From: a virus
Taxonomy: Duplodnaviria > Caudoviricetes
Length of the DNA stretch: 64,000 nt
IMG/VR virus record: IMGVR_UViG_3300024283_000010
Span: 1 to 64,000 of that record
Direction: 5' to 3' (one strand)
Part shown: positions 1 to 64,000 of the stretch, in pieces
Numbering within the stretch: position 1 is the first letter of the stretch
How the letters are laid out: each line of letters begins with the position of its first letter
The notes under the pieces: generated by a model
The model's database searches: none
Told to the model about the DNA's origin: nothing
Seen by the model: only the letters and a program-made list of their open reading frames with translations
Translations under genes and position numbers: made by a program

Positions 1-2
1 GA

Positions 3-3000
3 CAAGATTTTGTTCAGGGAGTAGCAGAACCTTTCGGGCTGGATAAATATGCTCAGGGAAGCCCATTGACGGCATTAGGCAATATAGCCACCTCACCAGC
101 AGCTATATTCGGTGCTATTGGTGGTGCAGGTGAGGCATTAGGAAAATTAGGCAATCACAGAGCGCCAATAATTGAAAGTTTACAGAACGATAGTTCCCCT
201 GAAAATGTTACAGCAGTAAAAGCGCAGTTAGCGCAAACGGGTCAGGAAAAAGGATGGACAGAACAGGAAATAACCGACGCAAGCAAAGGTGTTGATCTAT
301 TAGCTTCAACCGTAGGGAAACTACCTAAAACCCTGCCGCCTGAAAAGATGCAGAAAGGGGTATCGATTGTTTTAGGACAGGATGCATTAAAGGAAAGTTT
401 AGATAAGATGCGGCAGGAACGTGCGCAGTTACATCCGTCCGTATCAGAAATACCCTCTCCACAGGAAGAATTGATACAGAATAAGATCGATCAGGCTGAT
501 GACAAGTTAAGAGGATTAGTGACAGGTGAAAGAGCAACTTATTCCAAAGGAACAGAAGCCAATGGCGATGAAGGACAATATTTTAAAACAGTTGGTGGTG
601 TTAAAGAACCAATAACTAAATCCCGTTATGAACTGGAAGCGATGGAACGGGATGTAAAAGCAGGTAAAGTAGAACAAGCAAATGAATCACAAAATAAACC
701 GATTACTGAAAATGGCGTACCTGAAACACCACCAGAAGCCCCTGTTGAAAAAGTTAATGAAGAACCTCAAGTTGATTTAAAGGCACAACAAGCGGATACG
801 GACGCTAAGATAGCGGAGTTTCAAAAGAACTTCCCTGACCATCATATAGACTTAATGGAAGATTTACCGGAGCATGTGGTAAGAACTTTTGACAGGGTTG
901 ATGCTGATTTACCAACTGACCCCGTTGCTGTTAATGAAGCAAGTGATTGGCTGTACAATAAGTATAAGCAACTGACTAAAATGAAAGAGTCAGATACCCG
1001 AAGGCTTACTGTACCTCAAATCGAGGCTATGCAGGAGCAGTTGGGAGAAGATATTACTACTTTAGAAAACCATAAATTAAAATATCATGGAGAAGAAGCC
1101 AAAACCCAACCTGAAACATCGGCTGATACAGGCACAATTAGTGAATCCGACAAAGCCGAAGTCAGACAAGAAATAGCACAACAGAAAGGAGAAAATACAG
1201 ATGCCACTACAACAGGGGTCGAGCCGACAAGCGGTATCGAACAACATCAAGACGGAAATGTCAGCGGGCAAACCGCAGAAACAGGCAATAGCGATAGCGT
1301 TGTCGGTAGCGGGGAAATCAAACAAGGTGAACCACTCCCACCAAGCGGCAGCGAAAATGCACAGCCAAAAGAAGAACCACGACCCGCTATTGAGGGAGAT
1401 GGATTAAAGGTAGCTGATAAAGCTAAAGCACTTGCTGACAAGATACGTGCCTTAAAATCAGACCGTAGTCAACTTCACGGTGGATTGGAAGGTATTGCCG
1501 TAGCTACATGGGACGGTGCATTAGAGACCGTTGCTACCGTTATTGAAAAAGGTGGTGAACTTGCAGATGCTATTAACGAAGGAGTAAAGCATATTTTAAA
1601 TGCTCATCCTGAATTAAAAGAGGAAGAAGTGCGTAAAAAACTGGATGAAGATATTAATGGCGTAGCTGAAGAACTTACTGGTGATAATACAGATGGTGGT
1701 AAAGAAGTGAAGAAAACTATTCTCACTAAACGGGCCTATGAAGGTGATATTCAGCCTGAAGTAAAGAAATACCTTGAAGAAAAAGGATTAACCCGTCAGT
1801 CATTCAGTCAGGAAGAACGTTCTAAGCAAGCCACTGACTTTATAAACAAGTTCGGTGAAGATGCTGCGCATATGGCTGTTGAAAATGGCGACATTGAAGG
1901 CGGTATGGCTGCGTCTATCTTAGCACAGTTGCAGATACGTAATAGCCGTGAAATTGCTGATTTACCACAAGGAAGCGATGAACGGGATGCTCTTGCCAAA
2001 AAACAAGCTGACCTCATTGCCTTAATGGAGAAAAAAGGGTATTTAGGCGGTGAGTTCAACGGACAGTTAGCACATGAATACCAAAATGCTGAATTGGATT
2101 ATGCCAATGTAAAAAGTCAGGTCGAAAAATTAACAGGCAAGCCATTAACAGAAGTACAGGAAAAGAAAGTTCAAACACTGACTTCTGAAAATGAAACCCT
2201 GAAAAATAAACTACAGGAAGCGGAATCAAAACTCATAGAAGAAACCGATAAGGCATTTAAGGCAGGTGAGCAAGCAGCTAAAGACGAAACTAAGTCTCAA
2301 AAAGCTAAACGTATAGCAGATAATCTAAGAAAGAATGCTAAATTAAGTAGACCCGGAGTATTTAGTGCGGCTACGCCTGCTTCGTTAGTGTGGGATGGTG
2401 CAATTGAGATTGCTGCAAAAAGTATAGAAGCTGGTGGTAAAATAGCTGATGCTATTGATGCTGGGATTAAACACATACAGGAATCAGATTGGTATAAATC
2501 ATTACCACAAAATAAAAAGGAGTTAGCTGAAAGAGAATTTAAGCGTTTTAATAATGATAAAAGTGGTTCTACAGACTTGGCTGATTTACAGGAAAGGTTT
2601 GCAGATAAAACTGATAATAAATTTACCACAGAAGAAGCCCGTGATATTTGGGGTTATATGAAGCAAACCTATATTGAAAATGGGACTTCTTACCGGGATG
2701 CTTTGTCAAAAACAGTACAAGATTTAGGTCTTTCATGGAGACAAGTAAGTGAAGCGGTCACTACGCCAAAGCTAAAACGAGTATCGGATGAAATGTGGAA
2801 AAGGCAGGCTGATTTAGCCCGAAATATAGCAGGAATAAAAAATTGGATAGCAGATCAAAATAAGTCTGCTCTTGGCAAAGCATTACAGAAAATATCAGGT
2901 TTATTCAGGGGTGTAGCCGTATTTGGTCACGGGGGTATATTCGTTGGCACGCACGCGGGTATGACTGCGTTTAATCCCTCTATGTGGAACAAGACAATTC

Positions 3001-4115
3001 CTGCATTTTTCAGGGGATGGAAATTCGCCTACGGTAACGAAGGTAATTATCAACGCGCCCTTGAAGAACTTAAAAACAGTCCTAATTATTTGATTGCTCA
3101 ACGTTCGGGATTAAAAAATAATCCTGATAGGGTAAATACAGAAGAATATCAAAAGAGCCAACATTTTTTAGGCAAACTTGGTATGGCAGGGGAGAAAGGA
3201 TTTAATGCCATTAAAGTATTAAGACAAGATTTATTTGACTATCATTTTAACAAACTTTCACCCGCTGAAAGAGATGACCCAAATGTAGCTAAAAGTGTAG
3301 CACATTTAGTTAACCTTGCTACAGGCGCTACTAATGTAAAAATACCTGCTTGGGTGAATGAAGCATCATTTGCAGGAGGTATGGAGGCGGCAAGATGGGA
3401 AAAGCTCACTGCAAGCCCAGTAAAGGCTACCCAAACTACATTAAACACTATATTTAATCCATCAAAAGCAACTGCATCTGATAGGGTATTTGCTAAAATA
3501 TGGGCGCGTAGGGTGGGCGAGCAACTAGCCACTTATAGTGCTTTATTATTGGCTAATTCAGCTATTCAAAATAACGTTAATCCAAAAAACCCTGTTAACT
3601 ATACTAACCCCGACAAGCCGGATTTCATGAAGTTTAAGTTTGGTGATGTGACGATTGACCCTACGTCCGGCATGCGAGGTGCGGCTATGTTTATGAGAAC
3701 AATTGGTAAGATACCGTTTGAAAGTAAACAAGAACTACACGGAGATAAGAGAATAGCGGTTGCAGGAAAGCAAATAGCGGGTTATGCAAGGGGAAAATTA
3801 GCACCGCTATATGGGACAGCCGCAGACTTTTTTTCAGGAACAGATTTTAGTGGTAATGTTTTGCCATATAGCAATGATAAACCAAGTGGACACGCTCACA
3901 AGCTAACGTGGGGAGAATATGCTTGGAATAAAGCACCATTGCCCGTAGCAGAAGCAGCAAGTGTGGCTTATAAATCAGCAATAGAACACGGAGCGCATAA
4001 AATGACATTGGATAACGTAATTAATGGTATTATGTCGGGCGCTATTTCAGGCACTACAGGGTTCAGGGTAGGGGAATATGATGCTAACGCACCGGAGAAT
4101 AAAAAGAAACGGTAA
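3..4115 (+). CDS. Large acidic/helical virion-associated protein (DNA ejection/internal core type), 5'-truncated
   Basis: Frame is open from position 3 ([12 protein letters not shown]...), so it begins upstream of the window; >1349 aa, Ala/Glu/Lys-rich, precedes fibre-like genes; internal 59-aa duplication. Confidence 0.55.
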
Positions 4116-4154
4116 TATTATTAAAAATATTTATATTTAGAAAACTTTTAAGAC

Positions 4155-4652
4155 ATGGCAGTTTTTCAACCATCCGTATCACTTTCGCAGTCAGCAGATG
4201 GCTCAACTGTCATCATAACAGACACCTCAAATTATTCTGACAACACTGACGGTGTGACACTTGGAAATATCGGGTCACGTATCGACACTATCACAGATGG
4301 TCTTGGAAACGATATAGCAGTTGTAACATTTGCACCGTCTTACCTTACTGCACAGATAACCATTACTAAAGATTATTATTTACATAATGCCTTAGTATTT
4401 ACCCTTCAGGGTGGTTCACAGGTAACAGGTACAGAAAATGCTTTAATGGATAACTTCTATAACAACGCTGCAAGAGAAGTATCACGTAAACTAAGATGCT
4501 GTACCTGCCATAAGTTATGTAATGCTGCGGTGAAAGCAGATTTAGCACATAGCGAAGCGGTAACAGCAACTTTATTCGACGTCCCGTCAGAAGCGCAAAA
4601 TGCGATTGATGACGCTAACGCACTGATAAATTTGGAGGAATGCGGATGCTAA
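4155..4652 (+). CDS. Putative virion structural protein
   Basis: 165-aa ORF, beta-rich N-terminus, Cys-containing helical C-terminus; first gene after an AT-rich spacer, in the structural block. Confidence 0.5.
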   Translation: MAVFQPSVSLSQSADGSTVIITDTSNYSDNTDGVTLGNIGSRIDTITDGLGNDIAVVTFAPSYLTAQITITKDYYLHNALVFTLQGGSQVTGTENALMDNFYNNAAREVSRKLRCCTCHKLCNAAVKADLAHSEAVTATLFDVPSEAQNAIDDANALINLEECGC

Positions 4653-5425
4653 CGCAGCAGCAATATACCGATGTTGTATACACCGCGTCACGGGCAAATG
4701 CCGCTTTGGTAAAAACTTTACGCGAAAAAGAAGCATTAGGGTGTGTTGTGAAGTGGAATACGGCTTCATGTCAGGGTTTAAAGATCAAGTCAGGTTTCTT
4801 TTCATTAAGGGTAGGTGATTATTCAAGTGAGGCAGCAGTTGATATTTACAATCAGTTATTAGATATTGGCTCAACATGGGCGGGTGGTATTGCTTTTGAC
4901 CCTAACGCACAAGTACCGGGAACAACAATAAATATTACTACCGTTCTGAATGCTCAGGCTAACTACGACAGAATTAAATTTGGTGTGGGTGGTGGTGTTA
5001 ATACTATATCTTTAAGTAATTTTCAAGCCACTTACGCAGTTAAATACGGAGACAATGCTATTGTTCAATTATTTATAACTACGGACGATTTCGCGACCAT
5101 GCAGGAAGATACCGGCACAGTACCAACGATAGTAAATTTAGGTGGGGATGTAAATAAACCTGACTCATACACTTGGACATTTGGTATACCTACAACAGGT
5201 TATATTCAAATAACAGGGTTTATACCACAAGGTGCAAACATTGTTTCGCCACCAATAACTAACGATAGTGATGTGCTACTTGATGATGCTACGTTAAACG
5301 GACTTTATCCAACGGCACTTTGGGGGCAATTGATACTACTACCAAACGTACCCGCTAAATATCTTAAACTTGACAATTCACCAACAGGACAATGGGACTT
5401 ACAAACATATACACCAAATACTTAA
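4640..5425 (+). CDS. Putative virion structural protein
   Basis: 261-aa ORF overlapping both neighbours; Gly/Thr-rich beta-type composition. Confidence 0.5.
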   Translation: MRMLTQQQYTDVVYTASRANAALVKTLREKEALGCVVKWNTASCQGLKIKSGFFSLRVGDYSSEAAVDIYNQLLDIGSTWAGGIAFDPNAQVPGTTINITTVLNAQANYDRIKFGVGGGVNTISLSNFQATYAVKYGDNAIVQLFITTDDFATMQEDTGTVPTIVNLGGDVNKPDSYTWTFGIPTTGYIQITGFIPQGANIVSPPITNDSDVLLDDATLNGLYPTALWGQLILLPNVPAKYLKLDNSPTGQWDLQTYTPNT

Positions 5426-6711
5426 TAGTAGCATTATTGCTATTTGGGCTTGGTGCATCTGCCCAAACCACGGTCATTCCTGATAAGTTACGCATAAAAA
5501 CCGTACCTAGAAATCCTGCTTTAAATGATATGATGGTGACTATTGATACAAATGGCAACATCAAAAAAGATACGATACATACGGGTGGAGGGGGTGGTTC
5601 TGCTACAGGCGTAAACGGAAATACAGGGACTACCAATATCGGGTGGGGTGGTACGTTCAATCAAAATACAACTGAAACGTTAGCAGGGTATAATTTTATC
5701 CTTAATCAAGGCTCTACAGGGGACATATTACTATTTTACCGAAATAGCACACAGGTAGCTAAAATAAATAACACAGGTCAGTTATTCGGTTCGGGAATAA
5801 GCAACAACTCAACAGGCAACAACGCGCAGATTTCAACTTCTACGACGGGGGTATATATCAACAGGAATATAGCCGATACACATCCGGTGTTGACTTTACA
5901 GAATTACAGCATTGCCAATACCTCTGATATATTACGTGTTAACGGTTCGTATAGCCCAACATGGCTCGGAGTGGGGTATAATGGGTTGCTAACCAAGTCA
6001 TCGTACATACAGGCGTCAGGCGCGTTTGCAAGGGGCGCTACCTATACCGATGTACTACAACCAACAGCTAATGGTGACTTATTAGTTGGTATGGACGTTC
6101 GTCCGGTGTTTGGTACATCAATTATTAGCGGATATAACACCTTAGTTGGAGGTAGTGGGTACGGCACAGGCGTTTACAACGTAGTATTAACAGGCGGTAC
6201 AGGAGCAGGTGCATCAGCAACATTAACCGCTACAGCCGGAGCAATAACAGGAATAGCTATCCTTAACCCCGGTGTAAACTACACCGTAGGAGATGTTTTA
6301 GGCGCTGTAGTGACTGATTCGCAGGGAAATGTTATAGGGAGTGGTTTTAGTATTAGAGTGGCATCTATAACTTCCTATACAGGAACACAGAATATTGCAC
6401 TAAGGACTTATGGACTTGATAACTACGACCAAGAGTATACTTATACGGCCAATAGTAAAGTCAGTAAGACTTATGTCGATGGAAGGGTGATTTCAAACAG
6501 TTACTCTTTGTTCGCATCAGCAACGACAACCTTTACGGTTACTATTGGAACGACAATGACAAATAATACATATAGGGTAATAGTTCAACCAACGTCTGCT
6601 AACGCAATAGTTGGACACTATGTAACCAATAAAACTACTACAACTTTCGATGTGGTGTTTCCAAGTGGATTAAACGGCACAACAACTTTTGATTGGTCGG
6701 TAATGAAATAG
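5392..6711 (+). CDS. Fibre/adhesin-like protein with signal-peptide-like N-terminus
   Basis: 439 aa, G/T/N-rich; hydrophobic N-terminus ending ASA-Q; C-terminal 'VTNKTTTTFDV..FDWSVM' H-type-lectin/gp53-like tail end. Confidence 0.55.
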   Translation: MGLTNIYTKYLIVALLLFGLGASAQTTVIPDKLRIKTVPRNPALNDMMVTIDTNGNIKKDTIHTGGGGGSATGVNGNTGTTNIGWGGTFNQNTTETLAGYNFILNQGSTGDILLFYRNSTQVAKINNTGQLFGSGISNNSTGNNAQISTSTTGVYINRNIADTHPVLTLQNYSIANTSDILRVNGSYSPTWLGVGYNGLLTKSSYIQASGAFARGATYTDVLQPTANGDLLVGMDVRPVFGTSIISGYNTLVGGSGYGTGVYNVVLTGGTGAGASATLTATAGAITGIAILNPGVNYTVGDVLGAVVTDSQGNVIGSGFSIRVASITSYTGTQNIALRTYGLDNYDQEYTYTANSKVSKTYVDGRVISNSYSLFASATTTFTVTIGTTMTNNTYRVIVQPTSANAIVGHYVTNKTTTTFDVVFPSGLNGTTTFDWSVMK

Positions 6712-6715
6712 TTAA

Positions 6716-8752
6716 ATGAAGAAATTACTTTTAATATTACTCTTAATACTCCCTGCTTGGGTTTTTGCTCAACAGACTCAACCTGTTAATCCTGTTCCAA
6801 AGCCACAAGGTTCATGGTATTTAGAACCATCTACAGGGATTAAATGGACTTTTGACGGCACAAGTTGGTATCCATTTTACTCACTTACACCACCTAATAC
6901 AGTCCTGACTGGTCTTTCACTGACCGTTGTTTCAAGTACTTTAACTGTTCACACAGGTACGTGGAGAATTAATAATCAAGTTTATACTTTAGGAAGCAAC
7001 ACTAATTTTACGTTACAAGCACGTGACAGTGTTTACTCAAGGTACGAAACGATTTACGCTACAAAAGCGAATAATGGTATAGGAATTAAAGTTGGCGTAC
7101 TTAGCCCAACACCGATTCAACCGTCTGTAGGTACTGACACGCTTATCGTAGGGGCAGTACTAATAACCCCCACAGCAACCACTATTATACCACCGGGGCC
7201 GTCAAATCAGTTTGTGTTCAGTCAACCAACTGTACAGCAAAGCTACGCTAATCCGTGGACACGAACTGAACGTACAGACACTCTTAAAATTGGAGGCCAT
7301 TATATTCTACCCCCCATAGACGGTACAAGTGGTCAGGTGATACAGACAGATGGCGCAGGAAATCTTTTTTGGTCTAATCAGGCTATTTATTTGCCCGGAT
7401 TTGGGCTAAACTTAGTTGGGCAGACTTTTATCGTAGACACCACCAAAATGTCTACAATAACTGGTATGATGGACACGCTACGGAAGAATGCGGCTCATTT
7501 TAATCCTAAACAATTTATTATTGGTAATGACACTATTAACCTTAATCCTAGGGATACCACTACGGTAGACAGCGTGTTAGGTATGAAGGCAGGCAGATTG
7601 TATAAGGGTAAAATTAGCGGAGGTGGTACGCTTACAGCGGCCAATAATGGGCTTACTGTGTCTGGTACTACAGTACAATTAGGTGGTACATTAATTCAAA
7701 ACACAGACATACTCACAGGTGCAAGCAATGAGTTTAAGGTAACAAGCGCAACTGGCACAGGGAACACGGCTAACATGCAATTATTTAATGGCGTTTTTAC
7801 GGCTAATTTCGTAAAGACAGCTGCGGGTAGTTCATTTTTACAGGCGGGAGTAAACGGTTCAGGGCCGCAAGCGCAGATAGGATATACCAACCCCGCAAAT
7901 AATCAAAAAAATGCAGTGTTTGGTCTTACAAATACAGGGATATTAGTAACTGAAACAGTTGATGGATATGGATTTATTTACGATAGTGACCACTCAACTA
8001 ACCAAAGGTTACAAAGGCTTTCGATACCATCAGTTGGAACAACGATACAATTGATAGATAGCGCTAAAGCAACTATCAGTGGAGGAATCACAGCCTTAAC
8101 AGGTGACGTAACGGCATCAGGCCCCGGAAGTGCAGCAGCTACTTTAGCAACTGTTAATAGCAATGTAGGCTCATTTGGGGATGCTACGCACGTAGGTGCT
8201 TTTACAGTGAACGGAAAGGGTTTAATAACTGCCGCTTCTTCCACAGCAATAACATTCCCGGTAACCGCCTCAAATAGTGTAGCGTTTACAAATAAAACAG
8301 GTAATATAAGTCAGTGGACTAATGATAGCGGTTATCTCACAGGCAACCAAACCATATCCTTTGCCCCTACAGGAGACGTAACAGGCAGTACGACAGGAAC
8401 GACAACGCTCGCACCTGCTTTGACATTAGCTAACACAGCAGTAACAGCAGGAAGTTATACGAACGCCAATATAACGGTAGACGCCAAAGGAAGGTTGACA
8501 GCGGCAAGTAATGGAAGTGGTGGAGGATTAACAACATCCAACTTTGTTTGGTCGGAAGTGCCAAGTGGAACGGTGAATGGCAGTAACGTTACTTTTACTT
8601 TAGCCAATACCCCGACAAGCGGGACGGTAAGATTGTATGAGAATGGTTTGAGATTAAAGGTAACTACCGATTATACTATATCAGGTTCTACTATAACATT
8701 TGTATCTGCACCATTAACTGGAGATTTATTACTTAGTGATTATTTAAAATGA
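6716..8752 (+). CDS. Fibre-like protein with Sec signal peptide
   Basis: 678 aa; [19 protein letters not shown]; repeated 'LTGDVT..G', '[18 protein letters not shown]' fibre motifs; C-terminal '[20 protein letters not shown]' domain common in phage structural proteins. Confidence 0.6.
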
Positions 8753-11052
8753 AGAAACTACTTTTTATATTACTCTTAGCGCCTTTGTTTGTTTTTGGGC
8801 AGACGAAGATAAAGACGAATCAAATCAATCCCACTTTACCTGCTAATTTTAAAATAATTAGCAATGGTAAATACTTCGGAGCAGACACTGCTTACTTTGG
8901 AAATGTATTAACAAGACCGTCTTTAAGTGGAAATTTTGTATTTACAGGCGATAGCTTTGTGGCTGGTACCGGAGCTAGTCCATCAACACTCCGGTTTTCA
9001 ACTCAACTATCTGCCTTAATGGGCTTAACCGAAGTTAACGGGGGGCATCCGGGTATAAGTTTAGGTGCATCAGGTGGTACATCAGTGGTTAGTAATTTGA
9101 GTACATACATTCCAACTAAGGGCGGGAGTGACGTTTTTTTATTAATATGCTATGGTCAAAATGACGTTAATGTCAACACAGGAACTTATTTTGAACACCA
9201 ATTTGCGGCCGATGTTGTAACTGTACTAAATTACGCCACTTCTCACGGATGGGCAGCTAACCAAATATGGTGGACAAATATCGGCTTTAATGAAACAACA
9301 TTAGCTAGCGCAATACCGGGTGGATTAACATTAGCTCAATATACTTCAAGGCAACGTCAATTTAGTTTTGCTATAGATTCAATAGCGGCACTTAATGGAT
9401 GTGTTAATGTTAAAATACAGCAACTTATAAGGTATCAGGGGGCTACTCAATTAGTCGCATCCGATAATCAGCACCCAAATAATTTGGGGCATACGCTCAT
9501 TGCAAAATTAGCTTATAATACATATTACCCTAATTTATGGCAAGACAGTCATCAATTGGAAGCAAGTGGATTAACTCAATTAAACCAGGTTCAGTTACCC
9601 AAAATAAATACATTACCTATCGGTGCGACCATAGCGCCTAATTTACTTGGTGTAACCACAGGTGATACGGTAGGTAGGCTAATTCAATTGCCATCAGGAT
9701 TGGGTACGGCAACAGGCGGAAATTTCTATATAAACGGCCCTGTTATACAAACCAACTGGACTACACCGTCCGGGTATACGATACAAAACAATGACATTTT
9801 GCTCACACAAGCGGGTAGGGTAACTGGTATATTTAGTTCCAACACTGGTTTTAATATCTATAATTACTTACAACCAGTAGATAATGGTGGTGGTATGGAT
9901 TTGGTAACCAATGGTAGTATTGTCGGTGCTATAAATCTTATGCCCGGAAATTCGACGGCATTTTCCGTCAATTCAGCTTTAAAGGCAACGTTCTATGGAG
10001 ATTTACAGGGACAGGTAAATAAAAAATATTATTATGACTCCGGCACTTATCAAGGTGGCTTTATTCCGTTTGGAAGTACGGGAGGTGTTTCAACAAGTGT
10101 GTATAACAGCTATTCGCTTGGTTTTATAAATTTCTTAGTGAGCAATGGTTCTAATGGTGGATCATTGGAGGCGGGTCGAATTTATAGAAATGGGCATTTG
10201 CTTTGGGGCGGTACGGTAGATAATGGGTTTAATATTGATGTAACAGGTAACGGCAGATTCACTACAAGCTTTTCTGTTGGTAGCTTATTAGCACCTACAC
10301 TAAGTAGTGTTACCGGGTCTACATCAGGTGGTACGATAGCGGCAGGCGCACATTACTACGTTGTTTATCCGGTGGATGCTAATGGAGGTATCGGGCCAAC
10401 TTCAAATGAAACAGGTGTCACCAATACAGGTTCTACGAGTTCTAATGCCATTGTTTATACAGCGGTAACCGGAGCAGCTTCTTATCGCATCTACGTCGGC
10501 ACTACTCCCGGAGGTGAAAATCAATATATAACATCGTCAACAACAAGCGTTACAGATATAGGAAGTGGGTATACCGTAGCTGTCTTACCTACGCAGAACA
10601 ACTCCTACCTTGCCAATATTTCTTCCACAGGCTCAGCAACTTTCACCGGAATAAACAACGCGGCTCTTACCGCCTCAAAAGTAGTTTTCACCGATGCATC
10701 TAAAAACCTGACTTCTACAGGAATTGGCACAAGCTCGCAATATATATTAGGCGATGGAACATTAGGCACTATTGGAGCGAAGGCTCATACCATTTTTACC
10801 CCAACAACTGGTGGGACGATAACCCTTATTAACAATCAGTATAACATCGTAAACCCGGCAGGTGCTTTGGTTTCGCTAACGGTTAATTTGCCCTCATCGC
10901 CTGCAAACAATGATTGTGTATTTATAAAGTACACTCAGGCCGTGACAACGGTAACATATTCGGGAGGTACAGTGATAGATGGCATCGTATCTCCTGCCGC
11001 TGGTGGGTTAGTGGTATTAACATACGACAGTTTAAGTTCATCTTGGTATTGA
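8749..11052 (+). CDS. Fibre/spike-like protein with SGNH/GDSL hydrolase domain and signal peptide
   Basis: SGNH blocks visible: FTGDSF (I), GHPG (II), YGQND (III), DNQHPN (V); followed by G/T/S-rich fibre-like region. Confidence 0.7.
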
Positions 11053-11076
11053 TAAAATATATTCCTATATTTATAT

Positions 11077-11703
11077 ATGGGAAAAAGACTAAGAGTTATT
11101 TATACGACGGGGCAATTGATAGGAGATTGCATATTTTTGAGCGACGAGCCATATTTGATTACCAACGGCGTCAAAAGAAGAATGGCTAAATTTAAGTGTA
11201 TTTGCGGTAAGGAGTTCATAGATAGAATTGACAAAGTTCAAGGAGGAGGCAGTAAAGGTTGCGGGTGTAGAAAAGGCAATCCAACTCATGGATATACTAC
11301 AGGTCAAAAAACAGATGAATATAATATTTGGTGTAAAATAAAAGATCGTTGCAGGAATAAAAATGATCTTAGATACGGAGGAAGAGGAATTATAATTTGT
11401 GAAAGGTGGCTTGGTTCATTTGAAAACTTTTTATCAGACATGGGTAAAAGACCAACTCCTAAACATTCTATTGATCGTATTGACAATGATGGCAATTATG
11501 AACCGTCAAATTGCAAATGGGCAACAAAAACAGAACAGGCAAGAAACAGGCGATCTAATGTATTTATAACTTATAATAATGAAACACATTGTCTCAATGA
11601 ATGGGCTGAAAAATTATCTATGCCACCAATGACATTATGGTCACGGCTTTATAGATATGGCTGGTCAATTGAAAAAGCAATTACATTTCCAATTAGAAAA
11701 TAA
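11077..11703 (+). CDS. HNH homing endonuclease
   Basis: CxC..SxGCGC N-terminus and 'HSIDRIDNDGNYEPSNCKWAT..Q..N' HNH motif. Confidence 0.85.
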   Translation: MGKRLRVIYTTGQLIGDCIFLSDEPYLITNGVKRRMAKFKCICGKEFIDRIDKVQGGGSKGCGCRKGNPTHGYTTGQKTDEYNIWCKIKDRCRNKNDLRYGGRGIIICERWLGSFENFLSDMGKRPTPKHSIDRIDNDGNYEPSNCKWATKTEQARNRRSNVFITYNNETHCLNEWAEKLSMPPMTLWSRLYRYGWSIEKAITFPIRK

Positions 11704-11747
11704 CAACAACCTAGAATAGTAACACAATAATTTAAACTCACAATAAA

Positions 11748-11867
11748 ATGGCAAAGAAACAAAAACCAAAAAAACCACCGGTAGTGAAACCGATGACCGA
11801 CCCGCCGACTTGCCCACCGGGGTATGTATGGGACGCAGTATTGAAGAAATGCGTATTTGACGGATGA
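11748..11867 (+). CDS. 39-aa peptide with Lys/Pro-rich N-terminus and C-PPGYVW-x6-C motif
   Basis: Read manually: MAKKQKPKKPPVVKPMTDPPTCPPGYVWDAVLKKCVFDG; A-rich context before ATG; stop overlaps the next ATG (ATGA). Confidence 0.6.
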   Translation: MAKKQKPKKPPVVKPMTDPPTCPPGYVWDAVLKKCVFDG

Positions 11868-12232
11868 AGTTAAGGATAGCTACAACGATAATAATCGTGA
11901 CTCTTTACGTTGGCCTGTTCAATGTTTACATTTATGAGTTCACACGAATAGACCCGCATTATTCAAAACTGTTTTATGACTATCTTACGATAGGAGCATT
12001 GTCATTTTTTTTGATTGACTTGAAGTGTGGTTTTGTAAACTATCATCACAAGCAGTTTAACTTGTTGCTGATACTATGCGTAATAATGAACAACATCCTA
12101 CGGCTGTTTACCCATTTAGGATACTTACAGGATCAAAAGCCACAGCAAATGTATTATGCTTTTAATATTTCAGTTTTTTCAATAACTTTAACTATATTTT
12201 TTTGTGAAATCCGATACAAAACATTCAAGTGA
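11864..12232 (+). CDS. Small multi-pass (about 4 TM) membrane protein
   Basis: 122 aa with four hydrophobic segments. Confidence 0.65.
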   Translation: MKLRIATTIIIVTLYVGLFNVYIYEFTRIDPHYSKLFYDYLTIGALSFFLIDLKCGFVNYHHKQFNLLLILCVIMNNILRLFTHLGYLQDQKPQQMYYAFNISVFSITLTIFFCEIRYKTFK

Positions 12233-12250
12233 TTCAATTGTACCTTTTAA

Positions 12251-12556
12251 ATGAAACAAAAATTGGCAACTGCACCTTTACCTACCTTTGATTGGAACGA
12301 AAATATAAAATGGATTTCAGGATGCGTAACCTTCCTGCTGGGATACATTTATTATATTAATTACTACTTCAAGAACAAAGCCAAAGAGAAACAAGAGTTC
12401 ATACAGGACATTGTTAAGGCTACTTTGCGGACTACACTTGACCATGAATTGCAGACCATCAAGACAAACATAGACAAACTGTTTGAATTAAGGGAAGATG
12501 ACAGGACGCATTCTGACGCGCAATTTAAGGAGTTGCTGAGAGAGATTAAGAAATGA
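12251..12556 (+). CDS. Single-TM coiled-coil protein (holin/antiholin-like)
   Basis: One TM segment (WISGCVTFLLGYIYYINYYF) followed by a charged coiled coil. Confidence 0.4.
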   Translation: MKQKLATAPLPTFDWNENIKWISGCVTFLLGYIYYINYYFKNKAKEKQEFIQDIVKATLRTTLDHELQTIKTNIDKLFELREDDRTHSDAQFKELLREIKK

Positions 12557-12557
12557 G

Positions 12558-12956
12558 ATGGCAAAGCGCATAGACCCGACTAAAAATGTGTTGCAGTTAG
12601 TCGCGGCGTCTATTAAGCGTATTGATGATCTTCGCGAAGCTGATCGTAAACTTTCAGAGGCTAAGAACGAATTGATGCGAATTAGCTTCGAGTACGAAGA
12701 TAAACTCAGGCAAAAAGAATCAGACCGCTTAGACGCCAATTTAGAGGGCTTGAGAAACCTTATCAAATCCACACAAGATACAGCCACTTTACAGCTTGAC
12801 AGGCTCACTAACAGGGTATCAGCTTTAGAACTATCACAATCACAGAACGCAGGACGGTCTGGGATCAGCACACAGTTACTTATTGCTATTGCTATTGTAG
12901 TCGGTGGGATAATTGGTGGAATTGTTATGGCATATTTTCATACTACTAATAAATAA
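12558..12956 (+). CDS. Coiled-coil protein with C-terminal TM helix
   Basis: Heptad-rich N-terminus, C-terminal LLIAIAIVVGGIIGGIVMAY. Confidence 0.45.
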   Translation: MAKRIDPTKNVLQLVAASIKRIDDLREADRKLSEAKNELMRISFEYEDKLRQKESDRLDANLEGLRNLIKSTQDTATLQLDRLTNRVSALELSQSQNAGRSGISTQLLIAIAIVVGGIIGGIVMAYFHTTNK

Positions 12957-13020
12957 TTTTTGTATCTTAGCTATTGCTAAATAACCACGACTATTTAGTA
13001 CTTTTGGGAAAAATTTAACA

Positions 13021-13060
13021 AAGGGTGATTGCTTGTCGTGGGTAGTTGCCCTTTTTATTT
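13021..13060 (+). terminator. Intrinsic terminator
   Basis: AAGGGTGATTGC / GTAGTTGCCCTT stem followed by T-rich tract. Confidence 0.5.
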
Positions 13061-13250
13061 TTATGAAATTTAAAATCATACGCGAATCAGGAAGCCATCT
13101 CACTAAACCCCTGAAATGGGCTAAAATGATGCCATTTGAGAAATGGGAAGTTAGAAGTTGCACAGAAGAACAGTTTGAACAACGTCATGCGCCAAAAGAA
13201 GGCAGTTGGCGTTCGGTAGGCACAAATCATACTACCACCCGAAATGGAAA

Positions 13251-13430
13251 ATGGATAAAGAGGCAAATGGTATAAAAGATAAAAAGACTACACATGGTAC
13301 AGTTACAATGTATAGAAAATATAAATGCAGATGTGATTTATGTACAATTGCATATAAGGCATCGAGAGCTAAGGAGGCTGAACAAAGAAAGAAAAAGATC
13401 GTTGAATTAAAACTTTTGAAAGCAAGCTAA
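13251..13430 (+). CDS. Small zinc-finger protein (HGT..Y...CRCxxC type)
   Basis: THGTVTMYRKYKCRCDLC motif; ATG at 13251 preferred to the track start. Confidence 0.5.
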   Translation: MDKEANGIKDKKTTHGTVTMYRKYKCRCDLCTIAYKASRAKEAEQRKKKIVELKLLKAS

Positions 13431-13466
13431 TTTTTATTTATATTAGCTGTGCAAAACAGCCTCAGT

Positions 13467-15851
13467 ATGAGAAAATTAGTCCTAATTGCTTTAACTGTTC
13501 TTTTCCCATTATTTTGTCTATCGCAAGCTATACCCGGCTGTGGGACTTTTACATCGAGTGGCCCGATAACGGCAACTAGTAATTCAACTATTTCGGGTAA
13601 ATCAATTGACCTTGCAAATGCAGCGACAATAGGCATAAACATTCCAAATGGGGTACATGATGTGCATATCACTAAGTGTATTATTAAAAATGGCACGACA
13701 GCGAATGGACTGATTAAAATCGGGTCGGGCTGCTACAACATAACGATTGATACGTGTTTTTTAGAGGCTGGTTGGAGAGGTATTAATGCGGTAGGTGCAA
13801 CTAATCAAATCCATATTTGGTATAATTATTTTCATAACATTATTGACCCGAATGTGACAGCAACTTCAAGTGATGGTGGGGGGAGTTCGGTTCAACTTAA
13901 TAATTGCAATGGTGTAGGCATTCAAATACTAGATAACAAATCCTATCACGATGTCTCTAGCAGTGGTATAGGAGACCAATATTCAATCTTTCAATGCAAT
14001 GGTACACCAGCATCTCCAATACGTTGTTGTCGCAACCAAGCGCTTAATGGAAGCACTAATCCGCCGGGGACGGGGTATGTAGCCGCAGTGGCCGGAGATG
14101 TCGGCGGGTCTTGGCAACGGTGCGATAGCAATGTATTCGTCAATACCGGTAGTGTGCTATGCCAAGTACAGGGCGGTACAAACATAGAGATGTCATACAA
14201 TACAGGCTATCTTGCTCAAACATCATACACATCAGTAGGTATGGCCTATGGTAATTATTCAGGTGCTCCATCTAATAATGTTACTATGGCGTTTAATAAC
14301 GTTAGGTGTATACAAGCATCGGGCGGTGTTTTTAATTACTGGTTTGATTCTTCGAATGTGACAGCTCCGGCAGGATGGGCAACCAATACTACTTCAACAT
14401 CCCTGAACGCTTCAATACTTCCAAATCCATTATGGCCTCCATGTAACCCTGTAGTGTTACCACCTAATATCAGCTACACTGGTTCACCATTTACGTTCGT
14501 AGTTAGTACGGCTATTTCAAGCCTTGTACCGTCAAATTCGGGAGGAAATGTAGTTTCATACTCCGTTAGTCCATCACTTCCTTCGGGCTTAGGAATATCG
14601 AGCGTGAATGGTATCGTGAGCGGCGTTCCATCGGTTGCAACTGCGCAGGCTACGTACACGGTAAAAGCGGTTAATTCTGCGGGACAAAGCACTTTCCCAT
14701 TAGTGATAACGGTTAATCCTGCACTGGTCAATAAACCAGTTATAAGTTATTCACCAAATAGCGTAGTCGGAACTATTAATAGTGCTATACCGACACTAAA
14801 TGCTTCCAATACGGGGTCGCCAGTTGTTATGTGGGGTATCAGTCCTTCGTTACCCGCAAACTTAACATTCAATTCAGGCACAATTTCAGGCGTTCCTACG
14901 GCAGCGCAGGGCGCGACTACATATACGGTCAGCGCAACAAATTCGGGAGGCGTAGGGACAGCGAATGTGACAATACAAGTTAATCCGATAAAGCCAAGTA
15001 TTTCCTACAGTGGCAGTCCTTATTTATTCACTCAAAATTCAGCGATAGTACCCCTTAATCCAACAAATACGGGTGGGCAAATTACATCGTTTTCAGTTAG
15101 CCCTGCTTTACCAAGCGGCTTATCCCTAAATACTATATCGGGTCAAATAAGTGGCACACCTACGGCTACACAATCAGCGGCTACATATAATATAACAGCC
15201 GTAAATGCGGGTGGAAATTCTATCTTCCCGATTTCGATCCAAATTCAAGCACCTGCTGTTGCAGCACCGATAATTTCCTACTCTCCAAGTTCACAGACAG
15301 GGATTATAAACGTGGCTATAAACAATATGAACCCTATTAACAGCGGCGGCGCTGCAACGGGGTTTACTATTAGCCCATCTTTACCCACAGGACTTAATTT
15401 TAACACGTCTAATGGCGTTATTAGTGGAACAGCGACAGTTATATCAGGTTCGACAAGTTATACGATTGTAGGGTCTAATACTGGCGGCAGTTCAACGACC
15501 CATGTCACAATTCAAATTAATCCGATACCTGCACCAAACATAAGCTATACAGTATCATCGGTTTTGTATTTAACCAATCAGGCTATTACCCCCTTGTCGC
15601 CCTCAAATACGGGCGGAGCAATTAGCGGATATACGACAGATGTATCATTACCTGCCGGACTTACGATAGACGCTACCTCAGGCATAATTTCAGGTGTACC
15701 AACGCAGGTTACAGCACCCATAACGGTTACAATAAAGGCCACAAATAGCACAGGATTTTCAACATTCCCAATTCAGTTTGCCGTTAACCCTCAACCTGTT
15801 ACGCACTGGTACTTGATAAATCAAAGCTTTTTTGGCCCTGTAATATATTAA
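13467..15851 (+). CDS. Secreted protein: parallel beta-helix domain plus five putative Ig (He_PIG-like) repeats
   Basis: Signal peptide MRKLVLIALTVLFPLFCLS-Q (ATG 13467); Asn/Cys-rich beta-helix N-half; five ~85-aa repeats 'P.ISY...SP.LP.GL......G.ISG.P......Y.V.A.N..G'. Confidence 0.8.
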   Translation: MRKLVLIALTVLFPLFCLSQAIPGCGTFTSSGPITATSNSTISGKSIDLANAATIGINIPNGVHDVHITKCIIKNGTTANGLIKIGSGCYNITIDTCFLEAGWRGINAVGATNQIHIWYNYFHNIIDPNVTATSSDGGGSSVQLNNCNGVGIQILDNKSYHDVSSSGIGDQYSIFQCNGTPASPIRCCRNQALNGSTNPPGTGYVAAVAGDVGGSWQRCDSNVFVNTGSVLCQVQGGTNIEMSYNTGYLAQTSYTSVGMAYGNYSGAPSNNVTMAFNNVRCIQASGGVFNYWFDSSNVTAPAGWATNTTSTSLNASILPNPLWPPCNPVVLPPNISYTGSPFTFVVSTAISSLVPSNSGGNVVSYSVSPSLPSGLGISSVNGIVSGVPSVATAQATYTVKAVNSAGQSTFPLVITVNPALVNKPVISYSPNSVVGTINSAIPTLNASNTGSPVVMWGISPSLPANLTFNSGTISGVPTAAQGATTYTVSATNSGGVGTANVTIQVNPIKPSISYSGSPYLFTQNSAIVPLNPTNTGGQITSFSVSPALPSGLSLNTISGQISGTPTATQSAATYNITAVNAGGNSIFPISIQIQAPAVAAPIISYSPSSQTGIINVAINNMNPINSGGAATGFTISPSLPTGLNFNTSNGVISGTATVISGSTSYTIVGSNTGGSSTTHVTIQINPIPAPNISYTVSSVLYLTNQAITPLSPSNTGGAISGYTTDVSLPAGLTIDATSGIISGVPTQVTAPITVTIKATNSTGFSTFPIQFAVNPQPVTHWYLINQSFFGPVIY

Positions 15852-15874
15852 AAAAAGCCCCAATTAAGGGGCTT
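15850..15874 (-). terminator. Intrinsic terminator closing the leftward RAMP/array operon (probably bidirectional)
   Basis: AAGCCCC-AATTAA-GGGGCTT hairpin; A-run at 15850-15856 gives the U-tract on the minus strand. Confidence 0.75.
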
Positions 15875-15880
15875 AATTCT

Positions 15881-16238
15881 TTACCACACCAAGCCCAACC
15901 TGACCTAAAATTATATATGCCAAACCGGGTAACATATTACCTTACCGGAAGCCACCATAATTTACCTATGACCATATCAGACCCCACCACATCGTACCAA
16001 ACCACTGACCTCATCCCGCTTCATCAAATATTATCTAACCGCATCTTAATTCACCAAACCTCTGACCAAATCCTGCCTCAACGCGCCTAACCATATCTGA
16101 CCGCATTATACCTAACCGCTGACCCTGCCACTCCATATACGAACATACCCAACCATAAACGACCAGTCCTTGCCACCGACCCTATCGCATCAGACCATTC
16201 CAATACTTACCCCATCAGAACTTGCCCTACCTCTGACC
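15881..16238 (-). ncRNA. Non-coding GGY-NN pentamer array in 57-nt units (VIPR-type guide RNA array candidate)
   Basis: Minus strand parses as GGTC(A/G)GN head + 10 pentamers; heads at 16238, 16181, 16124, 16067, 16010 (exact 57-nt spacing), then 15973 and 15905; no ORF of 60 aa or more in the track; starts right after a stop codon and ends at a terminator. Confidence 0.8.
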
Positions 16239-16682
16239 CTACTTTCTACTTGATGAAAAGACTTGTTGCAAGTTACTTAATCTGGCAATCAAATCATTAT
16301 TTTTGCCTACTTGTTCAGTAGGAATAGCATTGGTTCTGACATTCAGCATAATATTACGTGCTGTTTTCAATTCCTTTTTAATAGCATCAATAGCTGAATT
16401 AAACCCAAATTGCACTTGATCTTTTGGTGGCAATAAAGTATAACCATCGCCACGAATATTCCTTAGATAGTACATTTCTTTTTCAAGTAATTCATTTCGT
16501 AAATTATCAACCATCTGCATGTACTTGAATTGAATGTTTTGATAGTCTTCGACGTATTTCGCTGTGTTATTATAATTACGTATCTGAGGGAATTTTATAT
16601 TAAAAATATCTCTCAGATAGTCGTGAGTGATGAGCTGTCCCGGCTCAAATTCACTCACTATTTTTGCAATAATTTCATCCAT
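16239..16682 (-). CDS. wHTH-like accessory protein between the RAMP-like gene and the array
   Basis: 147 aa; 'YLRNIRGDGYTL' wing-like motif followed by long helices; 2 nt from the upstream gene. Confidence 0.55.
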   Translation of the reverse strand: MDEIIAKIVSEFEPGQLITHDYLRDIFNIKFPQIRNYNNTAKYVEDYQNIQFKYMQMVDNLRNELLEKEMYYLRNIRGDGYTLLPPKDQVQFGFNSAIDAIKKELKTARNIMLNVRTNAIPTEQVGKNNDLIARLSNLQQVFSSSRK

Positions 16683-16684
16683 GA

Positions 16685-17251
16685 TTAAACTTTTTCTACC
16701 GTGAATCTACCATAACGTGGCCTGTAGTCGCAGACACCAATATACATTCCGGCATTCTTTACAATTGTGTCTACTTCGGTTTCATTCAGTTTGGCTTCAT
16801 CCAAAAATATAGTGCATGTAAATTCCCATGAATGAAAAATAGGACGACACCTCATCGTTTTTGCCTGACCAACTTTTACAGTTCTCATATCGCAATAACC
16901 GGGAACATCGAATAACTTAGGTGGTGGTACTTTTGAATGCTTAAACTCAAATATGGCATCGTCCGGTACGATTGCAGCTTGTTTCCATAATACCCCTTGT
17001 TTAAACTGTTTGGCAGACGCTAAAAACGTAGCATCAAGAACACTGGATGGCATAATGTATATCCCATCTTCATAATAACAAGACGCCTCAAATTCACAAC
17101 GGGCGATAGCCTCTTGATCTTCATCTGTTTTCTGTCTCTTTTTAGTGAGTTCCTTTAATCTTTTAGTAAAAGGATGTAACGGATTAGCGGTTTTGTCGCT
17201 GTGCATCAATAATGGGGCTGTGCCCTTGATACGATAACTTAAAGTTTTCAT
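16685..17251 (-). CDS. Stand-alone RAMP/Cas7-like protein (Vipr-like candidate)
   Basis: 188 aa; N-terminal strand 'YRIKGTAPLLMH', central 'DMRTVKV....MRCRPIF..W', C-terminal Gly-rich loop 'AGMYIGVCDYRPRYGRF'; linked to the GGY-NN array. Confidence 0.7.
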   Translation of the reverse strand: MKTLSYRIKGTAPLLMHSDKTANPLHPFTKRLKELTKKRQKTDEDQEAIARCEFEASCYYEDGIYIMPSSVLDATFLASAKQFKQGVLWKQAAIVPDDAIFEFKHSKVPPPKLFDVPGYCDMRTVKVGQAKTMRCRPIFHSWEFTCTIFLDEAKLNETEVDTIVKNAGMYIGVCDYRPRYGRFTVEKV

Positions 17252-17261
17252 TTTTTGAAAA

Positions 17262-17371
17262 TAAAAAACCCGTATCAGCCGTTCGGGTCTTTCGCTACCT
17301 TACTAAGCCAACACGGGCTAAATCTTTTTAATCTGTTTGTTATCTCTTGGCGAAAGTCGGATAACACAATG
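17262..17371 (-). promoter_or_regulatory. Structured 5' leader with terminator-like hairpin (attenuator/riboregulator candidate)
   Basis: TGTTATC/GATAACA stem; loop CTTTCGC complementary to downstream GCGAAAG; ACCCG..CGGGT-TTTTTT hairpin just before the ATG. Confidence 0.5.
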
Positions 17372-17403
17372 CAAATATAATTATTGTATATTTAATATCA
17401 AAA
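17372..17403 (-). promoter_or_regulatory. Bacteroidota sigmaA-type promoter
   Basis: TTTG (17400-17403) - 20 nt - TATATTTG (17372-17379), matching the -33/-7 consensus TTTG / TAnnTTTG. Confidence 0.7.
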
Positions 17404-17515
17404 TACTAACTTTAAATAGCCCCCAACAGCAAGCGCGATCTGCGCAGCTTAAAATAGGTTAGATAGGTAGAAAAGTCTTGCGCGATGTGAGACTTTTTTT
17501 ATTATATTTGATTAT

Positions 17516-18040
17516 ATGAAAACAGTTAAATTCAGACCATTAAGAGTAATTAAAAAGTCAGGCAAAATAACGGTTGCTTCATATATGCAATGGAGAAGTA
17601 TCAAGACTTCTGATTATAATAATTTCAATCTAATTATAGACGAAAGCTACAAGATGCTAAATGATGAAGATTTTGTCTATAACCACGAGGGGGAACAATT
17701 ATTCTTTTATGATTTTAAACCTTGTGATATTATTGTGAATCCCGATATTCCAAAATCAGACGGATTTCAACCAAGTTCAGAAAACACGTATGAATATCTA
17801 AATTTCAGAAATGAAAATCCATACATCTTACTTGATAAAGGCGATTACAAAACTTATTGGTGCAGAGGATTAGATTGTGACGGAGTGCCAACTTTAAGCC
17901 ATTATACCGCAGATTATATTGTAAGTGACCATACACGTGATTTTACTTTATTTGAACCGCTTACAGTTGGAATGGTTAAAATGTGGTTTGGATGGTTCTT
18001 ATGGCAATTAGAAAATTCTAGATTACAAATACTAAATTAG
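17516..18040 (+). CDS. Hypothetical protein
   Basis: 174-aa ORF with TATATTTG at 17503-17510 just upstream. Confidence 0.6.
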   Translation: MKTVKFRPLRVIKKSGKITVASYMQWRSIKTSDYNNFNLIIDESYKMLNDEDFVYNHEGEQLFFYDFKPCDIIVNPDIPKSDGFQPSSENTYEYLNFRNENPYILLDKGDYKTYWCRGLDCDGVPTLSHYTADYIVSDHTRDFTLFEPLTVGMVKMWFGWFLWQLENSRLQILN

Positions 18041-18305
18041 TACATGCGCGTCATCCTCACCATAATCGGCTGTGTGTTCCTATGGTTCTTATTTTTATGG
18101 ATGGCTTATTTGATAAACCAATGAAATACCTCCACTTCGGCTTACCACGTAACAGGATACTTTGGATAGGGGTTGTTATCTTCTTGGCACTCTATCTTTT
18201 GCACGTTTGGTTGTTGTTGGTTAGGGTGTATGGGGGAGAATAGAAAAAGGGCGACCGAAGCCACCCTCATAAACCCCATTTGTCAACCACGATTAGTGGG
18301 GAATG

Positions 18306-18617
18306 TCAATTATTGATGAGTATTTCCAAAGGTTGTGTTTCTTGTATTTGTTCAAAAGTCATTATTGACGCTTTTAGTTCTTCAATAGGTATAAACAATT
18401 CTGGGCTAAACCATGAAGCACCATTACAATGCCCAACAACGCCAACATAAACAAACGGGCCTAATCCATTTGCCGGGTTGATTTTACTAACACATTCAGA
18501 AATTATGTATGTAACACCATGCTTAAACCCTCTATTTTTATCTGAAAGATTGGGATTTAAAATAACTTTTTGGCCTGCGTAAAATGGGAGCATAATCGTG
18601 GTTGTTTTATAACACAA
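18306..18617 (-). CDS. Hypothetical protein
   Basis: 103-aa ORF followed by a hairpin at ~18245-18270. Confidence 0.45.
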   Translation of the reverse strand: MCYKTTTIMLPFYAGQKVILNPNLSDKNRGFKHGVTYIISECVSKINPANGLGPFVYVGVVGHCNGASWFSPELFIPIEELKASIMTFEQIQETQPLEILINN

Positions 18618-18661
18618 AGATACACATTTGCAAATAACAAATCAAAACTTTATCTTTAAAT

Positions 18662-18841
18662 ATGCAATACCTGAAAATTACAACTGAACAATTCACAAGG
18701 TTATTTCGCGTAAAGGAATTTAAAGGCCAATGGGATTGCTACGGCACTTGGAATGGGCTTGATATGTATTGTTTAGGAGATACGCCTGAAAATGCCCGTA
18801 TTGAAATGTGGCTAAGACTTAAAAAGAATAACTGGATTTAA
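18662..18841 (+). CDS. Small hypothetical protein (59 aa)
   Basis: Read manually: MQYLKITTEQFTRLFRVKEF...KKNNWI. Confidence 0.45.
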   Translation: MQYLKITTEQFTRLFRVKEFKGQWDCYGTWNGLDMYCLGDTPENARIEMWLRLKKNNWI

Positions 18842-18931
18842 CATGCTTTCAACCCTCCTCGTTTCTTTCAGCCTGATACTTGGCGTGACGGTGCTTATAA
18901 TGGATTGGAGGGGGAATAGGGATTTGTAGTT

Positions 18932-19120
18932 ATGGGATGGATAACATTAAGTAATGGCGAAACAGTTCACACGCAAGTGTTGAATCAAAATCCGATTGTC
19001 GAAATAGAAACGATGGAAACAAAAACCACAGGTGGAACAATCTATATTACACAAAATTATGTTTATGAAGACGGCACCAAGCAAACCGTTACTTTAAACT
19101 GGAAACCATATCTTTGTTAA
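18932..19120 (+). CDS. Small hypothetical protein
   Basis: 62-aa ORF directly upstream of the lysin. Confidence 0.45.
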   Translation: MGWITLSNGETVHTQVLNQNPIVEIETMETKTTGGTIYITQNYVYEDGTKQTVTLNWKPYLC

Positions 19121-19129
19121 AATTTATTC

Positions 19130-19669
19130 ATGAACCTACCTGACAAATACGCATGGCTCAATGACGAGCCGGGGCCAAAGATGCTGAAAGAGGCACTGGC
19201 ACTGTACGGCACACTGGAAACACCGGGTGCCGAAAATAATCCCGTTATAATGGCATGGGCAAAAGAGGTTGGTGTTAACGGGTGGTATCCCGGTGACGCT
19301 ACTCCGTGGTGCGGACTATTTCAGGGCGTCATAGCCAAACGTGCAGGATGGGATATAAGTAAAGACTTGTTAGCCGCCGCATCATGGGCATTATGGGGTA
19401 CACGCGTTGAACCCGGAAATGAAATGCTCGGTGATGTATTGGTATTCTCACGAACCGGCGGGCATCACGTAGCTGAATATATTGGGGAGAGCAAGGATAA
19501 TTTCCTTATCTATGGCGGCAATCAAGGTGATAAAGTTGGCTTTGAATGGATTGGCAAAAACAGGTGCATAGCAAGGCGTAGAGCACCGTGGAGAGTGTCA
19601 CAGCCTGCCAGTGTACGCAAGATATATTTAGATGATAACGGGGCTGTATTGGCTCATAATGAGGCTTAA
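19130..19669 (+). CDS. Putative endolysin, TIGR02594-type (NlpC/P60/CHAP-like)
   Basis: 'TPWCGLF', 'AASWALWG', 'GDVLVFSRTGGHHVA', 'IYGGNQGDKV' motifs with catalytic Cys/His. Confidence 0.8.
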   Translation: MNLPDKYAWLNDEPGPKMLKEALALYGTLETPGAENNPVIMAWAKEVGVNGWYPGDATPWCGLFQGVIAKRAGWDISKDLLAAASWALWGTRVEPGNEMLGDVLVFSRTGGHHVAEYIGESKDNFLIYGGNQGDKVGFEWIGKNRCIARRRAPWRVSQPASVRKIYLDDNGAVLAHNEA

Positions 19670-19704
19670 TAATATTTAACTATATTTGATTAAACTTTAA
19701 AACA

Positions 19705-20019
19705 ATGGCAGAAACAACCTCACAACCTCAATCTTGGCTTCTTACCAATATTAAGCCAGTTTTAGCCCTCATGATCGTAGTATTAGGATTTGGCTACTTC
19801 TACATGTGTTCGATAAGAAACATTAAGCCTGACCCTCAAATACTCATTGCTATGGTTACTTCTGTATCATTGGCTATTGGTTATTACTTTGGTTCAAGTC
19901 AAGGGAGTTCAGCTAAGAACGATACCATTGCTGCCAACGCTGGAAATCCGTCAATTACAAACGCTGATACGGTGAATGTTGCTGCGCAGCCTGAAAATCC
20001 CATCAACAAGGACGAATAA
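19705..20019 (+). CDS. Holin-like protein
   Basis: Two TM helices and 'GYYFGSS.GS..K' motif; follows the lysin. Confidence 0.65.
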   Translation: MAETTSQPQSWLLTNIKPVLALMIVVLGFGYFYMCSIRNIKPDPQILIAMVTSVSLAIGYYFGSSQGSSAKNDTIAANAGNPSITNADTVNVAAQPENPINKDE

Positions 20020-20046
20020 AAAAAACCGGATGATTAGTCCGGTTCT
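20018..20046. terminator. Terminator at convergent junction
   Basis: A-run + AACCGGA-7 nt-TCCGGTT hairpin. Confidence 0.6.
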
Positions 20047-20099
20047 GAAAGGTTATAAAATTGCTGAATAAGTTCTAAGCCACCAGTCAATCTGCGGCT

Positions 20100-20618
20100 C
20101 TATACGTTTGGGTTTTGTGTCCCCTCTACGTGGGGCTTAATTATCAGATGATAAATATACTCCAAAGCCGCCTCAATCTTCTGCGCCTCGGTGCCTGGGC
20201 TGAACAATAGCGTCAATATCGTTACACCTGCTTTAGAAATGATACCCCAAACATTATGGTCATCCTCATGCTGTTTAAGATATGCCTGTAGTTTAGCAAC
20301 GGCATCTTCCAAAGTAAGCGGTATTTCACCTTGTGCAAACTTTAGCTTATTAAGAAGAGTATCAATAAATCCGTGAACAACGTCGAGGCTTAAATCAGGA
20401 AATTTCAATTTTAACAAGTCGATAATAACCTGAGGTGTTTGATCGATATTGTTGTTAACGATAGCGAAAAGCCCTGATGCCCATTGAGCGGCTTTCTTTT
20501 CATCTTCTGTCAGCATGTCGTAAATGTCTTCTCCACTTTTAATGATAGGCTTCATAAAGAGGCCTAGTTTGTTGAGTACGAATGATAGTACGCCCCAAAT
20601 TGCAGTTAGTAATCCCAT
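20100..20618 (-). CDS. Hypothetical protein
   Basis: 172-aa helical ORF with hydrophobic N-terminus. Confidence 0.6.
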   Translation of the reverse strand: MGLLTAIWGVLSFVLNKLGLFMKPIIKSGEDIYDMLTEDEKKAAQWASGLFAIVNNNIDQTPQVIIDLLKLKFPDLSLDVVHGFIDTLLNKLKFAQGEIPLTLEDAVAKLQAYLKQHEDDHNVWGIISKAGVTILTLLFSPGTEAQKIEAALEYIYHLIIKPHVEGTQNPNV

Positions 20619-20651
20619 GATTTGATTGTTTAAATGTTTATGTAAAAGTAG

Positions 20652-21086
20652 TTAATTATTTTGTTTCAATTCAGTAAACCTAAATTCAGTCTGTAAGGCC
20701 AGCGGGATAAGAATATGAAGATTATGCATTAATGGCATCTCGTCAATCCCATCAAGTTTTAAAATAAATATCGCCTCTTCTTCACATGTTGATGCGTTCA
20801 TGGCATAATCATCAAACATTTTAAAGCAATAAACATTTGCCTGACCGCCCATAATGTCATCACCAAAACGCATAGTTGCAAAATGTGTCCAATCATCGGT
20901 ATTTGTTTGAACCCCTGTTTCTTCGAAGAACTCTCTAACCATTGATTGCTGCGGATTTTCATCACCTTCCATTTTGCCCCCAACGCCGTTAAGCTTGTCT
21001 TTTTGCCATTCTGGTTTTTGCTTTTCGATAAGCACGATATTTTCTTTGGCGAAATCGAATGCGAATCCAAGTACGTAATTTTTCAT
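20652..21086 (-). CDS. Nudix hydrolase
   Basis: Nudix box G-x5-E-x7-RE-x2-EE-x-G: GKMEGDENPQQSMVREFFEETG. Confidence 0.9.
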   Translation of the reverse strand: MKNYVLGFAFDFAKENIVLIEKQKPEWQKDKLNGVGGKMEGDENPQQSMVREFFEETGVQTNTDDWTHFATMRFGDDIMGGQANVYCFKMFDDYAMNASTCEEEAIFILKLDGIDEMPLMHNLHILIPLALQTEFRFTELKQNN

Positions 21087-21379
21087 TGCTTGTTTTCTCC
21101 TTTCTTAGATTGCTCCTTAACCGGATGCTTCTTAAGATACTGCACTTTAATTAGGCTGTCAATATGCATAACGGCCTTGTGAAGCTGATTGTATTGCGCT
21201 GTTGACACCTTATCGGAATTACCTGATACCTGATCAAGTTGGCTCATAAGGTTGTCGATGAGTATTGCATCTTGTTCGCTGAAGTGATACTTGTTTGTGT
21301 CGGGCTTGGTGGTTTGCGCTTTTAAAACCCCGGAAAACAGGGGAATTAAAATTAGGGCGGTAAGGATTGCTTTTTTCAT
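21083..21379 (-). CDS. Small secreted protein
   Basis: Signal peptide MKKAILTALILIPLFSGVLKA-Q. Confidence 0.6.
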   Translation of the reverse strand: MKKAILTALILIPLFSGVLKAQTTKPDTNKYHFSEQDAILIDNLMSQLDQVSGNSDKVSTAQYNQLHKAVMHIDSLIKVQYLKKHPVKEQSKKGENKQ

Positions 21380-21705
21380 TTTGGTTGTTTAAATATAAAA
21401 GTTGAATCATTAATAAACTTAACGTATTTGCGGTTGAATTTGACGGTTATGGTATCATTTTTAGGTGCGCTTATAGATAATATTTCGTCGGGTGTATTAA
21501 ACCATATGAACTTTGCCGGTTGCCAAGAAAGTGGGTGCACCGAAAAATCAATTAAACTTGTATCGGCAGTTGAAACAACCCTTCCAGATGTGAAGTTAGG
21601 CGTCATTGGAAATCTACCTACATGCAATGTTGTCGTATCTTGTTTCGTTTGCGCCCCCGCCGTCAGACAGGCGAGGAGGAGTAAGAGGGTGAATGAGTGT
21701 TTCAT
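21376..21705 (-). CDS. Small secreted protein
   Basis: Signal peptide MKHSFTLLLLLACLTAGA-Q. Confidence 0.6.
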   Translation of the reverse strand: MKHSFTLLLLLACLTAGAQTKQDTTTLHVGRFPMTPNFTSGRVVSTADTSLIDFSVHPLSWQPAKFIWFNTPDEILSISAPKNDTITVKFNRKYVKFINDSTFIFKQPK

Positions 21706-21859
21706 AATCTATCGTTTAATAAATCATCAAAAGCCTTATATGAACGTGTAATTTCTTCCTGATCGTCCTTTATCCACTCTTTGTAAGTATTACACAGCCA
21801 TTTTAAATGGTTTATGTACCATAATAGACAGGCAATTATCAGGATGTAAATTACGTGTA

Positions 21860-22138
21860 TCATAATGATGCTTCTTTTATAAATACGCAACCTTTAATAA
21901 ATTGAACTTCAACTACCTTGTATAAGTAAGGGATGAATTGTTTAATAATATCTTCGGTAGCTTCTATTCGCGTCACTTCTCGTTTTTCGCGATATTTAGA
22001 AGTTACTATATAAACAAATTCTCCGTTGAGGCTTTTGAGTGTTTCAACTTCGCCTATAATTGTAAATGGCCTATTGCCCGGTTTTCTATATTTCATAATA
22101 TCGGTGTTGTTTTCATCTGTACAAATTATTTTTATCAA
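21860..22138 (-). CDS. Hypothetical protein
   Basis: 92-aa ORF in the leftward gene run. Confidence 0.45.
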   Translation of the reverse strand: MIKIICTDENNTDIMKYRKPGNRPFTIIGEVETLKSLNGEFVYIVTSKYREKREVTRIEATEDIIKQFIPYLYKVVEVQFIKGCVFIKEASL

Positions 22139-22193
22139 TCGGTGTAAATATCCAAATTAGGATGAGGATGATGGCTAAGAGTTTTCTCATTTG

Positions 22194-22502
22194 TTACTTT
22201 TTAATGCGAATCCATTGTCCGAATGTTAATGAACTATCTGAAGCTAGGTAATTTAAATACCTTTCCTTTGAGCGGTGATTCTTAGCTCTAAGTTTAGATA
22301 CCGGTGTAAATGTTTTCAAGTACTCTACTTTATAGGTAGGATGACAAGGCAATGACTCTTTCTTTTCGTCATCATGAAAGGTAACACCAATATAATTACC
22401 AATGTCTTTAGTTATGCTACCTTTTCTACCATTAACTATTACATCTCTGCCATAATCAGCAGGAACTTGGTAATATTGTTTTATATATTCGAAATCTTTC
22501 AT
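22194..22502 (-). CDS. Hypothetical phage protein
   Basis: 102 aa; 'YIKQYYQVPA..GR.V..NG..G.I....GNYIGV' SH3-like phage pattern. Confidence 0.55.
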   Translation of the reverse strand: MKDFEYIKQYYQVPADYGRDVIVNGRKGSITKDIGNYIGVTFHDDEKKESLPCHPTYKVEYLKTFTPVSKLRAKNHRSKERYLNYLASDSSLTFGQWIRIKK

Positions 22503-22506
22503 CTTT

Positions 22507-23136
22507 CTACTTTTTAATGCTTTCTAACAACTCTTTGGCCGAATCTCGTTCCTCTTTGTATTCATCTTTGGTATAAACGTCATAAGTAGCTTCTAAACAC
22601 TCGAGCAACGCTTCCAGCGCCTTAGTCAACCTTTCTATGGTGGTGGATTGGGTGGAGGCGACAAAATCAGGATCATGAGCTATTCTAAACTTAGTGAACT
22701 CCACGCCAAGCCAAAATTTATCATAGTCGCCTATCACAGTTGTAAAGTGTCCATTAGGCTTATAATCTATGTTTTTCTCTTTCAAGAACCACCTGAAGCC
22801 ATCTGAATTGTCGTGCACGTTTTGAAGTATTTCCTCTACCGTACCTGCTACTGGTGGGGATAAGGATTTTACACAGCTTATGATTTCATCCAATTCACAA
22901 TCAACCAAATCGGTTAGGCCATGTGTTTTTAATAGATCATATAGGGGCTGATAATTAGTTGCTTGATTTTCTGTTACTAGTGGGGACTCGCGGTCTTTAA
23001 ATTGGCAACCATACTCTTTAGCTATGGAAATAGCATCACTTTTTTGTATAGTGTAAATCTGGCGTCCCTTATCCCAAAAAGTTTCGGTTTGATTATCAAA
23101 CATTTCTTCAGCGGTTTTTATTTGTTTCTTTTCCAT
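22507..23136 (-). CDS. Hypothetical protein
   Basis: 209-aa ORF directly downstream of tnpB. Confidence 0.55.
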   Translation of the reverse strand: MEKKQIKTAEEMFDNQTETFWDKGRQIYTIQKSDAISIAKEYGCQFKDRESPLVTENQATNYQPLYDLLKTHGLTDLVDCELDEIISCVKSLSPPVAGTVEEILQNVHDNSDGFRWFLKEKNIDYKPNGHFTTVIGDYDKFWLGVEFTKFRIAHDPDFVASTQSTTIERLTKALEALLECLEATYDVYTKDEYKEERDSAKELLESIKK

Positions 23137-23245
23137 GTTAGGGTAAACTTTATATAAACTTTCGTTAAAATAATTCTTGCTTCTTAGCCCCGGCTAATGC
23201 CGACAACTCCACAAGCTCACCGGCACGTTTCATGCCTGATTTCTT
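23123..23245 (-). ncRNA. Putative TnpB omegaRNA 3' part (scaffold overlapping the end of tnpB, plus guide)
   Basis: Hairpins GGCATG-AAA-CGTGCC and CGGC-ATTA-GCCG, GAAGCAAGAA, degenerate terminal hairpin then AGTTTAC; flank CCTAACATGGAAAAGAAACA would be the guide. Confidence 0.45.
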
Positions 23246-24304
23246 TATATTTATCGCTGCGTTGTGATCTCTTGATAAAGACAGCCCACATGCGCATTTA
23301 TAATGTCTTTCTGATAATGGCATATCCTTTATGCCACCGCAATTAGAACAAGTCTTAGTACTTGCTTCAAATATGCCTATCTGAATAATATTCTTTCCTC
23401 TCCAATCAGCTTTATATTTAAGCATATTTACGAATGAACTCCAACTTGCTGAACTGATAGCCAATGCCAACTTATGGTTTTTAACCATTCCGCTAATGTT
23501 CAAATCTTCTAGGCAGATAGTATCATAATGATTGGTTATCTCATGCGATACAGTATGTAAGAAATGATAGCGGCTATTATTTATTTTTTCATACAATTTG
23601 GATAACTTAAGAATTGCGTTTTTTCTATTTTTACTGCCTTTTTTCTTTCTGCTCAATCTCCGATGAAGTACTTTTAATCGCTGTAACGATTGCTGAAGAT
23701 GTTTAGGATTTTCTATTTCTATACCATCGGAAAGTACGGCAAACGTTTTTAACCCTAGGTCTAAACCAATTGTAGTATCAATATTAACTGGCTTTTTTGC
23801 CACCGGTAATGACGAATCGTCAACTATAAGCGAAGCAAAGTATTTATTAGTTTTGGATTTACTAACTACAACATGTCTAATGTCACCTGCTAAATTTCTG
23901 TGATTTACTATCTTTATTCCCTCTCTGAATTTCTGTATAAAAAGAGTATTACCTTTTATGTTGCAGTTGTATCTTAAGCTAAATGATTGATTGGAATTCT
24001 TGTTTTTAAATTTTGGGAACTTGCTTCTCCTGGCAAAAAAATTATTAAAGGCCAAATCGAGTGTTGACATAGACGCAGCCAGTGCATCATAACTTACCTC
24101 TTTTAACCAATCGTGATCCTTTCTTAACTCTGTCATCTGTTTTTGCAGATCGTAGTTTGATAAATTAACGCGGTGGGTTTGGTATGCATATGATTTGGTT
24201 TCCAAAGCAAGATTATAGATAAACCTACAGCAATTCATATGTTTATCCATTAACGCCGTTTGGGCATCCGTAGGGTATAATCTGAATTTAAAAACTTTAA
24301 TCAT
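23165..24304 (-). CDS. tnpB: RNA-guided endonuclease TnpB (IS200/IS605 family), no tnpA nearby
   Basis: 'FKFRLYPT', RuvC I 'IGLDLG', RuvC II 'CLEDL', Zn ribbon 'TCSNCG..CACG', RuvC III 'RDHNAA'; catalytic D-E-D intact. Confidence 0.92.
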   Translation of the reverse strand: MIKVFKFRLYPTDAQTALMDKHMNCCRFIYNLALETKSYAYQTHRVNLSNYDLQKQMTELRKDHDWLKEVSYDALAASMSTLDLAFNNFFARRSKFPKFKNKNSNQSFSLRYNCNIKGNTLFIQKFREGIKIVNHRNLAGDIRHVVVSKSKTNKYFASLIVDDSSLPVAKKPVNIDTTIGLDLGLKTFAVLSDGIEIENPKHLQQSLQRLKVLHRRLSRKKKGSKNRKNAILKLSKLYEKINNSRYHFLHTVSHEITNHYDTICLEDLNISGMVKNHKLALAISSASWSSFVNMLKYKADWRGKNIIQIGIFEASTKTCSNCGGIKDMPLSERHYKCACGLSLSRDHNAAINIKKSGMKRAGELVELSALAGAKKQELF

Positions 24305-24311
24305 TTTTCCT

Positions 24312-24908
24312 TTAAATGTTACTTTTTATTGGGTGGTTAAATAAATCAATTATTTGTTGTAGTCTTTTGATAGTAAGCCGGCCATCGTGGTCGAAATTAT
24401 GAAGGCAAACCAAATCTGTTACTTTATCGCCCTCTATAGCCTCTATAAATAGCACCTCATTTGGTGTACCGATACATCCTAAGCTAAGCAATCTATTTCT
24501 GCCAATATCCATAACATGGGAGTTCATAACAGTGAAATGAGGCATTTTAGAAAACCCCATCTTAATAGCGATTTCTTCTGTCACCCACTCTCCAAACTTC
24601 CCTTCCCCCTCTTTCTGCTTGACTATTGGTACCCAGATTTGGCGTTTTTTATACTTTGGATCAGTGCCGTCACTTACATTTACCCATTTCTTACTGAGTG
24701 GTAATTGCTCCTGCCATTGCAGATAAGCCATCACAGTTTCCCCTCGTTCGGTGTTGGCTATGGAGGGGCAGGGGTGCTCGGCTAAATTTTCCTTAGTATT
24801 CCAATCACGCCAATTCGTGTTAAAATAACCACCATCTATATATTGTTCATGTGGGTTGACGCGCTTTCCCATGTAGTTGCTTACTGTTATTGCTGTTGGT
24901 TGGTTCAT
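24312..24908 (-). CDS. Hypothetical protein
   Basis: 198-aa ORF ending 7 nt before the tnpB start. Confidence 0.55.
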   Translation of the reverse strand: MNQPTAITVSNYMGKRVNPHEQYIDGGYFNTNWRDWNTKENLAEHPCPSIANTERGETVMAYLQWQEQLPLSKKWVNVSDGTDPKYKKRQIWVPIVKQKEGEGKFGEWVTEEIAIKMGFSKMPHFTVMNSHVMDIGRNRLLSLGCIGTPNEVLFIEAIEGDKVTDLVCLHNFDHDGRLTIKRLQQIIDLFNHPIKSNI

Positions 24909-24911
24909 GGC

Positions 24912-25109
24912 TTAATTATTTAAAAGTGAATATCCTTCGTTCCAACTGGCATCAAGTCTCCAACGCCAAAATTCATAAGGGGCACATCTAACGCCATCCT
25001 CAAGAACTATTTTGCCGTTTTCCATAGTCATCCATTCCATGCTATCAAAATAACGATGGGTAACTTTTTGCCCGTCTTTCATGGCTTGTATTGCTTCTTC
25101 TTTGGTCAT
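24912..25109 (-). CDS. Hypothetical phage protein
   Basis: 65 aa; 'EAIQAMKDGQKVTHRYF' pattern common in phages. Confidence 0.55.
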   Translation of the reverse strand: MTKEEAIQAMKDGQKVTHRYFDSMEWMTMENGKIVLEDGVRCAPYEFWRWRLDASWNEGYSLLNN

Positions 25110-25112
25110 GGG

Positions 25113-25340
25113 TTACTTACTTGCTGTTGGGGTTAATAATTCAATGAATTGATTAAACTTTTTATCGCTTAATGTGAAAAATGCAAGTTCGTCATCTATA
25201 AAGGCGTCATATTGCCTTTTTGAGATGAACTTTTGTAATTTTGATGCAAACCCATAAAAGGGATGATCGATAATTCGTTTGCCTGAATCATCATATAACG
25301 TGTAACATAATCCATTGCTACTTATTTCCAGCTTTTTCAT
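25113..25340 (-). CDS. Hypothetical protein
   Basis: 75-aa ORF tightly packed in the operon. Confidence 0.45.
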   Translation of the reverse strand: MKKLEISSNGLCYTLYDDSGKRIIDHPFYGFASKLQKFISKRQYDAFIDDELAFFTLSDKKFNQFIELLTPTASK

Positions 25341-25382
25341 AATTCTTTCTCCATTTTAACCCACCCGAACAAGAGCAGGTGA

Positions 25383-25658
25383 TTAATCTTGTGCTTCTTT
25401 AGTACATTTTTCACAGACAGCATAACCGTCATCTTCAGAAACGGAATAAGCTGTATCGGGCAAAATATCACCACCACAGCTTTCACAAATTTGAATTTCT
25501 TCTTCTGTTTCCTTATCAACAACGGCCTGTAAGTCAAACGCGTCAGTCATATAGTCAACAACTGATAGGTTTTTAGCTTTTTCAATGGCTTCTTTAGCTG
25601 TTTCAGCATCTACATCGTATGAGATGCGCTTTACTAACTCTACTGTGTACTTTTTCAT
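25383..25658 (-). CDS. Hypothetical protein with Zn-finger
   Basis: 'V.AET.KEAIEKA' pattern and CxxC...CxxC. Confidence 0.55.
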   Translation of the reverse strand: MKKYTVELVKRISYDVDAETAKEAIEKAKNLSVVDYMTDAFDLQAVVDKETEEEIQICESCGGDILPDTAYSVSEDDGYAVCEKCTKEAQD

Positions 25659-26110
25659 TTCGCTTTAATTTTAACCCACCCAAAACCTATTAGGTCAGAG
25701 GGGGATAGGGTGATTGGTTTGTTGTCTTCGGATAGGTAGGTGAAGGGCGTAATAAAGCCGTTTAGCCGTAGATAATCAACAATACACAGCCGAACTTCTT
25801 TATAGTCAAAGGTGCTTAAATACCGCTTGTTTTCGCCTAATATTTCCTTCAATTCTTTGCCTTCAACCACATCCAAATGATCTTTTCTATATCCCCGCAA
25901 AACAGCTATTTCAAGCAATTGTGTATCCGTTAGTTGATCTACTGACCTTAAATGAATTTGCAATCCATTGCACGTGATATTATGCCCATCTACAGGATAA
26001 ATCTGTTTATCCCAAAATGGATCAGCTTCCGAATCTTCGTACTTCAAAACTTCCTGTTTCCAATACAGTGCAAAGAATTGTGCTTTTAATTTATTGCTTG
26101 GTGTGTTCAT
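25655..26110 (-). CDS. Hypothetical phage protein
   Basis: 151-aa ORF overlapping its neighbour by 4 nt. Confidence 0.55.
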   Translation of the reverse strand: MNTPSNKLKAQFFALYWKQEVLKYEDSEADPFWDKQIYPVDGHNITCNGLQIHLRSVDQLTDTQLLEIAVLRGYRKDHLDVVEGKELKEILGENKRYLSTFDYKEVRLCIVDYLRLNGFITPFTYLSEDNKPITLSPSDLIGFGWVKIKAK

Positions 26111-26120
26111 TGGGTTGGGG

Positions 26121-26375
26121 TTATTTAATGAATGATTCGATGTTTATTTTCTGTATCCTGTTAGCGTCTTCATATTCTAAGCCGTCCATACAGGCGTCAC
26201 GAACCGCTTCACCCACTTGCCGGGCGTACCAGTTAGCATAATTCTGAATGTCACTTGCAAGTTTAACTTTGTCGCCTATCCAGTTAGTAGCGTTCTCGTG
26301 ATACGATATTGAAATCTTACGCGGTTCCTCACGTATTTTTGACATGGGTATTGGGGTGTAGTCGGGTTGGTTCAT
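26121..26375 (-). CDS. Hypothetical protein
   Basis: 84-aa ORF. Confidence 0.45.
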   Translation of the reverse strand: MNQPDYTPIPMSKIREEPRKISISYHENATNWIGDKVKLASDIQNYANWYARQVGEAVRDACMDGLEYEDANRIQKINIESFIK

Positions 26376-26386
26376 CTTTTTTGGTT

Positions 26387-26683
26387 TTATCCCCTGAGAG
26401 GGGGTTCTTCATCAGGGTTTGTAATAGTCAGCTTCACTTCAAGACCAGTTGATTGTTCAATCGCATTCTTAACGAGATTGGATGTATCAGCATTCACAAT
26501 AAAGTGCTTCACATCGTCTTGTTTGACTACAATGGTGGCGCTTATGGATGGCCTGCTGAATAAACTATCTGGCAATACTAATCCCACGCCTATACACACT
26601 TCGTCAAATTCTGTGTATTGTGGCCGCTTAGTGGCTTTTACTGTTCCTTTGCTGTTTACTGTTAGATAAAAATTTGTTTTCAT
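26387..26683 (-). CDS. Hypothetical protein
   Basis: 98-aa ORF. Confidence 0.5.
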   Translation of the reverse strand: MKTNFYLTVNSKGTVKATKRPQYTEFDEVCIGVGLVLPDSLFSRPSISATIVVKQDDVKHFIVNADTSNLVKNAIEQSTGLEVKLTITNPDEEPPLRG

Positions 26684-26700
26684 TTTTCTCCCCCTTTTAA

Positions 26701-26907
26701 TTATTGTTCACTTTCGGTATCAGCCCAATCATAATGAGGCTCGCCGATAGTTTGTTCAAAGCCATCCCAATCACCTTTTGATTTCGGCTGATCGGTCCCC
26801 CTTTGTGAAACCGCCTTATTCAAAGCATCTTCTTTTGACATTCCTGAATTATGCTCGTAAGCATAGGCGGCTCTTTGCTGTCCGCGTGTTGGATTTTTGT
26901 GTGACAT
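26701..26907 (-). CDS. Hypothetical protein
   Basis: 68-aa ORF. Confidence 0.45.
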   Translation of the reverse strand: MSHKNPTRGQQRAAYAYEHNSGMSKEDALNKAVSQRGTDQPKSKGDWDGFEQTIGEPHYDWADTESEQ

Positions 26908-26947
26908 AATTGGTTTTTAATTATTGTTACCTATTGATAGGGTGTGG

Positions 26948-27430
26948 TTATTTGATCCGTTGACAATTTTCAGGCTGTTCACAGTACTCCAATTCCCAAA
27001 GTATATTTTCACTTGGAGAAAACTTTTCAATTAGATCGGGCCTATCAGTGGCGTATAAGCCAATAGTTGTATTGAGATTATACTGCATGTTACGGTAGTG
27101 CTTGCAAACATCTGTTAATGATGCTTTTTGCACCCAATAATCAACTTCTTCATATCTAAAAAACCCTTTAAAAAGACGTACATAACAGGCCGGTACCGAA
27201 ACTTCATCAGCGTTAAATAATTCCATGGCTACCTGTAAGCCAACATCTTTGTAGATATATCGCTTCAGGTTATTGAACTGTATTAATACGCATTTAAGCG
27301 ACTGGGAATAACCTAACATCATTATATTAGTTGATTCGATTATTTTTAAATCATATGATGCCAAATTGCTATCGGCAAAATATAGTTCTCCATTTATTTG
27401 GATTAAAATATCATTCCATGTTGTCTTCAT
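26948..27430 (-). CDS. KTSC-domain protein
   Basis: 'STNIMMLGYS....LIQFNN..RYIYKDV...V..ELFNA' resembles the KTSC pattern. Confidence 0.55.
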   Translation of the reverse strand: MKTTWNDILIQINGELYFADSNLASYDLKIIESTNIMMLGYSQSLKCVLIQFNNLKRYIYKDVGLQVAMELFNADEVSVPACYVRLFKGFFRYEEVDYWVQKASLTDVCKHYRNMQYNLNTTIGLYATDRPDLIEKFSPSENILWELEYCEQPENCQRIK

Positions 27431-27476
27431 ATCTTTGGTGTTTTACTGTTTTATATTGATTAGGGGGTTAAAAAAC

Positions 27477-27695
27477 TTATTGGAAAAGTACACTATGATG
27501 CTCTTTAAGAAGCTGGCACAAATTATTTGCTTGTTCGGAGTCAAATTCGATCTGATATGAATAATCTCCCGGTTTACCAATAGCAACAACCTTGTCTGAT
27601 TCAATTATCAAACGCCCATTTTCTTTATTAATAACAGCAATGATTTTAGGCGAGTTTTCATTTACACTTTGCAGTAATCTTTTTATTGTTTTCAT
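27477..27695 (-). CDS. Hypothetical protein
   Basis: 72-aa ORF. Confidence 0.45.
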   Translation of the reverse strand: MKTIKRLLQSVNENSPKIIAVINKENGRLIIESDKVVAIGKPGDYSYQIEFDSEQANNLCQLLKEHHSVLFQ

Positions 27696-27773
27696 ACTTT
27701 TTAATTTATTAAGTGATTAATCTTTTTCATAATCTTAAGTTTAGTTTCTATTAATACCCCGGCTGTAGTTCAG

Positions 27774-28139
27774 CTACCAGTAAATCTTTTTGTCAATACT
27801 ATCCTGTCTCGCTGCGTACAACTTCCACAATTTTTGATACAATCGATAGCATTCGTTAGCCATACGCCTGTACTTTTCATCATCTGTTTTGTAGTACATG
27901 GCGGCATAGATGTAGTATTGTTTGTCTACGCTATCAGCTTTCATTCCGATTGATATTCTTCGAATTGATAAATCAGTCCAAAGTTTTAAGGTATCAACAT
28001 CCGGTATCCTGCTATGCTCAATGATAAACGTTGTTGTGTCTACATCACTTGCCTGCCGCTTACTTTTCTCACATCCAATCCCCAAAATTATCAAAATGGC
28101 GAGGAGGCAGGCGGTTTCTGCTTGTGAAAATTTTCTCAT
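27774..28139 (-). CDS. Putative lipoprotein
   Basis: Hydrophobic stretch ending in lipobox-like LGIG-C. Confidence 0.5.
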   Translation of the reverse strand: MRKFSQAETACLLAILIILGIGCEKSKRQASDVDTTTFIIEHSRIPDVDTLKLWTDLSIRRISIGMKADSVDKQYYIYAAMYYKTDDEKYRRMANECYRLYQKLWKLYAARQDSIDKKIYW

Positions 28140-28339
28140 GGTTTACGTCTCCTTATTTTAGCCAATGCGTTTCTCAAATATTTATTTTTAATTTCTTTTG
28201 ATAAAACATCCATAAGATCGCGTAAATCACTTAACATTTCTTCGCCAATCCCAGATTCGTCACCGTCAGTATTTGACGAAACGAAATCGATAGCCTCACT
28301 AACTGCATGAATACCTTTAGACAGGTCTTTAATTTTCAT
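28136..28339 (-). CDS. Hypothetical protein
   Basis: 67-aa ORF. Confidence 0.45.
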   Translation of the reverse strand: MKIKDLSKGIHAVSEAIDFVSSNTDGDESGIGEEMLSDLRDLMDVLSKEIKNKYLRNALAKIRRRKP

Positions 28340-28359
28340 TCTCTTTCCTTTTTTAATGG

Positions 28360-28587
28360 TTACGCGGAACGGGTTAAATCCTTAATTGGCTTGTTCAGGC
28401 GTTTTGATATAAGCGTCAAAACATCTATGCCAATGAGACGAGGCTTGTTATCGCGCAGGTATCTATACATTGTACCCTCGGTTGTGTTCAGCAATTTTTG
28501 AATGTCAATGAATAAATCCTTGTTATCTTTAATAGCCTCTATTGTTTCGTTTGATAATTCCATAATACAAATATCTTTTACTGCCAA
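28360..28587 (-). CDS. Small HTH (Cro/XRE-like) regulator
   Basis: 'IQKLLNTTEGTMYRYL' helix-turn-helix pattern. Confidence 0.55.
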   Translation of the reverse strand: MAVKDICIMELSNETIEAIKDNKDLFIDIQKLLNTTEGTMYRYLRDNKPRLIGIDVLTLISKRLNKPIKDLTRSA

Positions 28588-28634
28588 AGCCCCATTTAAG
28601 GGGCCATAGACAAGTGAGTGCAGAGCTTTCAGAA

Positions 28635-29513
28635 CTACACATCAATGCCTGTAATGTCTTTAAATATATCCTTGTCGAAGTTTGGAAGTTTCTGGAATGA
28701 CTCTTTAGCTGCATCGCTCCAATTATTCCAAGCATTTTGAAACGCTTCTTTATATGGTAAATTTTTTATATAACCACCAGTCGTAACGTAGTATGGGTAC
28801 ATTACCTTTTCTTCATCTGACATTTTATAATCAGGAATAAAAATAGTAGTATCTATTTGTGATAAATACTTATAAGCATCTGAATTAATAAAATCTTCAT
28901 AAGTCCAATCAGAAGGCTTATTAAATAGCATGTAATTTGGTGTAACCAAATTATTAAAAGCCCCGGCGTTGTCGTTCCCGGCGTTGCTGTACCCGGCGTT
29001 TCTGTTCCCGGCGTTGTAGTTCCCGGCGTTGTAGTTCCCGGCGTTGCTGTACCCGGCGTTTCTGTTCCCGGCGTTGTCGTTCCCGGCGTTGCTGTACCCG
29101 GCGTTGTCGTTCCCGGCGTTGCTGTACCCGGCGTTTCTGTTCCCGGCGTTGTCGTTCCCGGCGTTGTAGTTCCCGGCGTTTCGAATGCCTGAATTACCTT
29201 TTCCTAAATTGCATAATTCAAGAACTTCAAGCCATGATAATTCTCTTATTAATTCTATGGCATTGGTGCAAGATTTATTATCTTGCGTTACTGGCGTCCC
29301 GTGATCTATAATTTCAAACACCCGATTTGAGGTATTAAAATCATAATAACTGAAACAGTCAACGCATTCTACACAGTAATGAAATCCTGAATTGCAAGGC
29401 GAAACAACGCCAGTGTGTTTAAATATTTTATTAAGTTCATATTGGTACGAACGACATTGCATGTTAGAATCGGTTACCTTGTAACCTTTAATTTGTACTT
29501 TTTCTTTTTTCAT
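28635..29513 (-). CDS. Phage pentapeptide-repeat protein
   Basis: N-terminal 'GYK..D.NMQCR.YQYE..K......PC..GFHYC' domain, 15 x NAGxx repeats, C-terminal 'LPNFD..IF..ITGI'; ATG 29513 preferred. Confidence 0.75.
   Translation of the reverse strand: MKKEKVQIKGYKVTDSNMQCRSYQYELNKIFKHTGVVSPCNSGFHYCVECVDCFSYYDFNTSNRVFEIIDHGTPVTQDNKSCTNAIELIRELSWLEVLELCNLGKGNSGIRNAGNYNAGNDNAGNRNAGYSNAGNDNAGYSNAGNDNAGNRNAGYSNAGNYNAGNYNAGNRNAGYSNAGNDNAGAFNNLVTPNYMLFNKPSDWTYEDFINSDAYKYLSQIDTTIFIPDYKMSDEEKVMYPYYVTTGGYIKNLPYKEAFQNAWNNWSDAAKESFQKLPNFDKDIFKDITGIDV
28956..29180 (-). repeat. 15 x 15-nt coding tandem repeat (AAC GCC GGG NNN NNN)
   Basis: Identical 9-nt core in every unit; encodes NAGNY/NAGND/NAGNR/NAGYS/NAGAF. 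Confidence 0.95.
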
Positions 29514-29681
29514 GTTTTTGAAAGCTTTTAAATAAAATTGATATGCAATGTTACGAACTATATTTATTATATGCAAATTTATTTTGAGAAATATTTTCAC
29601 TTTTATTTCCTAATATCAAAACTTATCCCCAACTTTGTTCCCACACCCCGAAAGATTGGAGGGGGGGGGGAAAGAAAAAAT

Positions 29682-29891
29682 ATGGCAAACAAATATTCAA
29701 AAACCCCATGCAATATCAAAATGAAGCTAATGTCAAAAGATATTAATATTGAAAAGGTTTGTACTAACCTATGGGATGTTTACATTTTCGAAAGAGATAT
29801 ACCAACAAAGCACGGTTTGCAGTTTTCAGGTAAGCCTTATATAATAGGCAAAATATATTTGGATGCTATTGCTAATACTGGAGGATATTAA
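29682..29891 (+). CDS. Hypothetical protein
   Basis: In-frame ATG after the G-run; first gene of a short rightward block. Confidence 0.4.
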   Translation: MANKYSKTPCNIKMKLMSKDINIEKVCTNLWDVYIFERDIPTKHGLQFSGKPYIIGKIYLDAIANTGGY

Positions 29892-29894
29892 ATC

Positions 29895-30023
29895 ATGGAT
29901 AGTATACAATGCCCGACCTGTTTTGGAACTGGCTATATAAGAAAGTCATCCAATAGGGTAATTACATGTTATTCATGCAATGGAAGCAAAAGAGTTGTAG
30001 TTATTAATCGCCCTAAAAAATAA
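29895..30023 (+). CDS. 42-aa DnaJ-type zinc-finger peptide
   Basis: Read manually: CPTCFGTG...CYSCNGSK (CxxCxGxG repeats). Confidence 0.55.
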   Translation: MDSIQCPTCFGTGYIRKSSNRVITCYSCNGSKRVVVINRPKK

Positions 30024-30029
30024 ACAATT

Positions 30030-30242
30030 ATGAATAGATGCGAAGATTGCGGATGTGCTGTTTATAACGGACATTGCGTAAATTGTCACGAAGAAACATT
30101 TATTGCCGAACAACATTTTGAATTAGGCACATGGAATGCTTGCAGCGAAGAATTTAAAAATAAGGTTGCTGAGCAATCCAACCATCCTACAAACATTGAA
30201 TTGCCTAAAAGACAAGATGATTTATTTAATCCATTATCCTAA
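30030..30242 (+). CDS. Small Cys-rich protein
   Basis: CEDCGC...HCVNC. Confidence 0.5.
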   Translation: MNRCEDCGCAVYNGHCVNCHEETFIAEQHFELGTWNACSEEFKNKVAEQSNHPTNIELPKRQDDLFNPLS

Positions 30243-30290
30243 CACCCCCTTTCACCCCCGGTCAGCAAGTGAGGGGAAAATTAAAGAGAT

Positions 30291-30563
30291 ATGACACATA
30301 TACACATAAGCCGAATGGGCGAAAAAGAGTTGGTAAACGAGAAATGGGTAATGTATCTAAACGAAAAATTAATTGCCGTAATAGATTCTTATACTTATTT
30401 AACAAGACCTTCAAAGCGTCACGGTTGGAAAATTGAAAAACAGTATGAACGAATATTTGGCAGGAATAGCACTATTAAAATACACGATGTGCCTTTTGAT
30501 GAAAATGTTATATCGGAAGTTAAGGCTAAAATAATCGACTTAATTCAAATAAAAGCATCATGA
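30291..30563 (+). CDS. Hypothetical protein
   Basis: 90-aa ORF. Confidence 0.5.
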   Translation: MTHIHISRMGEKELVNEKWVMYLNEKLIAVIDSYTYLTRPSKRHGWKIEKQYERIFGRNSTIKIHDVPFDENVISEVKAKIIDLIQIKAS

Positions 30564-30612
30564 ACCTCCCCACCCTCCAACAACTTGAATCAGGCTTAAA
30601 TCTGTAAGTAAT

Positions 30613-31359
30613 ATGAAAATTGATTATAATAAATATGTTAATTCTAAAATAGGGAACATTACAATACTTAGCGTTTATTATAAAGAATTTGCTAAAAATA
30701 AAGATAGCCTGACGCCCTATCTGGTTTGTGTATGTGATTGTGGTGTTCAATTTGAAAGATTAGCTTATGACTTCTTTGGAAAAAGGCAAAAGAAACGTGG
30801 ATACAAATGCAAAAAATGCCAATTAGCAGATTTCCCAAAAATGCAACCTATTATTATTAATTATAAATCAGTAAAAGAAATGTTTTATTATGAAGATGGT
30901 CATTTATTTTGGACTGAAAAATATATTTCTTTTAAAAAAGACAAGAAAGCAAGTAGATTAAAGGCAGTTGGTAATGAAACGACAAAACGCAATTTTGTGA
31001 TTATAAATAGAAATCATCATTTACAATCAAGGCTTATTTTCCTTTGGCATTATGGTTGGCTACCTAGAATGGTTGACCATGAGGATAGGGATGCTACAAA
31101 TGATAGGATTGAAAATCTAAGAGCGGCAACACCCGGTCAAAATAGTTATAACAAAGATGGCAAAAAAGGTAAAAGCTCTAAATTTAAAGGCGTTTCTAAA
31201 AGATCAAAATACAATGATTTTGCAGCGGCAATTATGTTAAACAAGAAAAGTATTCATCTTGGTTATTTTAAAGATGAAGCAAAGGCTGCACTTGCCTATA
31301 ATAAAGCAGCTGTTAGATTATTTGGAGAATTTGCTTTTTTAAATATTATAACAAGATGA
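30613..31359 (+). CDS. HNH-AP2 homing endonuclease
   Basis: 'VDHEDRDATNDRIENLR' HNH plus 'SSKFKGVS...HLGYF.DE..AA.AYNKAA..LFGEFA.LN' AP2 domain. Confidence 0.88.
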   Translation: MKIDYNKYVNSKIGNITILSVYYKEFAKNKDSLTPYLVCVCDCGVQFERLAYDFFGKRQKKRGYKCKKCQLADFPKMQPIIINYKSVKEMFYYEDGHLFWTEKYISFKKDKKASRLKAVGNETTKRNFVIINRNHHLQSRLIFLWHYGWLPRMVDHEDRDATNDRIENLRAATPGQNSYNKDGKKGKSSKFKGVSKRSKYNDFAAAIMLNKKSIHLGYFKDEAKAALAYNKAAVRLFGEFAFLNIITR

Positions 31360-31524
31360 ACTTACTAAAATTATTGCATGAGTTAGAAATTGGTCATACC
31401 AGCGCTGCACAGGCAGAGCAGCAAATAAGGGATAAGATTGAATACCTGAAAAGCATTGACAAGTATGATGATAGGTGGCGTAAGGCTATTGACCAACTTA
31501 AAATAGCTTTGGGATTGGCTGAAA

Positions 31525-32163
31525 TTAAAAAATAACAATCTGCCCTTTTTCACCCCACAGTTTAATTGCTCTCACATCCCAAACATAGCCATCATCCACG
31601 CCTGAACTATCCATTAAGGCTTTGCAGAAGTTATCGACGTCCGGCCTTTGTTTATGAGGTTGATGCAGGTTAACCTCTATTTTATTTTTATTCCAGTATT
31701 TAGGCATGGGTACAATAAAGACCACACGAAGCGTTTCTGACAGTTTAAAGCCATTTTGCTGTGCTAACCATGTAAAGGTACGTTTAAAGGTAAAATAACG
31801 TGTTACAGCGGCTCTTTGACGCTTATTAGGGTCAATATGCTCCGGGTCAAGGAAGATAGCATCCCTACGGGTCATTCTTGGCGCAGGACAGGGGTTAATA
31901 TCAAAGGAATATTTAATCTTCACTAATTCACCATTCGGTAACTTAAACGATTCTTTAGTCTCCATAAAAATCATTCCTGTGTTGTTATAAACATCAAACA
32001 TCTTTTGAGCATCCATACCCTGCTTGCCAAACATCATATCAGGTTCAATCTTTTCCACATCTTTAGGTTTAGCTACTAAAGAACTGGCTTTAACAAAGCC
32101 TTTATCTGTTTCTATTAAGCCTAACTTTTTGAGTTGTTCGGAAGAATATTGTACTCTGGACAT
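31525..32163 (-). CDS. rusA: RusA-like Holliday junction resolvase
   Basis: 'PAPRMTR', 'RPDVDNFCKALMDS..VDD..VW....K.W' with conserved Asp residues. Confidence 0.8.
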   Translation of the reverse strand: MSRVQYSSEQLKKLGLIETDKGFVKASSLVAKPKDVEKIEPDMMFGKQGMDAQKMFDVYNNTGMIFMETKESFKLPNGELVKIKYSFDINPCPAPRMTRRDAIFLDPEHIDPNKRQRAAVTRYFTFKRTFTWLAQQNGFKLSETLRVVFIVPMPKYWNKNKIEVNLHQPHKQRPDVDNFCKALMDSSGVDDGYVWDVRAIKLWGEKGQIVIF

Positions 32164-32226
32164 AGTTTATCTATTTTAACTTTTAAATTAATCAATTAGG
32201 GAACATACAATAGGGTTATTATAATA

Positions 32227-33141
32227 CTACCAATGAGGTGAATTATAGTAGTGACCCCTCGAAACTTTATAAAAAGGCTCAAAGTAAACACTATTTGCCC
32301 TTAAAAAATAATAATCGCCTGTTTTCTTGTCGTAGCGTGCGTTATGCTTACCCTGTTGCTTATAGCTATTGTACTGATCGGGGCTTATACTCACCCTGTT
32401 TGATGTAAGGGTTAAACCAAAAGCTTTAAGCTGCTTTGCGAGTGTATAAGCATGGGAGATACTAATGCTGAGTAACCGGGCTATTTTACGGTACGAAAGT
32501 GTTACAAGTTCATTTATTTGTAAAGAGGATAAGTTAAGGCTGTCACAAGCACCACGCCCTTTATTCATGGTTGACAACTTATAACCTATGGCTCTCTTTT
32601 GTTGTTTGATATTCTGTTTTAAAACGGCTAACTGGTAGAAAGGTGCAATATCACAAGCCTTTACCTCGGTGTAGTCACTGGCACGTTTTAAATGGTGTTC
32701 CTGTGACTTGCTGATTAACCGCAGGTGGTTGCCCTCGTAGAAGGCTAAATGGTACGATATAGCGCAGTTTAATAATTCTCTGAATCTTTTATCGGTGTAG
32801 CCGGAAAGTTGGCGTATAGCGTTCCTATTGGTTTTAAAATTAAGGATTATGGGATGGTGAACTAGTGAAGCTAACTTTTTGGCGAATAAGTACGCTTTGG
32901 CATAGTCACTGCCGTAGCTGTGAACCTTGTTACAAACCTTTTCGCTTAAACTTACAAATCCTTTCATTATGGCACAATAAAAAACGCACCAAGCAGGCAT
33001 ATTGGGTAGCTGGCCTGAACTCGATGCGTAATGATTATTGTGTGTAAACTTAAGTTCCTGTTCGAAGCCGCTACCCCTAGCCACTTTTAACATCACAAAG
33101 GTAATATTATTGATATGACTTTTCAAAATTTTATTCATCAT
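32227..33141 (-). CDS. Hypothetical DNA-binding protein
   Basis: 304 aa, basic; HTH-like segments (LSYRKIARLLSISISHAYTL). Confidence 0.5.
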   Translation of the reverse strand: MMNKILKSHINNITFVMLKVARGSGFEQELKFTHNNHYASSSGQLPNMPAWCVFYCAIMKGFVSLSEKVCNKVHSYGSDYAKAYLFAKKLASLVHHPIILNFKTNRNAIRQLSGYTDKRFRELLNCAISYHLAFYEGNHLRLISKSQEHHLKRASDYTEVKACDIAPFYQLAVLKQNIKQQKRAIGYKLSTMNKGRGACDSLNLSSLQINELVTLSYRKIARLLSISISHAYTLAKQLKAFGLTLTSNRVSISPDQYNSYKQQGKHNARYDKKTGDYYFLRANSVYFEPFYKVSRGHYYNSPHW

Positions 33142-33325
33142 TCCATCGTCTGAAAGCCTGCTTAATATTTTTCTTATAGTTTATAGCTACTTTTTTAGTG
33201 CCTTTACGGTTACGCCAGTAGTTATTAGCCCACGTTTCAATAAAATCAGAATGTATCCACTTACCTGATTTAGTGTTCAGATACCACTTCGGACTTTTTT
33301 GCACTATGTGGTCTGGTAGTTCCAC
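33131..33325 (-). CDS. Hypothetical protein
   Basis: 64-aa basic ORF. Confidence 0.45.
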   Translation of the reverse strand: MELPDHIVQKSPKWYLNTKSGKWIHSDFIETWANNYWRNRKGTKKVAINYKKNIKQAFRRWNDE

Positions 33326-33524
33326 GATCTTTTCCTAATTTTTCAAAAACCCTGTTATAAGCTTCAAATCTTTTGTTCTTACTATAGTCAGGTACGCCTG
33401 CTAACTTTTGTAAAAAACTTATATCTATTGTCTCAGGTTCAGTATCCCGGTAGCTATAAGCTAACCAAAGGGCGTAGGTGTCGCTGTTATATTCTTTCAA
33501 CGGACACGTTCTATTTGATTCCAT
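33270..33524 (-). CDS. Hypothetical protein
   Basis: 84-aa ORF. Confidence 0.4.
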   Translation of the reverse strand: MESNRTCPLKEYNSDTYALWLAYSYRDTEPETIDISFLQKLAGVPDYSKNKRFEAYNRVFEKLGKDRGTTRPHSAKKSEVVSEH

Positions 33525-33856
33525 TTAATACCCCTTCGCCAAAAATTAATCAGATGTTTAGGGTTGTCATCAAACTTTGGCGGGTTAAGGGTTAATTTCC
33601 CCTTCTCACCATATCGGGTTGATTCCGTTACTTCCGGGGCAACGTATGCTTTCTTGAGTAAATTTGATTTCATAATTCCTTAATTTGAAATTCGTTTTTA
33701 ATCATTTGCAGGCAATAATTATATGCTTCTACTTCGCCATCCAAATGATTTTTTTCTTCAATATCTTCGCGCCTGCACTTTTTACGTTCGCCTCGTCTCT
33801 TGCTTCCGTTATAAGGCGTTTAACTGCTTCTATATCGTTCATAATGTTTGTTTTTT

Positions 33857-33892
33857 AAAATAGTACCCGCTAAACTCGCTCTAACGGGTACT
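33857..33892 (-). terminator. Intrinsic terminator downstream of the tRNA-like RNA
   Basis: AGTACCCG / CGGGTACT stem with adjacent A-run (U-tract on minus strand). Confidence 0.55.
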
Positions 33893-33929
33893 CCTACTAA
33901 ACTACTGTTAACTACTTGAGAAATAGTTG

Positions 33930-34093
33930 TGGGAAGAGTCAGACTCGAACTGACAACCTCACGTTAAGGCTCTTTTTCGTTTATATGCGTGTGCAACGGT
34001 CGCCCCTTCTTCTATCACACACTCTTTAGGGGCTACGTTATCCCAACGGAAACATACAAACTAAGCGTCTACCTATTTTTTCGCCATCTTCCC
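33930..34093 (-). ncRNA. tRNA-Leu-like RNA (164 nt) with anticodon arm replaced by a long structured insert
   Basis: Acceptor GGGAAGA/TCTTCCC + A73; D-arm GCG..AGGTAGA..CGC; variable arm CCTT/GAGG; T-arm GTCAG-TTCGAGT-CTGAC; no 7-nt anticodon loop. Confidence 0.7.
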
Positions 34094-34185
34094 AATACCG
34101 GAGAGCGCAACCTGAACCGGTGTTCCCTAAGAACAATTTTTCACACATTTTAAATTATGATTAATTGATACGCGCTCTTTTGTCT

Positions 34186-34716
34186 TCATTTCAGAGTAAT
34201 TTTATACCCTGCTGTTTGTGTCTTAACTGGTGGATAAGCCGTGTACATTTCCCCCGTATCTGTGTCTACCAGTGTTGCTGATCCGTTAATTGCTTTTAAA
34301 AAGTTTTGCCTGTCTTTAACTGCCGCATTGGCTTTATCAGCTTCGGCTTGCAACCTGTCTAAAATCGAATCTTTACAAACTGAGAAATCATATTTCGTCC
34401 CAAGTGCCGCCGGTTCAATTTCAGCCCCGTAAATGGTATGCTTTTCGTATTGCTTGCCATAAACATAGTGCTTGCAGTTATTTTCAATGATGGTAAACAA
34501 TTCTAAGCCTTTCTTGGCTAGTATTAAAAGCCTTAAAGCATCATCTGTCCCCTCTGCGACTCCTTGTATGGTTGCATGGGCTAAATCGCTTATATCGCTT
34601 TTATTTAGCTCTAATAGCTTTTGCGTATTAAATGGCATTAGCGATGTTGTCCCGGTGGCTTCTGTTTCCCGTTGTTCCTGTTGCATTTCCATGAATGCTT
34701 CTTTTACTTTGCCCAT
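34186..34716 (-). CDS. Hypothetical phage protein (recombination block)
   Basis: 176 aa, next to the SSB-like gene. Confidence 0.6.
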   Translation of the reverse strand: MGKVKEAFMEMQQEQRETEATGTTSLMPFNTQKLLELNKSDISDLAHATIQGVAEGTDDALRLLILAKKGLELFTIIENNCKHYVYGKQYEKHTIYGAEIEPAALGTKYDFSVCKDSILDRLQAEADKANAAVKDRQNFLKAINGSATLVDTDTGEMYTAYPPVKTQTAGYKITLK

Positions 34717-34727
34717 TGTTTTAGTGG

Positions 34728-34961
34728 TTATGATTTAATTTTTATGTTCGGATTATTCGTTTCAATTACTACCGGGAAGTTATAGGTTAACTGCTCTTTG
34801 TGGCCTGCTTTTTGAATTGCGCAAAAGTTACCTAAACTCTCATTGTAGTAAAAATCATTTAAGGCAATCGGTTTTTGTTCCAGTTTATAATAATACTCCG
34901 GTTCTCCTTCCGATTGCCTGAATGTGACCATTTTAAAAGGGAATATCGCTTTCCGGCTCAT
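34728..34961 (-). CDS. Hypothetical protein
   Basis: 77-aa ORF overlapping the end of the SSB-like gene. Confidence 0.35.
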   Translation of the reverse strand: MSRKAIFPFKMVTFRQSEGEPEYYYKLEQKPIALNDFYYNESLGNFCAIQKAGHKEQLTYNFPVVIETNNPNIKIKS

Positions 34962-35514
34962 CTACTGCATCAAATTCATCCGGCAATCCATCAGCCCTAT
35001 GTGATACTGGTGTACTGGGTGCTTTAAATGGATCGTCGTTTGTAAATAATGCCTGTAGGTTTATCGGAGTTGCCGCTAATAGTTCAGTTATTTTTGGATG
35101 TACTGGCTTTGGCGGCGAAGGCACAACGGTGTATTTTGTGTCTGCCTTAGTTGAACCTGTTTTAGTTACGGTAATGTCGTAGCCAAACGGGTCACCCCAA
35201 TCCTCATTGCTTGCCAATGCTTTAATAGAGCCTTGCACGCCCAATTGCGTAATTTGAAGGATACTGATCTTTTTGGCTACGTAATCCCAAACTACCATAG
35301 CCCAAAAGTGTTTAATGTCCTGTTTCGGGTCAATTGGCGCGGAAGGCTTTTTATCCATAGTGAAGCGGATAGGTTTGCCGTCTTTCCAATCTTCCCACCC
35401 AATAATAGGTTTTGATAAGATACGAAACTTGTTTTCTCCGGTCTTGAATTTTAAGTAGCTACTGTCGCCTTTAGGTACGGTGTAATCCGCAGGCAGAAAT
35501 GCATCTGTTGACAT
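34933..35514 (-). CDS. Single-stranded DNA-binding protein-like (gp32-type)
   Basis: 'YLKFK.GENKFRIL', 'GYDITVTKTG...TKY.V.P', acidic tail ending DEPESDIPF. Confidence 0.6.
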   Translation of the reverse strand: MSTDAFLPADYTVPKGDSSYLKFKTGENKFRILSKPIIGWEDWKDGKPIRFTMDKKPSAPIDPKQDIKHFWAMVVWDYVAKKISILQITQLGVQGSIKALASNEDWGDPFGYDITVTKTGSTKADTKYTVVPSPPKPVHPKITELLAATPINLQALFTNDDPFKAPSTPVSHRADGLPDEFDAVDEPESDIPF

Positions 35515-35532
35515 GGTTTTTAAATTTAATTG

Positions 35533-36111
35533 TTAATGATTATTTATTTTTACATTCTTCCAAGTTCTTCCTTGTGATATTGTCGCTATCAATTGTTTTG
35601 AAATTCCGAATATAGTTGCTATTCTTTTGTACGAATATTTTGCGTTAAGCATTAGTTTTATATGATAAACATCGTATTCATTTAGTTTACTGTTACCGTT
35701 ATTAGAGCCTGATTGGTTTGGCATAAGACCCATACGCGAAGCATGTTCCATATTTTGTTTATGGGTAACCCATTCTAAATTCCAATCATTATTATTAGTT
35801 TTATCGCCATCATTATGATTAACTTCAGGTAGATTTAATGGATTAGGAATAAAATGAGTAGCTACTAAAACATGCACGCGCAAGTGTTTTCCATTAATAT
35901 TAACATATGGATACCCATCAAAACTAAGCCATCCTTTTAGGATTTTCTCATTATTATGAATTGGGACATGGCTCATAAATTTAATATTTCTGATAACCCT
36001 ATTACCAATACAGCTTTTTACCCGGCCTTTATTACTTACTTGGTATGAATTATCGCCTTCGATAATATTATCCCACATCTCTAATGTGTCTAAATCTAAC
36101 TTAGCTTGCAT
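35533..36111 (-). CDS. NUMOD4-HNH homing endonuclease
   Basis: 'YQVSNKGRVKS' (NUMOD4); 'VHVLVA.HFIPNP.NLPEVNH.DG.KTNN...NLEWVT..QN..HA'; ATG 36111 preferred. Confidence 0.88.
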   Translation of the reverse strand: MQAKLDLDTLEMWDNIIEGDNSYQVSNKGRVKSCIGNRVIRNIKFMSHVPIHNNEKILKGWLSFDGYPYVNINGKHLRVHVLVATHFIPNPLNLPEVNHNDGDKTNNNDWNLEWVTHKQNMEHASRMGLMPNQSGSNNGNSKLNEYDVYHIKLMLNAKYSYKRIATIFGISKQLIATISQGRTWKNVKINNH

Positions 36112-36575
36112 GGTTAATTTACGGTGTAACGAGGGTACAATCATGCCCGCAGAAAGAGCAGTAGGTTTGAAAACCTTCTGAATAAGTATCAGAGCCGCAA
36201 CAATCGCTCTTACTGTGTGCCTCACTGAAAGAGATGTTAAAGGCGTCTTCCTGTTTTAATCCTGCGCCAACTAATTGAGCGTGGGCAAATACTTTGGTGA
36301 GTTGATCGTTTAATAGTTGATTGTGGGTTAACGGTTTCATGGTGGTTTTTGGTTTTAAATTTCGTTAAGATAATCGTACCCGTTTTCTAATTTTTCTAAA
36401 GCGTCTTCTAATTCAGTTTCCGCATCAGATAAAGCCGGATAATTATCATCTAAAGGATTCGTTGCGTTTACATGCTCTGAAATTTCATCTTTCAGGTTTT
36501 TAATCTTTCCTGTTAAAGTGTCTAATCGCTCATGATTTGGTGTACAGGTCGTGGTTTCATGTGGTTATGGTTTAA

Positions 36576-36791
36576 TTAATTTATAAAATCGTCTATAGGT
36601 CTACCGAGCCATTTACAAACCTTTACTAAATTATCTAATTCAGTCGGTTTAAAGTTTAGTATACGGGACAAAGTAGCTTTACTTAATCCCATTTGTTCAG
36701 CGAAATAAGTATCTGAAAACTTCTTTTTTTCTTCTGCCATAATGGTAAACATTTTATCTCTTATGGCCTGTACAATTAATTCCTTATTCAT
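36576..36791 (-). CDS. XRE-family HTH regulator
   Basis: 'FAEQMGLSKATLSRILN' and 'LVKVCKWLG.PIDDF'. Confidence 0.8.
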   Translation of the reverse strand: MNKELIVQAIRDKMFTIMAEEKKKFSDTYFAEQMGLSKATLSRILNFKPTELDNLVKVCKWLGRPIDDFIN

Positions 36792-36796
36792 ACAAT

Positions 36797-36827
36797 CAAA
36801 TATACAAAGTATTTTCAGTAAAACAAA
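36797..36827 (-). promoter_or_regulatory. Bacteroidota sigmaA-type promoter
   Basis: TTTG - 19 nt - TATATTTG directly upstream of the XRE gene. Confidence 0.6.
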
Positions 36828-37414
36828 TATTTCACGTATTATTTTTCTTCACTCTTAAAACAGATCGACCGCTGCACTATAAACCTGTCATTTAATAATT
36901 CCTCTAAACGGTTCGCAAACGCAAAAAGTTCAGTGAACTTCTGAGTATAGGTATTCCCTGTCATACTCATGTAGGTGATATAATGGGTCATGGCTGATAT
37001 ATTAGATAAGTTTTAAATTAGGGTTTAACTTTAATAACCGTTCGGTTTCTTCTTCCCATTCTTTAAGATATTTAGCTAATTTTTCTTCTTTGCCTTTCTC
37101 GAACCATGATCCCCCTAACCATGGAAATATTCTACGTTCATTATCATTCAGGCAACTAAATGTTTTGCCTACCATTCTGTTTTTTGTTTGGAGTTTTTGA
37201 ACTCTTATTTGTCGGTGGTGTTTCATATTATCTAACTGGTTTGTAATCGCAGCTATCCCCAAACCGGGATTTAAGGATAGCTATGTTAGTGTTACTGTCT
37301 AATAGTTTGCCGGTGTATTTACTGATAGCGTTCCAGTAAAGTATTTTAGATGTTTTACGCTCCTTAAGTCCGACTATATGAGCGTAGGTATCCATTTTCG
37401 TCTTCACGGTATCT

Positions 37415-37813
37415 TTATTTATCAGTTAAACAGTAGTCCACATTTTTATGACCTTCCTTTACAACTACATCGGTCAGCTCATTTTTAGGGCTGTAAAAGA
37501 GAACACATTTTAGTGCCTTCAGTAAGCCTTTCTTTGTCTCGGTGATACAGACATATTCCACAGCATAAAATCCTTCATCCTGCGGCTCATCAGAGCCTTT
37601 AGAAACGATTTGATAATACTTTGGTTGAGGTGCTTCTTTATCAATGGTAATTGTCTTGCTGTTTATGTCTACAGTACCACCTTCGTATTTAATAGTTTTA
37701 CTGCTGATCGCTTCGCCTTTAAAGTGGCTTGTCTCGATCTTGACATATTGTTTAGTTTGTGCCTGTACTGTGGTTACAAGAAACAAGGCACTGATTAGGA
37801 TTAATTTTTTCAT
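37415..37813 (-). CDS. Secreted protein
   Basis: Signal peptide MKKLILISALFLVTTVQA-Q. Confidence 0.65.
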   Translation of the reverse strand: MKKLILISALFLVTTVQAQTKQYVKIETSHFKGEAISSKTIKYEGGTVDINSKTITIDKEAPQPKYYQIVSKGSDEPQDEGFYAVEYVCITETKKGLLKALKCVLFYSPKNELTDVVVKEGHKNVDYCLTDK

Positions 37814-37934
37814 TGTGGTTATTTTTTTAGTGGTTAATTAAGCCAGTGATAAAACACTGTATTGTTAATGATAAAACATTGATATTGGTAGCGCACGCCA
37901 AATGCGTAGTGGCTGCGTGTTTGTGGTGCTGAGG

Positions 37935-38198
37935 TCATGATGCTATCTCCTTAGCTATAAAATTACGTGCTTTCGTAAGTTGGGTAATAGCATAATCTAT
38001 ATCAGTAATACATGAATCAAAATCACTTTCTTCTGGTCGGTACTTGCCATATAGATTATTATTAAAGGTGTTTACTATTATAGCACTTAACGGGTCAGTG
38101 TTAGCATCAAATTTATCTCTCAATACTTCATTGCATATTTTATCAATGGCAGTTTGGCCCATATCCTGAGTTTTTAAAATATTTTCTAACGTTATCAT
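37935..38198 (-). CDS. Hypothetical protein
   Basis: 87-aa ORF. Confidence 0.5.
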   Translation of the reverse strand: MITLENILKTQDMGQTAIDKICNEVLRDKFDANTDPLSAIIVNTFNNNLYGKYRPEESDFDSCITDIDYAITQLTKARNFIAKEIAS

Positions 38199-38451
38199 TT
38201 TACTCTTTCCTTTCCAAGTTTAAACAGGTTAAACATATCTTCTAATTCTTTAGACCAGTTCACTTTAGAACTGATAACGGCTAAACTCACTATGAGTATA
38301 AAGCCTAAAATGTAATAAGATAAATACATGGTCATTAATTTTTAATTGAGAGACATTTCTCACCGCCTAATCCCCGAACCATGAATTAACATAGTGTCGG
38401 GGCTGGCGGTTGCTACTGGGGAATGACCAGTAACCCGGTAGTTAGTTCAGA

Positions 38452-38778
38452 TTAGTTCATAAATTCGAGCATCATTTTGTTTAGTGCCTTATAATCAAGC
38501 CTTGTGCCGTTGAATTTAATACCATCTGGTGTATTGGTATCTTCCAAGCCTGACCAGCGTATAAAACCCATATATGTTGGTCTTTTTGACTTGCTTAAAT
38601 ATTCAACAGCGCTCATATAAAGCCCTTCGTCATTGTTAATCCAAAGGGCTACATTCCAAGTTTGGTAGTTTTTCCATCCTTGATAAGTTTCACGGATTGG
38701 CTTAGTTTGAAACGGTACAGTGTTTAACACTTCGTTTGTTTCGTGGTTAATGGTTGTTGTTTTCATGTTTTTGGTCAT
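38452..38778 (-). CDS. Conserved phage early protein
   Basis: 'GWKNYQTWNVALWINNDEGLY' motif common in phage early regions. Confidence 0.65.
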   Translation of the reverse strand: MTKNMKTTTINHETNEVLNTVPFQTKPIRETYQGWKNYQTWNVALWINNDEGLYMSAVEYLSKSKRPTYMGFIRWSGLEDTNTPDGIKFNGTRLDYKALNKMMLEFMN

Positions 38779-38941
38779 TATTAAAATAGGTGGTGAAATT
38801 GGGTTAGTTTAAATATACGGTAAAGCGTATTGAATGTGCAAAGTAGTATACCGTGTATGTTTCGGTACTATCTCCCCAATACTGAACTGTTGTTTTTGTT
38901 GAATTTTTCATAACTGGTCATTATTTAATATTTGTTTTACG

Positions 38942-39160
38942 TTATTGGTTACTTAATTGTTTCAGTCTTTCTGTTAAGGCTTCGCACTGTTGCCAAAGGT
39001 CTAAATAGCTGATACCCTTTTGTCCCATTGCTTCTAAGTTGCGCTCTATGAAGTTCTTTACACTCCTGTCTTCCTTCAGTGCCATTGCGTTAATAGCTTT
39101 AACTCCTGATTCTGTTATGTCTATGTTTTTTCTCATAATCTTATTGTCTTTTACCGGCAA
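38942..39160 (-). CDS. Ribbon-helix-helix-like regulator
   Basis: 'RKNIDITESGVKAINAMA....RSVKNFIER' strand-helix-helix pattern. Confidence 0.55.
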   Translation of the reverse strand: MPVKDNKIMRKNIDITESGVKAINAMALKEDRSVKNFIERNLEAMGQKGISYLDLWQQCEALTERLKQLSNQ

Positions 39161-39213
39161 ATCCGCATGCCTTGTGAGCTATGCGGTGCCGGACTGCTAA
39201 GACTTAGCAGAAC

Positions 39214-39498
39214 TTATACAGTTTCTTTTTGTGATTTAATATATTCAAATCCCTTGTTAAAAATAACATTAGCTATTTTATCAGAACAAAATATCTTACA
39301 TTCTGGGCCATAATAAAATGCACTTGATCCGATTGCGTATGATATTGTAAGAGGCATTTTATATATAACATCATTTTCAATAGATGAAAAAGCTAATTTA
39401 GCGCATTGTTCATTCGTTAATGATGATAGAAAGCTATCTACTATAATTTTAGCTTCCATTGCATTAGTTGCGGTGTTGTTTGAGATTAAAGTTTTCAT
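39214..39498 (-). CDS. Hypothetical protein
   Basis: 94-aa AT-rich ORF heading the leftward early run. Confidence 0.5.
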   Translation of the reverse strand: MKTLISNNTATNAMEAKIIVDSFLSSLTNEQCAKLAFSSIENDVIYKMPLTISYAIGSSAFYYGPECKIFCSDKIANVIFNKGFEYIKSQKETV

Positions 39499-39539
39499 TT
39501 TTGCTAAGTTTTAATATTTGTACGTTTGATTATGTATAT

Positions 39540-39554
39540 ACAATAAGTGTGCCA
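39540..39554 (-). promoter_or_regulatory. Sigma54-like -24/-12 element
   Basis: Minus strand TGGCAC-ACTTA-TTGT versus consensus TGGCAC-N5-TTGC, 41 nt upstream of the 39498 ATG. Confidence 0.4.
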
Positions 39555-39895
39555 AATAGGTATACGTTATGTATAGGCACTTTTACTACTCAACTGGGGA
39601 ATTAAAGTGTGGAATAATATACACAAATTGGGTAAAATATATACCACACCCAAATGGCAATTTCCCCAAATCACTTACCAGGTAACATGCTTTATTGTAA
39701 AATACTTTATAAATTAAATGATAATATAGTCCACTTTATCAATATATCGGTTATTTATGTAAGTGTTTAGTTATGTTTTATAACACACAAATAGAGTTTA
39801 CATCATTATTAGGGAGAGTTTTATTATGTAAGCGTTTATTTACCTTTTAATTCCCTTTAAGATATTATCACTGTTTACCGGTGTGGTTTACCCCT

Positions 39896-40237
39896 CTAAA
39901 GAAGCTCTAAAAGGGCTTTTTTACCTTTTGGAGTAATGGAGTAAACGGTGTAAACTCTGAACTTATTAATAGCTGTAACGAAGTAGGATTTACCATGTTC
40001 ATAGATTAGACCAAGCTCTAAAAGCCTATTAATACTCTTATTAATTGTAAGATCATTAGTGCAATAAATTTTCTTTAAGGAGAACTTGGTATTGGCAGGA
40101 TATACATTGATAACAACTAAAAGCCTGAAGGCTATAAAGGGCCTTACAAGTTTATTATCAGGGATATATTTTCTTATGCTATTAGTGGGAGTATTGAAGA
40201 AGTCAGTTATTACCTGTGACTTATGGTCAACTGTCAT
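39896..40237 (-). CDS. Winged-helix DNA-binding protein
   Basis: 'INRLLELGLIY.......YSITPKGKKALLEL' MarR/wHTH pattern. Confidence 0.5.
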   Translation of the reverse strand: MTVDHKSQVITDFFNTPTNSIRKYIPDNKLVRPFIAFRLLVVINVYPANTKFSLKKIYCTNDLTINKSINRLLELGLIYEHGKSYFVTAINKFRVYTVYSITPKGKKALLELL

Positions 40238-40386
40238 AATAAAATAGCTTTGTTACCAACAATAGTAAAGAAAAAACTTTAAACTTTTATCACAGTACCT
40301 TTTTAAATTTATTTGAGGGTACCCGGTTATAGTGATTGCACTTTTGTACCGCGAAGCGGGGAGGGGTGTTTGTGGGTGCTAACCCA

Positions 40387-40673
40387 TACTAATAACAGTA
40401 TGAAACTTTTAATAATAAGCAGGTATACCCCTTACTAATAACAATGTAACTTGTTATAAACTAAGTAACACTTGTAATAAATTTAATGGTGTTATACCGA
40501 GTTAAAATGTTACTGATAAAAGGCGTAATAGAATGGTAAATACATGCCCCTGAAACCTATTAGGGTAAAATACTTTAAAAAAGTGGGTTTAAAGTGACGC
40601 TAAGGCTTATTATTGATTTTTTCAGGGTACAGACGTTCCACTTATTATGGAAAGACGTTCCATGTTATTAGTA
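40387..40673. repeat. Cluster of short direct and inverted repeats at the strand switch
   Basis: TACTAATAACA at 40387 and 40433, inverted at 40663-40673; AGACGTTCCA at 40631 and 40653. Confidence 0.7.
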
Positions 40674-40718
40674 ATTATTTTTACATTTGTTTGGTAGTTT
40701 AAATTACATTATTTAGAT

Positions 40719-41231
40719 TTGTATATGCCAATAGAGACTAAAGATTTTAAACTGATTAAGTATAGGTCAGGGATAATGCATAAGGGGTATTTGGATGGGA
40801 TTGACTATGTAGAATATGAGTATGAATATATTAAAGCCAGTGTAAAGTGCACAAAGCGGTATAATAATGCTTTGTGTTTATTGATGGGTATAAATGGGTG
40901 TCCGCATCACCTGATAGAGTGGCTTAGTGAGAATATGACTGATGGAGGGTATGTAAATAATAATAAGATTACAAGACGTGCCTTTATCGGGTTCCATGCT
41001 AAGTGGAAGAAAGAGGGGAATAAAGAGTACTCGGAACATGCTGTAATAAAGGCTTTTAAGAAGCTGACTGAGGAGGGCTTTTTAATATCGATAGATAAAG
41101 GCACTTATCAGATAAACCCACTCATGTACTTCGCAAATAGCGAGGAAGATAGGATTAGGTCAATTAAGTATATGATGGAGTTTAAAGCGGGTGTGGAAAC
41201 TAAGGTTACAGTTGAAATAAACAGGAAATGA
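40719..41231 (+). CDS. RepL-like winged-helix protein
   Basis: 'AFKKLTEEGFLISIDKGTYQINP..YF' C-terminal wHTH pattern. Confidence 0.5.
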   Translation: MYMPIETKDFKLIKYRSGIMHKGYLDGIDYVEYEYEYIKASVKCTKRYNNALCLLMGINGCPHHLIEWLSENMTDGGYVNNNKITRRAFIGFHAKWKKEGNKEYSEHAVIKAFKKLTEEGFLISIDKGTYQINPLMYFANSEEDRIRSIKYMMEFKAGVETKVTVEINRK

Positions 41232-41238
41232 GCAGGAA

Positions 41239-41463
41239 ATGAGCAGGATAATTATAGACAACCAAAGTGACAGAGATGACTGGTTTGCCTTGCAATTGGT
41301 CAGAAATGTACTTAAATTGGGTAAAATAAGTAATGATGGCACTCAACACTGTTATTTGTCAACGTTTATAGCTGATGATAAGTGTTATATTGTTGCCACT
41401 ATGCTTAATCGAAAATCAGAAAAATTTATAGTTTATAACGATTTAACCACCACAAACAAGTAA
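41239..41463 (+). CDS. Hypothetical protein
   Basis: 74-aa ORF. Confidence 0.5.
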   Translation: MSRIIIDNQSDRDDWFALQLVRNVLKLGKISNDGTQHCYLSTFIADDKCYIVATMLNRKSEKFIVYNDLTTTNK

Positions 41464-41741
41464 GTAGATGAAAGAAGTAAAAGTTGAATTAATTAGTCCT
41501 CCGAGTCTATTTTGGAAAATAATAACAACTGAACAATGGCAAAAAATGTCTGATAAAGATAGAAATGTACTTGTGAGTGCTGCTAAAATATTACATCATT
41601 TTTATGATTATTCAAAAGTATTTACCGTATGACCCACCACGAAAAGATAGTCAATAACCGCAAGTCATTTGTACATCATCGGGTGTTCAGTGCTTGGTTG
41701 GTGTGGAAGTGTCCCTGTTACTTTAAATCATTGAGAACGAT

Positions 41742-41990
41742 ATGAAAAGACCAAATTACAAAGAGTGGGTTAAGCTACAATGTGAACTAAGAGGACTTAA
41801 ATACTCAATAACCAACGCTGAGTTTAATACACCATTTTCACCAGATTGTATTAAGGTTTATATTGGATTTAAAGGCAGTTCAACTGAGGATATACAAATT
41901 AGAGGAAGTATTCTTTACATGTACACTACCGACAGGGTATTTTATAGGATAGCTAAGTTTCTAAATGAACACGAAATCGTTATGATATGA
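41742..41990 (+). CDS. Hypothetical protein
   Basis: 82-aa ORF. Confidence 0.45.
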   Translation: MKRPNYKEWVKLQCELRGLKYSITNAEFNTPFSPDCIKVYIGFKGSSTEDIQIRGSILYMYTTDRVFYRIAKFLNEHEIVMI

Positions 41991-42112
41991 AAAAATGGTT
42001 CAAAGAGCAGTGGCCTGCTATAGTGGCCTCACTGGGCTTCGGTGCTTTAGCTGCTATAGCCCTGATACTGGTAGTTAACCATTGGGAGTATATTAAACAT
42101 ACCTTTTGATTT

Positions 42113-42562
42113 ATGGGACGAGAAATTAAGCTTAGGGCTTGGAATGGTGAAGAAATGATTTATCAATCCAAAAATAAAGAGTACGATGATTACTATATGT
42201 TAACATTGGAAGGTAGGTTTTATGGTCATACAAGAACTGGTGATGAGTATTTTGATTTTTATGAAGATGAATTAAATAAGAAAAATTATATTCTCATGCA
42301 GTACACTGGCCTTAAAACAAAAGACGGTGCAGAAATTTATGAAGGCGATATACTTGGCGGTTATCCTCATGGTACGTCTAAAATAGTATGGGATGACAAA
42401 TACGCTTGTTGGTCAGCGCATTGGATTGAACAGCAAATTGACGAAGATGGAGGTGAATTTGATGTAGATTGTTCCTCAATGTTACATTACGAATTAGATA
42501 ACTGCAAAGATACATGGACTGTTTTAGGCAACATTTACTCAAACCCCGAACTACTAAAATGA
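42113..42562 (+). CDS. YopX family protein
   Basis: 'REIKLRAW', 'LMQYTGLK.KDG.EIYEGDIL', 'VLGNIYSNPELL'. Confidence 0.9.
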   Translation: MGREIKLRAWNGEEMIYQSKNKEYDDYYMLTLEGRFYGHTRTGDEYFDFYEDELNKKNYILMQYTGLKTKDGAEIYEGDILGGYPHGTSKIVWDDKYACWSAHWIEQQIDEDGGEFDVDCSSMLHYELDNCKDTWTVLGNIYSNPELLK

Positions 42563-42716
42563 GAGGTATGAAACCAAGAAAACCACCACTTGAAGTGGAT
42601 ACAGGTGGCCCATATTTCAACACCGCTAAAGACCGTGACCTATGGATAGAACGCTTTACTAAGGGTGGTAAAGTTAAAGTATATAACTCATTAAGTGACT
42701 TCAAAAATAGAAAATC

Positions 42717-43085
42717 ATGACTGAAAAATCAAGCGAAGAATTATTAAATGATTTAATTAAATCAATCAAGTGCGACACTAATCTTATCTCAGATGGCTAC
42801 CACACTTTTGGCGAACTATACGAGCATAGGATAGTTATTTACATCGCTTTATGCCGATTTTACTACGAAGCAGGCGGTAATGTATGGAAATCTAAAAAAC
42901 ACTCTGATGGCTCTGAATGGGATAGTTGGTTTTTACTTGGTATAAACAGAAAGACAGGCACTCAAATTACTTACCATTTACCAATATCAAAATGGGATGA
43001 ATGTAAATTTCAGGAGTTTGAACAAGCCCCTAAATACGATGGGCATACAAGTGCTGATGTTTTAAAAAGAATAAGTGAATTATAA
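42717..43085 (+). CDS. Conserved phage hypothetical protein
   Basis: 'SDGYHTF.ELY.HR', 'WKSKKH.DG', 'QITYHLP', 'YDGHT..DV..R'. Confidence 0.75.
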   Translation: MTEKSSEELLNDLIKSIKCDTNLISDGYHTFGELYEHRIVIYIALCRFYYEAGGNVWKSKKHSDGSEWDSWFLLGINRKTGTQITYHLPISKWDECKFQEFEQAPKYDGHTSADVLKRISEL

Positions 43086-43090
43086 CCACG

Positions 43091-43516
43091 ATGCAAACCT
43101 ATAACCTAACCAAAGAGGGAGACGTTTTAAAAGGCAACAGGGCTTTATATGAGGCACTAAAATCTTTACCCGATGGTAAATGGGTCGTAACTATTGCTAA
43201 AGCTAAGAAGAAGCGTAGTAACAACCAGAACGCATATTACCACGGAATTATTATCAACGAAGTGAGGCAAGGGCTAATAGGTATGGGCTTTGAACAGCAC
43301 CTACTTGACCATGATACCATTCACGAGATGTTAAAGGCGAAGTTTCTTCGGAAAGATATTTACAATGAACACGGTGAGTTTGTGGAGATCGTGCAGTCAA
43401 CTGCAAGTCTTAGCACAACCGAATTTATGGATTTTATAGCGGATATACAACGCTGGGCGGCAGAATTTTTGGGGATTATAATTTTAGACCCAAATGAACA
43501 GGCAGAAATGTTTTAA
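43091..43516 (+). CDS. NinB/YbcN-like recombination protein
   Basis: 'KRSNNQNAYYHG', 'STASLST.EF..FI..IQRWAAE.LGI'. Confidence 0.7.
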   Translation: MQTYNLTKEGDVLKGNRALYEALKSLPDGKWVVTIAKAKKKRSNNQNAYYHGIIINEVRQGLIGMGFEQHLLDHDTIHEMLKAKFLRKDIYNEHGEFVEIVQSTASLSTTEFMDFIADIQRWAAEFLGIIILDPNEQAEMF

Positions 43517-43567
43517 ATATTTATCAACATACTTGTACAGTGTCCAATTTATACTTATATTTGATTA

Positions 43568-43738
43568 ATGAACGAGTCACAATTACCACCATTAAAGGTT
43601 GATAGGACGAAACTTATCACCCAAGCAGAATACGCAAGGCGAAACAACCTGATACGTCAGCGCGTAAACGACCTTGTTAAAGCAAAAAAAGTTAATACAG
43701 TTGAAATTTTAGGCGGTGTGTTAATTTTATTGGATTAA
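43568..43738 (+). CDS. Small HTH protein (56 aa)
   Basis: Read manually: 'LITQAEYARRNNLIRQRVNDLVK'; TATATTTG at 43556-43563 upstream. Confidence 0.55.
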   Translation: MNESQLPPLKVDRTKLITQAEYARRNNLIRQRVNDLVKAKKVNTVEILGGVLILLD

Positions 43739-43794
43739 CCCGTGTTTTGTCGGCTTTAAACTTTGTTATAATGTCCAAACTAATTTATTAAAAT

Positions 43795-44292
43795 ATGACA
43801 ACCAAAACAACTTATCAAGACAAATTAAAAGACCCTCGTTGGCAAAAGAAAAGACTTAAAATTTTAGAGCGTGACAATTTTGCTTGTCAAAGATGTAGCG
43901 ACACTACTTCGTTTTTGCACATACATCATTTAAAATACGGAAAAGAACCATGGGATGTATCCGATGATGATCTTGTTACTCTTTGTGAATGTTGTCATTT
44001 CATGGTTGAAAAACTACAAAATGAAGGTAATGAGATTGAAAAGATAATAAGGGTTGAATATCCAAATGATAACGCCGTTGCTTATAATGTCTATAGGTTT
44101 AATGAAAATGGAGATATAATTCATTGTTTTGTTAAGTTTAAGGATGAAAATATCAGACATGAGTATTCTATTAGGCGAATTACAATGGAAACACATATTA
44201 AAAATTTTCAATCTATAGACAATGAGCGACAAGAATGGATGGGTTCTTCTTTACAGGCAAATCCAAGATCATTGGATTTGGAAGGATGCTAA
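43795..44292 (+). CDS. HNH endonuclease (McrA-like, CxxC)
   Basis: 'DPRWQKKRL.ILERD.F.CQ.C...LH.HH..Y...LVTLCECCH'. Confidence 0.8.
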   Translation: MTTKTTYQDKLKDPRWQKKRLKILERDNFACQRCSDTTSFLHIHHLKYGKEPWDVSDDDLVTLCECCHFMVEKLQNEGNEIEKIIRVEYPNDNAVAYNVYRFNENGDIIHCFVKFKDENIRHEYSIRRITMETHIKNFQSIDNERQEWMGSSLQANPRSLDLEGC

Positions 44293-44956
44293 TAAATTTA
44301 AATGGTGGATAGATATGATACTTACAGTGAATAACACGCCTAATAAAGTTACCATTGGTAATGAGATTTTTGAGTGTGGTAGGGGTGAAAGTTTACTTAG
44401 TATTCAGTCTTGGGCTAATAGATGGGGAGTATCAAAAGATACCGCACGAAACTTCTTTACATTACTTGAAAAGGATAAAATGATTACCCGTGTAAATATT
44501 GGGAAAAGCACACGGTTAACTATTTGTAACTATGATAGTTATCAGACACCTTTACACGTAAATCGTACGACTGCCGTACGGACACACGACACTAACAAAG
44601 AAGATAAGAATGAAAATAATAGAGTTAATAAATTAACTCTTGGCGAGAAGGAGCTTTTTTTCATAAAATTATTTAACGAACTAACTGGTAGAAATTTTAA
44701 AACACTTGACCAAAAAACAATAAAACAATTCAATGATATTTTAAAAGACAACTATAAAAGTTCTGATTTTAAAAAAGCTATTTCAATTGCTCTTGTTGAA
44801 ATGACTGAAAGAGGTAGGCAAGGATATTTAACGCCTGAATTTATAACACGACCTATAGAATTTGCTAAGTACGTAAACATGCAACAAAACTCTTATTCCT
44901 CTCCCGTAAATGTGGCGCGGAAAGTTATTGACCATAGAAACCTACCTACATCATGA
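44222..44956 (+). CDS. Phage replication initiator (lambda O/DnaD-like)
   Basis: 'GWVLLYRQIQDHWIW', wHTH 'LANRWGVSK.TAR.F...LEKD.MI', low-complexity linker, C-terminal 'YLTPEFITRP.EF.KY'; directly before DnaB. Confidence 0.75.
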   Translation: MSDKNGWVLLYRQIQDHWIWKDANKFKWWIDMILTVNNTPNKVTIGNEIFECGRGESLLSIQSWANRWGVSKDTARNFFTLLEKDKMITRVNIGKSTRLTICNYDSYQTPLHVNRTTAVRTHDTNKEDKNENNRVNKLTLGEKELFFIKLFNELTGRNFKTLDQKTIKQFNDILKDNYKSSDFKKAISIALVEMTERGRQGYLTPEFITRPIEFAKYVNMQQNSYSSPVNVARKVIDHRNLPTS

Positions 44957-46419
44957 TATTAGAAAACGACAGCCCATACAACAAGCCAGTTACGAACGAA
45001 AGAAGAAGTCGTATAACTAATCCTACGCCTTACGGTGGCTTGGGCAAACTTCCTCCGCAGGCTGTAGATTTAGAAGAAGCTGTGCTTGGTGCGGTAATGC
45101 TTGAAAAAAATTCAATATTCGAAGTGATGACGATATTGAAGACCGAATGTTTTTATAAAGACAACCACCAAAAAATATTCAACTCCATAAAACTGCTTTA
45201 TGAAGCGAAGTCGCCAATTGATATTTTAACCGTAACGGCACAGTTGAGAAAACAGGGTGAACTGGATATGATAGGAGGTGCGTACTATATTACCGAATTA
45301 ACAAGCAGGGTTAGTTCGGCTGCGAATGTGAAGTATCATTCCATGATTATTTATCAGAAGTTTTTACAGCGTGAATTAATACGCATAGGAACGGAGACTA
45401 TCAATGATGCTTATGAAGACACCACCGATGTTTTTGAATTGATAGAGAAAAACCAAAACTCAACTTACTCACTAATGGCAAACATGAATGGTAAGGATAT
45501 AAAGAATATTGGCGACTTAGGAAGAAGCAGGTTGTTAGATTATAAAAAGGTATCGATAAATGGTTTGACAGGTCTTGGCTCAGGGTTTAAATCAATAGAT
45601 AGTATCACCGGGGGTTGGCAGAAGAAAGACTTGATAATCATAGCTGCCCGTCCGGCAATGGGTAAAACAGCGTTCGCCTTACAGGTGGCAAAAAACGCGG
45701 CTATACAGCATGGTTGCGCAGTTGGGGTGTTCTCATTGGAGATGAGTGAAAATCAGTTAACAGACAGGCTTATTTCAAGTGAGACAGGTATTTATCAGGA
45801 TAAATTACTCAAGAGGCAATTGAATCAGTATGATTTTAACCAATTGGAGAATAGTACGGTTAACTTATTTAATTCAAAAATATTTATTGACGATACCGCT
45901 TCGCTTTCCTTAAATATACTTAGGAGTAAAGCGGTCAGGCTTAAACAACTTCACAATATAGGGTTGATCGTAATTGACTATTTGCAGTTGATGGATGGCG
46001 CTAAGGACAATAAAAACGGCAATAGGGAACAAGAGATAAGCAAGATAAGTAGGGGACTTAAAGGATTGGCAAAGGATTTAGATATTCCGGTAATAGCCCT
46101 TTCACAATTGAGTCGTGAAGTAGAAAAGAGAGCAGGAAATTCAAAACGTCCGATGCTTTCAGATTTGAGGGAGTCAGGTTCGATAGAGCAGGATGCTGAT
46201 AGTGTCTTATTCCTGTACAGGCCGGAGTATTACGGTATAAGTGAAACTGAAACAGGAGAAAGCACTTTAGGTATGTGCGAAATCATTTTTGCAAAGAACA
46301 GGAGTGGTATTTGCGACACGGCGAACCTTATTTTTAATGGTTCGGTTATGAAATTTTTTGATCGTAATATAAACGAGATACCAACTAACGATAACTTTTT
46401 TGTTCAATCAGAACGATAA
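44953..46419 (+). CDS. dnaB: Replicative DNA helicase
   Basis: 'LPPQAVDLEEAVLG', Walker A 'AARPAMGKT', 'IVIDYLQLM', 'LSQLSR.VE', 'LSDLRESGSIEQDAD'. Confidence 0.97.
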   Translation: MILENDSPYNKPVTNERRSRITNPTPYGGLGKLPPQAVDLEEAVLGAVMLEKNSIFEVMTILKTECFYKDNHQKIFNSIKLLYEAKSPIDILTVTAQLRKQGELDMIGGAYYITELTSRVSSAANVKYHSMIIYQKFLQRELIRIGTETINDAYEDTTDVFELIEKNQNSTYSLMANMNGKDIKNIGDLGRSRLLDYKKVSINGLTGLGSGFKSIDSITGGWQKKDLIIIAARPAMGKTAFALQVAKNAAIQHGCAVGVFSLEMSENQLTDRLISSETGIYQDKLLKRQLNQYDFNQLENSTVNLFNSKIFIDDTASLSLNILRSKAVRLKQLHNIGLIVIDYLQLMDGAKDNKNGNREQEISKISRGLKGLAKDLDIPVIALSQLSREVEKRAGNSKRPMLSDLRESGSIEQDADSVLFLYRPEYYGISETETGESTLGMCEIIFAKNRSGICDTANLIFNGSVMKFFDRNINEIPTNDNFFVQSER

Positions 46420-46730
46420 TGAGCCACTATGTTTACCTAATTAGCGATTATTCGCATAAACACATTCACGCAGGTTATTGCGATGATGTGGTGAAAATGA
46501 TAGAGTTTTATCAGTTTTTTTCGGATACCTCTTTACATTACCCAATCGATAAATATCTTAACAGATTAGTTTATTGTGAAAAAGTATGGACTGAGGGACA
46601 AGCAATAGACAGGGTCACCTATTTTACGTTTATGCCATTGAAAGTTAGGATAGAACAAATATTAGCGGCAAACCCTGATTGGGATGATTTATCAAATGAC
46701 GAAGGATTATTATCCTTTTTAACCAATTAA
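46419..46730 (+). CDS. Degenerate GIY-YIG-like protein
   Basis: 'HYVYLI......HAGYCDD....LVYCE.......A..R' aligns with short GIY-YIG proteins but lacks YIG and the conserved Arg. Confidence 0.45.
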   Translation: MSHYVYLISDYSHKHIHAGYCDDVVKMIEFYQFFSDTSLHYPIDKYLNRLVYCEKVWTEGQAIDRVTYFTFMPLKVRIEQILAANPDWDDLSNDEGLLSFLTN

Positions 46731-46764
46731 CCAAAGAGAAGAAGCACAACCACCTTTTTAAAAA

Positions 46765-46953
46765 ATGACAACAACAGAAACAATAGCTAAACTAAAGAGC
46801 ATAGAACCCGGTAAATGGTTCAGCGTAGTAAACAGGGATGGGGATGACTTAACTCAGCTGATTAAAGATTTGATAGATGATTATCATCACTTCGAATTTA
46901 GCGATGACTGGACACGGTTTAAACTTATAGAAGTACCCCAATCGTGGCGATAG
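46765..46953 (+). CDS. Hypothetical protein
   Basis: 62-aa ORF. Confidence 0.5.
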   Translation: MTTTETIAKLKSIEPGKWFSVVNRDGDDLTQLIKDLIDDYHHFEFSDDWTRFKLIEVPQSWR

Positions 46954-47219
46954 ACCTATCTAATTTGGGTTGTGAGCGATTATTTTGTAAAAATAGTATC
47001 TATGTATGGTTGGAAATAAAAGTTTATTGTATGGTCTAAAAATAGCGTCAAAATAATATTTGATAATTAGTAAATAGTTTTTTACTTTTACAGAAGCGAA
47101 ACTATAGTTAAAAACAACATGAAGAAAACAATATTTAAAATTTCGGGTGGGCAATTCATGTTAGGCTATAGCTTCGCTGCATTTCTTTTCATGGCCTGCC
47201 CGTTAATTTTTTTGAAATC

Positions 47220-47414
47220 ATGAATATGTTTGACCAAAATAGTGATGATAAATGGGTTAAAGCTATGTTTAAGAAATTCAATAGTCAACCTTTTAAAATC
47301 AGGCCATCTAAATTTGAATGCGTTAAGATTGCTGCTACTTTACCAAATAAAAACTTAACTGAACTAATGGATAACACTAATAAAATTATGAAGTGGTTGG
47401 AGGAGGAAATATAA
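47220..47414 (+). CDS. Hypothetical protein
   Basis: 64-aa ORF. Confidence 0.45.
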   Translation: MNMFDQNSDDKWVKAMFKKFNSQPFKIRPSKFECVKIAATLPNKNLTELMDNTNKIMKWLEEEI

Positions 47415-48187
47415 TGGCTTTGATTGTGATGGCTGTGTTCGATACAGAAGAAAATGGACGGTCTGAATATACTGAAAGAACTATTCGCTCACTGGCAAAT
47501 ACAGTTGATTTTAGCAAACACAGGCTGATTGTGGTAGATAATGCTTCATGTAACAGGACAAAAGAGTTTTTACACGAATGCATGTCATGGGGTTATATAT
47601 CGCTGATTACCAGCCCAGAAAATTTAGGAACAGCTAAAGCCATTAATCAAGGTTTAAAGCTAAGGCAACCAAACGAGTACTGCGTGAAAATTGATAATGA
47701 CGTAGTTATCCATCAGTCAGGATGGGTTGATGAAATGGAAGAAGTGATCGAACGCAATAATTTAATTGGCATAGTCGGATTAAAGCGTAAGGACATAAAT
47801 TTTGATGCCAATAATGCCGATCCATCATACCGAAGCGAATTAGTTCAACTGTCACATCAGCCGGGACAAACGTGGATAACAGTTGAAAAAGGGCCTTCGA
47901 TAATGGGGACTTGTACGATGTTTAATTGGCGGTTGTTAGATAAAATAGGGGGCATGAAGCAATTGGGCTTGTATGGTTTTGATGATTCACTGTTTAGCCT
48001 GCGTTCTAATTTAGCCGGTTTCTGGAACTGTTATCTCCCGCACATTGTCATAGAGCATTTAGATGACGGGAGTAACGGGTATACACAAGTTAAGCAGAAA
48101 CAGGCAGGTGAAGTTTGGGATAAATATCATCAAATGCACGCAGAATATATCAGTGGACAACGGCCACTTTGGGAGGATTTTGAATGA
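47414..48187 (+). CDS. Glycosyltransferase family 2
   Basis: 'LIVVDNAS', 'ENLGTAKAINQGL', 'VKIDNDV' (DxD), 'GFDDSLF..R...AGF'. Confidence 0.85.
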   Translation: MALIVMAVFDTEENGRSEYTERTIRSLANTVDFSKHRLIVVDNASCNRTKEFLHECMSWGYISLITSPENLGTAKAINQGLKLRQPNEYCVKIDNDVVIHQSGWVDEMEEVIERNNLIGIVGLKRKDINFDANNADPSYRSELVQLSHQPGQTWITVEKGPSIMGTCTMFNWRLLDKIGGMKQLGLYGFDDSLFSLRSNLAGFWNCYLPHIVIEHLDDGSNGYTQVKQKQAGEVWDKYHQMHAEYISGQRPLWEDFE

Positions 48188-48951
48188 GCGAAAACACTGT
48201 GATTTATGGGCCAAAGTTTCCAACCATATTTGATATTAGGGGTACAAATGACTTTTTAATGGTTATGAATTCTACTCAAATATTTAGAGGTGTTTATAGA
48301 ATAGTTAATCCTAAAAATAGGGTGTATATAGGTCAAAGTACTAACATAAGAAAAAGGTGGAATTGTTACAAAAGATTAAAATGTGAAGGTCAGAAACTTC
48401 TTTTTAAATCTTTAAAAAAATATGGTGTGGAAAACCATCTATTTCAAATAGTCACAATTTCTTCTTTATCGTGCTTGGATGACGCAGAAGAAATGTGGGG
48501 TATCGCACATGATAGTTTAAATCCTGAAAAGGGACTTAATTCATCTCTTAGGAAAACGAGACAAATATTTTCAGAAGAAACAAGAAAGAAGATAAGTGAT
48601 AAGAGGAAATTACAGATTTTGCCGCAACATACTTTGGATGCTTTGAAAGAAGCGAGTAGAAGGCAAGTATATACTCCTGAAAGAAATAAAAAAATCTCAA
48701 TAGGTAATAAAGGAAAGAAGTCATGGTGTAAAGGCTTAAAATTATCAGATTCTCAAATGGATGCGAGATTTAAAAATCAATATAAATCAGTTAATCAGTA
48801 TTCTAAAGATGGAACTTTTATAAAAAATTGGAAAAGTATAGTTGAAGCAAGTAGGGCTTTAGGTATAAAAAATAGGGGGAATATTTCGGCAGCATGTAAT
48901 GGAATCATAAGTAAAACTGCAAGGGGTTATATTTGGAAATATGCGAATTAA
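48184..48951 (+). CDS. GIY-YIG homing endonuclease with NUMOD-type C-terminus
   Basis: 'GVYRI....RVYIGQS.NI.KRW..Y'; C-terminal 'VNQYSKDG.FIK.W.SI.EA.RALG...NIS..CNG....A.GYIWKY'. Confidence 0.88.
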   Translation: MSENTVIYGPKFPTIFDIRGTNDFLMVMNSTQIFRGVYRIVNPKNRVYIGQSTNIRKRWNCYKRLKCEGQKLLFKSLKKYGVENHLFQIVTISSLSCLDDAEEMWGIAHDSLNPEKGLNSSLRKTRQIFSEETRKKISDKRKLQILPQHTLDALKEASRRQVYTPERNKKISIGNKGKKSWCKGLKLSDSQMDARFKNQYKSVNQYSKDGTFIKNWKSIVEASRALGIKNRGNISAACNGIISKTARGYIWKYAN

Positions 48952-49582
48952 GTTAATAACAACAGCTTCTGATTTAAGTCATCCGGGATGGCTTAATTTA
49001 AAAAAATCATTAGATAAATTTGGGTGGGACTACGAGGTTTTAAACACTGATTATGTTGCATTTGGAACCAAAATGGTTAATGCATATCATTTTGCAAAAA
49101 ATAATAATTATACTCATTTATTTATTATTGACGCATATGATGTAATTGCTTTGGGTACAATGGAAGAAGCATTAAGTAGAATTAAAAATCATAATTGTTT
49201 ATTGTGGAATTCGGAGCGAAATGCATGGCCATATGAACAGTGGGCTATGTTATACCCGGATGCTCGAAGTAGCTTTAAATATCTCAACGGTGGTATGGCT
49301 TTCGTTGAAGTAGAACGCTTTTGCCGAATGTTTGAAGAAAATCCAATCACTGTACACGATAATGACCAAGTGGTATTGGGAAAGACGTTTTTAACTCGTG
49401 GCGCAGAGTATGACATGAAGTTAGATACACGATGTTCAATATTCCAAACATTGTGTTCAACTAATTGGGATGAGTTTGAATTTTTGGGTGAATTGGTTAG
49501 AAATAAAGAAACGAATACTGTGCCTGTGTTATTTCATGGGAACGGCCTGCACCCAATGGATAAATTAATTGAACTTATATGA
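48941..49582 (+). CDS. PLOD-type glycosyltransferase domain protein
   Basis: 'FIIDAYDV', 'WNSERNAWP', 'YLNGGM', 'DNDQ', 'LDT..SIFQ', 'PVLFHGNG' match the lysyl-hydroxylase GT domain. Confidence 0.75.
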   Translation: MRIKLITTASDLSHPGWLNLKKSLDKFGWDYEVLNTDYVAFGTKMVNAYHFAKNNNYTHLFIIDAYDVIALGTMEEALSRIKNHNCLLWNSERNAWPYEQWAMLYPDARSSFKYLNGGMAFVEVERFCRMFEENPITVHDNDQVVLGKTFLTRGAEYDMKLDTRCSIFQTLCSTNWDEFEFLGELVRNKETNTVPVLFHGNGLHPMDKLIELI

Positions 49583-50268
49583 CAATACCCGAACTTAAAT
49601 CACAATTTCAAGATACTGAAGAATATCATAAACACATTAACGACTTATTTTGCCAGTTGGTAGACAATGATAATACGCTTAAACAGCATAGGGATTTTGT
49701 TGAAAATGGCTACGGATTTGGCGAACGTGCATTTTGGTGGCTTTGGAAGTTGATATGTGATGAACAGAAACAGGGTTTTAGTTTCTTGGAATTAGGTGTT
49801 TACAAATCGGCCACACTTAGTCTTATAAAACTTTTACGACCCGATGCAACGGTACACGGAGTTAGCCCATTATCGAGCGAAGGGGGTTATCCTGACTGTA
49901 ATTACTGGCAATGTATACAGGATTTACACGGTCATTTTAACCTTGACATGCCTGCTATAATAAAAGGGTTAAGCAACGAAAACTGGATAGTTGAAAGAGT
50001 TAAGGAAATGGGTAAATGGGATGTCATATATGTTGACGGATCACATAAATATTCTGATGTTCTGTTTGATTTAAGTACTTACGCACCTTTGGTAAAGTCG
50101 GGTGGTTATTTGGTGATGGATGATGCTAATGTTGACTTAAATTTGTGGTGGGGAGCATTCAGAGGGCATCAGGAAGTCACAGATGCTAAGTTAAAATGGT
50201 TAGAAACACAGACTGATTTTGAATTTGTATGCTCAGTAGTGCATATTTCGGTTTTTAAGAAAAAATAA
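49579..50268 (+). CDS. Class I SAM-dependent methyltransferase (Methyltransf_24-like)
   Basis: 'FLELGVYKS', 'DVIYVDGSH.Y..V..DL', 'LVKSGGYLVMDD'. Confidence 0.85.
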   Translation: MTIPELKSQFQDTEEYHKHINDLFCQLVDNDNTLKQHRDFVENGYGFGERAFWWLWKLICDEQKQGFSFLELGVYKSATLSLIKLLRPDATVHGVSPLSSEGGYPDCNYWQCIQDLHGHFNLDMPAIIKGLSNENWIVERVKEMGKWDVIYVDGSHKYSDVLFDLSTYAPLVKSGGYLVMDDANVDLNLWWGAFRGHQEVTDAKLKWLETQTDFEFVCSVVHISVFKKK

Positions 50269-50269
50269 A

Positions 50270-50292
50270 CCTCCCCGCCAACCGCAGGGAGG
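50270..50292. terminator. Hairpin at convergent junction
   Basis: CCTCCC / GGGAGG stem flanked by A/T tracts. Confidence 0.5.
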
Positions 50293-50297
50293 AATAA

Positions 50298-50522
50298 TTA
50301 GGCCAATGGAGCGTTAGCAGCAGCTTTAATAGTTGAAGCCTGCTCGTTACAATACAATACAGGTAGTACAGGGTTGTTGGTAAATACTACAGACCTGTTA
50401 AAAGGATAAGTAGTAGCAGCCCAGTCCTGAACGTCAAGTATTGAATAAACGCTTAAATTGTGTGCCTTTGAAGGCGGTGTTGTTCCTAACTGTTGAGCCG
50501 AAACGGTGATAATGTTTGCCAT
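50298..50522 (-). CDS. Small protein antisense to the cluster
   Basis: 74 aa, MANIITVS..; TATATTTA upstream and hairpin downstream. Confidence 0.55.
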   Translation of the reverse strand: MANIITVSAQQLGTTPPSKAHNLSVYSILDVQDWAATTYPFNRSVVFTNNPVLPVLYCNEQASTIKAAANAPLA

Positions 50523-50571
50523 AATGAAATGAAATTAAATGAATATTGAAGTAAATATATAAATTATTTGG

Positions 50572-51519
50572 ATGCAAGTATTATATTATTCCCCTACAAC
50601 TTGGAGCAATACTGATTTTTACCGCACTACGGGTGTACTCCCTTTCATTAATCACCCTGACATTATAACCAGAGATGTATCGCATTATGGTGGAATTAAC
50701 CAATACGATATTGAAGGTGCAGACGTCCTTATCATACAAAGGCCGGGAACGCCAAATGGCTTGCAAATGATAAGGAATGCTAAGTTGGCAGGGTTGAAGG
50801 TAATTACAGATTTTGACGACAACGTGATTAGTGTAAATTTCCTGAACCCGACTTATCCGCAGTACCAGCAACAACGAGACATAATTTTAAAATGTATTGA
50901 ACTATCGGATGAGGTTTGGGTAAGCACACAATCAATAAAAGAAAGTTTCGGAAGGGGAGTTGTGATACCCAACGCTTTGAATGAGGATATTATGGGTAAG
51001 TGTGCTAAATTTAACAAGGGTTCAAATAAAATAGTATGGAGAGGCGGGTCTTCACATGAAGGCGATTTATACGAAAATGCCGATAATATTGTTGAGATGG
51101 TTAATACTCATACTGAATTAGACTTTTATTTCATAGGGCATAGATTTACTTATTTTGAGCAACGGTGTGGAGATAACTACAATTCGGTTGAGGGAATGCC
51201 AATAATGTCGTATTTCAGCTACTTGAAGCAATTAAAACCACTTGCAATAATATTTCCACTTTCAGATCATCTATTAAACAGAGGTAAAAGCAACATTTCA
51301 TATTTGGAGGCTACTTTGGTAGGTGCCTCTTATTTTGGTAACACGACATTGCCGGAGTTTGATAAAATTGAAGTGCTACCATTGGGTCTATTTGATGATT
51401 ACATCAGCAATGAGGATGTATTATCAAAAACACATGCTGCCGCTATAGGTGATGTTCAGAAAAATTTCTTACTTTCGGATATAAACAAGTTAAGAATAGA
51501 GTCACTTTTGAACATATGA
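50572..51519 (+). CDS. Glycosyltransferase-like protein (GT-B/GT4-like)
   Basis: 'DVLIIQRP', 'VITDFDDN', 'VIPNAL', 'IVWRGG.SH..DL', 'N..KSNI.YLEA'. Confidence 0.7.
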   Translation: MQVLYYSPTTWSNTDFYRTTGVLPFINHPDIITRDVSHYGGINQYDIEGADVLIIQRPGTPNGLQMIRNAKLAGLKVITDFDDNVISVNFLNPTYPQYQQQRDIILKCIELSDEVWVSTQSIKESFGRGVVIPNALNEDIMGKCAKFNKGSNKIVWRGGSSHEGDLYENADNIVEMVNTHTELDFYFIGHRFTYFEQRCGDNYNSVEGMPIMSYFSYLKQLKPLAIIFPLSDHLLNRGKSNISYLEATLVGASYFGNTTLPEFDKIEVLPLGLFDDYISNEDVLSKTHAAAIGDVQKNFLLSDINKLRIESLLNI

Positions 51520-52322
51520 TTGACACCATTGACCTAAAAACCGCTGTTATACAGTTTAACTACGTGCTTATAAAAGCAGACCATAGGTATGATTACCATG
51601 AAATACCAACACCTGACGGAAAAGTAAGCCTTCAATTAGCCTATTTCAACCAAGATAACTCAAAATACCTGTCTATAAGCGGGAAAGTGCTGTTACTACC
51701 TCAATCAAAGTGGTTTTTTGCCAATAAAGACGATGGGCATGGTGATGAATTTAACGCTATGGTTCGAAACTCACTGGAATTTGACGCCAACTTTGATGTC
51801 AGGGTTGGCGATAGGGTATTTTTTGACTATCGGGAGCAAATTGACGCTGAATCAGAGATAAGATTGGTAAGAACGGCTGATTATGGGCTATGTGTGTTAG
51901 TCAGACAGGATAGAATCTACGGGGTGCATGAAAATGGCGACTTACGACCTGTAAATGGATACGTTTTCTTTTACCGAGACCAGTTACCTGACGAACTAGA
52001 GTTAAGCAGTGGTATTTTACTCACAAGAAAGCAAAATAAGTACGGTTTAAACACCGCGACAGTACTAAACGCTGATGAACCTTGTAAATCTCACTTAGAA
52101 CACGAGGATGAGCCTGGTATTGAACTTCAATCGGGTGACAGGATATTGCTGATGAAAAACCGGGGCTTTAGAATAAGTTATGAGGTGGGTAATGAAGACT
52201 TGAGAAATATTGAAGTATGCCAACGGAAAGATATTTGGGATAAATGGGACAATATTTTAGGTTGTATACGGGAGTACGAACACAGGAAAGCAATCAGGGA
52301 ATTTGAAGGAGTGCCGATATGA
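51516..52322 (+). CDS. Protein with tandem GroES-like domains
   Basis: Two units: 'NYVLIK...SISGKV...VRVGDRVFF' and 'PVNGYVF...LSSGILL...LQSGDRI'. Confidence 0.5.
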   Translation: MIDTIDLKTAVIQFNYVLIKADHRYDYHEIPTPDGKVSLQLAYFNQDNSKYLSISGKVLLLPQSKWFFANKDDGHGDEFNAMVRNSLEFDANFDVRVGDRVFFDYREQIDAESEIRLVRTADYGLCVLVRQDRIYGVHENGDLRPVNGYVFFYRDQLPDELELSSGILLTRKQNKYGLNTATVLNADEPCKSHLEHEDEPGIELQSGDRILLMKNRGFRISYEVGNEDLRNIEVCQRKDIWDKWDNILGCIREYEHRKAIREFEGVPI

Positions 52323-52849
52323 GATACGACGCCACCATAAAAGAAAAATTGACTGATAAATACCCGTCATTACGGGGTATAACCGATGATGATAAGCTAT
52401 TACGGGTGGTTTTATTCATGATAGACGAGGAAAGCCCATACTTACAGGCAGACAGGGATAATTACGAGGGAAGACTGAATAAAATACTCAAAGATTTAAA
52501 GGCCGAATACCCCGATATTGTTTCAGGTGAAAACACCGAGTATAACCGTATAGCCACGGTAATTTTCAGCATGATGGATAATTTGGCTTACGTTATGTGG
52601 CAGTCTAAACTCATCAACTTCCACCAACTTAATATGTTCCTGCGCCAACCTATGAAGGTGGATGACATAGAGAAAACGGTAAAGGACAGGCTGAGTATAG
52701 AAAAGCAGTTACCTGATATTCACAAGTCATTGGTGGACTACGAAAAGCAAATATTCCCCGATGCTGAAACAAGGAAAGTAGTACGTCAGGAAACAGCAAG
52801 GTTATTACAATATGCTGAAAAAAACGCGGTAAATAAAACAACGATTTGA
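52319..52849 (+). CDS. Hypothetical helical protein (terminase small subunit candidate)
   Basis: 176 aa, overlapping the start of the large terminase; position only. Confidence 0.4.
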   Translation: MRYDATIKEKLTDKYPSLRGITDDDKLLRVVLFMIDEESPYLQADRDNYEGRLNKILKDLKAEYPDIVSGENTEYNRIATVIFSMMDNLAYVMWQSKLINFHQLNMFLRQPMKVDDIEKTVKDRLSIEKQLPDIHKSLVDYEKQIFPDAETRKVVRQETARLLQYAEKNAVNKTTI

Positions 52850-54963
52850 AAAAGTATACAGCGGATTGGTCGGTAGTGAGCGGGTACACAGAGTTTGGCG
52901 GGTACAAAATACCACTACCAAGTATGCCACCACTAAAAGATATGGTCAACTATGGCTTGCCTGAGAAAGACCAAAAATTTAGACACACTGAAATACCTAA
53001 ATCATTATTACATCGTAAGAACCGTGTCACTAAGGAAGAAGAAGAATGGATACAGAACGAGTGGCACAAGCGAAAGAACGGTATATGGATAATCATCAAA
53101 GGGAAACCACTCTATTTTACAGGCCCTTACTACTTCTTTCTTAACTACTGGTGGACAATAAAAAATATCCATCCCGGTTTTCGTTATTTTCAGTGCTGTG
53201 TATTCCAGTTATGGAACATGGTGGTGCGTAACGTAGATTGCTACGGGCTATTCCTTATCGGTCCTCGTCGAGGCGGTAAGACGGAGTTTACATTAGGGGA
53301 AGAATACGAGTTCTGTAGCCGCGTCAGGAACGTTCAGGGACACAATCAGTCCAAGAACGATGAGGAAGCCTACAAAAACTTTAAGCGCATTACACGGGCT
53401 AATAAGAAGATGATTTGGTTCATGAAGCCGGTTCATAAAGGCAGTGATGACCCGGAAGATCGTTTGGAGTTCTTCTACCCATCCGAGCGTATGACCGATG
53501 CCAAGATGAAAGGCATGGCTGAAAAGGATGCTGATATTGACGAGGTAAAGTATAGCGAGGAAGAATTAGCGTCAAAGATCGATTTTGAACCGGGGAAGGC
53601 AAGTGCCTATGATGGTCAGGAAACAAACAGGGGCATCCTGAACGAAGCGGGCAAGCTGGAAACAATGTCACTGATAAAGTGGTGGGAAGTATTCAAGCCT
53701 ACCCTTCATTATTTTGATGGGGCGCAGATTGTTGGGAAGTGTTGGGTAGAAAGTTCAATTGAGGAGATAGATGACAATCAGATTGAGGAAGTAAACACTT
53801 TTTGGAGGGATAGCAATCAGGATGAACTAAACGAAAATGGGCGTACCACTACAGGATTGTGGCGGGTATTTATAACTGTGGAAGATGTGGCTGAACCCGA
53901 TGATTGGGGCTTCCCTAAGCGTGAAGAAGCTAAAATGCGTTTAGAGCGTGAGATAGCTAACTTACGGGCGAGAGGTAAAGAAAAAGCGATAGGCTCATTA
54001 CTAAGGAAATCGCCTCGTACTATTGAAGAAGCGTTAACACCAAGCGGGGAAAAAGGCTCTTTTAACAGGGAACGCCTGATAGACATATTACAGCGCTTAG
54101 ATCACCCTGAGTCTTACGGACTACCAAATAAGGAATGGACAGTAAGGGGTAACTTTGAATGGGTTAATGGGCAAAGGGACTCTAAGGTAATATTCAGACC
54201 GTGTGAAGACGGGAAATGGGAAGTATCGCAGTTGCTGAAAGACGGTAAGGATAACCTGAGTACGATTATGGGTGGTATCCGTTATCCCGGTAATATACGA
54301 AATTTCAGAGGTGGATGTGACCCGTTTGAGCATGATATAGCAGAAATAGTTGACGCTAACCGGGCATCTAAAGGGGCAGGAATGATATTCAGGATGTATG
54401 ATGATATGGTTGATGGGGCAAAGAAGCATGATGACGGGACGCCTATAGATTTTGGTTTTGAATGGGAAAGCAATCAGGTGGTAGCAGACTACCTGTTCAG
54501 GGAAGAAGACCCAAATGTATTCTTTGAAGATATGATTATGATGCACGTTTACTATGGTACGCAGATGAACGTGGAAAATAACAAACGGTCTATCAAAGGC
54601 TATTTCCGGGCAAGAGGTTATGCCGAATACCTAATGGACAGGCCAGAAAGCACTTTCGACAGCAAATCATACGAGGCTAAGAATATTAAACAGGTAGGTA
54701 CTCCGGCTACAGAGGATACGATAGACCAGTACTTTATGGCTATATCTCACTACGTCATGAACTTTAGCAACGCTATCAAACACAGGCGTATTGTGATAGA
54801 TCTTTTGAGTTTGAATAAAAGCAAAAAGTCAAGAACTTCGCATGATTGCGGCGTGGCATTTGGCTGGACACTTTTAGCAAAGGAAAAAATGTACAATCGT
54901 TTTCCGGGTGAGGACTTGGAAGAAGTGGAAGGTAATACGTGGTTTACCTTCGTAAAGGCATAA
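52846..54963 (+). CDS. Terminase large subunit
   Basis: Walker A 'GPRRGGKT', Walker B 'GILNEAGK', coupling 'VESS', nuclease 'GGCDPF', 'NVENN', 'HDCGVAFG'. Confidence 0.9.
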   Translation: MKKYTADWSVVSGYTEFGGYKIPLPSMPPLKDMVNYGLPEKDQKFRHTEIPKSLLHRKNRVTKEEEEWIQNEWHKRKNGIWIIIKGKPLYFTGPYYFFLNYWWTIKNIHPGFRYFQCCVFQLWNMVVRNVDCYGLFLIGPRRGGKTEFTLGEEYEFCSRVRNVQGHNQSKNDEEAYKNFKRITRANKKMIWFMKPVHKGSDDPEDRLEFFYPSERMTDAKMKGMAEKDADIDEVKYSEEELASKIDFEPGKASAYDGQETNRGILNEAGKLETMSLIKWWEVFKPTLHYFDGAQIVGKCWVESSIEEIDDNQIEEVNTFWRDSNQDELNENGRTTTGLWRVFITVEDVAEPDDWGFPKREEAKMRLEREIANLRARGKEKAIGSLLRKSPRTIEEALTPSGEKGSFNRERLIDILQRLDHPESYGLPNKEWTVRGNFEWVNGQRDSKVIFRPCEDGKWEVSQLLKDGKDNLSTIMGGIRYPGNIRNFRGGCDPFEHDIAEIVDANRASKGAGMIFRMYDDMVDGAKKHDDGTPIDFGFEWESNQVVADYLFREEDPNVFFEDMIMMHVYYGTQMNVENNKRSIKGYFRARGYAEYLMDRPESTFDSKSYEAKNIKQVGTPATEDTIDQYFMAISHYVMNFSNAIKHRRIVIDLLSLNKSKKSRTSHDCGVAFGWTLLAKEKMYNRFPGEDLEEVEGNTWFTFVKA

Positions 54964-55028
54964 AAATTGAATTATTATTGTAATTTAAAAATACTATATT
55001 TATCACCCATTAAGCACATAGCTAAAAA

Positions 55029-57365
55029 ATGGATAAAGTAAAATACGCCTCGGTATATGTATCGGAACAAAAATACCCCTTTCCTGACGAGGCAAATCCA
55101 GTAAAAGACGAGGGATATTTCTTGGCTGCCTGTAACGCTATGTGTTCAAAATACTTTATGAACCGTTGTGCGTTACCTTACGATGGGTGGGGAGTGCGCA
55201 GGTCAATAGCTGAACTAAGGGCGTACCGTCACGGCAGGAACAACATCAACAAGTATAAGAACTGGATGATAGGAATGCCTGACCAATCAGGCGAACGAAA
55301 AACAACACTAAACATTTCATGGGATATGACACAGGTATTGCCGCAAAAGTGTGATGCAGTGCTTGGTTTCCTGATGAAAAATAAATACGACATCAACGTT
55401 CAGGCAAGTGATTACGAGGCGTTGATGGATAAAAAGACAAAAGTTGCCATTGCTAAGATCGTAACCGATATTCGATTGGGCAACCTGCTCCAAAACGTAA
55501 ATGCTAATCATACCGTAAACCTTGCCGCACCAAAACCACCTGTAGCTAATAACTCCGTACCCATAAACTCACCAGAAGATGTTGATTTGGCTCAATCGAT
55601 AGGACTGTTTATGTTGGAAGAAGAAGCGGCTTTAGAGAACTTGATTGATACTACCCGTTATATTTCTAAAACAGAAGGGATAGAGGATTTAATTAATGAT
55701 GACCTGATTACTTGTGGTTATTCAGCAAGGCGCGTGTTTACCAATCCTAATACCAACGAGGTAGAGGAAGGCTATGTTGATGTTGAAAGGGCAGTATTCC
55801 CCAACAGCCAGTACAGAGACTACAGGGATGCCTCTTGGGGTGGCTGGTGGGAGAGTATCAGTATAGCTGAACTGCGAAGAACAAGTAACTTAAAAGACAG
55901 GCAAATAGTTGAGATAGCCAGTAAGTACAGGGATAATAACATCGCTAACTTTTACACATCCCTACAAACCAATAACAATCAGTTTGACTTCAGGATGATC
56001 GACCAGATACAGGTCGATGTGTTCAGGGGCTATTGGATAGGCAGTAAGTCAAAAGTAATAACCAGTGTAACTAATAAAAAAACAGGTACATTGGTAGTGA
56101 ATGAAGTTGCAGCCGATTATACTTTAGATAAGCAAGGGATAAAGGATGGGAAAACGGTAGACGCTTTTTCAAACATGACGGTGTATAAAGCAAGTATGGT
56201 GCTTGGGAGTGCTTATATATTTGACTACGGAGAGGATACCGATATTAACTACAAGACCGAAGGCGGTAAAAAATGGCCGTTATTCCCTCTAAAATTTACC
56301 CGTACAGGCTCTACAAGCATCGTAGAACGCTCTATCCCTTTTGTAGATGATGCACAACTCATCATGCTAAAACTGCGTGTAGCGAGGGCTAAAATGCCTG
56401 CACCACCTAACTTAGCTATTGATAAAGGCGCATTGGAGGGCATGAAGATTGACGGAGTATCATACAAACCACAGCAACTGCTTAAAATCCTTCAAGACGA
56501 GGGTTACTTACTGATGGACACTAAAAATCAGTGGGGGCAAAATCAGGGTGCAGGCAGACCCGTAGTACCAATTGGAACAGACCTGATGCAGATAATCAGT
56601 GCATGGTGGGAAGATATGGGTAGGGTTATTGGCATGATTGAAAAAGTTACTGGGGTCAATGATATTTTCGCAGCACAGACACCGCATGAGCAGACAGGGT
56701 TGGGGGTGAGTAAACTTCTTTTAGAAGGGGCGCAAAATTCATTGACGCCACTTATAAACGCAGTAGTGCAGATGACACAGGCAACCTACGAAGTAGTGTC
56801 AAGTAAATGGCAATGTGTGGCTAAGTATGCTACACCTGAACAGAAGAAAAAGTTAAGCATATCCCGTTCATTAGAAATTGTTGCTGTAAGTGAAAAGATA
56901 TTTGACTACGATTTTGATACACAAATAGTTCCCGGAATTGGGGAAGCTGAGCGTCAGCAGATGCTACAAGACCTTATGCAAATGCGTGCCGCGGCCAGAG
57001 CCGGAGGAATACAATCTATGAATGAGCAAGATTATCTCATAATTGAAAACATGCTCAGATCAGGCAAAACCAAACAAGCTCAGATATATACGGCCTTTGC
57101 CATAGCTAAACGCCAGCAACAAGCCAAAGACGAGCAGATGCAGGCTATACAGGCAAACGGCCAGCAACAACAAATGTCACAGCAAGCTAAAGGACAAACC
57201 GATGCCCAGTTACAACAGCAAGAAACACAGAATGAAGCAGCATTACAGGCTCAAAAGGGTCAACAGCAAATGCAGCAACTGATTCAGAAAGAAATCATTC
57301 AAGGGCAAAACAGGATAGCTGAAATAAGGGCTAAGGCTTTGTACGAACCCCGTAAAATAGCATAA
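55029..57365 (+). CDS. Portal protein
   Basis: 778 aa after terminase; 'IEKVTGVND...A', Gln-rich C-terminal barrel as in podoviral portals. Confidence 0.8.
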   Translation: MDKVKYASVYVSEQKYPFPDEANPVKDEGYFLAACNAMCSKYFMNRCALPYDGWGVRRSIAELRAYRHGRNNINKYKNWMIGMPDQSGERKTTLNISWDMTQVLPQKCDAVLGFLMKNKYDINVQASDYEALMDKKTKVAIAKIVTDIRLGNLLQNVNANHTVNLAAPKPPVANNSVPINSPEDVDLAQSIGLFMLEEEAALENLIDTTRYISKTEGIEDLINDDLITCGYSARRVFTNPNTNEVEEGYVDVERAVFPNSQYRDYRDASWGGWWESISIAELRRTSNLKDRQIVEIASKYRDNNIANFYTSLQTNNNQFDFRMIDQIQVDVFRGYWIGSKSKVITSVTNKKTGTLVVNEVAADYTLDKQGIKDGKTVDAFSNMTVYKASMVLGSAYIFDYGEDTDINYKTEGGKKWPLFPLKFTRTGSTSIVERSIPFVDDAQLIMLKLRVARAKMPAPPNLAIDKGALEGMKIDGVSYKPQQLLKILQDEGYLLMDTKNQWGQNQGAGRPVVPIGTDLMQIISAWWEDMGRVIGMIEKVTGVNDIFAAQTPHEQTGLGVSKLLLEGAQNSLTPLINAVVQMTQATYEVVSSKWQCVAKYATPEQKKKLSISRSLEIVAVSEKIFDYDFDTQIVPGIGEAERQQMLQDLMQMRAAARAGGIQSMNEQDYLIIENMLRSGKTKQAQIYTAFAIAKRQQQAKDEQMQAIQANGQQQQMSQQAKGQTDAQLQQQETQNEAALQAQKGQQQMQQLIQKEIIQGQNRIAEIRAKALYEPRKIA

Positions 57366-57396
57366 AACAACTTACTGACTATGTTGTTAATATCTC

Positions 57397-57558
57397 ATGA
57401 ACATTACAGAGATATGGATTGTGATTTCAACGATTGTTTTCACTCTCGCAGCATTCAGCTATCCTAACACAGCTCCCTATTATTGGGGATTTCGTGGATT
57501 TGCTATAATATTGGCAATCATTGGATGGTTTCTTGTATTCAAGAACTTTATTCATTAA
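57397..57558 (+). CDS. Small 2-TM membrane protein (53 aa)
   Basis: Read manually: MNITEIWIVISTIVFTLAAFS...FAIILAIIGWFLVFKNFIH. Confidence 0.45.
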   Translation: MNITEIWIVISTIVFTLAAFSYPNTAPYYWGFRGFAIILAIIGWFLVFKNFIH

Positions 57559-57652
57559 AAAACCCAACCGGATGGAGTATCGCATGTTGGGTCAATTATA
57601 AACCTGATCTGATGAGAACCTAAATCTAATTACAATTTTCTGCAATTGCAAC

Positions 57653-58645
57653 TTACCTTAATAGGTATTTAAACCACTGTGTCACTGAATGATTATGGTA
57701 ATGATCTAAGTCCCTGATATTATCTTCAACTAAGTGCGCCCTGTGTGAAATAACGTATTCAATAACGTTGGCTATATGTCCCTCGCTATTGGGATCGGCT
57801 TTTTTACAGTGCAACCATTCTATTGCCTCACTAACCACTACAGGCACATGCATCCAAATACAATCCGCTGTAACAATATTAAATGTTTCAGTAAACGAAA
57901 CCTGCATACAGGCATCCATTGTGCCTATAAGTTTTAAAAAGTCATGGTGTTCAAGCCAGTCAACTTCTACTAACCTGTGGCGCGTTCCTTCAAATAAGGC
58001 ACGTATATTTTTCAGTATATTCTCTCCGCGCTGTTCTACCCTTGATGCGTTGATGTAGAAATGTACAACCGCGTTACGTCTTTCAGCAAATAAAATAGCT
58101 GCCATTGCCTGACTTAGCTGATTTTTAAAAGGACGTATAGCACCGAAGCAACCAATCTTATACATATGTTTATTAGGCAACTCGCCTACACCGCGCCATT
58201 TTAAAGTTGGGTAGATATTTGGTAGATAAACATTACGAATACCTATTTCATTAAAGTCTTCACTTGTTTGAGCATGGTTGAAGGAAACTACGGATACTTT
58301 CTCATATTCCCTTATCCACTCAACAGCGTTTCCTTCATGCGCTAAGAACGGTGTACGGCTGTGTACACGGGTTACAAATCTTACATTAGGGTGAAGCCGT
58401 ATTAATTCTTTTAACTTTGCAGGACGCACCCAAATAGCCTCAATTATGCATATATGTGGCTTAAACTTGTATAAAAACTTGTCGCAGTCATTATCATCCC
58501 TGCAAAACTGCATCTCAGCACACACGTCAGGGAATTTATTGATTTCTTCAACTACGAAACGTGCCGAATTGCGAAGCCCTGATTTGGAGGGTTGGCACTG
58601 TTCTCCATACTCTTGGGTAGTTTTGACCAGAAATAAAACTTTCAT
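57653..58645 (-). CDS. Glycosyltransferase (GT-B/GT4-like)
   Basis: 'YLPNIYP', 'IGCFGAIRPFKNQ', 'QVSFTETFNIV.AD....VPVVVS'. Confidence 0.8.
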   Translation of the reverse strand: MKVLFLVKTTQEYGEQCQPSKSGLRNSARFVVEEINKFPDVCAEMQFCRDDNDCDKFLYKFKPHICIIEAIWVRPAKLKELIRLHPNVRFVTRVHSRTPFLAHEGNAVEWIREYEKVSVVSFNHAQTSEDFNEIGIRNVYLPNIYPTLKWRGVGELPNKHMYKIGCFGAIRPFKNQLSQAMAAILFAERRNAVVHFYINASRVEQRGENILKNIRALFEGTRHRLVEVDWLEHHDFLKLIGTMDACMQVSFTETFNIVTADCIWMHVPVVVSEAIEWLHCKKADPNSEGHIANVIEYVISHRAHLVEDNIRDLDHYHNHSVTQWFKYLLR

Positions 58646-58714
58646 CCTATAAAGTTAAAATAAAAAAGCCTCACTTTATAGTTAAGGCTTTTATTAAGTT
58701 ATTGTTAATTCTTA

Positions 58715-58921
58715 TTATCTCGGCCACTCTATCTGGCCTTTGATATACTGTTCCCTATCAGTTGTACAACACGTTACAGGAGTTGTAGGCAATACGGTTG
58801 TCGTGTAGTTTATCAGACTGTCCTTTGTAGATGCTGATTCATTGCCAAAATATTTTAGTTCTGTGGGTGGGGTTGCGGCTCCCGGTGCGGGAGGATACGA
58901 AACGGTGATATTACTTGCCAT
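58715..58921 (-). CDS. Small Pro/Thr-rich protein
   Basis: 68 aa, MASNITVS..; followed by hairpin at ~58665-58695. Confidence 0.45.
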   Translation of the reverse strand: MASNITVSYPPAPGAATPPTELKYFGNESASTKDSLINYTTTVLPTTPVTCCTTDREQYIKGQIEWPR

Positions 58922-58947
58922 GATTGTTTTTTATTTAAAGGTAGGAA

Positions 58948-59187
58948 TTATAATATAAAACGAACATCTAATGGACTAATTAAATGACAACCCTCTATTT
59001 CGACACTTGCCAGTTTATTATACAATACAGTTTTTCCCTGCCAACTTGAGTCTGCCTGTGTTCCTATTGCAACAATTCGGCCTGTATTTGGTTTTTGAAC
59101 TGCACTGTCAGGAAGGAATAAACCCGAAGATAATTGGGTAATAGGTTCAGTTGGTTGTATAAGGATACGGTTGCCGAGTATTTTCAT
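58948..59187 (-). CDS. groES: Co-chaperonin GroES (Cpn10)
   Basis: 'LGNRILIQP...LSSGLFLPDSA.QKP.TG.IVAIG...VLYNK'. Confidence 0.85.
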   Translation of the reverse strand: MKILGNRILIQPTEPITQLSSGLFLPDSAVQKPNTGRIVAIGTQADSSWQGKTVLYNKLASVEIEGCHLISPLDVRFIL

Positions 59188-59302
59188 TTAGCATCCTCCC
59201 ATCGACCTGAAACAAGGCGTTGTACTTTTCCACAGTGGGAACATTTGCGAGTTTTGTAGGCATGAAGCCACGTATGTGACAGGAAGAAACAGAATAGGTT
59301 TT

Positions 59303-59506
59303 TCATAATGAAAATTTTATGTCTAATACTTTTTGAAGTTGTTGCAATGTATATGTGGTTACGCTTTTAATAGTGCCACGTTCGATACCTGAAATAGTAA
59401 AAGTAGAAATCCCGCAAAGTTCCTTTAGTTCAGATTGAGTAAGTCCACTTTTTTTTCGGGCTGTCTTTAACTGAATACTTAGTGATAATTGTTCTTCCAC
59501 GTTCAA
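59303..59506 (-). CDS. XRE-family HTH regulator
   Basis: 'LKTARKKSGLTQSEL..LCGIS..TISGIERG'. Confidence 0.85.
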   Translation of the reverse strand: MNVEEQLSLSIQLKTARKKSGLTQSELKELCGISTFTISGIERGTIKSVTTYTLQQLQKVLDIKFSL

Positions 59507-59600
59507 ATATAATAATAGTGATTGATAAATTATAGGAAAACCACATTTTTTTTATAGGTACACCTATAGCTATCTTTATACCAAACATAAAGATATATTT

Positions 59601-60716
59601 ATGCCCAATGACACCTTAGACTTGTTAGAGCAAGCTGGCGTAATACAGAAACAACCAGACGCATCACAAACAGAAACAGTAAATACCCCTATACCCCCGG
59701 CAGAACCGTCAGCAGCGAGTGCTGAACCTGCCAAAGAAGCAGAACAGGCGCAAGCCCCACAATTTGACTTTGACGGAGAGTTGGTAAAGATTACCGATGG
59801 CAGAGTTAAGTCAAAAGAGGAACTTGCGGGCGTTTTAGAAAAGTACAGCCAGTTTGACGACTTTGAAAGCCGTTTACAGGCACTCGACAGCGAGAATACC
59901 GAACTAAAAGCCAAAGTAGCAACTGACCCGTTCGCAAATGATTTATCAAAAAAATTCAACGACCTGCTCAAAGGCGGCGCAAAACCCGAACAGGTAGATG
60001 CATTTCTGAAACTGAACAAGCATGACAGTTTTGAAAGTATGTCGGCTTATGATGTGAAGCTAATGGCACTACAAGTTAAAGAGGGACTGACAGAGAAAGA
60101 GGCTAAGGTTTACCTTGAGTCTTCTTATAAACTGAACCCCGACGAGCATGACGAAGATACTATTGCAAGAGAGCAAATCCGTCTTAAAGTAGATGCGAGA
60201 GGCGACCGGGAGTTCCTGACAGCCCATAAGGCACAGGTATCGCAAGCCCCCGCATCGGAATACGAACAACAGCAACAGATACAGGCACAAAAGCAGACAG
60301 AGCATATCGACAGGTTAGCACCGTTAGCCAAGAACGCTTTACAATCAATCTCTTTCTCGAACATCAATATCAACGGGAAATCAGATGACAAAGCAATCAC
60401 AGCCGACTTTACGCCGTCACAGGAAAGCATGTCTACATTACCTGATAAAGTAGCGCAGTTCATCAAATCTGAATGGGCAAATATACCCGCGAACGAAGAT
60501 GGCGCAAAGCGCATATCAGATTTTGCTAAAAGTATACTGATACTCGAAAATCATCAGGCATGGCAGCAACACGCTGTTAACGTGGCTGAAAAGAAGATAC
60601 GCGAGGAATACCACAACCCATCAGCCATACAAAGAGGCCAGGATAACACAGAACACGCAGGTAAATCAGACAGGGATAGTAGGGCAGCCGCTGTTAAGGA
60701 ATATTACAAACTTTAA
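59601..60716 (+). CDS. Head scaffold-like protein
   Basis: 371 aa, acidic, Pro/Ala-rich N-terminus, coiled coil, immediately before the capsid gene. Confidence 0.55.
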   Translation: MPNDTLDLLEQAGVIQKQPDASQTETVNTPIPPAEPSAASAEPAKEAEQAQAPQFDFDGELVKITDGRVKSKEELAGVLEKYSQFDDFESRLQALDSENTELKAKVATDPFANDLSKKFNDLLKGGAKPEQVDAFLKLNKHDSFESMSAYDVKLMALQVKEGLTEKEAKVYLESSYKLNPDEHDEDTIAREQIRLKVDARGDREFLTAHKAQVSQAPASEYEQQQQIQAQKQTEHIDRLAPLAKNALQSISFSNININGKSDDKAITADFTPSQESMSTLPDKVAQFIKSEWANIPANEDGAKRISDFAKSILILENHQAWQQHAVNVAEKKIREEYHNPSAIQRGQDNTEHAGKSDRDSRAAAVKEYYKL

Positions 60717-60728
60717 CAACTTAAAAAA

Positions 60729-62192
60729 ATGCCAGTAGCACCTTATAATTACTCAAATCAACCATCCACCGTGATGGGAACAACCTCGGAAGGTTTCGTA
60801 ACCGGACTTGGTTTACTTGCCGACATTCCGCAGGTACGTAAAGACCTCTTATCGAGGCATGGAATGGATAAAAATTGGTATACCATGCTCAAAGAAATGG
60901 GCTTGGGGCAACCACTTGAAGGCCCCGTGTATGCACACTGGGAAAAAGATTGGATCATCAATAACTTTTTGGTAGGTTCGGTTATTACCCCCTCTACAGG
61001 TGCGGGAACATCCGTAGTCGTAGCGATTGATACCGCTTCGATGTATACTACCACTGTTACAGGTTATGGCACTCAGTCATTTTCTTATCCTGCACAATGG
61101 GATATTATTAAATTAGTGGACAACAGCGAGGCGCAGATCATCCTTAAAGATGAAACAGTTACTCCTCACCGTTTGACCATTAAACCACGCCTTTCAACAA
61201 ACGATCTTTCAGGAAAACTTGTTGCAGGTGCCCGTTATTGGATTACCTCGAATGCTTTCGCAGAAGGTACATTAGGCGCAGACCCGAAAGAGCCACGCCT
61301 GTACCGTCAACAGAATAACACGCAGATTATCAAATCAGCGTATGGTATCACAGGGTCAGCCATGACAGACCGTATGCCTATCAAGGCTATAGGCGGTCAG
61401 GAAGGCAACTACATGATGATCGTAGGTTCTGAAGACACCGAAAAGCAGCAGATGGATAAAATATCCAAAGCGCTATGGTTCTCTGTACAGGGTGATAATA
61501 ACGTTACTCAGAACATGGCAGCAGCACAAAACCGTGTAGCGCCAGTAAGAACCACTCAGGGCTTGGATGACTATATCACTAACTCAGGCGGTAACCTATT
61601 GTCATACAGCTTCGGTAACTTCTCTATGACCGACTTTGACAATATTGGTACTATCCTTCAGCGCGAACGTGCCGGAACCAAGACCTTCTTGGCGCCAATG
61701 GCATACGGACTGCGCACTCAGGCTGACAATACGCTGAAAACGTACATGAACAACACCTGTTTCCAGTACGCGGCACAAAGCGGAAAGATCAAGTCTGATA
61801 TGTTCAGCTCATTCTCTGACCCTCAGGACTTCTTCCTGTGGCTGTCATTTGACGGTGTACACAAAGGTGGCTACAACTACCTGTTACGCACTCAGGAAGA
61901 ACTGAACGAGCAGATGGGTGCCGGTACAGAAGGGTACAACTGGGCAGGCGTAGGCTATGTTCTTCCAATCGACTTTGTACAAAGCAAATTCGACAAGGAC
62001 GCCACTGCTTCAGTAGGGTATCGTTACAAATCATTAGGCGGTTACAACCGTGAAATGGAACAGCACTATACAGGTGGTGCAGGTATTGACCCTGCTACAT
62101 CTTCAATAGATGCTAAGTTCCTTGACATCCGTTCTGAAATCGGTGCGGAAATGGCTTTAGCTAACTTAATGGTTAAACTAATAGGAATCTAA
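60729..62192 (+). CDS. Major capsid protein
   Basis: 487 aa; 'YAHWEKDW', 'NAFAEGT..ADP', 'QNNTQIIK....ITGS', 'RTTQGL...I'; followed by a strong terminator; after terminase/portal/scaffold. Confidence 0.85.
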   Translation: MPVAPYNYSNQPSTVMGTTSEGFVTGLGLLADIPQVRKDLLSRHGMDKNWYTMLKEMGLGQPLEGPVYAHWEKDWIINNFLVGSVITPSTGAGTSVVVAIDTASMYTTTVTGYGTQSFSYPAQWDIIKLVDNSEAQIILKDETVTPHRLTIKPRLSTNDLSGKLVAGARYWITSNAFAEGTLGADPKEPRLYRQQNNTQIIKSAYGITGSAMTDRMPIKAIGGQEGNYMMIVGSEDTEKQQMDKISKALWFSVQGDNNVTQNMAAAQNRVAPVRTTQGLDDYITNSGGNLLSYSFGNFSMTDFDNIGTILQRERAGTKTFLAPMAYGLRTQADNTLKTYMNNTCFQYAAQSGKIKSDMFSSFSDPQDFFLWLSFDGVHKGGYNYLLRTQEELNEQMGAGTEGYNWAGVGYVLPIDFVQSKFDKDATASVGYRYKSLGGYNREMEQHYTGGAGIDPATSSIDAKFLDIRSEIGAEMALANLMVKLIGI

Positions 62193-62198
62193 AATTAT

Positions 62199-62223
62199 AG
62201 GGGGTGTAAAAGCCCCCTTATTT
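62199..62223 (+). terminator. Intrinsic terminator after capsid gene
   Basis: AGGGGG-TGTAAAAG-CCCCCT-TATTT. Confidence 0.75.
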
Positions 62224-62242
62224 AAACACTTAAACACATAGC

Positions 62243-63349
62243 ATGGCTCTTTACATTGATAATGAGGTAGTTAATAAAACAAAACTTTTTGAACTGCTTA
62301 ACGTACCCAAAAATTCAATCCCTTCACCGAGGGAAAAACGCTTTCAGTTTCCTTCACGGACAGACCAAGACGGTAACAGGCGTCACTTAGGTCGTCTTTT
62401 GTGTAATGAATACGCTGTATATGTACCTTCCTTAAACCGGGATGTACGTGTAAGATGGGCAAACTCACAAAAGAAAGATAAAGACGGAAACTTTGAATAT
62501 TTCCCTTCGGATAACGAGATAAAAGCAGGGGAAGGTGGCGAAGTAGTAGTGAATGACGATATGGCCTATCTTTTCTGGTATATCAACCCGATGAACAGAC
62601 AAAGCCCGTTCAGGAAGCCGCAAGCACCCGTTATCTATGAGTTCCTTGACAACGATCACTTGGCTAAGGTGTCTAACGATAAGGACGAAACACGCATTAT
62701 AGCGATGTCTATCGTGTTAGGTAACAACGCATGGCCTATAGAACGCCTGCGTACCTTAGCAAAGGGGATGGGTATCGGTGGTGTAGACCAGATGACAGCA
62801 GAAGTGGTTAAGAACCAGTTAAAAGAACGTGCTTACAAAGACCCTGTTACCTTTATCAATCAGGCAGAAAGCAGGGAAGTAGCCTTTGCAGGCAAGATAC
62901 AGGAAGCTATAGACCGTCATATTATCCAACTACGCACCGTAAACGGTATGCAGCGTTGGTATTTGAATAACAACGAAATTATCCCCGTTCAATATGGTAT
63001 TGATGCCCGTAAGATACTTGACGACCATTTATCAGCTAAGTGGTATATGTATTCAGACGAGATCAATCAGACACTGGAAGGCACTTCAATAGCTACCAAT
63101 TTGGCACATGCTGAAAATGACGAGCATTTTGAAGAAGCCCCCGTTGTAGAAACGATGTCAGAAGTAGACCCGGACGTGTTGCACGAATACAAGAAGCTAA
63201 AGGAAAATGAGTACAAGTTCGAAAAGGTAAAGAAATACGCGGAGATGGACTTGAACGACCCTAAACTGCATGTGCTTTCAAAAAAGGCAGCAGAGGGATT
63301 GATGGACGAAATCAACCTGTACAGGCAGGTAAATAATATCAAAATATAA
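62243..63349 (+). CDS. Virion morphogenesis-block protein after the capsid gene
   Basis: 368-aa ORF; position only. Confidence 0.55.
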   Translation: MALYIDNEVVNKTKLFELLNVPKNSIPSPREKRFQFPSRTDQDGNRRHLGRLLCNEYAVYVPSLNRDVRVRWANSQKKDKDGNFEYFPSDNEIKAGEGGEVVVNDDMAYLFWYINPMNRQSPFRKPQAPVIYEFLDNDHLAKVSNDKDETRIIAMSIVLGNNAWPIERLRTLAKGMGIGGVDQMTAEVVKNQLKERAYKDPVTFINQAESREVAFAGKIQEAIDRHIIQLRTVNGMQRWYLNNNEIIPVQYGIDARKILDDHLSAKWYMYSDEINQTLEGTSIATNLAHAENDEHFEEAPVVETMSEVDPDVLHEYKKLKENEYKFEKVKKYAEMDLNDPKLHVLSKKAAEGLMDEINLYRQVNNIKI

Positions 63350-63374
63350 ATTGGGTTTAGTTTTCATGTGGTTT

Positions 63375-63406
63375 AAATGGAGGTTTGGTTAGCCTCCATT
63401 TTTTTT
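63375..63406 (+). terminator. Intrinsic terminator
   Basis: AAATGGAGG / CCTCCATTT stem + T-run. Confidence 0.8.
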
Positions 63407-63444
63407 ATATAATATATTCTTTATTTCATATATTTGGTAACAGG

Positions 63445-64000
63445 ATGATAGCTGTAAAATTCTTATGGGACAGGACTTCGGCATACATAGCCAAATACCA
63501 AAGTGGTACAGATATTGTCGCCTACTTTAATTCTGCTTTATCCGAAGTGCAAAGTGAGATTTTTAACGACTTCAGTCCAATATATGATGAGAGTGAAAAA
63601 GTTAAGTCGCTACTTGATTTTTGGGTTCGCCCACAGACAGGTACATCTAATGCAGACGGCACGGTAGGAATAGGCACAGCGCCAGAAGTAGTAGCACGTC
63701 CTTTAGGAGTAGGTTATGCCACAAGTCCAAGTTTAATCGAATTTGGCATACCATCGGTAGCTGAAAATGAACTGATGGCCATAGCAAGAATACCACAGCG
63801 CGCACCTAACGTAGCTAAGAAGAATGTTTACTACAGGTTTAATTCACCTTCTACAGCAAACTTTTATCCGGCACAGGCAATTCCTTATTCAATGTTTTAT
63901 CTCATCTATCCTTCACCTGCTTATATAGCATTTACATTCAGTGAAACGGATGACGAGGATATAATGACTTACGATGCAGCTAACAGTGTCGATTTGGCAT
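63445..64000 (+). CDS. Head-tail adaptor/ring-like protein, 3'-truncated
   Basis: Read manually: MIAVKFLWDRTSAYIAKYQSG...open to the window end; TATATTTG at 63429-63436 upstream. Confidence 0.5.
   Translation, partial: MIAVKFLWDRTSAYIAKYQSGTDIVAYFNSALSEVQSEIFNDFSPIYDESEKVKSLLDFWVRPQTGTSNADGTVGIGTAPEVVARPLGVGYATSPSLIEFGIPSVAENELMAIARIPQRAPNVAKKNVYYRFNSPSTANFYPAQAIPYSMFYLIYPSPAYIAFTFSETDDEDIMTYDAANSVDLA

Follow-up and report, generated by a model that had tools for sequence, protein, structure and literature searches.

The systems called VIPR (Viral Interference Programmable Repeat) were described in 2026 (bioRxiv 10.64898/2026.04.26.720920), with Escherichia and Pseudomonas phages as the tested examples and with a division into seven types. 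With a small Cas7-like protein, an accessory protein and arrayed GGY-NN guides, phages use them to silence competing mobile DNA. Their published targets are satellites and prophages, and their arrays frequently show internal degeneracy and YNNNG or NNNNG variants, according to the discovery paper. In the type II system of SUSP1/Felixounavirus (PDB 36pp/36pk), vipr is followed by a vap1-like gene and, downstream, by GGYNN repeats of about 10-12 units; this system is phage-encoded, has no cas genes and no self-targets, and it no longer silences once GGY is perturbed. The roles of the SUSP1 residues that contact GGY are described in 10.64898/2026.04.26.720927, and a third paper (2026.10.15.759431) also deals with VIPR.

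The window (the whole 64,000-nt stretch of DNA analysed here) derives from an IMG/VR virus record that is 100% complete by CheckV, a phage genome of 75.9 kb and 39% GC whose host probably belongs to the Sphingobacteriales or Chitinophagales. Between tail and lysin genes lies a leftward operon, which very probably constitutes a VIPR system of this complete phage with guides aimed at mobile elements. The locus is a real member of the VIPR family and its kind is not new: the sequence-only reading had described VIPR correctly, yet overstated the case in presenting as a candidate for a novel system an operon that belongs to a published family. All the parts it had described were found on the minus strand:

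17372..17401, minus strand: predicted promoter, TTG-N19-TATATTTG, Bacteroidota sigma-A type
17252..17371, minus strand: 5' leader, 120 nt long, whose 14-bp closing stem (17319-17267) precedes a U-run (17266-17261)
16685..17251, minus strand: vipr, 188-aa stand-alone RAMP protein (phmmer, PHROG, AF2, Foldseek)
16239..16682, minus strand: vap1-like accessory gene, 147 aa (PHROG, BLASTP, AF2)
16182..16238, minus strand: vrRNA unit U1, GGTCAGA + 10 pentamers; NN = AG AA CT GG AA TT AT CT GC AG
16125..16181, minus strand: vrRNA unit U2, GGTCGGT + 10 pentamers; NN = AA CT CG AT TG AT CG AT GT AG
16068..16124, minus strand: vrRNA unit U3, GGTCAGC + 10 pentamers; NN = TA AT GC CA AT TA GC GA AG TT
16011..16067, minus strand: vrRNA unit U4, GGTCAGA + 10 pentamers; NN = TT GA AA GC TA AA TT GA GG GA
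15974..16010, minus strand: vrRNA unit U5, GGTCAGT + 6 pentamers, 37 nt
15906..15973, minus strand: vrRNA unit U6, GGTCATA + about 12 pentamers, its 3' end decaying into AT-rich sequence
15881..15905, minus strand: vrRNA unit U7, GGTCA GGTTG GGCTT GGTGT GGTAA, abutting the terminator
15848..15874, minus strand: intrinsic terminator, hairpin 15874-15855 (AAGCCCC-TTAATT-GGGGCTT) plus T-run

The 188-aa protein matches the SUSP1 Vipr protein (PDB 36pp_D) over its full length (phmmer E 6.7e-35, residues 1-186 on 1-188) and corresponds to PHROG 4652 (E 9e-55), while Pfam, NCBIfam and PADLOC returned no family for it or for the 147-aa protein. Its predicted structure (AF2 pLDDT 93.6) finds its best Foldseek matches in Csm3 (probability 1.0, TM about 0.5), which points to a RAMP fold of the Csm3/Cas7 type, and the motifs IKGTAPLLMH and IGVCDYRPRYGRF, singled out earlier as RAMP hallmarks, are indeed present and align to the H17-bearing strand and the G-loop of SUSP1 Vipr, respectively. 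The residues that contact GGY or the target backbone, H17, K33, R136, D175, Y176 and R177, align to SUSP1 H17, K33, R138, D177, W178 and R179, such that the beta-sheet His, the thumb Arg and the G-loop are conserved; among 48 homologues R136 never varies, and at least 90% retain H17, K33 and R177. SUSP1 E71/M72 and C173 are not kept (S70/V71 and I171 here). The aromatic character of SUSP1 W178 is retained in Y176, and this exchange at the G2-stacking residue may relax specificity for the second G. The closest named homologue is from Mucilaginibacter (63% identity), and the named relatives that score best are type II-like (Felixounavirus, 37% identity; Pseudomonas, 48-49%), the vap being homologous as well.

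The likeness to the Cas7/Csm3 backbone of type III CRISPR systems comprises the RRM/RAMP fold with thumb and G-loop, one protomer per fixed RNA step and periodic base flipping. In contrast, identity is about 12%, neither CRISPR repeats and spacers nor cas1, cas2, cas10 or a second RRM is present here, and the VIPR step is 5 nt, of which 2 bases are read against a dsDNA target with one base skipped. Inspection of open reading frames and repeats at 15840-17420 revealed no CRISPR array or cas genes, bearing out the earlier statement that cas1/cas2 and a repeat-spacer array are missing. A class 1 CRISPR-Cas identity was rejected, as the repeat-spacer array, adaptation genes and multi-subunit effector are all absent in or adjoining the operon and PADLOC gave no match.

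The 147-aa protein belongs to PHROG 5926 (E 1.4e-19) and resembles the products of the gene 3' of vipr in Pseudomonas phage Medea1 (BLASTP E 2e-18) and Felixounavirus Alf5 (E 6e-9). It had been proposed to be a winged-helix partner: the gene itself and its homology to proteins encoded at the vap1 position hold up, but in the predicted structure (AF2 pLDDT 88.6), which has a winged-helix-like domain at the N-terminus and a helical hairpin at the C-terminus (residues 84-147), the fold matches to DNA-binding domains of OmpR, GntR and MarR are weak (E >= 0.3). As an observation that speaks against the VIPR reading, no vap is found in L004, L005 or L102, the closest relatives, though SUSP1 requires Vap1 in natural infection.

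The earlier assignment of a consensus promoter was corroborated by the TTG-N19-TATATTTG motif at 17401-17372; the same stretch also reads as a sigma-70-like TTGATA-16-TATATT (10/12 in a sigma-70 scan), and genome-wide the Bacteroidota motif is found 12 times versus 5.2 +/- 2.4 times in shuffles. The terminator, with its hairpin and T-run, was likewise found as described. Of the structured leader, the stem and the U-run, which ends 10 nt upstream of the vipr ATG, are present, but folding alone (RNAfold -28 kcal/mol, z -1.67) is statistically indistinct. Hairpins occupy the equivalent position in L004, L005 and L006 (z -1.0, -3.2 and -3.9), and the leader hairpin may act as an attenuator or have a stabilising role.

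The non-coding guide array (15881-16238) starts one base past the TAG stop codon of the accessory gene, at 16238, precisely where the sequence-only reading had placed it, and ends at about 15881. Autocorrelation is 0.37 at lags 5, 10, 15, 20 and 25 versus about 0.26 at other lags, and a 360-nt interval over the array has the top period-5 score in the 75.9-kb genome (z 7.6); the sole other period-5 signal, at 28960-29180, is a coding 15-nt repeat. What had been taken for a pentamer array in a single register turned out to consist of units, each a GGTCRKN heptamer followed by GGYNN-like pentamers in variable number, with the register moving by +2 at every heptamer (starts at 16238, 16181, 16124, 16067, 16010 and 15973). 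Four units measure exactly 57 nt, and heptamer distances equal 2 modulo 5 in 21 of 22 cases at six loci (this phage and five related loci on Bacteroidota-type contigs). The pentamer consensus is loose (n=58 in 6 units: G1 79%, G2 55% with A in 28%, Y3 92%), and N4 and N5 are near background composition, in keeping with the tract of 4 or more tandem GGYNN (YNNGG) units with variable NN that is expected beside vipr. U4 is the most degenerate in GGY, yet keeps Y3 in 10/10 pentamers, and a strict GGY caller recovered 5/5 perfect GGYNN pentamers in U7. The array RNA is unstructured (fold z -0.18), and a repeat search found no repeated structured 3' tail in the array, only its last unit preceding a hairpin, which is the terminator. 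Arrays adjoin vipr in every relative examined, whether or not vap is present.

Compared to the SUSP1 type II system, the gene order, the downstream GGYNN repeats, the phage encoding, the lack of cas genes and self-targets, and predicted targets in recombination or replication genes of mobile elements, where the skip falls on the wobble base of the codon, are all shared. On the other hand, there is neither a pseudoknot tail of ~40 nt nor a leader between guides (tails are clear in Alf5), the guides instead abutting one another and being delimited by GGTCRKN with its +2 shift; the second G is frequently replaced by A; no vrRNA lies upstream of vipr, its place being taken by a terminator-like hairpin; and the host is from Bacteroidota rather than Enterobacteria. 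In SUSP1 the tail caps the vrRNAs, and its absence here weighs against the VIPR reading. Phage Medea1, considered here together with the P. fulva-clade VIPR, is the closest cultured-phage homologue (Vipr 48.7% identity) and also carries its cassette among tail genes, but it has one short array with a hairpin tail and no heptamer punctuation. Contiguous guides, the end of one being the start of the next, also characterize the "staggered" vrRNA arrays of the discovery paper, for which the legend of fig. S18 gives 1-nt overlaps and, as far as that legend goes, neither a heptamer nor a +2 shift. We infer that GGTCRKN closes one guide or filament and opens the following one, or else is a mark for RNase cleavage.

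By analogy with described systems, a single leftward transcript would carry vipr, the vap1-like gene and the guide array, and would be processed and assembled with Vipr into a silencing ribonucleoprotein. Following the SUSP1 homologue, one Vipr protomer would cover each pentamer, hiding the G-G/A-Y triplet and exposing the next two bases, and the resulting filament would read dsDNA with one target base skipped per two read, thereby blocking transcription of the target, probably with help from the Vap protein on DNA. In this clade the +2 register shift at GGTCRKN would separate guides in lieu of structured tails. A further-reaching version, in which this undescribed delimiter partitions a tail-less transcript into filaments of 10-12 protomers with or without cleavage and the system polices insertion sequences and a small rolling-circle integrative element instead of satellites, is tentative and in our judgement rather doubtful.

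We searched for targets under the published one-base-skip rule, demanding exact 20/20 NN matches, in the IMG/VR and genome_contigs collections with U1-U4 and U6, U5 (12 informative bases) and U7 being too short. Within the phage genome itself, no self-targets above the shuffled-guide null were detected. U2 yielded exact matches at 79 sites (3 IMG/VR loci and 76 genome loci), 79/79 in frame, the skip falling on the wobble base, and all in one conserved motif, LTMRM(Q/H)MRR, of IS1-family transposase genes (Pfam DDE_Tnp_IS1), versus 0 matches for the reversed U2 control. By our own estimate a random 20-base guide is expected to hit 1.1 times (about 1.2e12 positions over 4^20), so that the Markov bound for at least 76 hits is P <= about 1.1/76 = 0.014 per guide. 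The organisms include Mucilaginibacter and Chitinophagaceae. The U2 match may nonetheless reflect only the conservation of this motif, because most U2 hits fall in high-GC Acidobacteriota and Proteobacteria, which are not possible hosts of a 39% GC phage. U4 matched exactly at 7 loci; 5 are unrelated background, whereas L091 from Mucilaginibacter gilvus and L090 from a Sphingobacteriales MAG are homologous. In both, the match is in frame within a rolling-circle Rep gene (REP_ORF2-G2P) adjoining an integrase and an HTH_17 gene. There were no exact one-base-skip matches for U1 or U3 in IMG/VR or genome_contigs, nor for the first 10 NN of U6 in IMG/VR; a single metagenome match of U3, in a Wzz-like gene (polysaccharide chain length) on a 37% GC contig, is at chance level. 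Among the 5 guides searched, only U2 and U4 have exact matches in mobile-element genes, with no convergence on one element, a point that weighs against the VIPR reading. The guides most likely aim at host mobile elements: for U2 this would be the conserved motif in IS1-family transposase genes, for U4 the Rep gene carried by a small integrative element.

An RNA-guided system, as had been proposed beforehand, is supported by the Vipr homology, the partner at the vap1 position, the GGY/NN array and the perfect mobile-element matches of two guides. Could the system nevertheless be decaying or inactive, with intact genes but a drifted array (GAT, GTT or TAT for GGY) that loads Vipr poorly, the U2 and U4 matches being relics or chance? 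Some units may be weak or dead, because GGY is degenerate here (G2 55%) and SUSP1 silencing does not survive GGY perturbation; moreover, in L004, a relative with 81% identity, G2 reaches 83%, and U6 fades into AT-rich sequence. We consider decay of the whole system unlikely, since drift would break the array register through indels, whereas Y3 is conserved here and neither the heptamer grammar nor the exact spacing of 57 nt has been lost. In addition, U4 keeps its 20/20 in-frame match despite being the most degenerate unit, internal degeneracy and variant pentamers are common according to the discovery paper, and Tyr at the G2-stacking residue may loosen the demand for G2.

A working VIPR system directed at host chromosomal genes for host takeover is a still less probable alternative: the U3 match in the Wzz-like gene and the 3 of 5 searched guides that lack a mobile-element match would fit it, but the former is a singleton at chance expectation, the two better-supported guides match a transposase and an integrative-element Rep, and published VIPR targets are of the mobile kind. 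That the 188-aa protein is a stand-alone RAMP with an RNA-processing or other role outside VIPR, next to a G-rich tract that is coincidental or a 3' UTR, might be entertained given the lack of any Pfam, NCBIfam or PADLOC family for either protein. The full-length match to a solved Vipr, the conserved GGY-contact residues and the arrays of the same heptamer grammar beside every homologue examined, with or without vap, already contradict this idea, to which we give hardly any credence.

Under the favoured reading as a functional VIPR system aimed at mobile elements, machinery with the same GGY-gripping residues extends to a phage of soil Bacteroidota, and the compact array without a SUSP1-type tail lets what sets guide ends and filament length be tested; short tail-less guides would also be useful for engineering. 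U2 would read the codons that specify the best-conserved motif in a transposase family, in agreement with the published proposal that placing the skip on wobble bases resists escape, and its targeting would add insertion sequences to the satellites and prophages known as VIPR targets. Also in favour of this reading, the Mucilaginibacter matched by U4 is of the same genus as the Vipr homologue that is closest among those with a name (63% identity).

Positions 17401-15848 on the minus strand form a compact single unit within a genome of 75,909 bp (39% GC, rated complete), the first 64 kb of which make up the window:

17401-17372, minus strand: promoter, with TTG at 17401 and TATATTTG ending at 17372, which fits the Bacteroidota consensus TTG-N19-TAnnTTTG
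17252-17371, minus strand: leader of 120 nt, closed by a 14-bp stem (17319-17267), with a U-run just upstream of the vipr start
16685-17251, minus strand: vipr ORF, 188 aa
16239-16682, minus strand: vap1-like ORF, 147 aa, starting 3 nt past the vipr stop
from 16238, minus strand: G/T-rich non-coding tract, the first base of which directly follows the TAG stop of the 147-aa ORF
15874-15855, minus strand: intrinsic terminator, with a T-run

The genome contains 12 copies of the Bacteroidota promoter motif, versus 5.2 ± 2.4 in shuffles. The leader hairpin and U-run may serve as an attenuator or a transcript stabiliser; hairpins also precede vipr at the leader position in three fetched loci (L004, L005 and L006; z -1.0 to -3.9). 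The operon faces an 800-aa He_PIG-repeat fibre-like gene (13449-15851) in convergent orientation and diverges from small plus-strand genes, beyond which lies a TIGR02594 lysin-like gene (19130-19669), a setting that recurs in one relative's contig, with a He_PIG fibre gene on one side and a GH25 lysozyme gene on the other. Rfam returned no match within 15700-17600, and Tandem Repeats Finder gave almost no signal at the locus.

When the 188-aa protein was compared with all PDB chains by phmmer, the sole strong match was 36pp_D, the 'SUSP1 Vipr protein' of an Escherichia phage (E 6.7e-35, 1-186 on 1-188), the next-best chain scoring an E-value of about 1. An AlphaFold model (pLDDT 93.6) found its best fold matches in Csm3, a Cas7-family protein of type III-A complexes (prob 1.0, TM about 0.5, 12-14% identity), in a PDB copy older than the VIPR (Viral Interference Programmable Repeat) entries. 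The full-length match and the predicted fold together bear out the sequence-only reading of a stand-alone RAMP/Cas7-like protein and, judged by its sequence, the protein is Vipr. The family corresponds to PHROG 4652 (135 phage records), and Pfam, NCBIfam and PADLOC hold no family for either Vipr or Vap. Identity is 37% to Vipr of Felixounaviruses and 48.7% to that of Pseudomonas phage Medea1, nearer relatives being metagenomic; the nearest named ones are from Mucilaginibacter sabulilitoris (63%) and a Bacteroidales MAG (53%).

The residues with which SUSP1 Vipr recognises its guide have been named (10.64898/2026.04.26.720927), and we read their equivalents from the phmmer alignment to 36pp_D. 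The G1 contacts H17 and D177 correspond to H17 and D175, the G2 contacts R138 and W178 to R136 and Y176, the Y3 contact R179 to R177 and the target-backbone contact K33 to K33, while the steric residues E71/M72 and C173 differ, being S70/V71 and I171 here. Across 48 homologues, R136 never varies, and conservation reaches 90% or more at H17, K33 and R177. In SUSP1, each pentamer is bound by one Vipr protomer, whose G-loop, thumb and beta-sheet His hold the flipped-out GGY; the NN pair with two target bases while the skipped base enters a thumb-bundle pocket, and transcription is blocked by the resulting filament, which wraps the two strands of the DNA (10.64898/2026.04.26.720927). Because the contact residues are conserved, this mode of action very likely applies here as well.

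The 147-aa protein belongs to PHROG 5926 (E 1.4e-19) and matches the genes that follow vipr in Medea1 (E 2e-18) and in the Felixounavirus Alf5 (E 6e-9), in keeping with the proposed partnership. Its proposed wHTH nature drew weak matches only: in the structural model (pLDDT 88.6), the N-terminal helix-strand-helix-helix-beta-hairpin domain retrieved just weak OmpR, GntR, MarR and ScpB winged-helix rows with Foldseek (E ≥ 0.3), and a VIA-wide search was filled with matches to the C-terminal antiparallel helical hairpin (residues 84-147) and thus uninformative on the fold. A wHTH fold is nevertheless plausible from the model and agrees with the description of type II Vap proteins as wHTH in the VIPR discovery paper (10.64898/2026.04.26.720920). 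On the basis of Vipr similarity and vap homology, the locus is probably type II-like. The vap gene is absent from the closest relatives, L004 (81% Vipr identity) and L005 and L102 (both 78%), in which the array abuts the vipr stop (L004:3083-3480, L005:758-1130, L102:2083-2330). SUSP1 has been reported to require Vap1 in natural infection.

The tract behind the vap1-like gene had been read as a GGY-NN repeat RNA, and it is indeed a pentamer array: its autocorrelation peaks at all multiples of 5 (0.37 vs about 0.26) and it has the top period-5 score of the entire genome (z 7.6). No phase was enriched when a single pentamer register was imposed on the array, since a recurrent heptamer, GGTCRKN, shifts the register by +2 each time; it starts at 16238, 16181, 16124, 16067, 16010 and 15973 (spacing 57, 57, 57, 57 and 37 nt). 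Each guide unit consists of a heptamer plus n pentamers, with n = 10 in U1-U4, 6 in U5 and about 12 in U6, whereas U7 comprises five perfect GGYNN pentamers just ahead of the terminator. Of the 58 pentamers scored, 79% have G1, 55% have G2 (28% have A there) and 92% have Y3, with positions 4 and 5 near background; Y176 in place of W178, along with the altered steric residues, may accompany the tolerance of A at G2. A strict GGY caller recovered the last 5 units alone and was too strict for this array. The runner-up period-5 signal, at 28960-29180, was ruled out as a second array: it is a coding 15-nt repeat of about 15 perfect-looking copies that encodes N-A-G-N-x pentapeptides within a 321-aa ORF (28635-29600, minus strand).

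Pentamer arrays also adjoin the homologous genes in L004, L005 and L102 and in the farther relatives L099 and L100 (61-62% Vipr identity). All follow the heptamer grammar, with units of 67, 62, 67, 67 and 62 nt in L004 and with pentamers that are nearly all GGTNN in L099 and L100, and 21 of the 22 heptamer-to-heptamer distances equal 2 mod 5. In relatives with 53-62% Vipr identity, a tRNA-like minihelix lies at the start or the end of the arrays: its T-arm, with loop GGTTCGATTCC, carries a stacked acceptor-like stem of 6-7 bp (L099:869-1500; L100:1202-1500 and 2077-2338; L101:2529-2768). ARAGORN called no tRNA at these sites, and the minihelices could signal processing of the array ends by RNase P/Z. 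A search of the window for such a minihelix found none.

The VIPR-defining features that are amenable to computation are all present at this locus, and a SUSP1-style tail is absent: we found no repeated tail in the array, the RNA of which is no more structured than shuffles (z -0.18). By contrast, Alf5 has clean GGYNN runs that are each flanked by a conserved leader and a hairpin tail, a layout shared by the SUSP1 vrRNAs (10.64898/2026.04.26.720920). The locus of Alf5, an Escherichia phage (L003:1605-2000 and 3032-3427), is annotated as hypothetical proteins only and is a textbook example of type II VIPR: two vrRNAs precede vipr-vap and two follow, each with a leader (AAAGGTCTTTAA..GGGTCTTTTAA), a hairpin tail and, between them, 11-16 GGYNN units. 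The array described here may be of the 'staggered' kind of the discovery paper, which mentions no heptamer in the portion of its text available to us; relative to that portion, the layout is either the staggered type or an undescribed variant. Since a filament with 5 nt per protomer would be unable to span a 7-nt step, the GGTCRKN step may act as a filament boundary or a cleavage signal, in place of a tail. The locus belongs to the VIPR family already known and the core idea is already published; the tail-less heptamer grammar is a useful and testable addition to a family that is new and actively studied.

Targets were sought by the published rule, joining the NN of successive pentamers by one wildcard and searching both strands, with exact patterns of 20 informative bases. 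In the phage's own genome no guide matched above the shuffled-guide null, and we therefore reject self-targeting or autoregulation, in agreement with the paper, which likewise found no self-targeting. U1 had no match in IMG/VR or genome_contigs; U2 matched 3 loci in IMG/VR and 76 in genome_contigs; U3 matched neither, with 1 match in metagenome_contigs; U4 matched none in IMG/VR and 7 loci in genome_contigs; and the first 10 NN of U6 matched none in IMG/VR. With up to 2 mismatches, U1 gave 6 unrelated matches in 301 Mucilaginibacter-family genomes versus 2 for the control, the level of chance. Several guides converging on one element, as in SUSP1, were absent from every fetched target locus, including for the L004 and L005 guides.

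All 79 U2 sites lie at one place and in one frame, on the codons of L-T-M/I-R-M-Q/H-M/I-R-R/S-F/L within the motif ERQN-LTMRMQMRRF-TRLTNAFSKK, with every skipped base at a wobble position; the divergent copies L007 and L009 differ within the site at skipped positions only. The gene that holds these sites matches Pfam DDE_Tnp_IS1 (34-38 bits, cutoff 24.1) and its best NCBIfam match is IS1 (73-100 bits, below that model's 100-bit cut-off), which identifies it, at the level of sequence, as an IS1-family transposase. A random 20-base guide is expected to give about 1.1 matches in 596 Gb, so that Markov's inequality puts P(≥ 76 matches) at no more than about 0.014 per guide, a bound and not a proper test; the reversed U2 pattern, used as a control, had 0 matches in genome_contigs. 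Hosts of the matches are mainly soil Acidobacteriota and Proteobacteria, and include low-GC Bacteroidota: Mucilaginibacter sp. (L052, 40% GC), Chitinophagales (L061, L070), Chitinophagaceae (L017, L057) and Flavipsychrobacter (L079). A putative IS-transposase target is likewise a useful, testable addition.

Five of the seven U4 genome matches fall in unrelated proteins that share the peptide pattern by chance. The two others are homologous: in both Mucilaginibacter gilvus (L091) and a Sphingobacteriales MAG (L090), the site is in frame within a 289-aa gene that encodes a REP_ORF2-G2P replication-initiator domain, a candidate target of U4. In M. gilvus, where the exact one-base-skip site is at L091:4161-4189, a tyrosine integrase, a 300-aa ORF and an HTH_17 excisionase-like gene precede this Rep gene (L091:565-4301), a layout suggestive of a small integrative element. 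The sole exact U3 match (L103:818-846), on a metagenomic contig of 37% GC, lies in frame within a gene for a Wzz-like chain-length determinant, part of a polysaccharide locus; it is at the level chance predicts and would be interesting if the host carried that gene.

Elsewhere in the window, an HNH homing-endonuclease-like gene (11077-11703, plus strand; PHROG 374, E 5e-55) lies within the tail/fibre block, and a 379-aa TnpB-like protein (23165-24304, minus strand; PHROG 506 'transposase', E 4e-111) represents a second, unrelated RNA-guided-nuclease-type gene of the same phage.

What the first reader, a model, noticed from the sequence alone, without database searches (positions are those of the whole stretch)
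15881..16238. Higher-order 57-nt units in the pentamer array: each unit may be a separate 10-dinucleotide guide
Seen on the minus strand: a head GGTC(A/G)GN recurs every 57 nt four times, each followed by exactly 10 pentamers. U1: GGTAG GGCAA GTTCT GATGG GGTAA GTATT GGAAT GGTCT GATGC GATAG. U2: GGCAA GGACT GGTCG TTTAT GGTTG GGTAT GTTCG TATAT GGAGT GGCAG. U3: GGTTA GGTAT AATGC GGTCA GATAT GGTTA GGCGC GTTGA GGCAG GATTT. U4: GGTTT GGTGA ATTAA GATGC GGTTA GATAA TATTT GATGA AGCGG GATGA. A 37-nt unit (four pentamers fewer), a 68-nt unit and a final perfect GGY run follow. In U1-U4, position 1 is G in 34/40 pentamers, position 3 is a pyrimidine in 36/40, and strict GGY occurs in 18/40; positions 4-5 vary freely. 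Inference: the head is a processing or phasing signal and the NN strings are the address (U1 AG-AA-CT-GG-AA-TT-AT-CT-GC-AG; U3 TA-AT-GC-CA-AT-TA-GC-GA-AG-TT; U4 TT-GA-AA-GC-TA-AA-TT-GA-GG-GA). If one target base is skipped after each NN, the skip could fall on codon wobble positions (U1 would read like R/S-K/N-L-G-K/N-L/F-I/M-L-A-R/S), which would resist synonymous escape.
Basis: partly seen in the sequence, partly recalled or inferred. Interest (0 to 1): 0.85.

Follow-up and report, generated by a model that had tools for sequence, protein, structure and literature searches.

The report
Phage VIPR guide-RNA array, compact format
The 57-base periodicity is real: it is the guide-RNA array of a phage VIPR system, a CRISPR-related gene silencer first described in 2026, written in a compact form where a 5-base GGTCA mark separates the guides, so this is a new example of a known kind.

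Summary
Observation confirmed. On the minus strand, GGTC(A/G)GN heads sit at 16238, 16181, 16124, 16067 and 16010.

It is the vrRNA array of a VIPR system (bioRxiv 10.64898/2026.04.26.720920). The upstream 188-aa gene matches the solved SUSP1 Vipr protein over its full length (E 7e-35). The 147-aa gene belongs to the family that sits next to vipr in Felixounavirus and Medea1 phages.

The same GGTCA+GN punctuation occurs in at least nine related loci. 27 of 30 head-to-head distances there equal 7+5n.

Under the published one-base-skip rule:
- Unit 2 matches a conserved IS1-family transposase motif perfectly and in frame, in viral contigs and in Sphingobacteriales genomes.
- A guide shared by relatives matches a small phage gene in the same way.
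- Both matches stop at the flanking GGTCA, but they include the last two head bases. Each 57-nt unit therefore carries 11 dinucleotides, not 10.
- Units 1, 3 and 4 gave no target above chance.

Processing at the heads is untested, because no RNA data were available. This scan has found VIPR arrays before on other DNA.

The parts
16685..17251 (-). vipr gene (188 aa), the RAMP/Cas7-like protein that binds one pentamer per protomer
   Evidence: phmmer hit to PDB 36pp_D 'SUSP1 Vipr protein', E 6.7e-35, residues 1-186 against 1-188. PHROG phrog_4652, E 9e-55. H17, K33, R39, K82, the thumb Arg and the G-loop D-x-R are conserved; W178 is Y here (alignment).
16239..16682 (-). vap-like accessory gene (147 aa)
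   Evidence: phrog_5926. This is the same family as the gene directly after vipr in Felixounavirus wV8, Pseudomonas phage Medea1, L169 and L170.
16182..16238 (-). Guide unit 1: GGTCA, then GA, then 10 pentamers (57 nt)
   Evidence: No exact 1-nt-skip match in IMG/VR or in the metagenome contigs. Three hits at 20/22 in an outer-membrane receptor gene; these are a lead only.
16125..16181 (-). Guide unit 2: GGTCG, then GT, then 10 pentamers (57 nt). The only unit with a credible natural target
   Evidence: 22/22 informative bases match IS1-family transposase genes, antisense and in frame, in L189, L191 and L198. Three more genomes match at 21/22. At skips of 0, 2 and 3 the best score is only 14-15 of 22.
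16068..16124 (-). Guide unit 3: GGTCA, then GC, then 10 pentamers (57 nt)
   Evidence: 0 IMG/VR hits. One exact metagenome hit in a Wzz/GNVR gene. Hits at 19-20/22 in SAVED-domain ORFs. None of these can be told from chance.
16011..16067 (-). Guide unit 4: GGTCA, then GA, then 10 pentamers (57 nt)
   Evidence: 0 IMG/VR hits. 3 unrelated hits against 2 control hits in 391 genomes.
15974..16010 (-). Short unit 5: GGTCA, then GT, then 6 pentamers (37 nt)
   Evidence: It is below the published range of 9-16 repeats, so its status is uncertain.
15876..15973 (-). 3' end of the array: a 68-nt unit with a variant head (GGTCATA), a last GGTCAGG and a short GGY run leading into the terminator
   Evidence: No family of structured tail was recognised (Rfam).
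15855..15874 (-). Intrinsic terminator of the vipr-vap-array transcription unit (bidirectional hairpin)
   Evidence: a 7-bp stem with 5 G-C pairs, followed by a T run on the minus strand.

Best explanation
The stretch is the guide-RNA (vrRNA) array of a phage VIPR system. It is transcribed on the minus strand with vipr (16685-17251) and a vap-like gene (16239-16682), and it ends at the terminator at 15874-15855.

Shown by homology and comparison:
- The protein is a Vipr.
- The RNA has the GGY/NN pentamer grammar.
- A constant GGTCA followed by G+N precedes every guide in this clade.

Inferred from the published mechanism: Vipr protomers bind one pentamer each, hide the GGY and present the NN. 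The NN pair with DNA, skipping every third target base, and transcription of the target is silenced.

Supported here by target matches: each stretch between two GGTCA marks is an independent guide. Its address starts with the two bases right after GGTCA and runs to the last pentamer before the next GGTCA. That is 11 dinucleotides and a 32-nt footprint for the 57-nt units. Unit 2 is aimed at the conserved LTMRM[Q/H]MRR[L/F]T codons of IS1-family transposases.

Inferred and not tested: GGTCA plus the 2-nt shift in pentamer register interrupts the Vipr filament. This either marks a cleavage site or simply separates neighbouring filaments on one transcript. It would replace the roughly 40-nt structured 3' tail of the characterised SUSP1-type vrRNAs.
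For: - Protein: full-length match to the solved SUSP1 Vipr protein. GGY/NN arrays lie on the same strand next to nearly all of about 160 Vipr homologues fetched.
- Architecture: the GGTCA+GN punctuation is found in L001, L166, L167, L168, L005, L007, L085, L087 and L169, giving 40 heads. 27 of 30 spacings equal 7+5n. A head precedes the first guide right after the stop codon, and in L001, L007 and L167 none follows the last guide.
- NN versus scaffold: NN identity between units is at chance level while the scaffold is conserved. In guides that are homologous between relatives the NN are better conserved than the GGY (mismatch rates 0.12-0.13 against 0.19-0.30).
- Unit 2: 3 exact IMG/VR hits in 2 sequence versions, in an IS1-family transposase gene (Pfam DDE_Tnp_IS1). 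In 401 Sphingobacteriales genomes there were 11 hits against 4 control hits. Five of the 11 are the same motif, at 20, 19, 19, 19 and 18 of 20. The targets differ from one another mostly at the skipped bases. Only a skip of 1 works.
- Relatives' guide B: 18 exact IMG/VR hits in 2 versions, in frame on the last codons of a 57-aa phage protein (phrog_12550). With GN included the scores are 23/24, 23/24 and 28/30, against shuffle maxima of 17-21.
- Unit borders: the CA of GGTCA does not match in any target, and neighbouring units do not match next to the unit-2 site.
- No self-target in the phage's own genome.
Against: - No RNA evidence at all. Transcription, unit-length RNAs and binding by Vipr are all inferred.
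- Only 18 of 40 pentamers are strict GGY, so some units may be decayed or weakly bound.
- Units 1, 3 and 4 have no target above chance.
- By my own estimate, a 20-base gapped pattern has roughly 0.1 expected chance hits in IMG/VR. The unit-2 match rests on that estimate, on the extra GT match (1 in 16), on the frame and on the motif. It is one event, not many, because all the hits are homologues.
- The claim that GN pairs rests on three independent cases.
- The host is unknown. The Sphingobacteriales link is only by the nearest genomic Vipr homologue, in Mucilaginibacter at 63% identity.
Confidence: 0.78

Rival explanations
1. Same VIPR array, but it is never cut. The whole 360-nt RNA stays in one piece and carries several Vipr filaments side by side. 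GGTCA plus the 2-nt register shift acts only as a hinge that phases them.
For: No ribozyme, hairpin or known RNase motif lies at the heads (Rfam). In L085 and L087 several GGTCA-separated units share a single structured tail at the end of the array. The preprint confirmed the ribozyme-separated arrays and the single-vrRNA systems by small-RNA sequencing, but not its tail-less 'staggered' arrays.
Against: In every tested VIPR system the vrRNAs are discrete RNAs of about 100 nt. A head sits directly after the stop codon of the upstream gene, which would fit separation of the array from the mRNA. Neither point is decisive.
Confidence: 0.15
2. A partly decayed array. The locus is a VIPR system, but most units have drifted and no longer guide anything. 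The regular 57-nt spacing would be a relic of duplication.
For: Strict GGY in only 45% of pentamers, against roughly 75% in L001. Three of the four full-size units have no target above chance. Unit 5 has only 6 pentamers.
Against: Heads and pentamer register are intact through five units. NN identity between units is at chance (0.18-0.23), so the units are not recent duplicates. In the relatives' guide B, pentamers with degenerate scaffolds still carry NN that match the target. The array is 100% identical in two other samples. Unit 2 is a perfect 22/22 match. Failure to find targets is expected when the host and its mobile elements are not in the databases.
Confidence: 0.12
3. Not a guide at all. 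On this reading the RNA is a periodic binding site or sponge for a ring-shaped or helical RNA-binding protein (TRAP-like, one G-rich triplet per subunit), or the DNA is a set of iterons.
For: This was my first idea, from 11 G-starting triplets per 57 nt at 5-nt spacing.
Against: The adjacent protein is a Vipr, not a TRAP-like protein. The variable dinucleotides spell in-frame matches to genes elsewhere only at a skip of 1. In homologous guides the NN are the conserved part.
Confidence: 0.02

Closest known systems
Type II VIPR system of Escherichia phage SUSP1 (Vipr, vap1, four vrRNAs; bioRxiv 10.64898/2026.04.26.720920; structures in 10.64898/2026.04.26.720927; PDB 36pp)
   Same: Homologous Vipr protein. 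The same accessory-gene family follows vipr in a Felixounavirus of SUSP1's genus. GGY/NN pentamers, about 10 repeats per guide. One-base skip falling on codon position 3. Encoded by a phage. The target is the mobility enzyme of another mobile element (there a satellite recombinase, 10.64898/2026.10.15.759431; here an IS1-family transposase).
   Different: SUSP1 vrRNAs are about 100 nt, and each ends in an invariant 3' tail of about 40 nt with a pseudoknot that caps the filament. Here guides follow each other every 57 nt with only GGTCA between them, and no tail per guide. The scaffold is much more degenerate here (GAT is common). W178 is Y, and the residues of the pyrimidine pocket (E71, M72) differ.
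'Staggered vrRNA arrays' mentioned in the VIPR preprint (fig. S18)
   Same: [quoted passage not shown] This is probably the same class of architecture.
   Different: Only the figure legend could be read. It speaks of a 1-nt overlap and gives no sequence. The preprint names ribozyme arrays and single-vrRNA systems, but not staggered arrays, as confirmed by small-RNA sequencing. The GGTCA mark, the 7+5n rule and the pairing of the two bases after GGTCA do not appear in the text of the three papers I could read.
Class 1 CRISPR crRNA on a Cas7 backbone
   Same: A RAMP protein polymerises on the guide and breaks the guide-target duplex at fixed intervals. A short constant handle flanks the variable part.
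   Different: No CRISPR repeats, no other cas genes and no adaptation module. The period is 5 nt with only 2 paired bases, against 6 nt with 5 paired. The guides are hard-wired in the phage genome.

Membership tests
VIPR system | A Vipr protein (minimal RAMP homologue) | tested here: met
   Full-length phmmer match to PDB 36pp_D 'SUSP1 Vipr protein', E 6.7e-35. 37% identity to Felixounavirus homologues.
VIPR system | Residues that read the GGY motif and clamp the DNA (SUSP1 H17, R138, D177, W178, R179, K33, R39, K82) | tested here: met
   From the alignment: H17, K33, R39, K82, the thumb Arg and the G-loop Asp and Arg are conserved. W178 is Tyr (still aromatic). E71, M72 and K88 are not conserved. 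The fold itself was not predicted.
VIPR system | A vap accessory gene next to vipr | tested here: met
   The 147-aa gene is phrog_5926, as are the genes after vipr in wV8, Medea1, L169 and L170. BLASTP against wV8 gp095 gives E 6e-9. The closest relatives L001, L166, L167 and L168 lack this gene.
VIPR system | vrRNA of 9-16 tandem GGY/NN pentamers, with conserved GGY and hypervariable NN | tested here: met
   10 pentamers per unit. Position 1 is G in 34/40, position 3 is Y in 36/40, strict GGY in 18/40. Column identity is 0.73, 0.43 and 0.60 for the scaffold against 0.23 and 0.18 for NN. The scaffold is more degenerate than in published examples.
VIPR system | Targets follow the 1-nt-skip rule, typically with the skip on codon position 3 | tested here: met
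   Met for unit 2: 22/22 on IS1-family transposase genes, in frame, and only at a skip of 1. Units 1, 3 and 4: nothing above chance.
VIPR system | No self-targeting of the source genome | tested here: met
   The best 1-nt-skip score of any unit in the 75.9-kb genome is at the level of shuffled guides.
VIPR system | vrRNAs are expressed as discrete small RNAs and co-purify with Vipr | not testable with these tools
VIPR type II, SUSP1 clade architecture | Each vrRNA ends in an invariant structured 3' tail of about 40 nt (pseudoknot) | tested here: not met
   Only 7 nt separate the runs of pentamers. There is no Rfam match. wV8 and Medea1 do show long tails. So the gene content is type II-like, but the array architecture is different.
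CRISPR-Cas class 1 | Array of long direct repeats with unique spacers, plus further cas genes | tested here: not met
   The tandem-repeat search finds only the short-period signal here. The neighbouring genes are phage genes of unknown function and tail proteins.

The most novel reading that the evidence does not exclude
GGUCA-punctuated, tail-less arrays are a distinct, self-phasing vrRNA format. In it, a 5-nt mark plus a 2-nt register shift is enough to delimit Vipr filaments, with no structured cap, ribozyme or tRNA mimic. This phage would also use the format against host genes, not only against rival mobile elements such as IS1-family transposases. The near-matches of unit 1 (an outer-membrane TonB-dependent-type receptor) and unit 3 (a SAVED-domain CBASS-type effector, or a Wzz capsule gene) would then be real host-takeover or anti-defence guides.
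Probability: 0.15. Interest if true: 0.7.

Novelty: new member of a known kind. Interest (0 to 1): 0.42.

Why it matters
VIPR was described only in 2026, and only the SUSP1 and P. fulva type II systems have been characterised in depth. This locus, its relatives and the Vipr homologues found in Mucilaginibacter, Bacteroides and Parabacteroides genomes point to phages of Bacteroidota, although the host of this phage is unknown.

Together they give a sequence-level description of a much more compact array grammar: 57 nt per guide instead of about 100. The unit borders are defined by target matches, not only by eye.

If the GGTCA mark really suffices to separate guides, it is a simple design rule for multiplexed synthetic vrRNA arrays.

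The unit-2 match, together with an unrelated Armatimonadota array that also hits the same transposase family, suggests that IS1-family transposases are a natural target class. That class is not mentioned in the three papers I could read.

None of this changes the known mechanism.

Tried and rejected
1. TRAP-like ring or sponge RNA. This was my first reading from 11 triplets per 57 nt. I dropped it once the protein proved to be a Vipr.
2. Known RNA families and ribozymes at the heads. Rfam at E up to 10 gave nothing relevant. The CTGATG strings inside units 1 and 5 do not form a hammerhead by that search.
3. Nucleotide similarity to known phages: none.
5. Targets of units 1-6 in about 0.9 Mb of fetched loci and in the phage's own genome at skips 0-3: nothing above shuffled guides, apart from the trivial self-match at skip 3.
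6. Exact 1-nt-skip scans:
   - unit 1: 0 hits in IMG/VR and 0 in the metagenome contigs
   - unit 3: 0 in IMG/VR
   - unit 4: 0 in IMG/VR
   - relatives' guide A: 0 in IMG/VR
7. Unit 1 against the proviruses hit by guide B: 0 hits. The other guides of the relatives do not hit those proviruses either.
8. Unit 3. One exact metagenome hit in a Wzz/GNVR gene, where I estimate about 1 chance hit. In-frame hits at 19-20/22 in SAVED-domain ORFs, but overall 10 hits against about 21 control hits. I rejected both as evidence and keep them as leads.
9. Unit 1: three homologous hits at 20/22 in an outer-membrane receptor gene, against 0 control hits, where I estimate about 0.5 chance hits. Lead only.
10. 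Unit 4: 3 unrelated hits against 2 control hits, which is chance level.
11. Among 339 other guides from the fetched loci, only one (in L116) also hits the IS1 genes.
12. Skips of 0, 2 and 3 were not scanned in the large collections, only locally.

Full report
**What is there.** On the minus strand, the 358 nt between the stop codon of a 147-aa gene (16239) and an intrinsic terminator (15874-15855) contain no ORF of note. The sequence shows a strong 5-nt period and a stronger 57-nt period. Autocorrelation is 0.38 at lag 5 and 0.48 at lag 57, against a shuffle null of 0.29 (z 3.9 and 7.3).

GGTC[AG]GN occurs at 16238, 16181, 16124, 16067 and 16010. Each of the four 57-nt units holds exactly ten pentamers. 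A 37-nt unit, a 68-nt unit with the variant head GGTCATA, and a last GGTCAGG with a short GGY run follow. Between units, the head and pentamer positions 1-3 are conserved (0.81; 0.73, 0.43, 0.60). Positions 4-5 are at chance level (0.23, 0.18).

**What it is.** Pfam is silent on the two upstream genes. PHROGs places them in phrog_4652 and phrog_5926, both of unknown function. Homologues of the 188-aa protein lie in Felixounaviruses, Pseudomonas phage Medea1 and many other phages. Downstream of the same two-gene cassette in wV8 and Medea1 there are runs of GGTNN.

A note from this scan on the same stretch used the word VIPR, and that led me to three 2026 preprints. VIPR systems consist of Vipr (a minimal RAMP protein), a vap accessory gene, and vrRNAs made of 9-16 GGY/NN pentamers. 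One Vipr protomer binds each pentamer and hides the GGY. The NN pair with DNA while every third target base is skipped. The skipped base usually falls on the wobble position. Known targets are satellites and rival prophages.

The 188-aa protein matches the solved SUSP1 Vipr protein (PDB 36pp) over its whole length, E 6.7e-35. The residues that read G1 and G2 and clamp the DNA are conserved (H17, the thumb Arg, the G-loop Asp and Arg, K33, R39, K82). W178 is Tyr here, and the residues of the pyrimidine pocket (E71, M72) differ. The 147-aa protein is in the same family as the gene that follows vipr in wV8 and Medea1. The genome is a 75.9-kb virus record with a single such array.

**What is particular here.** Characterised type II vrRNAs are about 100 nt, and each carries a structured 3' tail of about 40 nt. 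wV8 and Medea1 show such tails. In the window, only 7 nt separate the runs of pentamers.

I fetched about 160 Vipr loci and parsed their arrays. The same GGTCA+G+N punctuation occurs in the closest relatives (L001, L166, L167, L168; 76-81% Vipr identity). It also occurs in L169, L005, L007, and in MAGs labelled Bacteroides and Parabacteroides (L085, L087). That gives 40 heads in all. 27 of 30 head-to-head distances equal 7+5n (57, 62, 67, 72, 77, 87 nt).

The 57-nt period of the window is therefore only the consequence of four guides of equal length, not a higher-order structural period. A head precedes every guide, including the first one directly after the stop codon. In L001, L007 and L167 no head follows the last guide. 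The pentamer right after a head is almost always strict GGY, and conformity falls off further into the unit. Two other samples carry the same phage with a 100% identical array.

**Are the units separate guides?** Two guides (A and B) are shared by L001, L166, L167 and L168. In those homologous guides the NN are better conserved than the scaffold: mismatch rates are 0.12-0.13 for NN against 0.19-0.30 for GGY, over 149 pentamer pairs. The caveat is that the pairs were picked by NN identity.

The 1-nt-skip pattern of guide B has 18 exact hits in IMG/VR, in two sequence versions that differ at five of nine skipped bases. All lie in frame on the last codons of a 57-aa phage protein, phrog_12550. 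The longer L167 version extends the match upstream in the same register.

For the window, unit 2 has three exact IMG/VR hits in two versions. They are antisense and in frame on the motif LTMRM[Q/H]MRR[L/F]T of an IS1-family transposase, Pfam DDE_Tnp_IS1.

I then searched 401 genomes of the order that holds the nearest genomic Vipr homologue, a Mucilaginibacter. The pattern gave 11 hits at up to 2 mismatches, against 4 for the reversed control. Five of the 11 are this same motif, at 20, 19, 19, 19 and 18 of 20. The targets agree at the NN positions (0.90-1.00) but much less at the skipped positions (0.30-0.60 between distant copies). On these genes, skip 1 gives 22/22, while skips 0, 2 and 3 give 14-15. 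Shuffled guides reach at most 18.

An unrelated array in an Armatimonadota MAG (L116) has a 17-NN guide that matches the same transposase family at another motif. It is in frame and scores 27/34, against 20.0 ± 0.9 for 3000 shuffles with a maximum of 24. That adds some independent weight to IS1-family transposases as a VIPR target class.

**Where the guide begins and ends.** In both target families, the dinucleotide opposite the CA of GGTCA does not match. The two bases after GGTCA do match:
- GT for unit 2, in all seven IS1 copies.
- GA for guide B of L001 and L168.
- GT for the differently placed start of the L167 version.

Including these two bases raises the guide B scores to 23/24, 23/24 and 28/30. 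Neighbouring units find nothing next to the unit-2 site. The address therefore runs from the two bases after one GGTCA to the last pentamer before the next GGTCA. That is 11 dinucleotides for a 57-nt unit, not 10. This rests on three independent cases, roughly 1 in 16 each by chance. The G is invariant, so it could also be a base read by the protein.

**What is weak.** I have no RNA data. Transcription, processing at the heads and loading on Vipr are all inferred. By my own estimate, a 20-base gapped pattern has about 0.1 chance hits in IMG/VR. All unit-2 hits are homologues, so they count as one event, strengthened by the extra GT, the reading frame and the L116 result.

Units 1, 3 and 4 gave nothing I can tell from chance:
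- Unit 1: three homologous in-frame hits at 20/22 in an outer-membrane receptor gene.
- Unit 3: one exact metagenome hit in a Wzz/GNVR gene, and in-frame hits at 19-20/22 in SAVED-domain ORFs. Overall there were fewer hits than for the control pattern.
- Unit 4: unrelated hits only.

An earlier case in this scan had its target claims cut back on later checking, so I keep these as leads only. The low GGY conformity (45%) leaves room for partial decay of the array.

**Comparison and novelty.** By its proteins this is a type II-like VIPR. By its array it differs from the characterised SUSP1 clade, and it probably belongs to the 'staggered arrays' that the preprint mentions in one sentence and one figure legend. 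The preprint names other architectures, but not that one, as confirmed by small-RNA sequencing. The GGTCA mark, the 7+5n rule, the pairing of the two bases after the mark, and transposases as targets are absent from the text I could read of the three papers. I could not see the figures or data tables.

This scan has already found several VIPR arrays on other DNA, including variant grammars and tRNA-like separators. I therefore file this as a new member of a known kind, with a compact array format that deserves an RNA-end mapping experiment.

Noticed in passing
L116:100-184 (Armatimonadota MAG) against L189:6380-6429: A 17-dinucleotide guide of an unrelated VIPR array matches the DDE-motif region (ADEIWGFIGKK) of the same IS1-family transposase that window unit 2 hits. 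It is in frame and scores 27/34 at skip 1, against 19-21 at other skips. 3000 shuffles reached at most 24.
   Followed up: partly
L188:12392-12565 (-), L186:848-1018 (+); guides at L001:3846-3907, L167:955-1031, L168:3150-3211: A guide shared by four relatives of this phage targets the last codons (DGTPFKGVRKEK) of a 57-aa protein of unknown function (phrog_12550). The protein is carried by a family of proviruses of about 60 kb. None of the other guides of those arrays hits these proviruses.
   Followed up: partly
L084:3680-3735, L085:3324-3412, L086:3150-3220 and 3300-3370, L087:3400-3450, L116:185-236: VIPR arrays linked to Bacteroidales (and the L116 array) end in, or are punctuated by, tails with a tRNA T-arm-like GGTTCGAnTCC. 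ARAGORN even calls a tRNA-Tyr at L085:3324-3412. In L085 and L087 several GGTCA-separated guides share one such tail.
   Followed up: partly
L223:1501-1532, L224 and L225 (Sphingobacteriales genomes): Window unit 1 matches 20/22, in frame, on DKNLGNLKLAS in a conserved outer-membrane TonB-dependent-type receptor (OMP_b-brl_3, CarboxypepD_reg, Plug). There were 3 hits against 0 control hits. I estimate about 0.5 chance hits, and the three hits are homologues of one another.
   Followed up: partly
L214-L216 and L218 (about position 1501); L204:818-846: Window unit 3 matches 19-20/22, in frame, on SYIAHIYADS in SAVED-domain (CBASS effector-like) ORFs of four Sphingobacteriales genomes. It also matches 21/22 in a Wzz/GNVR capsule gene of a metagenome contig. 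These are two unrelated families, and the totals are below the control pattern, so this is probably chance.
   Followed up: partly
L001:3561-3583, L166:2225-2244, L167:757, L168:3082: The closest relatives (76-81% Vipr identity) have no vap gene. In them the array starts right after vipr.
   Followed up: no
L084:3547-3680, L170:3561-3745: A Bacteroidales MAG and the Mucilaginibacter genome use a different short separator (G GACAG A) between runs of nearly perfect GGC/GGT pentamers.
   Followed up: no
window 28962-29182: A tandem repeat with 15-nt and 45-nt periods (14.6 copies, 81-88% matches), unrelated to the VIPR locus. Not examined.
   Followed up: no
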